This document shows, piece after piece, positions 1-27,207 of a stretch of 27,207 nucleotides of DNA. The number at the start of each line of letters is the position of its first letter. Position 1 is the first letter of the stretch. The stretch comes from a bacterium (GTDB lineage Bacteria; Bdellovibrionota; FAC87; UBA2466): positions 1 to 27,207 of the forward strand of contig JALHPX010000002.1 of NCBI GenBank assembly GCA_022842225.1. The letters are read 5' to 3'. The notes beneath the pieces are model-generated. The model had not been told where the DNA came from. It saw only the letters and a list, made by a program, of their open reading frames with translations, and searched no databases. The position numbers and the translations under genes are program-made.

Positions 1-2105
1 CCCGTTTTTGGATCGATTCGAGCATCGATGCCGGCGCGCTTAAAGCCATCGGAAAGTTTGGAGATAATGCGCCGACGGTGTTCGTCTCTTGATTGGATTG
101 CAGCCAACTGTCTAGAGAGGCCCTGGTTTTGAACATCTTTCTGAGCCGCCGCCGCCTTGGTTCCCGCTAGCTGACTTGCCATCAATTTCATTTCCGCATC
201 ATGCGCTTTTCGGTCGCTCTCGAGTTTCTCTCGGTATGCGGCTTCTCGCCCGGCGCGTTCGGCGGCTGTGAGCTTCTCCTTTGCAAGGCTAGCTTCAAAT
301 TGGCTACGCTCCTGAGCGAGCTTCTTTTGGTAACCTGCCTCGCGCGCCTTCATCTGGGCTTCACCCTTTGCTAAAGCTTCGCGCGACGCGGCCAGCTCTT
401 TTTCTTTCGACTCCACTTCGGCGCGAGTTCCTTCCAACGCCACTTTGGTTCCCGCTAGTTGCCCAGCCAAAGATTTCATTTCGGCGGCGTGTGCCTGGCG
501 GTCAGCTTCTAGCTTCTTGCGGTAAGCGGCCTCCTTGCCCGAACGCTCGGCTGCGGTGAGTTTCTGTTTGGCTAGATCCGACTCGAACTGCTCTCGCTCC
601 TGCGCTAGTTTTTGCTGGAAGGAAGATTCCAGATCTTTCATCTTTGCTTCGCGTTGGGCGATGGCTGCTTTTGCTCCGGCAATTTCTTTGTCTTTGGATT
701 TGATTTGCTCTCTGGAGCCTTGCAACTCCGAATTGAGCTTCTCCATTTGAGAGGCATATGCCTGCTTCTCCGCTTCGATCCGCTTGGCGTATTCTTTCTC
801 TTCCTGGACGCGCTGGGCAGCGGTCATCTTCTGCTTTTCTAAATTCGCTTCCATCCTGGCGCGTTCCTGATCCAGGCGAGCTTGGTGGGCCTGCTTGAGT
901 TCTTTAATGGATTGCTCGGTTTCCTTTTGCCGGGTGCGATACTCCGCTTCCAGCGCTGCAGTGGCGGCGCGGGTGTCCTCCAGCTCCTCCTGCTTCTGTT
1001 TAACCAGAGCACGAGTGCCTTCGACTTCTTTTTGTTTTTGCAGAATCTGAGCTTTGGTTCCCTCGAGCTGAGTGGAGAGCTGCGACATCTGCGTGTTGTA
1101 TTCCTTAATCTGTCCTTCTACTCGCTCTCGGTACTCACGTTCTTTTTCGATGCGGGCTTGTGCCGTCAGGTTAGCCTGCTCCAAGGATGCTTTGAGCGCT
1201 TTTCGCTCCTCAGACAGCTTCGCTTCATGCTGGAGTCGCAGTTGCTCCACCGTATTTTGATAGGCTTTTTGCTCTTCCTTCATTTGAGCAGCGATAACCT
1301 TTTTTTCCTGCTCCATCTGCGCCAGTTGATTTTGGCGTTCCTGCAAAATTGTTTGTTTTTGTTCCAGCTCTTTTGACGTTTGGTCGAGATCCTGCCGCGT
1401 GCTTACTAAAACCGCGGTGACCTTCTGATTTTGCTGACGAAGAGCAGCCACTTTCTTTTGGCTCTCTTCCTTCATTTTTTGGATCTCGCTCTCTAGTTTC
1501 TGTTTAGAACGAGCCTTGCTGCGATGAGCGTATTGAACTTCTTTGATGGATTGAGCGAGCTTGGCTTCGATGTTGGCAATCTCGCGATTGTTCTTTTCAA
1601 TCTCACTCTCGCGGCTTCGGATCTCGGTCTTTAGCTCGTTGATGCTCTCACTTTTCTTAGCAATGATTTGATCGCGGTTCTTCATTTCCGACTGAGCGAT
1701 CATGTTGGCGGTGATGATGTTTTTGATCATCGATTGATAGTGATTTAAGCCCTGCGCTTTTTTTGCCGTCTCCGCGGCTTCCTGTTGTAGCTTCTCCTTT
1801 TCAGCCGCCGCTTGCTGTTCCAATAGCTTCATCTGAGCCATTAGGTCCTTGTACATCTTCTTTTCCGACGAAGACGCGCCTTGTTGCAGGTACTTTTCCT
1901 TAAGAACTTCAAAAGCCTGAATCTGCTCTTCGAGTTCCTCGATTTTTTTCTCAGCCTTGGCGAGCTGCACGCGCTCCGTCATGGACGCGGTGGTTTGCCG
2001 CATGGTCGCAATGACATACATCATCAGGAAGAGCGTCGAGAGGACGGTGGCCAAGTCGGCATAAGACGGCCAAAAATCCTCGCCGCCGCCCGACTTCTTC
2101 TGCAT
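1..2105 (-). CDS. MotB/ZorB-like single-pass membrane protein with a very long coiled-coil; 3'-truncated by the window edge, probably ending in an OmpA-like domain
   Basis: Manual translation from ATG 2105: MQKKSGGGEDFWPSYADLATVLSTLFLMMYVIATMRQ. This is a MotB-type W-x-x-Y-A-D-L plug/TM motif, followed by ~650 aa of E/K/Q/A-rich heptads, ending at the edge with ...ISKLSDGFKRAGIDARIDPKTG. The frame stays open to base 1, so it is absent from the ORF track. Confidence 0.8.
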   Translation of the reverse strand, partial: MQKKSGGGEDFWPSYADLATVLSTLFLMMYVIATMRQTTASMTERVQLAKAEKKIEELEEQIQAFEVLKEKYLQQGASSSEKKMYKDLMAQMKLLEQQAAAEKEKLQQEAAETAKKAQGLNHYQSMIKNIITANMIAQSEMKNRDQIIAKKSESINELKTEIRSRESEIEKNNREIANIEAKLAQSIKEVQYAHRSKARSKQKLESEIQKMKEESQKKVAALRQQNQKVTAVLVSTRQDLDQTSKELEQKQTILQERQNQLAQMEQEKKVIAAQMKEEQKAYQNTVEQLRLQHEAKLSEERKALKASLEQANLTAQARIEKEREYRERVEGQIKEYNTQMSQLSTQLEGTKAQILQKQKEVEGTRALVKQKQEELEDTRAATAALEAEYRTRQKETEQSIKELKQAHQARLDQERARMEANLEKQKMTAAQRVQEEKEYAKRIEAEKQAYASQMEKLNSELQGSREQIKSKDKEIAGAKAAIAQREAKMKDLESSFQQKLAQEREQFESDLAKQKLTAAERSGKEAAYRKKLEADRQAHAAEMKSLAGQLAGTKVALEGTRAEVESKEKELAASREALAKGEAQMKAREAGYQKKLAQERSQFEASLAKEKLTAAERAGREAAYREKLESDRKAHDAEMKLMASQLAGTKAAAAQKDVQNQGLSRQLAAIQSRDEHRRRIISKLSDGFKRAGIDARIDPKT
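156..1570 (-). repeat. Intragenic tandem repeats (~89-114 aa) building the coiled-coil rod
   Basis: Units end in QLAGTK / QLAGTK / ELQGSR / QLEGTK / VLVSTR at about 156, 444, 711, 1053 and 1395 (spacing 288, 267, 342, 342 nt, all in frame). The two most distal units are similar at DNA level (ttggttcccgctag at 157 and 445; KLAQER.QFE..LAK.KLTAAER.G.EAAYR.KLE.DR.AH.AEMK). Confidence 0.8.
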
Positions 2106-2216
2106 TTTGTCGTAGTTAAGGCTCAATTCTATGCACCCCTGCAAAGGCAAGTATCGGTACATGCAGGGGAAATCTTTAGCGAAAGTGTATTTGGCCCGAT
2201 TTAGGGCGGGTTCGCA

Positions 2217-3227
2217 TCAACCTAGCCACTCGAGTAGTGGACCCATGGACTCCGTGAGCCCTTTATACTGACGGCTCTCTGGGTCCATCGTGCGCAAGGA
2301 GCTGCGTAAAAGATCACGCTGGGCAGGGTTATTGCGAATCGCTCGTCCATCGATGTAATAGACGCGGATAAAGAACAGCGCGGCCTGGGCTTGCGGCATC
2401 CCGACGGTCACTTGGCGCTCCAGTCGGAGGTAAAACGGACACTCCCCCTCGGGCACCGCTTGGAAACTCCGCCCTCGCCACTTGGCCGCCTCCCAACCAG
2501 GCGCGGGCTCCGGATGATGGTTCAGCCGATCATCGCTGCCAAATCCCCAGACAAAACGCACAAATGGCCCCTTTGAAATCATCGCGTGTACCATTGCGCG
2601 AGCAGCACGCGAAATCGGTTCTATATGGGGCACCGGCGAATGCGTTTGGGAAAATGTTTTACCTATCTTGTTTTCGGCGGCCCAATGACCGGGTGAGCAG
2701 AGGTGGATGGCGGATAGCCAATCACGGTCGTCTTGACGACGCACGACCGCGACGTCTTCGGAAATCTGATTCACCAGGGCGTCGAACGCCCCGGAGTAAG
2801 GCGGCACGATGGGTGCCGTGCCAGCAACGCCGGAAAGTACGTAACGCTTAAAGGTGAGAGTTTCTGAAGTCGGCGCGCAATCGAGACGTCCCGTTCCGTC
2901 TTCATCCCCGCGCCATTTAAAGAGTCGGGGGTATTCCTCCAGCAAAATTCCAATTATCTTGCGCGCGCAAATGGCCTCGATATCGGCATCAAATTCACTC
3001 GTCGCATAGTATTTGCCCAGCCTCTCCGCGCGACAGGCTAGTTTGTTTTCCTGGTAACGTGTGAACGTATTATCAATTTGAATGATCCGGGAGTCAGCCG
3101 GTCCATTGCCGAAATCCGTGCCGAGATTTTTTAATCCCGCCGTGACCTGGTAAATACCGCCTTCTACTGGAAAATAAAAAGCAGGTGGGGGCAAAAGTCC
3201 CGATTCCAACCAAGCTTTCGTGTCCAT
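2217..3227 (-). CDS. DUF3445 family / heme-dependent oxidative N-demethylase alpha-subunit-like protein
   Basis: Motifs QISEDVAVV, LSAIHLCSPGHWAAENKIGKTFSQTHSPVP, FVRFVWG and YLRLERQ match DUF3445. Start placed at ATG 3227 (GGAGGG 7 nt upstream) rather than the track's 3371. Confidence 0.75.
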   Translation of the reverse strand: MDTKAWLESGLLPPPAFYFPVEGGIYQVTAGLKNLGTDFGNGPADSRIIQIDNTFTRYQENKLACRAERLGKYYATSEFDADIEAICARKIIGILLEEYPRLFKWRGDEDGTGRLDCAPTSETLTFKRYVLSGVAGTAPIVPPYSGAFDALVNQISEDVAVVRRQDDRDWLSAIHLCSPGHWAAENKIGKTFSQTHSPVPHIEPISRAARAMVHAMISKGPFVRFVWGFGSDDRLNHHPEPAPGWEAAKWRGRSFQAVPEGECPFYLRLERQVTVGMPQAQAALFFIRVYYIDGRAIRNNPAQRDLLRSSLRTMDPESRQYKGLTESMGPLLEWLG

Positions 3228-3443
3228 CCCGTCACCCTCCCCATCTGCCCTAGCTTTTACCTCATTCGTTCCATTCTGAACACTTTTCGGCCGTGGTAAC
3301 AGATGGTTCCTTTTTCTGAAACACCCGCTTCGTCGCCTGTTGACCGCCCGATGACAGAACACTAACCCCAAATTAGGGAGCCGGGTTTGAGCTATTGCTT
3401 TTTCGGCCCTGTTGGAAGTTCCGCATCGTCGTTTGGGGGAATC

Positions 3444-6400
3444 ATGTTTAGGCTACTAGCCACCGTCACGCTCTGCTCAGTCCTATTTGGCCAATCACCT
3501 TCCCTTGCTTCACTGAACGACGACTCCGTCGACAAAGAAGCTTACGAACAAAGACTTGCCGCTCTGTCGCAGCAGCTTTCGGAGGCACGCAAAAATGCAG
3601 ACGAAAAGGCGCGGAGTCTGCTTTCAAGAACAAACGAAAAGGACCAGGCAAAACTGGACCTCGACCGCATCTCCAGTGTGACCCAAATAAAAAAGACGAG
3701 TCTAGGCTCTTTGCAGAACGCAAACGCCTCAATCGCCACGGAAATCGCTGAAAACAAGAAGCGCATTATCGCCCAAGAAGGTGCCGCGACTACCCTTTCC
3801 GCTCAAATCAATTCCCTGGTGGCCAAGGAGAAGCAGGCTGGCGAAGACCAGCGGTCCGCAGCGGACGATGCCGACCTGGCGACGAAGGCAGTGAATACCC
3901 AAAACGCGAACTTGGCCGATATCCAGAAAGAGATAACCGACAATCAGACGCAGATAAGCCGCAATGACACACTCATTGCCGAGAACGAAACCCAGCTGGC
4001 AACCTCGCAATCGGAGCTGACGGATTTGGAGGAACAAGAGCGACAGCTGCTTGCCGAAAAAAGCGATATCCAGCAACAGCAAAAGGACTTACGCAATGAT
4101 ATGGACGATATCGATCGCGCGTTTCGATCCTTGCAGAAGCAAATCGCCGACAACGATCTAATCGTGCAGAAAGCGTCAGACGCTTTGCAAATGAAGGACG
4201 AATCCATTGCGGGAATCGAGCGCACACTTGAGGAGCAAAAGCGAAAGCTCGCAGATGCGAACGATAAACTGGGTAAGGAAACTCAAAAGTCTGCCGCCAT
4301 TGCCAAGGCAATTGAAGAACTGAGGAAGAAGCAATCGACGGAGAATACGAATCTAAAGGCAATCGACATTGAAAACGAAAGTTTGACCGAATCCATCACA
4401 CAATCAAACGCCGAAATCGCTTCCATCGATTCTCAGCTGGAAAATGTAAAAACCCAGATCGCCGAGGTTCAATCCAAATTAAAGGATGCCACTGACAAAG
4501 GGCCGCTTGAAGAGCGGCTAATGGAGTTAAAGGCAAAGCAGACCGAACTAGCGGCCTCTCTAAAGACCCAGCGCGATTTGCTGGCGAAAGACAAGGCAGC
4601 TCGCACGGCCCTAATTGGTAAAAAAGCAGAAGTGAAATTGCGACTCGTCGACATCGACAACCAAGCCGCCCAGAAAGCAGACGAACAAACTGCTATTGCT
4701 CAAGTCATCGGTGCAGCCGCTAAAGAGGAGCAAGCGGCTAAAGTGGCTCTCGATGCATCCAGCCGTTCTCTGGACAAAGCCAAGACCGATTTGGTCGCCG
4801 CCAAAGCAGAGGCAGAGAGGTTGTATAGCATTCAGGACAAGTTAGATGAGCGCTGGCAGGAGTTAGACGGGTTTCAAGATTTACTGGCTAAGAAGGGCCC
4901 GTTTTTAAGTACAGTCTTAATTTCCTTAAATGCATCGCTTCGTATCGTTCAAGACGAAGCGCTTCCCAAGGTTCAAAGCGCGGAGACAACAGCAAAGCAG
5001 CTCTTGGCAGATTTAACCGCGACGCACCAACAACTGTTGGCCGAAGGGCGCAAACTCCAGAGAGAAAAGACGGACAACACAACGTCGCTTGCGGAATACC
5101 AGCGTCAATCCGGTTTGCGAGCTGCGGAATTAAAAGCGGCCGAGAGAATTGTAACGGAGACGAGAAACTCCCTTCTCGTTGCACGCCAAACCTTGGCTGG
5201 AATTAATGCCGAAGTGGCTTCGCTTAGGACTTCGATTGCCGACCGAGATGCACTGATCGCCAAAAACCAAATCGCCATCAAAGTAGCAATCGACGAGATC
5301 AGTAAGCTTGACGGCCAAATCGTTGCTCAAACGAAGGTCCTCAATGATGCGCAACTCGCGGAGAAATGGGCACGCGATATTTGGGAGCCGCTCGAACAGG
5401 CGGCCGTTGCCGCCGCAAAAGCCACCGACGAGGCAAAAACCCTCCTCGCCAGTCGTATTGCGGCCTACCAAAAAGCACTGGCTGATGTGGTGCAAAAAGC
5501 AGCTAAAGACGCACAAGGTCCCGGAGCAACCGAGGGTCTCTCTGGTGGTGCGCCGGGTTCCATTGCTGGAGCCCTTGCGGGTGAAATAAGCTGGAAACAG
5601 GAAGGTAGCTCGCAATTGCGTGCGGCCGAGTTTGCAAAAGCCTTTGATGTCGCTCGAGCCCAGGCGGTGAGTGCCAATGTAATCGCCGATATTCGCGAGA
5701 ACTCTGCACAGCAGGCCGAACGAATTGCCAACGTTTCTCTGCAAGCTTCGTTTGATGCGGGAATAAAGCGAGGCAAGGCAGACGGAATGAAATCTGGCAT
5801 CTTGCTGGGTGATACTGCCGAAGCGGAGAAACGCGGGTACGACGCGGGATACGCGGTGGGAAAGCGGCGCGTTGAATCCGAAATGGAGCAGGCACTGCGC
5901 AAAGTAAATTACCAACAGCGTGAAGCCGAGATTCTTAAAGATGATCCGCCGGTCATCCCACCTACCCGCGAAAAGCGCGATGCAACGAAAGAACAAGCTG
6001 CCTATTTCGGGGTTTCCCACTTGCTGCGCCTCTTTCAAGTGACTGAGGCAGTGGCGGCCGATGGCCTGGGTGTCATTCCCGCTTCGCAAGTGCCAAAGGT
6101 TACTTATAGTGGCAGGAAGTACCTCGATAGCGGCCTTAAGCCTTTCCACGCAGATTTTGCGGGTGTGTACCGAGCGGCTTACGACGAAGCGTACTCCAAA
6201 GCCTATACCGCCTCGTATCTCGATAGCTACCGCACTCAATTTGTAAAAGCGCACGGCGACGCGTTTGCCGCGGCTAAAGCCAAATCATTGCAAGACGGCT
6301 TTGCAGACGAAGTAAAAAAAGGAACAGAGGCCGGGACAAAGGACGGATTATTCGAAGCGCTTGGTTACAATGCGGGTCGGGACGCCGGATTGATTGAAGG

Positions 6401-7265
6401 AAAGAAAAAAGGCGAATTAACCGCCCTCGAACGCGGCAAATCGGCGGGCGATGCTCAAGGCTACAAGGACAACCAAGAGCCGGCCCGACTCGCTGCTATT
6501 GCGAACGGTCGAGCGGATTGCGACTCCGTCTATCGCAACAGCGTGCGACTTGTCGCTAAAACGCCCAATCTCTCGCTCGTGGAAGAAGTAGCAAACAAGC
6601 GAATCGAGCTAAACGAAAAACTAAGCTGGGGCGGTACTCTAAGAAACTTTGGGGGGACGCGTGCCGAAAAGGCTACGGTGACGATTCAAGTCGATGCCGC
6701 GAGCATCCGGGGCGTTAAATTCGACAAAAACACCATCACGCTTGCCGCGGTGGAAGCAAACTCCGAGGTGGAGTTCTCCAATCTACTAACGGGCGTGGTA
6801 ACGCCCGACTCCCAGGTCGCGTTTAAGGCAGGAGTCTTTTACGATTCTAAAAAAGTGGCGGAGTTTGCCTTTACGCAGGAGATTTACGCGCCTTTTCTGG
6901 TCAGTTTCTCAGACTATTACTACGCGACAAAATCGATGCGCGTAGGCGATGTCGGTAGAGGCAATGGCTATCTCAATGCAGTGCGCGTTAAGAGCTTGGG
7001 GGATGCCAAGCTGCTAGACGATCTCAAGGTTGCAATTAGCTTGGCCGATGCCAGCGTGGGAAAAACCAGCTGGTACCAAACAACGGGAGAGTTCGTCGCG
7101 CTAGACGAGAAAGCTACCGATGGTACTCGGTTCAAAGGATTTTTCTTAAATGCCGCGGCATCCGCTGGTCTGGCGAAAAATAAAATCCGAGTCCGTCTGC
7201 AAAATAAACTTGGGCAAATCGTCTTCGACAAAATTGTCGACGCTCCGGTGGAGGTGAGACAGTGA
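3444..7265 (+). CDS. Giant secreted coiled-coil protein with GxxxG/YxxA repeat stalk and C-terminal beta-sandwich-like domains
   Basis: ATG 3444 after GGGGGA; N-terminal signal peptide MFRLLATVTLCSVLFGQSPSLA; ~680 aa of heptads; Gly-periodic helical repeats; beta-rich C-terminus (LSWGGTLRNFGG...VTIQV). No enzyme motif recognised. Confidence 0.75.
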   Translation: MFRLLATVTLCSVLFGQSPSLASLNDDSVDKEAYEQRLAALSQQLSEARKNADEKARSLLSRTNEKDQAKLDLDRISSVTQIKKTSLGSLQNANASIATEIAENKKRIIAQEGAATTLSAQINSLVAKEKQAGEDQRSAADDADLATKAVNTQNANLADIQKEITDNQTQISRNDTLIAENETQLATSQSELTDLEEQERQLLAEKSDIQQQQKDLRNDMDDIDRAFRSLQKQIADNDLIVQKASDALQMKDESIAGIERTLEEQKRKLADANDKLGKETQKSAAIAKAIEELRKKQSTENTNLKAIDIENESLTESITQSNAEIASIDSQLENVKTQIAEVQSKLKDATDKGPLEERLMELKAKQTELAASLKTQRDLLAKDKAARTALIGKKAEVKLRLVDIDNQAAQKADEQTAIAQVIGAAAKEEQAAKVALDASSRSLDKAKTDLVAAKAEAERLYSIQDKLDERWQELDGFQDLLAKKGPFLSTVLISLNASLRIVQDEALPKVQSAETTAKQLLADLTATHQQLLAEGRKLQREKTDNTTSLAEYQRQSGLRAAELKAAERIVTETRNSLLVARQTLAGINAEVASLRTSIADRDALIAKNQIAIKVAIDEISKLDGQIVAQTKVLNDAQLAEKWARDIWEPLEQAAVAAAKATDEAKTLLASRIAAYQKALADVVQKAAKDAQGPGATEGLSGGAPGSIAGALAGEISWKQEGSSQLRAAEFAKAFDVARAQAVSANVIADIRENSAQQAERIANVSLQASFDAGIKRGKADGMKSGILLGDTAEAEKRGYDAGYAVGKRRVESEMEQALRKVNYQQREAEILKDDPPVIPPTREKRDATKEQAAYFGVSHLLRLFQVTEAVAADGLGVIPASQVPKVTYSGRKYLDSGLKPFHADFAGVYRAAYDEAYSKAYTASYLDSYRTQFVKAHGDAFAAAKAKSLQDGFADEVKKGTEAGTKDGLFEALGYNAGRDAGLIEGKKKGELTALERGKSAGDAQGYKDNQEPARLAAIANGRADCDSVYRNSVRLVAKTPNLSLVEEVANKRIELNEKLSWGGTLRNFGGTRAEKATVTIQVDAASIRGVKFDKNTITLAAVEANSEVEFSNLLTGVVTPDSQVAFKAGVFYDSKKVAEFAFTQEIYAPFLVSFSDYYYATKSMRVGDVGRGNGYLNAVRVKSLGDAKLLDDLKVAISLADASVGKTSWYQTTGEFVALDEKATDGTRFKGFFLNAAASAGLAKNKIRVRLQNKLGQIVFDKIVDAPVEVRQ

Positions 7266-7738
7266 GTAAGTTGTGGGTAATGCTGGCTGTGACATTAAGT
7301 TGTATCGTCGTCGACGCGGAGCCACCCGCAAGGTCGGGCCGCGACGGAGGTCGTGAAGCAAATCGCGGCGATCGACGCACCCATCGTCCGGGGAGCCACT
7401 TTAAGCAGGCAGAAATTGAAAGTCTTATCTCCAAACTTTGCAAAGAAATCGCAATTTACCGCACTTCGTGCGCTGGAATTGCCGAGTTCTCAAGCTTCTC
7501 CAGAGATTTGCAAAATTTTGGCAGCACCCTTAGCGGGCTAAAGTCGGGACTCGGGCGAGGATTTGAGAGCTGCGGTCCTGATCTGAGACGGGCGATTCGG
7601 GAATACGAAATTTTGGACCAAACCTTTCAGTCGTCGTTATCCACTCACAAAAATTACAAAGTGCGTTTAGGTTGGTCTAAAATCAAAACGGCTTATCTAA
7701 GATTTAACTTTGCTGCCACGGGTGGTCGATCGCTCTAA
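7262..7738 (+). CDS. Hypothetical secreted alpha-helical protein
   Basis: GTGA overlap with the upstream stop codon suggests translational coupling; hydrophobic N-terminus MSKLWVMLAVTLSCIVVDA. Confidence 0.6.
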   Translation: MSKLWVMLAVTLSCIVVDAEPPARSGRDGGREANRGDRRTHRPGSHFKQAEIESLISKLCKEIAIYRTSCAGIAEFSSFSRDLQNFGSTLSGLKSGLGRGFESCGPDLRRAIREYEILDQTFQSSLSTHKNYKVRLGWSKIKTAYLRFNFAATGGRSL

Positions 7739-7791
7739 AGCCGCCTTGGCACCGGTAGCCTATAGTGAGCGTTGAAGGATTTTGAATCAAA

Positions 7792-8268
7792 ATGGCAACG
7801 AGAGTGATGAGCGTCAGCCACTCAAATTGTATTTTCCGATTTTTGTTATTTATTATTGCTGTAAACGTGGTTGGGTCGCAGGCCATAGCGGCAACCAAAT
7901 TTGAGTGTTCTGAAGATTCCACGGCTGGCACGACCGCTGACAATAAAGGTCCGGCACTTCATTGGACTTACCTTATTGTGCCCGCGGGCCCCGATGCCGC
8001 AGAAGTTTCTATCGATGGCTTCCAGACATCCATTAAACTAGAGGCCACTACTGCGAAAAAGGCGAAGGGAACCTCTTACATTTTCAGTAAGTATGCTCCA
8101 GATACAATCCACTCTCGCCCTGAAATCAAAAAAGGTAAGGAACTATTCATCGTATCAAATACCAAGAGTGGCGGTTTTCAACTTTCCTTTAGGACGCTAA
8201 AGCCCAATTTGGACCAGACTACTATCGAATGCCAAGCGATCGAGTCTCCGGCCGCGGAGAAGCGTTAG
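7792..8268 (+). CDS. Hypothetical secreted beta-rich protein
   Basis: 158-aa ORF with a signal-like stretch (FRFLLFIIAVNVVGSQAIA) and Cys near both ends of the mature part. The true start may be the ATG at 7807. Confidence 0.6.
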   Translation: MATRVMSVSHSNCIFRFLLFIIAVNVVGSQAIAATKFECSEDSTAGTTADNKGPALHWTYLIVPAGPDAAEVSIDGFQTSIKLEATTAKKAKGTSYIFSKYAPDTIHSRPEIKKGKELFIVSNTKSGGFQLSFRTLKPNLDQTTIECQAIESPAAEKR

Positions 8269-8319
8269 CACCTACTGCAAGAAAGTCCGTCCTGTGGCTA
8301 CCCGTGATGTTCCTCAAGC

Positions 8320-8757
8320 TTAAAACGTTTCGAGAAAATGCGCGCCTTCGGCCGAAACAGAGAAACGTAGCGTGTGGGTAAACACAGGAGCTTGAGTTGA
8401 CCAACGACTGGGCCATTCGACGAAGACGTAGCCTTTTTGGGATTCGGCGCGTTCGACCGCATCCCAGAATCCGATTTCGACGAGTTGCTGCTCGTTTACT
8501 TTCTCCAGGCGGTACCAGTCGAAGTGTTCCACGCACGGATTGAGATCGTAGGATTGGTGGAGCACAAAAGTTGGACTGATGATGCGAGGGACTGGCTGGG
8601 AAGTTTTTCGGCAAAGTGCCTCAATGAACAACCGTACAAAGGTCGTTTTGCCAGCACCCAACTCACCTTCGAGTGCCACCACGCCGCCGTTCGGCCAGGC
8701 TACTAAGCACTGCTCCGCAAACTGTTGCAGCGAATTTAAATCAGGCAACGCGCGCAT
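8320..8757 (-). CDS. tsaE: tRNA threonylcarbamoyladenosine biosynthesis ATPase TsaE (YjeE)
   Basis: VVALEGELGAGKTTF (Walker A), SPTFVLHQSY, HFDWYRL, VEWP. Confidence 0.95.
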   Translation of the reverse strand: MRALPDLNSLQQFAEQCLVAWPNGGVVALEGELGAGKTTFVRLFIEALCRKTSQPVPRIISPTFVLHQSYDLNPCVEHFDWYRLEKVNEQQLVEIGFWDAVERAESQKGYVFVEWPSRWSTQAPVFTHTLRFSVSAEGAHFLETF

Positions 8758-10247
8758 TACAGTTCCCCGATAGCGTCGCTAATCGTATTGGCTACTTCGT
8801 GAGCCAGCGTCGAGTAAGTGTGGCCATGACGCTGGGTGAGAATTTCCGAGGCCTTGCCGTGCAAGTAACTAGCAGCACTGGCCGCCGCAAAGGGCTCTGC
8901 ACCTTGTGCCATGAAGCCAGCGGCCACTCCTGCCAGTACGTCTCCCGTTCCGCCCTTAGCAAGTCCCGCATCCCCCGTTGGCACCACTGCCAGAGGTTTG
9001 CCTTTTTCCGCAAGGATCGTCCCCGCACCCTTCAATAGAATTGTGGCACCAAACATTTCCGATAGTGCTTGAGCCGCGCGATATCGATCTCTTTGCACTT
9101 CTTCGACGGAGCTATCGAGTAAGCGCGCTGCTTCTTTAGGATGGGGAGTAAAAAGTGTTTCAGTGCCGGCGCGCAATTTTTGGTAAGTCCCTGCAGGCAT
9201 TTCAGAAATCAAAGTCAGTGCATCTGCGTCGATAACCAGCGGAACTTTGGATTGCAGGCACTCTTCTAAGATCTGCTTAGCCTGTGGACCTGTGCCAAGA
9301 CCCGGTCCGATAACGACGACAGAGCTACCAGGCTGCCATTTTGCCTGATCGGTCAGCACCACTTCCTGCGCGAACAGCGATCGATCGAGCGATTTAGAAT
9401 CTGCGGCCACGAGTTCCGTTAGTCCCGCCCCCGCACGCAACGATCCCAGACACGATAGCGTAGCCGCACCGATCATCGAATGGTCGCCGGCTACGACCGA
9501 CACTTTGCCAAAGCTGCCCTTGTGACTATCGCGCTCTCGCTTGGGCAGCCATGCCCGCACATCCGCGGCATCGAGTAGATAAGCGGCACCTAAACCATCC
9601 GAAAGATCCCGCGGGATCTGAATCGGTGCGACCGTGAGACCGCCTACATAATCCAGCGCCTGGCCCGTTACCAAACCCGTCTTGGCAAAACCGAGAGTGA
9701 CGGTGCGCGACGCGCGCACAGCATTGGATAAGATCTGCCCCGTAGTCGCGTCCATGCCGCTTGGTACGTCGATAGAGAGAATAAATTTGCGGCCGGCGTA
9801 GCCATTAATTGCGGTAATCCACTCGTCAAACGTCCCCTCGGGAGCTCGCGACAGACCCACGCCAAAGATCCCGTCGAGTACCCAATCGGCCGCAGCTAAC
9901 GCTGCTTGGTAGTCTTTTAAGAAGGGAATTCCCAGCTGCTTGGCCATTCCAATTTGTGCAGCCCACAGCGGGGAGGCTTTGGTCTCAGGCGTAATCACAA
10001 TCGAGATCCCGCGCTGGCCGTTGATCCACAGCATGCGCGCTACCGCAATTGCATCCGCCCCGTTATTGCCAGGACCTGCGAAGACAAGCCCGCGAGTGCG
10101 GCCCAAGGCTCGGCCAAAACGCGACGCCAAAGAACCCGCTAGCGCCATCGCCGCGTGCTCCATCAAGATCATTTCGGGAATATGAAAACGTTTTACCGCA
10201 AGAGAATCGATCTCTCGCATTGCATTCGCAGTAACTAAAACCTGCAT
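8757..10247 (-). CDS. nnr: Bifunctional NAD(P)H-hydrate epimerase/dehydratase (YjeF/Nnr)
   Basis: LMEHAA, GPGNNG, DGIFGVGL and SIDVPSG in the YjeF_N part; HKGSFG, GPGLG, DADAL, TPHPKEAARL and GGTGDVLAG in the dehydratase part. Confidence 0.95.
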   Translation of the reverse strand: MQVLVTANAMREIDSLAVKRFHIPEMILMEHAAMALAGSLASRFGRALGRTRGLVFAGPGNNGADAIAVARMLWINGQRGISIVITPETKASPLWAAQIGMAKQLGIPFLKDYQAALAAADWVLDGIFGVGLSRAPEGTFDEWITAINGYAGRKFILSIDVPSGMDATTGQILSNAVRASRTVTLGFAKTGLVTGQALDYVGGLTVAPIQIPRDLSDGLGAAYLLDAADVRAWLPKRERDSHKGSFGKVSVVAGDHSMIGAATLSCLGSLRAGAGLTELVAADSKSLDRSLFAQEVVLTDQAKWQPGSSVVVIGPGLGTGPQAKQILEECLQSKVPLVIDADALTLISEMPAGTYQKLRAGTETLFTPHPKEAARLLDSSVEEVQRDRYRAAQALSEMFGATILLKGAGTILAEKGKPLAVVPTGDAGLAKGGTGDVLAGVAAGFMAQGAEPFAAASAASYLHGKASEILTQRHGHTYSTLAHEVANTISDAIGEL

Positions 10248-10251
10248 GGGA

Positions 10252-11628
10252 CTAACCTAATTGTGCGCGGAGTGTTTGAGAGATTTCGGCGGCAAATGCA
10301 CGAATACGAACATCGTCTTCGCCTTCTACCATTACGCGCGCCAGTGGCTCAGTGCCAGAGTATCGCACTACTACTCGGCCTTTTTGTCCTAGCGCTTTTT
10401 CTACCTTTTTTATCACATCCACAATCGCGGGAACTTCGGATAGCTCGCGCTTGTTGCGGACGATGACGTTTTCCAAAACCTGGGGATACAACGTCACTTG
10501 CTTCTTGAGTTCCGACAACGGTTTGCCGGTTTTTTTCATGATGGAAAGAATGTTGAGTGCGGCAATAATGCCATCGCCAGTCGTGTTGTGATCTAAGAAG
10601 ACTACGTGGCCTGACTGCTCGCCGCCCAGATTGAAACCCTGCGCGCGCATCATTTCAACGATATAACGATCACCGACCTGCGTTTGAACCGTCTTGCCGC
10701 CTGCCGCACGAATGGCGATATCGAGTCCGATATTGCTCATCGGAGTGGTGACGAGCGTGTTCTTTTTCAATCTGCCCTCGGCCAACATATGCAGTCCGCA
10801 AATCGCCAAGACTTGGTCGCCGTCGACAATCTCGCCTTTTTCATCGGATAAAATCAATCGATCGGCATCGCCATCGAGCGCAATGCCAATCTCGGCGCGG
10901 TGGTGGTGCACGGCTTGCGCCATGGCTTGTGGATAGACCGCTCCGCATTGCTCGTTAATATTCATGCCGTTCGGCGAGCAATTGATGGGGAAAACTTCCG
11001 CGCCCAATTCTTCAAATACAATGGGAGCGACCTTATAAGCAGCGCCATTAGCGCAATCCAAGACAACTCGGATGCCTTCTAAGTTTACGTCTTGCGGGAA
11101 GGTGTCTTTCAAATAAACAATGTAGCGACCAATCGCATCGTCGATACGACTGGCGCGACCAATGTGCTCCATGGTCGGGCGAACTTTATCGAGTTCTTCG
11201 GATTGAATGAGACGCTCTACTTCGCGCTCTTTTTCATCCGGCAATTTGTAACCAAAGCGATCAAAGATCTTAATGCCGTTGTATTGATAAGGATTGTGGC
11301 TAGCGGAAATAATCACGCCCGCGTCCGCGCGCATGCTGCGAGTGATAAAGGCAATTCCGGGAGTTGGCAGGGGGCCTACGAGGTATACGCGCGCGCCCAT
11401 CGAGCAAAAGCCCGCGGAGAGTGCGTTCTCTAACATATAGCCTGAGAGCCGGGTGTCCTTGCCGATAACAACTTTGGGGCTGGTGCGACGCGCGTCGCGT
11501 CCGCAGAGCAAGTAGCTCACCGCGCGCCCAATAGCCATCGCGAGCTCACTCGTCATGGGGTATTGATTGGCGATTCCCCGGACTCCATCCGTGCCAAAAA
11601 TTTTCGACTTCGATTTGCCGTTGTCCAT
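10252..11628 (-). CDS. glmM: Phosphoglucosamine mutase
   Basis: [25 protein letters not shown] (phosphoserine), DGDADR (metal loop), [15 protein letters not shown]. Confidence 0.97.
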
Positions 11629-11631
11629 GGC

Positions 11632-12327
11632 CTACTTTTTCTTTTTAAAGCGTATTTTGACCTGGACAGTCTTATCACCGGTGAGCTGCAATTTCTGCAT
11701 TTTGTCGACTTCCAGCCCAATTTCCGTGGACTGCGCCGAACCATCTGCAGCTAATGCAATGGGTTCCGTGGGGATAAATTCCAAGCCTTCTACAGCCGAT
11801 TTAGGTCCTAAAATAGCCACCTTAGCGGGAATCACGGTGGCGACAGCTTCCATCCCCGCCGGTGGCTCCCCTTGTAAAATAGGACGGACGATAATGGATT
11901 TTTGCGCCACTTTCTCTAAACGAATTTGTACCATCGCGGGGGAGAAGCTTACGACGCGCACGCCTGTGGGCAATTCGCCAATCAGGTCTTCTCGGATGGG
12001 GAAGCCCACCACGCCCTCTTGGGCCTGACGGTAATCAGGCTGAATAGCGCTGATGCCCTGCTCTACTTTTTTCAAAAGCACCCGGGGGCCCGACAGAGTG
12101 AAAGTAATGTAGTTGGGGATCTCGTTGGTGATGATGACATCGGGGGAATGGAGCGGCTTTAAGAGCACGCGTTTTTCCAGTTCTTCTTTTTTGAAACCCA
12201 AAATCGTAATCCAAAGAATCAGCGCCAGGAGCAAGCTCACGGCTTTAAGTGCAAAGCTTTCGCTCCACGACAAGGAGCCGTGTTGGCTACTCAAAAATCG
12301 GCGCAAAGCTAAGAGAAAGGTCTTCAT
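11632..12327 (-). CDS. cdaR: CdaR/YbbR-like regulator of diadenylate cyclase
   Basis: Single N-terminal TM (LKAVSLLLALILWITI), YbbR-like beta repeats (ITFTLSGPR; PAKVAILGP), position between cdaA and glmM. Confidence 0.85.
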   Translation of the reverse strand: MKTFLLALRRFLSSQHGSLSWSESFALKAVSLLLALILWITILGFKKEELEKRVLLKPLHSPDVIITNEIPNYITFTLSGPRVLLKKVEQGISAIQPDYRQAQEGVVGFPIREDLIGELPTGVRVVSFSPAMVQIRLEKVAQKSIIVRPILQGEPPAGMEAVATVIPAKVAILGPKSAVEGLEFIPTEPIALAADGSAQSTEIGLEVDKMQKLQLTGDKTVQVKIRFKKKK

Positions 12328-13139
12328 GATTGGCCCCTTTCTGTTTCACGCGTTTCTTGTTTGCGCAGACCCAAAAGTTCCAATAGCTGATGACGCAGCC
12401 CGTTCACATCCAAGTCGCGAACGATCTGACCATGGTGCACCAGCGACATTTCACCACGCTCCTCGGACACCACGATGACGACTGCATCCGTCTCTTGCGT
12501 TAAACCGATAGCGGCTCTGTGACGAGTGCCGAGCTCTCGGTGCACGTTTGGATCGCGCGTAATGGGCAATAGGCAGCCCGCTGAAGTGATTCTAGAGCCA
12601 CGTATGATCAAAGCTCCATCGTGAATTGGCGACGACGGATGGAAGATAGAGATAATCAGATCGGTGCTGACGCGGGAGTCAATCAGCGTGCCTGCTTCGA
12701 TGTAATTCTTCAGTCCCGTCTCGCGTTCCAAAACAATCAACGCACCGACGCGCTGGTGCGCCAACGCAGTCGCAGCTTGGCAAATATCTTCGATGATTGC
12801 CACTTCTTCGATCGTATTCGTGCCTGCAAAAAACGGATTTCGGCCTACTTGCGTGAGCGCTTTACGGATCTCGTCCTGGAAGACGATGATCAAAATCAAA
12901 ATGAGGTTGTTGAAGAACTCCACGAGGACCGTGTGCAAGGTGTGAAAGCGCAGCTTGTCGGCGAGGAAATAAAAAATCAAAATGATGCCGAAACCTGTCA
13001 GCATCTGGACTGCGCGCGTTCCACGGATCAAAAGTAAAACGCGGTACACAATGATCGTGACCAGCAAGATATCTACAAGATCTTGCCAGCGAATAATCTC
13101 GCGGATGTCCGTGAAAAATTGTTGAAAATCTAAGAGCAT
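12324..13139 (-). CDS. cdaA: Diadenylate cyclase CdaA (DisA_N/DAC domain, membrane anchored)
   Basis: N-terminal TMs (DLVDILLV...), GALIV, catalytic HDGA and GTRHRAA motifs, VVSEERG. Confidence 0.95.
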   Translation of the reverse strand: MLLDFQQFFTDIREIIRWQDLVDILLVTIIVYRVLLLIRGTRAVQMLTGFGIILIFYFLADKLRFHTLHTVLVEFFNNLILILIIVFQDEIRKALTQVGRNPFFAGTNTIEEVAIIEDICQAATALAHQRVGALIVLERETGLKNYIEAGTLIDSRVSTDLIISIFHPSSPIHDGALIIRGSRITSAGCLLPITRDPNVHRELGTRHRAAIGLTQETDAVVIVVSEERGEMSLVHHGQIVRDLDVNGLRHQLLELLGLRKQETRETERGQS

Positions 13140-13236
13140 AGAAAGTTTCGTGGACCACTCTGGTCCATTACAAACGAATACACTGCTACATTAGATTTCG
13201 GCAAGTTACGGAAATACTTTAGGAATATAAGGTCGG

Positions 13237-15120
<1,884 letters not shown>

Positions 15121-15270
15121 ATTTGAAGGACCCTTCTGAAGGTCTCTTCGGTATTTTCCCGAGATCGCTGAATGCTAGATAAAAGAATAGTGAACCGCGA
15201 CTCCCCCTTTTTTGGATGCGATTGTAAGTACTCTTGTTTACAGGTGTTTAAAGCCGCCTGGAAAAATTCA

Positions 15271-16563
15271 CTAGCTTTGTAGGAATGGGAAGTCACACCG
15301 CGCCGTGGAAACTTCCAGCAGAGATTCCTCGCTGCCTAAGTACCAAAGGACTTGGGAGGTGGAGGGTCTTGCTAATACCGGAATGAGTTTTCGTTCGGGT
15401 GCGGGAATGCGACGGCGCTGGAAAATCTCTTTGAGTTTTTTGCCGGAACTGGCCAGGCGGTCACCTGCTTCAAAGTAGCGAGCTTCCCAGCTATTCTCTA
15501 AGTTCGGCACGAGAATTTTCAAGTCGGTCTTGATTTCTTCGAAATGAAAAATTCCGTTTTCGCCGCGTTCAGGGGAAGCCTCGGGAGCCTCTTTATCGAG
15601 CAACAAGTACCAATACCCCATCGACACGCGCACTTTGATGCCGTCTTTTAGATGAAAGCGTTTTTGTCCTTGTCGAATATGTTTCAGCCAAAGTTTGAGC
15701 TGTTTGCGGCAAACTGTCTTCCCCAAGAAGCGTTCGCTCATTTGATTGAGCACATGCGCTTTGAGTGGCTTGGGCACCTGGTCCCACGCTTCGCAAGAAA
15801 CGCGCACCCAGAACGGCGTTTGCACGGCTAATTCATCGACAAGTCGTTTTACTTGTTCGTCGAGGTAATCCTGCACCTCGACCCCGCGACGGCACCACTC
15901 CGATACATTGTCCAAAGCCGCTTGGCGGGACATGCCGAAATTCTCCGCCACTTGCAGCAACTCTTGCGCAGCCCCATGCCGAATTGCATTGCGAAAATAG
16001 CGCGCATTGTAATTAGAAAGATCCTGCCGATAAGCGACGGCGTTTTTCTTGGCGTAGTGTTCGATGCTCTCGCGCGAGACGGTTAGCAGCGGTCGCAACC
16101 ACCTACCCGCCCTTTCCCGAATTCCGCCCATGCCGCGCCAGTCGGTGCCGCGCAATAGACGCATCAAGACTGTCTCCAACTGATCATTAGCGTGGTGTGC
16201 GGTGCAGATGAAATCAAAATCGTGTTTCTCGGCAATCGATTCCATGAATTCGCGCCGCAGATTGCGCAGCACCTCTTCTGGAGCGGGGCCGATTTGGTGA
16301 CGGCTGCCTTGATAGAACTCAACGCCCAAATCTTCGCTAGCTTTGCGCACGAGCGAAGCATCTTCTTCGTTCTCTTTGCCACGAGTGCGGTGGTTAAAAT
16401 GAGCCACCGCAAAATCTTCTTTTGAGAATTCCTGCGCTACCGCGTGCAGCAGCACCATGGAATCCATGCCGCCTGATACAGCAATGAGAAAGCGGGGTTT
16501 GACCGGGATGCCATCGGGTCCATCAATTTTGTGAGGAAGTTTTAGTTTTAGCTCGGTGCTCAT
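15271..16563 (-). CDS. tilS: tRNA(Ile)-lysidine synthase
   Basis: AVSGGMDS PP-loop, AHFNHRTR, TAHHANDQLETVLMRLLRG, RPLL, D.SN...YFRN.IRH; TilS_C-like KKLKEIFQRRRIP.PER. Confidence 0.95.
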   Translation of the reverse strand: MSTELKLKLPHKIDGPDGIPVKPRFLIAVSGGMDSMVLLHAVAQEFSKEDFAVAHFNHRTRGKENEEDASLVRKASEDLGVEFYQGSRHQIGPAPEEVLRNLRREFMESIAEKHDFDFICTAHHANDQLETVLMRLLRGTDWRGMGGIRERAGRWLRPLLTVSRESIEHYAKKNAVAYRQDLSNYNARYFRNAIRHGAAQELLQVAENFGMSRQAALDNVSEWCRRGVEVQDYLDEQVKRLVDELAVQTPFWVRVSCEAWDQVPKPLKAHVLNQMSERFLGKTVCRKQLKLWLKHIRQGQKRFHLKDGIKVRVSMGYWYLLLDKEAPEASPERGENGIFHFEEIKTDLKILVPNLENSWEARYFEAGDRLASSGKKLKEIFQRRRIPAPERKLIPVLARPSTSQVLWYLGSEESLLEVSTARCDFPFLQS

Positions 16564-16652
16564 AGACCTATTGACAGGGATACTGGATCTTGGGGTGGGC
16601 CGTCAAAGCAGCGAAGCGTCACAACCAAGCGGTTGGCTTCAATGAAAGAAAA

Positions 16653-17033
16653 TTAAGCAGGTCTCATGTGCTTCTCGAGCCAGCCGGCAATGGTCTCGAG
16701 ACCGACTTTTTTCTCAATCAGTGATTCGATAATGAATCGTTCGCCGTTATCCGGTTCCACTTTAAGTCGGTAACCATTCATTCGGAGAAAAATAGCAGTC
16801 GTGGCGAAGGCAACCCGTTTGTTGCCATCCACAAAAGCATGGTTTTGGGCTAGGCTTTGAAGCAAGGCAGCAGATTCAAGCGACAGAGTCTTATAATATC
16901 CCGTTTGGGGGCGCTGTAGAGCGCTCTCCAATAACCCTAAATCCCGCACGCCGCCTGCACCTCCAAAGCGCTCGATCAGCTGATCATGAAGGACCAAGAC
17001 TTCTTGTAGCGTGGGATACAGAGTGACTTTCAT
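16653..17033 (-). CDS. doc: Doc (death-on-curing) family Fic-fold toxin
   Basis: GGAGGVRDLGLLESALQRP and HAFVDGNKRVA (Doc-type NKR); ATGA overlap with the antitoxin. Confidence 0.93.
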   Translation of the reverse strand: MKVTLYPTLQEVLVLHDQLIERFGGAGGVRDLGLLESALQRPQTGYYKTLSLESAALLQSLAQNHAFVDGNKRVAFATTAIFLRMNGYRLKVEPDNGERFIIESLIEKKVGLETIAGWLEKHMRPA

Positions 17034-17242
17034 TTAGCTAATCGCTTTAAAAGCTCAGAATGGTCCTTCAAAACCTCTTCCATTGCGCTTCCAAAGGCAG
17101 GTCGCACCTGCACACGCTGTAAATATTGCGCCACGGCCTCTGTCACAACGCCTGAAATGCTACGGTCAGAGGCCGCAGCAAAGCGCTTTAGATCTCGAAG
17201 AACCGTCTCGTCTATTTGGGTGGCAAACTTCTTCAGCTTCAT
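17030..17242 (-). CDS. Ribbon-helix-helix (CopG-like) antitoxin of Doc
   Basis: MKLKKFATQIDETVLRDLKRFAAASDRSISGVVTEAVAQYL fits beta-helix-helix; the C-terminal helix HSELLKRLAK resembles Doc-neutralising tails. Start at ATG 17242, directly downstream of the promoter. Confidence 0.85.
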   Translation of the reverse strand: MKLKKFATQIDETVLRDLKRFAAASDRSISGVVTEAVAQYLQRVQVRPAFGSAMEEVLKDHSELLKRLAK

Positions 17243-17271
17243 GACCTGGAATATATCATGACAGTTCATGA
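17239..17271. promoter_or_regulatory. Three TCATGA palindromes, candidate antitoxin operator
   Basis: TCATGA at 17239-17244, 17256-17261 and 17266-17271, overlapping the promoter spacer and the start codon. Confidence 0.6.
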
Positions 17272-17279
17272 AATGTCAA
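17250..17279 (-). promoter_or_regulatory. sigma70 promoter of the TA operon (TTGACA-18-TATATT, extended -10 TG)
   Basis: Minus strand reads TTGACA TTTCATGAACTGTCATGA TATATT CCAGGTC ATG. Confidence 0.75.
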
Positions 17280-17317
17280 GAATTTGAGTGTACCGAGAAA
17301 AACGGGGGCTGCGGCGA

Positions 17318-18190
17318 CTACATCTCGTCTTCGGGGTTCTCTTCGCCGCCGCCTTCATCTCCACCGCCGGAATCGCCCTCTTCTTCCTCTTCAAGGGTTG
17401 CTGCTTCTTCTTCCTCAGCTTCTACAGGGCGAGCTTTTTTGCGTTTAATTGCGGTGCGTTTTGGTCCGCCAATATCCGCTTCTTCTTCATCAATCTCTCC
17501 GCGATCGGCATCACGGTTATCATCTAAATTCGGATCGATGGAACGGGGACGCGACAAAGGCGCTGGCGCTGCTTGAGTGGCCAGCGGCGGTGCGACGGGC
17601 CGGGTTTGCGCCGGTATCCGCGCGGGCACTTGTACCGAAGCCGGCTGCTGCAACATTTTAGGAGCGGCCACTGGAACGGGTTCTGCTTTTTTGTAGAACG
17701 CAAAGTAGTAAGCACCGACGACACAAACTAGTCCCGCAAATGCGGTCCGCATCCGAGGCAGGAATTCAGAGGGCTGGCGTGCGCTCTTTTCAAATTCTTC
17801 GGGTTGGAAACTAGTATCGATTTGATTTGAATTGCTGGTGGAATGCGGCAAGAGATCTTCTGGCGCAATGTCCTGCCAGTTTTCGGGAAGTGCTTTAAGT
17901 GCAGCCGCGCGCTGTTCTTCGGCAGAGAGTGTTTTGCGGCGGTCCGAATTTTCTTTGGTGTTGGTAGCGTTGACGGGCTGAAGGCCGGCGCGTCTGTCAA
18001 ATTCGACGTACTGCCAAATCAGTTTCCATTCGCTCTTCTTACCGTTGGCTTCCGCAACGACGCTGGCTAAGTCATTTCGGCGAATGACTCCCTTGGTAAG
18101 TAGTTCGCGGATCTCTTCGGCTGAAAAAGGTCCCTTGGGAGCCTTATTCAAAAGCACGATCCAACGACGGTTTGTATCCAACTCCCCCAT
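17318..18190 (-). CDS. GYF_2 (DUF4339)-like domain membrane protein with Pro-rich linker and acidic tail
   Basis: N-terminal WIVLLNKAPKGPFSAEEIRELLTKGVI...EWK; one TM (AFAGLVCVVGAYYFAFY); P/A/Q-rich linker; E/D/G-rich C-terminus. Confidence 0.7.
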   Translation of the reverse strand: MGELDTNRRWIVLLNKAPKGPFSAEEIRELLTKGVIRRNDLASVVAEANGKKSEWKLIWQYVEFDRRAGLQPVNATNTKENSDRRKTLSAEEQRAAALKALPENWQDIAPEDLLPHSTSNSNQIDTSFQPEEFEKSARQPSEFLPRMRTAFAGLVCVVGAYYFAFYKKAEPVPVAAPKMLQQPASVQVPARIPAQTRPVAPPLATQAAPAPLSRPRSIDPNLDDNRDADRGEIDEEEADIGGPKRTAIKRKKARPVEAEEEEAATLEEEEEGDSGGGDEGGGEENPEDEM

Positions 18191-18232
18191 GCATCCTCTT
18201 TGGGAAGGGGGCGGAAAGCTACCGTCCTTGGG

Positions 18233-19033
18233 CTAGCCGCGAATTAGTTCCAATATCGGTGAGTGCAAGATGCCATTCGTGGCAACTAACTCACCCGAGT
18301 CTACTACTGTCGGATTGCCGCGGTAGTCAGTGACCTTACCTCCGGCTTCCTCGATCAAAATCATTCCTGCGGCGACGTCCCAGCTGCTTAAGCCTCTTTC
18401 CCAGAAGCCGTCGTAGATGCCACACGACATGTACGCTAAGTCCATCGCTGCCGATCCAGGACGTCTCACTCCGAGTGCTTTGTCCTGAACCTTTCTAAAA
18501 ATCTCTACTTCTTCAGCGAGCTTCTTGCCGGTGGTGTAATAAAACCCCGTTCCCAGCAAGGCGTCGCGCAATTCTGTTGTTTTCGACACAGTTATCTTTT
18601 TACCGTTCCGTGTCGCTCCCCGACCCTTCTCCGCGTAGAAAAGTTCCTTCGTCAGCGGCTGGTAAATCACTCCCGCGCGAGGCTTTCCATTCTCGTGCAC
18701 TGCAATCGAGACGCAGAACCACGGGAAACCATGGGCATAATTCGTCGTGCCGTCGAGCGGGTCTAAAATCCAGACTAATTCACCCGTGCCGGCGTGCTTT
18801 CCGGTTTCTTCTGTAATGATCGTACTTTTGGGGAAATTCTTGAATATTTTCTGCAGCGCATACTTTTCGGACTTGTGGTCGGCCTCGGTAACTAGGCCTG
18901 CGCCCTCTTTCCGATCGATATAGGCAACTTTGCCAAAATACTTGAGATGGATCTTGCCGACTCCCAATGCCAAGTCGCAGAGGAATTTTTTTAACTTTGC
19001 GGAACTAAGAGCCTTCGAAGTTGGAGCTGCCAT
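18233..19033 (-). CDS. suhB: Inositol monophosphatase family protein SuhB
   Basis: LVTEAD..SE, WILDPLDGTTNYAHG, RRPGSAAMDLAYMSCG..DGFWE, WDVAAG. Confidence 0.92.
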   Translation of the reverse strand: MAAPTSKALSSAKLKKFLCDLALGVGKIHLKYFGKVAYIDRKEGAGLVTEADHKSEKYALQKIFKNFPKSTIITEETGKHAGTGELVWILDPLDGTTNYAHGFPWFCVSIAVHENGKPRAGVIYQPLTKELFYAEKGRGATRNGKKITVSKTTELRDALLGTGFYYTTGKKLAEEVEIFRKVQDKALGVRRPGSAAMDLAYMSCGIYDGFWERGLSSWDVAAGMILIEEAGGKVTDYRGNPTVVDSGELVATNGILHSPILELIRG

Positions 19034-19082
19034 GAAAGCCTTATACTCGCGTGAGTAGCCCGGGTATAGCTCGAAGCTTATA

Positions 19083-19652
19083 TCAGGTGCCGTTCTTAAC
19101 TTGGCGCTTGGCCGAGTCCGAGATTTGCTTCATTTCCTTTTCCGCATCCCGCGCGGCTTGGCGGCGGAGTTGATCTTCGCGCTCGCGGTTCTGCTCTAGC
19201 TTGCGTTCAAATTCTTTCTTCTGGAAACGTTCAATCTCTTCTTGTCGGATCGCTGCTGAGATCTGCTTCTCCATGTCGTCGATTCCGCCTTTTAAGAACT
19301 CCAAGAACGCTTCATCGTCGTATGGCACGGGCTTGAGAGGCTCTTTTTGCTGACGATAAAAGCACAAAGTTTTTTGCACCATGATGTCGACGGGATTGCG
19401 CTCGCGACCAATTCGAATGGTCTCAGCCACTTTTTCTCTCAAAGCCATTAAACGAAAGATGCGTTTGGAAAGCGCGTTCTCTGTGAGCAAATTTCCGCGC
19501 GCGACCGAGTCCAAGAAGCGAATAAAAGGATCTGTATCGGGCAATAGTTCCGAGCAAGCCATGGGCAGGAGAAAGACCGGAGGCCCCGCGGGTGCGGCAA
19601 TGGCTCCGGAGAGTGTAAGAGTCATCAAACCAGCTAAAAAGAGTTGGCGCAT
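19083..19652 (-). CDS. Hypothetical secreted protein with C-terminal charged coiled-coil
   Basis: ATG 19652 with GGAG 6 nt upstream; signal peptide MRQLFLAGLMTLTLSGAIA; two Cys; E/K/R-rich helical tail. Confidence 0.65.
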   Translation of the reverse strand: MRQLFLAGLMTLTLSGAIAAPAGPPVFLLPMACSELLPDTDPFIRFLDSVARGNLLTENALSKRIFRLMALREKVAETIRIGRERNPVDIMVQKTLCFYRQQKEPLKPVPYDDEAFLEFLKGGIDDMEKQISAAIRQEEIERFQKKEFERKLEQNREREDQLRRQAARDAEKEMKQISDSAKRQVKNGT

Positions 19653-19757
19653 AGCGTGCTCCATAAAGGGATATCCACTAGCATATTCCGGAGTGCAGAG
19701 ATTTACCAACACCGGAGAGACGAATTACCGACTCAAAGTGCAACGCGTCAGCGCCGG

Positions 19758-19786
19758 TTTACAGCCCGAAGACTAGCGGCTACGAT
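19758..19786 (+). promoter_or_regulatory. sigma70 promoter (TTTACA-17-TACGAT) for the 19819-argS-GT9-waaA operon
   Basis: TTTACA 19758-19763, 17-nt spacer, TACGAT 19781-19786; AGAGGA SD at 19806-19811, 7 nt before TTG 19819. Confidence 0.6.
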
Positions 19787-19818
19787 CAAGGTCTTCGGTT
19801 TCAAAAGAGGAAAGCAAC

Positions 19819-21117
19819 TTGCAAGAGTATGAACTCGTCGTAGTGGGGGATGAACCAGCAGGACTCTGGCTGCTGCGACGTTACTCCGAAGCCATGGCAG
19901 AACACGGCGGACCCGGCGCCATGGGATGGCTATCGTTAGAAAGCGATCACCGGCCCCAATCGATTCCCAGTCTTTTGGGAACCGCCTTTGACTTGCAAAT
20001 GAGCGAAAGCTGGAATCTCGAAATCGTTAGCCCTCAGCGCAATCTGATTTGGCACCCCGAAAATATTCGCAAGATGTTCCCCTCGCTGCCCGAGCCGGTT
20101 GTACCCGTGAGTGCGATTGAGAAAAAAACGGGACCAGAAGAATTACTTACGTGGGACAAACCTTGGCTTGCTGAAGTCCGCAAGACTTTGCAGCGCCACC
20201 CTGAATTGTATTCGCTCTCTCAAGCCGTTTGGAAATGGATGGGCCGATCACTGCCGATGGTTTCAGAAGCTCAATTTCTCAACGCCTATCGCTTTCATGA
20301 TTTTGCTTATTGGGATCCGTCGAACATGGTTCCAAAGGATGTCTCGCGAGTGTCTCTTTCGTTGGGACTGCATCCGATCGAGGAATGTAAGCCTAATAAG
20401 AATGGCGGCATGACGATCTCTTTCCGCGGCTTTGGCCCGATCAGCGCGAAGCGCTGGATTTGGAACCTGCCCTGGAATCAATTGACCGCACTCTGTCGCC
20501 ACAACCCACAAGCGCTCAAACTTCAAAATTTATCGACGGGCCAGACCTGCGCGGATCAATCGCTGTATGGATTGCGCATTACTGCAAGCGCCGAAGCCTG
20601 CCCGGCACCCATGCGGCCTGTGACGGTGTATCTCGACGATTGGCACATTCCCGATCCTCAAAGCGAGATGTGGCCGGTGCAGTTGTTTTCGTTTGGTCAA
20701 ACCAAAGAGCTGTGTATTTGGTCGAGTGCCAGTGCCGATACCGCCTTAGAAGCCACGCAATCGTCGTTTGTAGAGGCTACCAAGCGCCTTTACCGGCTCC
20801 TGCCGTTTTTGCCGACAATGGCGCGCAACTTTAGCGTCGGCTTAGATTCCAGCTGTTCCTTTGAAGACCAAACGCGCACGGCCTGGATCGAGAATCTGCA
20901 CACCAATCGCATTGAGCTCTACCAGCAGACACTTTCTGGGGTGGGAGCGCGGCATTCCGCATTTCACCTTTTGGTGCCCGCTGTGGATTGCCACTTGCCC
21001 TACCCGTTTGGGACATTGTTGGCCGCCCGAAAACTCGTTCGCGAGTTTGTCCCCAAGAAGAAACGCCCGACGGCAAATGCCAGTCCCAGTGCCCAGGCAC
21101 CGGCACATCTACCTTGA
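19819..21117 (+). CDS. Hypothetical protein with degenerate FAD/NAD(P)-binding Rossmann-like N-terminus
   Basis: YELVVVGDEPAGLWLL resembles YDVVVIGxGxAGL. Good SD and promoter. The rest is not recognised. Confidence 0.6.
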   Translation: MQEYELVVVGDEPAGLWLLRRYSEAMAEHGGPGAMGWLSLESDHRPQSIPSLLGTAFDLQMSESWNLEIVSPQRNLIWHPENIRKMFPSLPEPVVPVSAIEKKTGPEELLTWDKPWLAEVRKTLQRHPELYSLSQAVWKWMGRSLPMVSEAQFLNAYRFHDFAYWDPSNMVPKDVSRVSLSLGLHPIEECKPNKNGGMTISFRGFGPISAKRWIWNLPWNQLTALCRHNPQALKLQNLSTGQTCADQSLYGLRITASAEACPAPMRPVTVYLDDWHIPDPQSEMWPVQLFSFGQTKELCIWSSASADTALEATQSSFVEATKRLYRLLPFLPTMARNFSVGLDSSCSFEDQTRTAWIENLHTNRIELYQQTLSGVGARHSAFHLLVPAVDCHLPYPFGTLLAARKLVREFVPKKKRPTANASPSAQAPAHLP

Positions 21118-21161
21118 TAGATTAGGCTCGGTTCGATACTCTCCCGGGCGCGGAGTTGCAC

Positions 21162-22901
21162 ATGCCCTTTGTGGATTTAAGGTCGGATTTAGCACGGAAA
21201 ATAGCGGAATATTGGAAGAATCCGGAGATCACGGCGGACCAGATTTTGGCCGAATTGACTCTTCCTCCTAATCCCGCCATGGGCCACGTCGCCTTGCCCT
21301 GTTTCCGCATCGCTAAAGCGTTGGGAAAACAGAACCACGAAGTCACCAAGGACTTAGAACAGAATTTTAAGCAAGCCTTCAAGGGCTCTCCGATCACCGT
21401 CAAAGCGGCAGGCCCTTACGCCAATTTTAAATGGCCAGTGCCAGCCCTTTTAGAGGCGACTTTGCACCAGCTCAAAGTGGATGGCCCTCTCTACGGCCAG
21501 GACCGGTCCGGCGCGGGTCAAAAAGTTTTAATCGAATACTGCTCTCCGAACATTGCTAAGAAACTAGCGTTCCAACACATCCGCAGCACGCTGATCGGAA
21601 GCGTTCTTGCCAATGTGTACGAGCGGTTGGGTTACGAAACCATTCGCGTCAACTTTGTCGGCGATTGGGGCTCGCAGTTTGCCCGCCTCTTGGCCGCAGT
21701 CGATATGTGGGGCGATGCTTCAATTCTAAACGGCACTTCCAATGCTCAAGCGATGCAGCACCTGTTTGAGTTGTATGTGCGCTTTCACAAAGAGGCCGAA
21801 CAGGAGCCATCGTTTAATGAACTTGGCTCTAAGTGGCTGCAGAAATTAGAAAGCCGCGATCCAAAAGCCACAGAGCTGTGGAAAAAGATCCGCGACCTCA
21901 GTTTGACGGCAGTGGAAAACACTCTTCAGCGGATGCAAGTGCGCTTCGATCATGTCGAAGGCGAGAGTGCTTATATCGCTGATATGGCCGATACCTTAGC
22001 CATGGTGAAGAAGGAAGCCGGAGCCCGTCTAAGTGAAGGCGCCTATATCGTCGATGTCGAAGGCATCGATGTCCCGGCGCTGATTCAGAAAAAAGACGGC
22101 ACAACGCTCTATCTCACGCGCGATATCGCAGCAGCAATTGATCGCGAAGAGCGTTTTGGCTGCCAGAAGATGCTTTACGTGGTTTCCGAACAACAAAAAC
22201 TTCATTTCCAACTGTTGTTTGGCACGTTGAAGAAAATGGGTCGGCAGTGGGCCTCTAAGTGCGAGCATGTTTCCTTTGGCACCGTGATGTTTGGCCAAGA
22301 GAAAATGTCGACACGTGAAGGCCGGGTTATTTTCCTCGACGACCTATTGGATGAAGCCAAAAGCCGCGCGCTTATCGAATGCACCAAGAAGAATCCCGAC
22401 CTAGCTAACAAGGAAACAGTTGCCGAGATGGTTGGCATTGGGGCTGTGATCTTCGGTGAAATGGCGGCTCACCGCCAGCGTGGGATTGAGTTTGACTGGG
22501 ATCAAATCCTGGCCCTCGATGGCGAAACTTGCCCGTATGTTCAGTACTCTCTCGTGCGTTGCTACTCATTGCTCGAAAAAGCTGCGGGTATCGTCGATTT
22601 GGACAATCCTCCTAAGGTCGACACCTACGATTTTGCCATCGAAGAAGAACTGCTGATTTTGCAACTAAGTCGCTTCCGAGGCGCTTTGCATCAGGTCGTG
22701 GCGGAGAATGATCCGTTTGCGCTGCCGAAGTTCTTAGTGGAAACCGCCAAAGCGTTTAATCGCTTCTACTACCAATTCCCCGTCCTCCAGGCGAACGATC
22801 CGGTTCAAAAGGCAGTCCGGGTGGGCCTCGTCAATGCGACCCGGCAGGTTCTAGAAAACGGGCTTGGCCTGTTGGGCATCCAATGTCCCAAGGAGATGTG
22901 A
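21162..22901 (+). CDS. argS: Arginine--tRNA ligase
   Basis: N-terminal GHVALPCF.IAK, GPYANF, IEYCSPNIAK, NFVGDWGSQF, KKDGTTLYLTRDIAAA, KMSTREG, GETCPYVQYSLVR. ATG 21162 with GGAG 6 nt upstream. Confidence 0.95.
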   Translation: MPFVDLRSDLARKIAEYWKNPEITADQILAELTLPPNPAMGHVALPCFRIAKALGKQNHEVTKDLEQNFKQAFKGSPITVKAAGPYANFKWPVPALLEATLHQLKVDGPLYGQDRSGAGQKVLIEYCSPNIAKKLAFQHIRSTLIGSVLANVYERLGYETIRVNFVGDWGSQFARLLAAVDMWGDASILNGTSNAQAMQHLFELYVRFHKEAEQEPSFNELGSKWLQKLESRDPKATELWKKIRDLSLTAVENTLQRMQVRFDHVEGESAYIADMADTLAMVKKEAGARLSEGAYIVDVEGIDVPALIQKKDGTTLYLTRDIAAAIDREERFGCQKMLYVVSEQQKLHFQLLFGTLKKMGRQWASKCEHVSFGTVMFGQEKMSTREGRVIFLDDLLDEAKSRALIECTKKNPDLANKETVAEMVGIGAVIFGEMAAHRQRGIEFDWDQILALDGETCPYVQYSLVRCYSLLEKAAGIVDLDNPPKVDTYDFAIEEELLILQLSRFRGALHQVVAENDPFALPKFLVETAKAFNRFYYQFPVLQANDPVQKAVRVGLVNATRQVLENGLGLLGIQCPKEM

Positions 22902-23999
22902 TTGGCCGAGACCTTCTCCAAGATCCTCATCCTCCGTTTTAGCAGCTTAGGTGACATCATCATGACGACTGCAGCAGTGCGCTGCCTGCGGAAGCGTTTT
23001 CCAAATGCGCAAATTGATATGGCCGTGCGCTCGGATTTTTTGCCGTTGGTGGAGCACAATCCTCATCTCAATCGGATTTGGTCAGTCGATAGGAAGGGCG
23101 GCGCCGCTTCTTTGCGCAAGCTGGTGCGCGATCTTAATGTAGAGAAATACGACGCCGTTTACGATGCGCACGGCAGTTTGCGATCGCGATTGATGCTGCC
23201 GTGGATCCACGCCCGATCCAAGAAACGCTTTAACAAACATTATATTCGTCGAAGCTTGGCGCTTACTTTCAAACTCCCGCTCTTAGACGATCGCAGGTTT
23301 CTGGAAAAGTTTATCGACCCCATTCAGAGCTGGGGTGTGCAGTATGACGGCCTGGGGCCGGAGATTGCACTCGATCCCAAATCGCTAGAGCGCGTCGAGA
23401 TCGCTCTTACGGCATATCCCAAAGGATCGCGCGTGGGATTGATTCCTTCCGCTCAGTGGCCCGGCAAGCGTTGGGCGCCTGAGAAATTTCGCGAGTTGCT
23501 CGGTCGTTTAATCGATAAGACTGACCATTCGTTTTTGATCTTCGGTGGTCCGGAAGATACTTTCTGCCAGCAGATCGCGGAAGATTTTCCCACTCAGCGA
23601 GTGCTCCAACTCCAAGGCAAACTCAATTTGCCCGATGCCATCGCTGCGGTCAGCACCTGCGAATACGTCATCGCGAATGACACAGGCCTGATGCACGTAG
23701 CCGATGCTTTGGGCGTGCCAAGCGTTTTGATTTTCGGCCCCACTTCGGCGGCCCTGGGGTGCTTGCCCTATACGCCGCAATCGGTTCTCGTCGAGAAACA
23801 ACTCTGGTGCCGGCCTTGCTCCAAGAACGGCCAAGCACCTTGCATTCGCGGTAAACGCGTTTGCTTAGAAGACATCACTCCCGAAGACGTGTTTAAGGCC
23901 TCTCAACATCTCGAGCGCCGCTTATTTACCAGCCCGCCGAAGCCGTTATCTTGGGGAATTGATTTGCCCTTCCCGACTCTGGAGCCGTTTCCCGTATGA
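22902..23999 (+). CDS. Glycosyltransferase family 9 (LPS heptosyltransferase, WaaC/WaaF/WaaQ-like)
   Basis: ILILRFSSLGDII, KRWAPEKF, IFGGPED, GKLNL, NDTGLMHVADALGVP...IFGPT, WCRPC. Confidence 0.92.
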   Translation: MAETFSKILILRFSSLGDIIMTTAAVRCLRKRFPNAQIDMAVRSDFLPLVEHNPHLNRIWSVDRKGGAASLRKLVRDLNVEKYDAVYDAHGSLRSRLMLPWIHARSKKRFNKHYIRRSLALTFKLPLLDDRRFLEKFIDPIQSWGVQYDGLGPEIALDPKSLERVEIALTAYPKGSRVGLIPSAQWPGKRWAPEKFRELLGRLIDKTDHSFLIFGGPEDTFCQQIAEDFPTQRVLQLQGKLNLPDAIAAVSTCEYVIANDTGLMHVADALGVPSVLIFGPTSAALGCLPYTPQSVLVEKQLWCRPCSKNGQAPCIRGKRVCLEDITPEDVFKASQHLERRLFTSPPKPLSWGIDLPFPTLEPFPV

Positions 24000-25300
24000 A
24001 GCCGTTTTTTATTTTGTATGCCCTGGGCCTTCGGGTGGCGATTGCGGTTGCTTGGATGCTCTCGTTTTTCAATCCCAAAATACGTCGATTGGTTTCGGCC
24101 AGACGCGGTTTGCAAACACGCCTTTCGCTGTTTCGTGAAGCAGTCCCCGGCAAGTTGTGGTGGTTTCATGTCGCCTCCGCTGGGGAAATGGAGCAAGCCA
24201 TCCCTTTGATGGAGAAAGTCCGCGCGCGCGAGTCCGACTCGGTGATCTTCGTTAGCTTCTTTAGTCCATCGGCAGAAATGGCTGCGGCAAATGAAATCAA
24301 GCGACGCGATGCTACGGGTTTAACCGTGCCCTGGGATTACGCTGATTACCTCTGTTGGGATTTATCGGGGTCAGTGCGCCGCTACGTGGCCCTGCTCAAG
24401 CCTGCCTATTTTGTCTCTTTGCATGCAGAACTTTGGCCTGTGCTTTTTGATCAGCTGGAGAAAGACAACGTAGCCATTTCCATTGGAGCTGTGCACGTGC
24501 CGACTCCCCGTTCGATGTCCTGGAGTAAGCGGACCTATTGGAAGAGCCTACTCGCGCCAGTTACTCGTATTGCGACGATAGATTCGGAGACGTGTGCTTA
24601 TCTGCAAGAAGCCTTCCCGCAGAAGAACATCCAAATGCTGGGCGACCCCCGCATCGATCGGGTGGTCGAACGCGCGAGTCGCAATAACGAGATCCGCAAA
24701 GCGACGAGCGACGATTCGCTCGAGGTTCTCCTAGCCAGCGTCGAGGATACGGATTGGAAAGCGATTAAGGATTGGTTAGCCAAGCCACACGAAACGCGTA
24801 TCAAGCTTTGGATCGTGCCCCATGAGCCTAGAGAAAAAGCCATGGCGCAGATGGAGCAAACCTTAGCCGCGGCAAAACTGCTTACTATTCGGCTCAGTGA
24901 ATTGGGTGGAGTCGTCAGCACCGCCTTTACGGCTAACCCGGAGATTGACGCGGTTATCGTCGATAAAGTGGGCGTCTTGGCTGAACTCTACGCCCGCACG
25001 GAACTCGCATTCGTCGGTGGAAGTTTTGAGACCGCCGTGCATAATGTATTGGAGCCAGCTGCCTATTCGGTTGCCATTGTGACCGGTCCTCAGATCGAAA
25101 AGTCTTGCGAGGCAACTGAGATGCGCAACCAAGGCGCGCTGCTGCAAACCGACTCCAAAGACTCTTTGGCAATTGGCCTGGATGCCTTGATTGCGAATGA
25201 GCGCTACCGTCACGACCTCGGCCAACGCGCCCGGCGTTTCCTCACAGATCGCCAAGGCGCGAGCGAACGCTACGGCACTTGGCTCGGCGAACTGCTGTAG
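23996..25300 (+). CDS. waaA: 3-deoxy-D-manno-octulosonic acid (Kdo) transferase
   Basis: WFHVASAGEMEQAIPL, ELWP, GDPRIDRV, IVPHEP, VDKVGVLAELY...AFVGGSF...HNVLEPA. Confidence 0.9.
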   Translation: MKPFFILYALGLRVAIAVAWMLSFFNPKIRRLVSARRGLQTRLSLFREAVPGKLWWFHVASAGEMEQAIPLMEKVRARESDSVIFVSFFSPSAEMAAANEIKRRDATGLTVPWDYADYLCWDLSGSVRRYVALLKPAYFVSLHAELWPVLFDQLEKDNVAISIGAVHVPTPRSMSWSKRTYWKSLLAPVTRIATIDSETCAYLQEAFPQKNIQMLGDPRIDRVVERASRNNEIRKATSDDSLEVLLASVEDTDWKAIKDWLAKPHETRIKLWIVPHEPREKAMAQMEQTLAAAKLLTIRLSELGGVVSTAFTANPEIDAVIVDKVGVLAELYARTELAFVGGSFETAVHNVLEPAAYSVAIVTGPQIEKSCEATEMRNQGALLQTDSKDSLAIGLDALIANERYRHDLGQRARRFLTDRQGASERYGTWLGELL

Positions 25301-25309
25301 CCACTAGCC

Positions 25310-26872
25310 CTAACGATCGATTAACTCCAAATTATAGAGATTCAGCTCCGGCTTCTGCAGAGCTAAGCCTAAACTAAACGATCCCAGCGCCATTTTCTTG
25401 CGCACGGTTTCCGTGCCGATGTTCAGAGCACGGGCAACTGCGGGTGTGCTCTTGCCCTCCAGAACCCGCATCGCCATCACTTTGCGTACCGCCGAGTCCA
25501 TGAACGCAATCTGCTTGGCAACTTCGGCGCGAGAGGCGGTTACGGGCTCGCGTTTTTGGCGACGACCGCGATTGCCATCGGGCTCAATCAGCATCTCCAC
25601 TAAATAAGATCGTCCCTGCGAGTCTCCTAGAATCGCCTGCACCCGATCGCGAGTGTCGCCGATCAAGCAATAGTAAGGTCGAAGCAAGCTGATATCGGCC
25701 GCCTCCGCCCTCAGGGCCGCGGCTAATTTCACCCGTATGCGATCGATTCTGCCGAGCACTGTGGCAGCTGGAATATTCAGCGCTTCAATTATTTCTGGTC
25801 GCTCTAAGCCGAATCCCCGCAATAGAGCGTACTCGCCCTCCGCTGGGCCCAGCGTGATCTGGAACGTTTTGACAAAGAGCTGTTCCCGGCCCCCATAGAG
25901 CTCGTCGTAGTCGCGCCGACGTTCGTAGATCAAGCGCAGGTAGGTGCGCCGAGCCTCCAAGCTATCGAGGTCCAGACGGCGAACCATAGATTCAAGACTC
26001 TCGCCCTTCACCCAGCCACCGATGATTTGAATCTCGCCCGGCTCAAAGGGAATGGGACCTTCAGCCAATAAAGTTTCTTTCTTGCCGTGGAATGCGCTGA
26101 GAATAAATACACGGTTTTTCGCACTCATGTCGGGCAAGTAAGTGAGGTGGGAGCGGCGAATCGCTGGATTTTGTAACGCCTCCTGGACTTTTGCTTCCAC
26201 ATTCCCAATCGCGTCATGCACATGGCGGATGTCGAGTTGTAGCCTCTGGGCGATCTCGCCATGCGAATCTCCCGTCGATAAACCGCGCAGCACCCCGAGC
26301 TGTCTTGCACTGAGTGGAATGGGAGGCGTACTGAGTTCGGAGTAATCCTCCAGAGAAACAAAAGGCGGTGTGTATAGTTCCACTTGTCCGATATCTAACC
26401 CCTGGTGCAGGGCAAACTGCGGCCCTTGCGAGTCAGCCACCCAGCGCATATCGCCAAACGGCGTTGGATTTCTCTGCTTATGGGCGGCAAAGAGCCGGTG
26501 CTTGGCGATGACATAGACGATGGGCAAGTAGGGCCGCGGGGGCGCGTCCAGTGAGCGCTGCCGACGCACCCATTTGATTACTTCCAGATAAGTATCGTGA
26601 AAGATCTCTTCGGCAGCCTGAGAATCTGCGCCGCGCAGACCAAGATAGCGAAGCAGCTCAAGCTCCATCCAGTGGTAGATGAGCATTTCCGAGGCGCCCT
26701 CTTCGGAAACGGTCGTGGCGTAACGACTCCGCTGCAGGGCCGCTTCTAATTGCTCGCGCGGACCGCCCTGGTCGACGACGAGAACAGAACAAATTGGACG
26801 AATGGGATCGGGAAGAATGATCGCCCCGGCAAGCAACCGAACGGTAAATAGACTGGCTAAAAACGCCGTCAA
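25310..26872 (-). CDS. ECF sigma-70-like protein with one sigma2 and 3-4 sigma4/HTH repeats plus signal-peptide-like N-terminus
   Basis: sigma2-like DSQAAEEIFHDTYLEV...IVYVIAKHRLF; sigma4-like LSARQLGVL...SHGEIAQRL, LERPEIIEALNIPAATVLGRIDRIRVKL, VLEGKSTPAVARALNIGTETVRKK. Start uncertain (CTG 26893, TTG 26872 or ATG 26686). Confidence 0.65.
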   Translation of the reverse strand: MTAFLASLFTVRLLAGAIILPDPIRPICSVLVVDQGGPREQLEAALQRSRYATTVSEEGASEMLIYHWMELELLRYLGLRGADSQAAEEIFHDTYLEVIKWVRRQRSLDAPPRPYLPIVYVIAKHRLFAAHKQRNPTPFGDMRWVADSQGPQFALHQGLDIGQVELYTPPFVSLEDYSELSTPPIPLSARQLGVLRGLSTGDSHGEIAQRLQLDIRHVHDAIGNVEAKVQEALQNPAIRRSHLTYLPDMSAKNRVFILSAFHGKKETLLAEGPIPFEPGEIQIIGGWVKGESLESMVRRLDLDSLEARRTYLRLIYERRRDYDELYGGREQLFVKTFQITLGPAEGEYALLRGFGLERPEIIEALNIPAATVLGRIDRIRVKLAAALRAEAADISLLRPYYCLIGDTRDRVQAILGDSQGRSYLVEMLIEPDGNRGRRQKREPVTASRAEVAKQIAFMDSAVRKVMAMRVLEGKSTPAVARALNIGTETVRKKMALGSFSLGLALQKPELNLYNLELIDR

Positions 26873-27010
26873 AAAAAGAGTGCGTCGCTGCAGAACCTCT
26901 CCCCTAAAACCTGAAGAGCTACTCGTAGCATGCCTCTTGAGGCACGAACAACTACTGAACTGGGTTGGGGTTAGTACGGTGCAATGCGCTATGTCGATAA
27001 TAGGCGGGCG

Positions 27011-27207
27011 CTACAGGTACCAGTAGCCAAGATATCGGAATAATGTGTTTTTCCAGTACTCTTGAAAGACTTTCACGATGGCACCCTCGGAGGGTACGGC
27101 GAACCCGACGATGTCAAAACCAGGCAGGGCGCGGACAAAAACCGCAAGGGCCCGATCCATGTGGTAGTCGCTGGTGACCACTACGACGTGGCGCAATTGC
27201 CGTTCGC
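27011..27207 (-). CDS. YdcF/DUF218 (ElyC/SanA-like) family protein, 5'-truncated
   Basis: VVVVTSDYHMDRAL...AVPS...QEYWK is the DUF218 C-terminal signature; the frame is open to the window edge. Confidence 0.8.
   Translation of the reverse strand, partial: ERQLRHVVVVTSDYHMDRALAVFVRALPGFDIVGFAVPSEGAIVKVFQEYWKNTLFRYLGYWYL

Follow-up and report, generated by a model that had tools for sequence, protein, structure and literature searches.

The gene that runs off the left end of the 27,207-nucleotide stretch of DNA analysed here (the window) encodes a MotB/ZorB-type subunit that retains the ion-pathway Asp, and it is not an orphan. Taking all the evidence jointly, we consider it likely that this gene encodes subunit B of an uncharacterised motor or sensor module in the membrane, made up of two or three genes and related to ZorAB. 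The ZorA–ZorB cores of the Zorya systems appear, from profile and fold matches, to be the closest solved relatives of the module. A literature search found no paper describing the family.

The B Gene at the Contig End

The B gene is a minus-strand open reading frame that leaves the window at its left end, as the earlier note had it, and that end is also the end of the contig. The window holds the first 708 codons (3..2126, minus strand), which are 87% identical, without a gap over 708 aa, to a metagenome ortholog designated L115. From the orthologs, the full protein is predicted to be 874 aa, which is the length of L115. Ortholog comparison and profile and fold matches place the first 10 residues of a ZorB-type peptidoglycan-binding domain (AGIDARIDPKT) at 3..32 on the minus strand. 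The remaining ~166 aa of that domain are missing from the window genome assembly because the contig ends inside the gene. The start had been placed at ATG 2105, but the orthologs begin at TTG 2126. Therefore, TTG 2126 is the likely start, and not ATG 2105 or ATG 2162. An RBS-like run, AGGGG, can be read off the sequence 9 nt 5' of it (2136..2140, minus strand). ATG 2162 is disfavoured because it lies within a promoter-like element described below and reads ATC in L115. No direct repeats of at least 30 nt were found at the DNA level inside the B gene, so the four protein repeats of the stalk must be old and were not the cause of the assembly break.

The Membrane Helix and the Wall-Binding Domain

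The peptide DFWPSYADLATVLSTLFL, in which a MotB/ZorB transmembrane (TM) motif had been noticed, is present, and its Asp codon is GAC at 2057-2055 (minus strand). Counted from TTG 2126, this is D24, and it falls in a TM helix spanning approximately residues 19–42 (2001..2072, minus strand). The Asp is invariant in an alignment of 44 B sequences and also in a second B family alignment. Of the members whose N-terminus is complete, all but L018, a short form, have it. The match to Pfam MotB_plug (PF13677, gathering score 24 bits) is 21.6 bits for the window fragment, 25.1 for L115 and 29.4 for P0002, such that this identification holds over the cut-off for the relatives while the window itself stays under it.

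Full-length orthologs (L115, P0001) terminate in a ZorB-like peptidoglycan-binding domain, the OmpA/MotB type of domain for which the earlier note proposed a test to the left of the window. PADLOC ZorB1 matches this domain in P0001 with an E of 2.4e-26. The fold matches by VIA-align have Z scores of 17.4 to 8vvi_B, 16.4 to 8vvn_A and 14.4 to 8qyd_F, and the top Foldseek entries are the same three ZorB structures (8vvi, 8vvn, 8qyd). These are our ZorAB references: Sulfuricurvum type II (8VVI), Shewanella type I (8VVN) and E. coli type I (8QYD). The B family profile also matches ZorB 8vvi_A and 8qyd_F in a profile search of the PDB, unlike a single-sequence phmmer search of the C-domain against the PDB, which gave no match. 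All NCBIfam and PADLOC scores for the module are far under the equivalog cut-offs. The peptidoglycan pocket appears to be kept in part only: at the putative pocket, N-x-x-L-S-x-x-R-A is invariant, and the putative pocket loop reads G-F-A-S-P where ZorB II has G-H-T-S-S. By homology, the long helical part of B would be periplasmic, and that placement is supported by two Cys residues conserved as a pair within the C-domain.

The A Partner

The B gene seemed partnerless because the assembly breaks within it; its apparent orphan state is an assembly artefact. MotA normally precedes MotB, and for that reason the partner had been sought upstream, but here the order is reversed. In L115, a 381-aa three-TM ZorA/ExbB-like gene (A) lies 10 nt downstream of B. 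Of 84 related loci, 78 have the A gene immediately downstream of B, and B comes before A in 78/78 of the loci with both genes. In the window genome, A appears to sit across an assembly gap of ~1 kb from B, on contig C292. That contig opens with the last 207 aa of A (C292:3-626), and this fragment is 84% identical to the A protein following B in L115. There is a general lesson that 'orphan' calls at contig ends should be checked against relatives.

The A proteins of the 78 loci are 268–448 aa long. They have three hydrophobic segments and ~40–140 residues past TM3, and these last residues are mostly low-confidence or disordered in an AlphaFold2 model. The best fold matches of that model (pLDDT 86.7) are to ZorA, followed by ExbB/TolQ. 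The A profile matches ZorA 8qyh/8qyd with an E of ~1e-7, and PADLOC also gives ZorA matches. Pfam MotA_ExbB had no match in three A proteins, and it scored 12 bits on the C292 fragment versus a cut-off of 22.9. There is a conserved motif in TM2, G-I-F-G-T-F-L-G, and a Ser/Asn in TM3, and the protein ends in a conserved C-terminal [K/R]-[A/V/S]-[S/A/G]. Despite a mean column identity of ~34%, A keeps G-x-x-G-T-F-x-G in TM2 and 22 invariant positions. A complex prediction from alignments, which with A residues 1–285 and B residues 1–110 falls short of the native 5:2 assembly, returned no verdict for or against an interaction (score 0.00).

Promoter-Like Element, Neighbourhood and Distribution

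A FliA/sigma-28-type promoter-like element lies 52 nt upstream of TTG 2126 (2152..2178, minus strand). It consists of TAAAG (2178-2174), N16 and CCGATA (2157-2152), and L115 has identical boxes. In Bdellovibrio, the attack-phase (FliA) promoter has the consensus TTAAG-N16-CCGATA (PMC3627812). The window and L115 elements match it at 10/11 positions, and a match of at least 10/11 occurs in 14 of 78 family upstream regions versus 0.5 expected from shuffles. Judged by these matches, a near-consensus attack-phase (FliA-type) promoter-like element seems to precede the operon and to be enriched across the family.

The gene upstream of B on the same strand (2217-3371) is HODM_asu-like/DUF3445 (PF11927, E 1e-37), in agreement with the earlier assignment. 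A 1292-aa secreted coiled-coil protein encoded divergently upstream was considered as a part of the module and left out because the protein at the same place in locus L017 is not homologous. An FHA/coiled-coil/TM protein is added in 34–50 of the 84 related loci, with its bulk (the FHA domain and ~450 aa of coil) in the cytoplasm. It was not found in the window lineage, PADLOC had no match in it, and there is no clear rule relating its absence to the length of A. Clustering of 1009 neighbour proteins found nothing conserved except A and the FHA protein. The module is present in 48 of 148 genomes of the phylum Bdellovibrionota that are at least 90% complete, which is about one third, and its distribution is patchy: in that set it is found in 4 of 28 genomes of the window's own family. 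It is nearly always single-copy. It also occurs in some Gammaproteobacteria and Desulfobacterales MAGs.

Since ZorA and ZorB are the nearest relatives by sequence and fold, the distribution is patchy, and the flanking genes differ between loci, we considered whether the module is a new Zorya-like anti-phage subtype, with a wall-anchored motor that senses an attack on the envelope by phage and passes the signal inward, and with the FHA protein or the A tail standing in for ZorC/D/E. We think this quite improbable. The loci examined have no Zorya effector genes (ZorC/ZorD, ZorE, ZorF/ZorG) next to the module, nor any other effector such as a nuclease or helicase; conservation there is limited to A and the FHA protein, and A is without the long ZorA tail. 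The sampled neighbours are housekeeping genes by Pfam (e.g., FtsH, TilS, GlmM, ArgRS) rather than defence islands. Nearly constant single copy, presence in 12 of 15 genomes of one family (f8) and a FliA-type promoter also argue against a defence system, for which such a promoter would be unexpected.

Proposed Mechanism

The module is probably an ion-driven membrane motor, as judged by homology. By analogy to ZorAB, MotAB and ExbBD, two B chains would be enclosed by five A chains that form a ring in the inner membrane. Ions would cross by way of the invariant Asp of B and the conserved motif of A (TM2, with the Ser/Asn in TM3), and the ZorB-type C-terminal domain of B would fix the complex to peptidoglycan. 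With B anchored in that way, we propose that the flow of ions makes the A ring turn or switch. Output to the cytoplasm may then pass through the cytoplasmic domain of A with the conserved [K/R]-[A/V/S]-[S/A/G] end, and in most other lineages additionally through the FHA/coiled-coil/TM partner.

An alternative is a static envelope tether or scaffold, with B serving only to connect the inner membrane with peptidoglycan by way of a helical spacer and with the Asp and A inherited but serving no motor activity. Such a tether would account for the retained peptidoglycan-binding fold, for a distance from the Asp to the C-domain that varies over 335–774 residues across the B relatives, and for the short relative L018, which is without the Asp. 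We regard it as very improbable, given that the Asp is invariant in all the other N-terminally complete members, that the TM2 motif and the invariant positions of A have been kept at such low overall identity, and that B and A are tightly coupled, as seen in their close spacing in L115.

The Stalk

The helical part of B begins with a proximal stalk module (residues 43–203; 1518..2000, minus strand) containing a conserved NxYQxMIKNII motif, whose distance to the start of the TM profile is the same, 110 aa, in 58 of 80 relatives. The window stalk has four copies of a conserved ~63-aa helix-turn-helix motif; there is one core in 47 of 89 relatives. The four cores are at residues 299–361 (1044..1232), 413–475 (702..890), 502–564 (435..623) and 599–659 (150..332), all on the minus strand.

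The earlier note described this part as ~650 aa of continuous heptads. Its helical nature stands: residues 43–698 are without Pro and predicted helical, as seen with the 77%-identical ortholog P0001, and the heptad signal is above shuffles (mean best-register score 2.97 vs 2.07 ± 0.12). Its continuity does not. The best heptad register shifts ~20 times along the stalk, and AlphaFold2 breaks the helix at 83–85, 114–120, 204, 318–321, 430–435, 521–524 and 617–620. Breaks fall within the cores, and the pLDDT is at least 88 at three of the four cores. At the cores, the model folds the stalk back into antiparallel hairpins, and pieces of it superpose on helix-loop-helix hairpins with an rmsd of 1.2–2.2 Å over 77–101 aa. 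This hairpin reading comes from a monomer AlphaFold2 model with a pTM of 0.41, and monomer models tend to fold long helices back. Matched hairpin arm lengths were not supported in the one-core relatives, where the arms flanking the single core gave r = −0.45. The model suggests that the long helical part of B is probably folded back and is not a 95 nm rod. Since the folding back occurs at the repeat motifs, 95 nm is an upper bound only, and the rigid arm of about that length once proposed is unsupported. The stalk would rather be a folded, segmented spacer that sets the distance and compliance between the channel and the wall anchor.

That B is an orphan with a continuous ~95 nm periplasmic rod, serving as a long or extensible arm in gliding, in remodelling of the envelope or in contact with prey, is hardly credible: although the upstream gene is not MotA-like, the Pro-free helical stretch and its heptad signal are real, and even in the family mode ~310 helical residues separate the TM helix from the C-domain, the contig end cuts the gene, A follows it in relatives and lies on C292 here, the register changes and modelled hairpins interrupt the rod, and the roles named were speculation, with no gliding or secretion genes linked to the module in the loci examined.

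Function and Significance

Our best guess is that the ZorAB-related module acts in the free-swimming or hunting phase, as a motor or mechanosensor anchored to the wall. A more specific proposal is that predatory Bdellovibrionota have put an ion motor derived from ZorAB to a new use in the attack phase, as an envelope machine or mechanosensor whose periplasmic spacer is tuned by 1–4 copies of the helix-turn-helix motif and whose cytoplasmic output goes via the conserved A tripeptide and, in most lineages, also via the FHA/coiled-coil partner. With all of its parts taken together, we hold this proposal tentatively and as rather unlikely. The known roles of 5:2 ion-driven motors are flagellar rotation, Ton/Tol force transduction, gliding/T9SS and Zorya defence, and the module would be a conserved relative outside these four. 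If the proposal of a repurposed attack-phase motor is true, it would constitute a fifth functional class of 5:2 motors. A hunting-state motor or sensor would also open a way to study how predators sense their envelope or change its shape. The one to four repeats offer a natural series for testing linker-length gating of a stator-type channel.

Comparison with Known Systems

The similarity to Zorya extends to both subunits. Like ZorB, B carries the Asp in an N-terminal TM helix, and its C-terminal domain is OmpA-like and of the ZorB type (Z 14–17). Like ZorA, A has a three-TM ExbB-like topology, and its TM2–TM3 region matches ZorA best. Unlike Zorya, where zorA precedes zorB, the module has B and then A. 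Its A is without the long pentameric tail (about 300–380 aa vs ~700), and in B, instead, 300–750 additional helical residues separate the TM helix from the wall-binding domain. The long element is therefore on B and not on A, the opposite of Zorya, as the earlier note had pointed out. The module is also without ZorC/D/E/F/G genes, and it differs in having the FHA/coiled-coil/TM partner in many lineages (not the window's) and the FliA-type promoter-like element.

To MotAB and PomAB, the module is similar in the TM Asp of B, in the MotB_plug region, where L115 and P0002 score over the cut-off, and in the wall-binding domain, which has the same fold as in MotB, MotS and PomB (Z 12–13). The motAB genes of E. 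coli are sigma-28 dependent. Unlike MotAB, the module has an A that is without a Pfam MotA_ExbB match and resembles ZorA/ExbB, not the four-TM MotA, and there is no flagellar gene linkage. The gene order is reversed: a survey of MotAB homologs has B immediately after A in every case (PMC12505986).

In the ExbB-ExbD-TonB and TolQ-TolR-TolA systems, the similarity is in the A fold, which also matches ExbB and TolQ. The combination of A, B and a bitopic third protein in the FHA lineages may recall TonB/TolA. However, the module's B is MotB/ZorB-like with a wall anchor, unlike ExbD/TolR, and the third protein is mostly cytoplasmic, unlike TonB/TolA, and is not found in the window lineage.

GldLM/PorLM, of gliding and type 9 secretion, is a 5:2-type motor whose B-like subunit has a long periplasmic arm; a review is available (PMC9389320). 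It is a works-like comparison only, and neither sequence nor fold gave a match. Ig-like domains make up the GldM arm, which lacks a peptidoglycan anchor, whereas the module's B has a helical arm with a wall-binding domain at its end, and so B is more likely to be the fixed part.

The B gene and its start

The window spans positions 1 to 27,207 of contig C2, in an assembly of 416 contigs that is 74% complete. The minus-strand frame at its left end (hereafter B) opens at 2162 or 2126 and is still without a stop at the window's first bases, so the gene is cut by the contig end. The N-terminal peptide quoted in the earlier note is found in B, with its Asp codon, GAC, at 2057-2055. In Pfam, the fragment matches MotB_plug weakly (21.6 bits, where the cut-off is 24), and the 5' neighbor on the same strand (2217-3371) is HODM_asu-like/DUF3445, as had been stated. 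The remaining genes are housekeeping ones: FtsH, TilS, GlmM, CdaA, ArgRS and a Kdo transferase. The earlier description was mostly right, and we depart from it on two points, the "orphan" status of B and its "continuous 95 nm rod".

Upstream of B, the minus strand carries a FliA/sigma-28-type promoter-like element consisting of TAAAG (2178-2174), N16 and CCGATA (2157-2152), 52 nt before a TTG at 2126. The Bdellovibrio attack-phase consensus is TTAAG-N16-CCGATA and occurs in 92 of 140 attack-phase promoters (PMC3627812). Boxes and spacing are identical in L115, the metagenome contig with an 87%-identical B ortholog. Of 78 upstream regions in the family, 14 reach 10/11 or better, versus 0.5 expected from shuffles, and 37 reach 9/11 or better, versus 6.0; most of the matches sit 32-75 nt before the start codon. 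The alternative ATG at 2162 is overlapped by the element and reads ATC in L115, which supports TTG 2126 as the probable start.

Two other genes in the window deserve mention. Divergent from the DUF3445 gene, 3387-7265 (+) encodes a 1292-aa protein with a signal-peptide-like N-terminus, about 700 residues of coiled coil and a C-terminal half without assignment. It matches only generic SMC-like coiled coils, and the protein encoded at this position in a relative, L017, is not homologous to it. Between tilS and a GYF_2-domain gene, 16653-17033 (-) encodes a small Fic/DOC-family protein of 126 aa, which may be half of a toxin–antitoxin pair.

The A partner and the assembly gap

Directly 3' of B, relatives within the family and the phylum carry a gene for a protein of about 310 aa (A) with three hydrophobic segments and the motif L-P-G-L-F-V-V-G-G-I-F-G-T-F-L-G. 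Pfam recognizes no family in A, and the PADLOC and NCBIfam ZorA models match it weakly. A profile built from 45 A sequences matches ZorA (8qyh/8qyd) at E ~1e-7, and the AlphaFold2 model (pLDDT 86.7) has ZorA as its best structural match, then ExbB and TolQ. B is followed by A in 78 of 84 loci; 80 of the 84 were taken from a scan across GTDB species representatives, which yielded 285 relatives.

The window's own genome has A as well. Another of its contigs, C292, begins in the middle of the gene, at G-I-F-V-V-G-G-I-F-G-T-F (portion at 3-626, outside the window). The 207 residues encoded there share 84% identity with residues 174-381 of the A protein of L115, whose gene starts 10 nt past B. From that alignment, about 1.03 kb would be missing between the starts of C2 and C292. 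B is therefore no orphan; an assembly gap hid its partner.

Past a variable low-complexity tail, the extreme C-terminus of A is conserved as [K/R]-[A/V/S]-[S/A/G]. Of 76 A genes surveyed (L015-L108), 62 encode K or R at position -3 and 57 have AS, AA, VA, AG, VS or SA as the last two residues; "AA" ends only 1.1% of 697 neighboring proteins. The window genome's A terminates in K-A-A. The tripeptide may be a docking or degradation tag. An order-level relative, L018, has an inverse layout (9476-10423(-) and 7177-9495(-)), with a short B of 315 aa lacking the TM Asp and an A-like protein of 772 aa, which has a long acidic tail and finishes with the helix and K-A-A terminus seen in A of the window lineage.

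Gene content and distribution of the module

A third gene follows A in 34 loci by clustering and 50 by HMM. Its product (700-1550 aa) has an N-terminal FHA domain, about 450 coiled-coil residues, a single TM helix and, at the C-terminus, a conserved domain of about 180 aa. Searched with a profile of the third protein, genomes G015 and G034 give full-length matches, and the window's genome, G004 (100% complete) and G008 (97% complete) give bare FHA domains only. No FHA protein lies next to A in L115, L029, L030 or L045. Together these results give the window's lineage a two-gene form that lacks the FHA partner. In this lineage A is longer (355-448 aa), with a shared helix at its C-terminus.

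By the A profile, the module is present in 48 of 148 phylum genomes at least 90% complete, nearly always in single copy: 12/15 in family f8, 15/29 in f10 and 4/28 in the window's own family. Most loci come from Bdellovibrionota MAGs; Gammaproteobacteria and Desulfobacterales MAGs contribute some. The genes on either side are ordinary and differ between loci. On C292, the gene 3' of A (644-1378 (+)) encodes a 244-aa secreted protein without a Pfam family and with a weak match to a MXAN_5808-type peptidase segment; in L115 an MFS transporter takes its place, so it is not conserved with the B-A pair. In a Bdellovibrionia MAG (L059), the pair is followed at 10377-17198 (+) by a protein that carries ten Calx-beta repeats and is at least 2274 aa long, extending to the end of the retrieved locus.

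The stalk

Pro is absent from residues 43-698, and Gly makes up 2.5% of them. The heptad signal (2.97) exceeds that of shuffles (2.07 +/- 0.12), but the best register switches about 20 times, so "continuous heptads" is too strong. Self-comparison reveals four repeats, spaced 114, 89 and 96 aa apart, with cores of about 63 aa at 299-361, 413-475, 502-564 and 599-659. By the core HMM, four copies occur only in the window protein, in P0001 (a full-length homolog) and in one other member (L030); three copies are seen in 5 relatives, two copies in 13, a single copy in 47 and no copy in 21, the last group including the long gammaproteobacterial forms. In the DNA of the B gene, no stretch of 30 nt or more is identical between repeats, and the same four are present in L115 and P0001, so the expansion is old. 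Between the Asp and the C-terminal domain, 42 of 81 proteins have 335-385 aa, and P0001, among the five longest, has 666 aa; the window protein follows P0001 numbering as far as the contig end.

As one straight helix, 656 residues would span about 97 nm. The AlphaFold2 model (pLDDT 75.6, pTM 0.41), a monomer that may over-fold, instead has eight long helices in side-by-side folded arms of 78-113 residues (12-17 nm). Short breaks fall inside every core (318-321, 430-435, 521-524 and 617-620), with pLDDT of at least 88 around three of the four. Two pieces of the model, 269-373 and 471-575, can be superposed on helix-loop-helix hairpins (rmsd 1.2-2.2 Å over 77-101 residues), and a third, 451-677, on BAR-type antiparallel bundles. 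In one-core relatives, arm lengths do not co-vary positively (r = -0.45). The 95 nm of the earlier note is an upper bound, not an estimate. Particular to the window, then, are the four-repeat stalk, the two-gene form and the gap that hid A.

Relationship to ZorAB and MotAB

Protein searches found P0001 (874 aa, 77% identity) and shorter homologs of 609-731 aa. The L115 ortholog, also 874 aa, is 87% identical to the window protein across all 708 residues without gaps, and its MotB_plug score (25.1 bits) is over the Pfam cut-off. All the homologs from the protein search end in a domain of about 185 aa with G-F-A-S-P, N-x-x-L-S-x-x-R-A and two conserved Cys residues that form a pair in sequence (P0001 C851 and C856). 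PADLOC ZorB1 matches this domain of P0001 at E 2.4e-26, and the family profile matches ZorB chains 8vvi_A and 8qyd_F. Homology to ZorB/MotB, the wall-binding C-terminal fold and the Cys pair point to a probable N-in, C-out topology. The window gene encodes the B subunit of a ZorAB-related module so far undescribed; a literature search found no paper on it.

Foldseek ranks ZorB of 8vvn, 8vvi and 8qyd at the top for the AlphaFold2 model of P0001. By VIA-align, the model is closer to ZorB (Z 17.4, 16.4 and 14.4 to 8vvi, 8vvn and 8qyd) than to MotS, MotB and PomB (Z 12-13). In a survey of MotAB homologs, B is directly downstream of A throughout (PMC12505986). The order in this module is the reverse, B then A, and the partner had thus been sought on the wrong side of B.

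Follow-up and report, generated by a model that had tools for sequence, protein, structure and literature searches.

A sigma-like HTH protein from Bdellovibrio's family with a probable signal peptide translated from a conserved CTG codon

We analyzed a 27,207-nucleotide stretch of DNA (the window) from an uncultured MAG and found that it encodes a sigma-like HTH protein whose N-terminus, when the gene is read from a conserved CTG codon, has the anatomy of a signal peptide (Table 1). With moderate confidence, we read the product as a precursor of about 527 aa with a cleavable type I signal peptide, which would place the mature sigma-like HTH protein outside the cytoplasm. Textbooks place both sigma factors and LuxR-type HTH proteins in the cytoplasm, and we know of no job for sigma2 and sigma4 domains outside a cytoplasm. 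Phrase searches across 8.4 million papers turned up no relevant account of a sigma factor that is secreted, exported, or periplasmic, and a comparative genomics study of the Bdellovibrionota mentions neither sigma factors nor signal peptides (PMC11656739).

Table 1. Features of the sigma-like gene and its predicted product in the window.
Feature	Position	Strand	Remarks
Whole CDS from CTG	25310..26893	-	527 codons plus stop 25310-25312
SD-like AGGGGAG	26899..26905	-	5 nt before CTG 26893; kept in L001 and L002
Proposed start CTG	26891..26893	-	Invariant in three orthologues; following codon variable (CAG/CAG/AAG)
Alternative start TTG	26870..26872	-	First canonical start; picked by gene callers
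Internal ATG, rejected start	26684..26686	-	ACC in L001, ATT in L002
Signal peptide, 24 codons	26822..26893	-	n-h-c design; predicted SPase I cut after A-G-A, before I25
n-region MQRR	26882-26893	-	Charge +2
h-region TLFLTAFLASLFTV	26840-26881	-	14 aa, uncharged
c-region RLLAGA	26822-26839	-	Then IILPDP
Pro/Asp-rich linker (IILPDPIRPIC...)	26762..26821	-	Conserved Cys35 at codon 26789-26791; low pLDDT
ECF-type sigma2-like four-helix domain	26471..26761	-	Residues 45-141 from CTG
HTH 1, LuxR/GerE type	26174..26317	-	Residues 193-240; Pfam GerE 36.5 bits vs cut-off 23.5
HTH 2, degenerate	25925..26041	-	Residues 285-323; AF2 helices 285-295, 300-307, 311-323
HTH 3	25694..25846	-	Residues 350-400; AF2; PDB VraR HTH 346-389; NCBIfam sigma matches 367-401
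Sigma4-type HTH	25361..25531	-	Residues 455-511; Pfam Sigma70_r4_2 28.1 bits vs cut-off 25.7

The earlier note had described a frame that stays open beyond TTG 26872 and an SD-like sequence just before an in-frame CTG, and both were confirmed at those positions. The frame upstream of the TTG is open for 46 codons and contains no ATG, GTG, or TTG. CTG starts are allowed in table 11 but are rare and weak. At this CTG, the GGAG core begins at -9, within the -13 to -8 peak that GGAG/GAGG cores show relative to confident ATG starts in this genome; TTG 26872 has no SD core within 20 nt upstream. The SD and the CTG are placed identically in L001 and L002, orthologues with 79% and 81% identity, and the next canonical start varies among the orthologues (TTG at +7, GTG at +10, TTG/ATG at +7/+8). 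The CTG is the sole start that gives the window protein, L001, and L002 each a charged n-region, and L001 and L002 lose their signal-peptide character when read from canonical starts. The conserved SD and CTG, with SD spacing typical of this genome, indicate that the signal peptide is probably translated from CTG 26893. Initiation further upstream was rejected, since the frame offers none of the three canonical codons and L001 has no other candidate or near-cognate start upstream. An out-of-frame upstream ORF (ATG 26931 to TGA 26869) that overlaps TTG 26872 was considered as a coupling device; it lacks an SD, and the place of its stop shifts in L001 and L002. A sigma-70 promoter scan of positions 25200-27207 gave zero matches.

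Read from the CTG, the product begins with (M)QRRTLFLTAFLASLFTVRLLAGA, followed after the predicted cut by IILPDP. This N-terminus has the basic n-region, the short h-region (about 7 to 15 residues, less than a membrane span), and the small -3/-1 residues of type I (SPase I) peptides. The best 9-residue Kyte-Doolittle mean within TLFLTAFLASLFTV is 2.44, and the AF2 model shows an isolated helix at residues 2-21 and then a disordered linker. A lipoprotein (SPase II) was rejected; the sequence lacks a lipobox, and the first Cys is residue 35, 11 residues past AGA in the context R-P-I-C. Signal-peptide calls were made by manual rules together with a loose heuristic that passes 34% of the genome's confident ORFs; the window protein passes it even when read from TTG, and two members, P0007 and P0012, fail it. 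The hydrophobic core and A-G-A cleavage site that had been proposed downstream of the CTG are seen in the window, and each family member found has an n-h-c peptide.

All eight relatives of the window protein (25 to 78% identity) keep this peptide. Their n-regions carry charges of +1 to +3, their hydrophobic cores comprise 11 to 17 uncharged residues, and their -3/-1 cleavage triplets are AGA, AGG, LGA, ALA, ASA, ARG, and AEA. The 15 residues beyond the core have a net charge of 0 or less in every member. In three relatives, the start is unambiguous and the peptide is encoded downstream of it: P0005 and L004 begin with ATG two codons past a stop, and P0007 begins with GTG nine codons past a stop. 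From the signal peptide to ATG 26686, a span of 45 codons (25-69), pN/pS was 0.15 to 0.25, and the rest of the gene gave 0.15 to 0.17. In the signal-peptide region, pN/pS was 0.35 to 0.9, with hydrophobicity preserved and an in-frame 3-nt indel relative to L001. As the earlier note had pointed out, ATG 26686 has an SD-like core of its own (GAGG, beginning at -15) and could have started an ordinary cytoplasmic protein. However, the two closest orthologues have T or I in place of this Met, codons 25-69 are under purifying selection, and the ATG was rejected as the start. Homologues do not begin at the Met equivalent to that of MLIYHW, the pattern that had been named as evidence against export. 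Since all relatives found keep the signal peptide, export from the cytoplasm is probable.

The remainder of the protein is sigma-like. The sigma2 domain matched NCBIfam PRK12527 at residues 79-111 (E value of 7.9e-7) and contains a region 2.2-like motif, AEEIFHDTYLE. Its Pfam Sigma70_r2 score is 15.9 bits versus a cut-off of 24, and sub-threshold matches occur in 5 of 8 members. The model of this domain (pLDDT 89) superposed on sigma2 of SigC (2o7g_A) with a TM of 0.60/0.72 and an rmsd of 2.8 Å, and the fold also matched sigma2 of SigE and sigmaE. HTH 1 also matches NarL-type regulators in the PDB. The sigma4 HTH matched SigL in the PDB (E value of 2.3e-6) and, by Foldseek, sigmaE region 4 (2h27; TMt of 0.76, rmsd of 1.6 Å); it is followed by an invariant C-terminal PELNLxNL strand. 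The sigma2-like four-helix fold and the sigma4 HTH are shared with ECF (group 4) sigma-70 factors such as E. coli sigmaE and M. tuberculosis SigL and SigC. In contrast to those factors, the window protein has 527 aa rather than ~190 (the compact design spans ~170 to 220 aa), carries a signal peptide, and in its predicted 503-aa mature form adds three LuxR-like HTHs as well as beta strands between sigma2 and sigma4. Its Sigma70_r2 match is sub-cut-off and no anti-sigma gene was found adjoining the gene; the likeness to ECF sigmas is one of fold and profile only.

In the export model, initiation at CTG 26893 would yield a precursor headed by the 24-residue signal peptide, which would direct the chain to the inner-membrane translocon by Sec or SRP, with Tat possible in this orthologue. 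The basic N-tail and the neutral or acidic flank past the core predict an N-in, C-out orientation. Signal peptidase I would cut after A-G-A, releasing a Pro/Asp linker with its Cys, the ECF-type sigma2, three LuxR-like HTHs, and sigma4. After this targeting and cleavage, the mature protein would no longer be cytoplasmic but would lie in the periplasm or further out. A Sec peptide of 20 to 23 aa is enough to bring NanoLuc into the supernatant of B. bacteriovorus, and the secreted proteins Bd2692, Bd2269, Bd0468, and Bd0120 carry such peptides, similar in length and design to the 24-aa peptide described here (PMC12622784). However, the passengers of those four are hydrolases and other envelope-active proteins and are not transcription-factor-like.

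A Sec or SRP route is suggested by the very hydrophobic core and by the family-wide loss of RR. The mean hydrophobicity of the h-region is 2.25, which falls with the Sec-like peptides of this genome, versus 1.07 to 1.59 for its canonical SRRRF/TRRQF (SRRxF) signals. The earlier note had raised Tat as a possibility, by which QRRTLF would send an already folded sigma-like protein through TatABC. We consider this route unlikely: the signal peptide is retained in all homologues found, but the RR is not. The window sequence Q-R-R-T-L-F-L matches the Tat motif S/T-R-R-x-F-L-K at RR and at the hydrophobic positions, but the leading S/T and the K are missing; its RR and T-L-F lead into a 14-residue uncharged run. 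A basic residue in the c-region is a classic Sec-avoidance feature, and R19 supplies one; L001 shares both the RR and a c-region R. P0009 carries GRRQVF, and the unrelated C155 family has RRSFxR in 4 of 5 members. The genome encodes TatC (223 bits) and two TatA/B genes on contig C103, and a helical, fast-folding passenger would fit Tat; quickly folding helical domains are poor Sec substrates. Nevertheless, apart from the window and L001, RR is retained only in the distant P0009. The 81% orthologue, L002, has KRP at this position, a single R stands in P0005, L004, and P0008, a single K stands in P0007, and RR is also absent from P0010 and P0012. In addition, it is common in this genome for plain Sec-like peptides to have an n-region RR, and a 24-aa peptide is short for Tat. 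Because the core is Sec-like and the RR is not conserved, Tat is possible but not favored. The genome also encodes a GspD secretin. The T2SS minor pseudopilin PF03934 had no match, from which nothing can be concluded, as the genome is only 74% complete.

A membrane-tethered pro-sigma, in which the hydrophobic N-terminus would keep a cytoplasm-facing protein at the inner membrane, inactive until released by proteolysis, also seems improbable. Such a protein would keep sigma2 and sigma4 alongside RNA polymerase, and tethering would fit a gene that needs some other control because no anti-sigma gene neighbors it. The pro-sigmaK extension is hydrophobic and membrane-associated. Bacillus pro-sigmaK and pro-sigmaE and Streptomyces BldN (ECF121) are likewise sigma-like proteins with an N-terminal extension, which in the window protein, too, is likely removed by proteolysis. 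BldN is an ECF with a removable N-terminal pro-sequence, and ECF sigmas with proteolytically removed extensions are easily overlooked when their starts are non-canonical (PMC7826278). However, pro-sigma extensions lack the n-h-c layout and AxA sites of signal peptides, and after processing the sigma remains cytoplasmic, whereas the charge bias and core length of the window protein predict translocation. The positive-inside rule gives the opposite topology in every member, and the cores of 11 to 17 residues are too short to span stably, each closing with an AxA-type site. The ECF classification, moreover, recognizes just two kinds of N-terminal extension, pro-sequences and inhibitory tails, and reports none resembling signal peptides (PMC7826278).

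It is very unlikely that the peptide is an uncleaved signal anchor, leaving the translocated protein bound to the inner membrane and facing the periplasm. Only in the window protein does hydrophobicity continue past R19 (LLAGAIIL), for ~23 residues with one Arg; the orthologues have short cores and polar c-regions (SSRAGA, PSSSHAGG, SGPALA, QASA). An ordinary cytoplasmic regulator begun at TTG 26872 or ATG 26686, with the signal-like stretch an untranslated or meaningless leader, would suit the preference of gene callers for TTG, GTG, or ATG and the rarity of CTG starts but is highly improbable, given the TTG without an SD, the unconserved ATG with selected codons before it, and the distant relatives that still encode the peptide behind unambiguous ATG starts.

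The export model gains from the recurrence of the same architecture. Six ORFs in the genome bear Sigma70_r2, and five are ordinary, without a hydrophobic N-terminus (RpoD and proteins of 258, 369, 183, and 217 aa). The remaining ORF, C155 (880 aa), encodes another sigma-like HTH-array protein with a signal peptide, which is kept in its 4 homologues; P0012 (865 aa) and a 693-aa ORF of G008 have the same design. Two adjacent sigma2 ORFs in G001 have signal-like hydrophobic N-termini, with ambiguous start positions. A signal peptide, a Cys, an ECF-type sigma2, and a sigma4/HTH array were found in at least three further Pseudobdellovibrionaceae families. An hhalign comparison of the window sigma2 region with that of the C155 family gave a probability of 16% and was uninformative. 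Judged from sequence, at least four protein families that are unrelated in sequence, every one from Bdellovibrio's family, combine a conserved predicted signal peptide with an HTH array and an ECF-like core. All sigma2-bearing relatives and the other signal-peptide sigma-like families have a Cys 1 to 25 residues past the predicted cut. A Cys35-Cys409 disulfide was considered as a test of periplasmic location; residues 18-42 have a pLDDT of ~33, and P0008 has one Cys only.

If the mature protein leaves the cytoplasm, one may speculate that it acts on periplasmic DNA or, in another cell, on DNA or RNA polymerase. That such sigma-like HTH-array proteins are secreted effectors of Bdellovibrio-family predators, reaching prey DNA or RNA polymerase and halting or redirecting prey transcription, is an unlikely proposition. 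The lineage belongs to Bdellovibrio's family and the design recurs there, which is consistent with prey delivery; for this MAG, a predatory lifestyle is assumed from the family. Prey transcription stops ~20 to 25 min after invasion (PMC13689555). The sequencing runs listed as containing the stretch number four, all of DNA and none of RNA, and come from a single drinking-water metagenome study, from which the assembly may itself derive.

Xanthomonas TAL effectors are injected DNA-binding proteins, and phage sigma and anti-sigma proteins redirect host RNA polymerase. With these, the window protein would share only the concept of a transcription-type protein produced by one cell and acting in another. 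TAL effectors use type III secretion and have another fold, phage factors are synthesized inside the host, and to our knowledge none of them has a Sec or Tat signal peptide. If export is true, predators may dispatch transcription-type proteins to prey; these would form a new effector class, offer a handle on the silencing of prey gene expression, and supply a molecular cause for the prey transcription stop. Alternatively, sigma/HTH folds may have an unrecognized job outside the cytoplasm, such as periplasmic DNA handling. The gene also provides a concrete example of a conserved CTG start cut off by gene callers, a truncation that hides the signal peptide from routine annotation.

The gene for the sigma-like protein was called with a TTG start, and 46 codons upstream of TTG 26872 form an open frame without ATG, GTG or TTG. 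Re-reading the sequence confirmed all the coordinates of the earlier note: the open frame, the AGGGGAG, the in-frame CTG at 26893 and the internal ATG at 26686. The CTG-initiated product is (M)QRRTLFLTAFLASLFTVRLLAGA, then IILPDPIRPIC. At 518 confident ATG starts of this genome, GGAG/GAGG/AGGA cores concentrate at -13 to -8; the window GGAG begins at -9 relative to CTG, and no comparable SD core was found upstream of TTG 26872. The two closest orthologues, L001 (78-79% identity to the window protein) and L002 (79-81%), retain ...AGGGGAGA(G/A)GTTCTG at the exact position. Their next canonical starts are GTG at codon +10 (L001) and TTG/ATG at +7/+8 (L002); CTG aside, L001 has no start-like codon upstream anywhere in frame. 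Between CTG and the canonical start, the window and L001 differ only in a single synonymous CTT-to-CTA change and one inserted TTC codon, which preserves the frame. Under a simple signal-peptide heuristic, the CTG forms of the window protein and both orthologues pass (3/3), but the canonical-start forms of L001 and L002, which no longer contain the charged n-region or the greater part of the hydrophobic core, do not. Since the TTG form of the window protein also passes, a TTG start is possible for the window taken alone.

The family is tiny: a search among 5.8 billion clusters found only five other family proteins, and when 1.84 billion representatives were scanned in full with an HMMER profile, six matches had E<1e-10. 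Every member has an n-h-c N-terminus which, together with the conserved CTG, supports on sequence comparison the N-terminal export signal proposed in the earlier note. The hydrophobic cores are 11-17 residues long, the N-tail charge is +1 to +3, and the post-core flank is neutral or acidic; this combination is the predicted signature of a cleaved signal peptide (N-in/C-out) rather than of a membrane anchor. The signal peptide region has a pN/pS of 0.35-0.9; its sequence drifts with hydrophobic character retained, as expected of signal peptides. In the AF2 model (mean pLDDT 74.6), a lone helix (2-21) and a disordered stretch (18-42) precede the folded domains.

Features of the window gene, its neighbours, its relatives and similar proteins
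Feature	Location	Strand	Detail
Window gene as called	25310..26872	-	520 aa, TTG start (ORF calling)
AGGGGAG, SD-like	26905-26899	-	5 bases before in-frame CTG 26893
~40-nt block	26894-26935	-	upstream of CTG; GTGCTAC ... TTCAGGTTTYAGGGGAGARGTT
Small upstream ORF, other frame	26869-26931	-	ATG 26931, 20 codons
PELNL(Y/F)NL	25313-25360	-	extreme C-terminus; predicted beta strand
DUF218 gene	27011-27205	-	upstream neighbour
Kdo transferase (Glycos_transf_N)	23996-25300	+	downstream convergent neighbour
P0005 (L003), relative			ATG start, two codons past a stop; MRFGGWLAGVFCAFLSVSALGA, predicted cut before HMPSD
L004, relative			start is an upstream ATG overlooked by the gene caller; MRFGAWSAWLLLFFLSGPALA, predicted cut before SSRSPDP
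P0007, relative			GTG start, nine codons past a stop; ..FKLLPVAALWSLFQASA, predicted cut before GEG
P0008, relative			MRFWFSVWLFGLLTLPARG, predicted cut at end
P0009, relative without sigma2			MAGRRQVFTAGILSLCLAASAEA, predicted cut at end
P0010, relative			..AKRFIERAVFAGLALVWVPGSLFA, predicted cut before C
Second signal-peptide sigma-like protein, 880 aa	C155:3691-6330 (= L021:192-2831)	-	MRIHAVITTRRRSFARVCIVLATLAACPVFS, predicted cut before TSGVPDEEC
693-aa ORF, genome G008	L023:754-2835 (G008:C19)	-	signal peptide, Cys, ECF sigma2, HTH array; MKALFYVVFILSAMARASA, predicted cut before PATSLC, then AEDIAQETLLKTF...
Lipoprotein-type ORF, own genome	C52:704-772	-	..FVLVSGC, then 23 positions weakly similar to Sigma70_r4_2 (E 0.0014)

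Pfam GerE (residues 193-235, counted from CTG) and Sigma70_r4_2 (465-502) both exceeded their cut-offs, and the family profile matched SigL, SigE, sigmaE region 4 and NarL-type HTHs in the PDB. The N-terminal domain scored 15.9 bits against Pfam Sigma70_r2, which is under threshold, and sub-threshold matches occurred in five of eight members. Modelled separately (pLDDT 89.2), residues 40-150 superposed on SigC sigma2 (2o7g_A; rmsd 2.8 A, TM 0.60/0.72) and also on sigma2 of R. sphaeroides SigE and E. coli sigmaE; an ESM Atlas feature search grouped the domain with ECF sigma clusters. The window protein is sigma-like in its modelled folds. However, it differs from a standard ECF sigma: four HTH modules and additional beta strands are present, and no adjoining anti-sigma gene was found beside it. 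PELNL(Y/F)NL is the family's most conserved motif and is present twice in P0010; strands resembling it come after the other HTH modules.

Of the six ORFs matching Sigma70_r2 in this genome, a MAG that is 74% complete, five encode ordinary sigma factors (RpoD and proteins of 258, 369, 183 and 217 aa) with uniformly hydrophilic N-termini (5/5). The sixth encodes the signal-peptide protein on contig C155, in which a full ECF core (Sigma70_r2 over cut-off, Sigma70_r4_2 E 5e-28) precedes HTH repeats spanning ~670 aa. Among the homologues of the C155 protein (P0037-P0040), the hydrophobic core is kept in 4/4 and the RRS-x-x-R motif in 3/4. The C155 design is shared by P0012 (865 aa) and the G008 ORF. 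In genome G001 (L029, G001:C56), two adjoining sigma2 ORFs have signal-like hydrophobic N-termini at candidate starts, one apparently without a canonical start upstream of the hydrophobic segment, which parallels the window gene. The G008 and G001 ORFs belong to other genera of the same family. A Cys lies 1-25 residues past the predicted cut site in all clearly resolved cases. The match in the C52 ORF may be chance.

The most economical reading, which we consider probable, is that the window protein would be exported and its signal peptide then cleaved by SPase I. Pro-sigmaK and pro-sigmaE are pro-sigma factors released by proteolysis. They serve as precedents for the main rival, a membrane-tethered pro-sigma freed by proteolysis, which would account for the presence of sigma domains but is contradicted by the charge bias, short cores and AxA sites, and we regard it as unlikely. 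BldN is a further precedent for a proteolytically activated pro-sigma (PMC7826278). Export by Tat, which the earlier note raised as a possibility, is similarly doubtful. RR is present in the window peptide, as is a basic c-region residue, and the genome encodes TatC and two TatA/B genes; however, the signal peptide persists in all members while the RR, which the earlier note proposed to look for in homologues, is replaced by KRP in L002, one R in P0005, L004 and P0008, and one K in P0007. Core hydrophobicity is 2.25, resembling plain Sec-type peptides of this genome that carry RR, versus 1.07-1.59 in its canonical Tat-like signals (SRRRFIQ, TRRQFLG, SRRRFFV; genome scan). Because of these two features, a Sec or SRP route is favoured from the peptide sequence; the proposed export signal stands and its Tat assignment is not favoured. 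An uncleaved membrane anchor is weaker than the tethered pro-sigma and improbable. Weaker still, and very improbable, is an ordinary cytoplasmic start: ATG 26686, raised earlier as a caveat, was ruled out, as L001 has ACC and L002 has ATT at this codon and the 45-codon stretch separating the signal peptide from this ATG has a pN/pS of 0.15-0.25, like the remainder of the gene (0.15-0.17).

The only named relative is an uncultured Pseudobdellovibrionaceae MAG, and Pseudobdellovibrionaceae includes Bdellovibrio (NCBI taxonomy). Among 61 relatives searched, the window family is confined to that GTDB family, in the genome's own genus and 3/7 genomes of one other genus. Runs containing the window DNA are drinking-water metagenomes. 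The genome has a GspD secretin, a Sec peptide by itself carries a reporter into the supernatant in B. bacteriovorus (PMC12622784), and prey transcription ceases 20-25 min post-invasion, a stop whose cause is assigned to no factor in a review (PMC13689555). Together these make a putative prey-directed role of the exported protein conceivable, if a long shot; putative DNA binding in the periplasm is an alternative.

Synteny of the DUF218 and Kdo transferase flanks extends to L001 and apparently to L002 and is absent from the 44-53% relatives, and there is thus no conserved functional partner. The ~40-nt block is near-invariant in the window, L001 and L002, whereas the intergenic region outside it diverges, with 48 nt of that region missing from L001. 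Likewise, pS is halved over codons 1-24 (0.34-0.40 versus 0.72-0.81). The block and the halved pS suggest constraint on nucleotides around the start, e.g., a leader or regulatory element. The small upstream ORF is possibly chance, since it has no SD; its TGA overlaps TTG 26872 as TTGA, and the stop of its equivalent lies 2 nt before the GTG in L001 and overlaps the CTG in L002.
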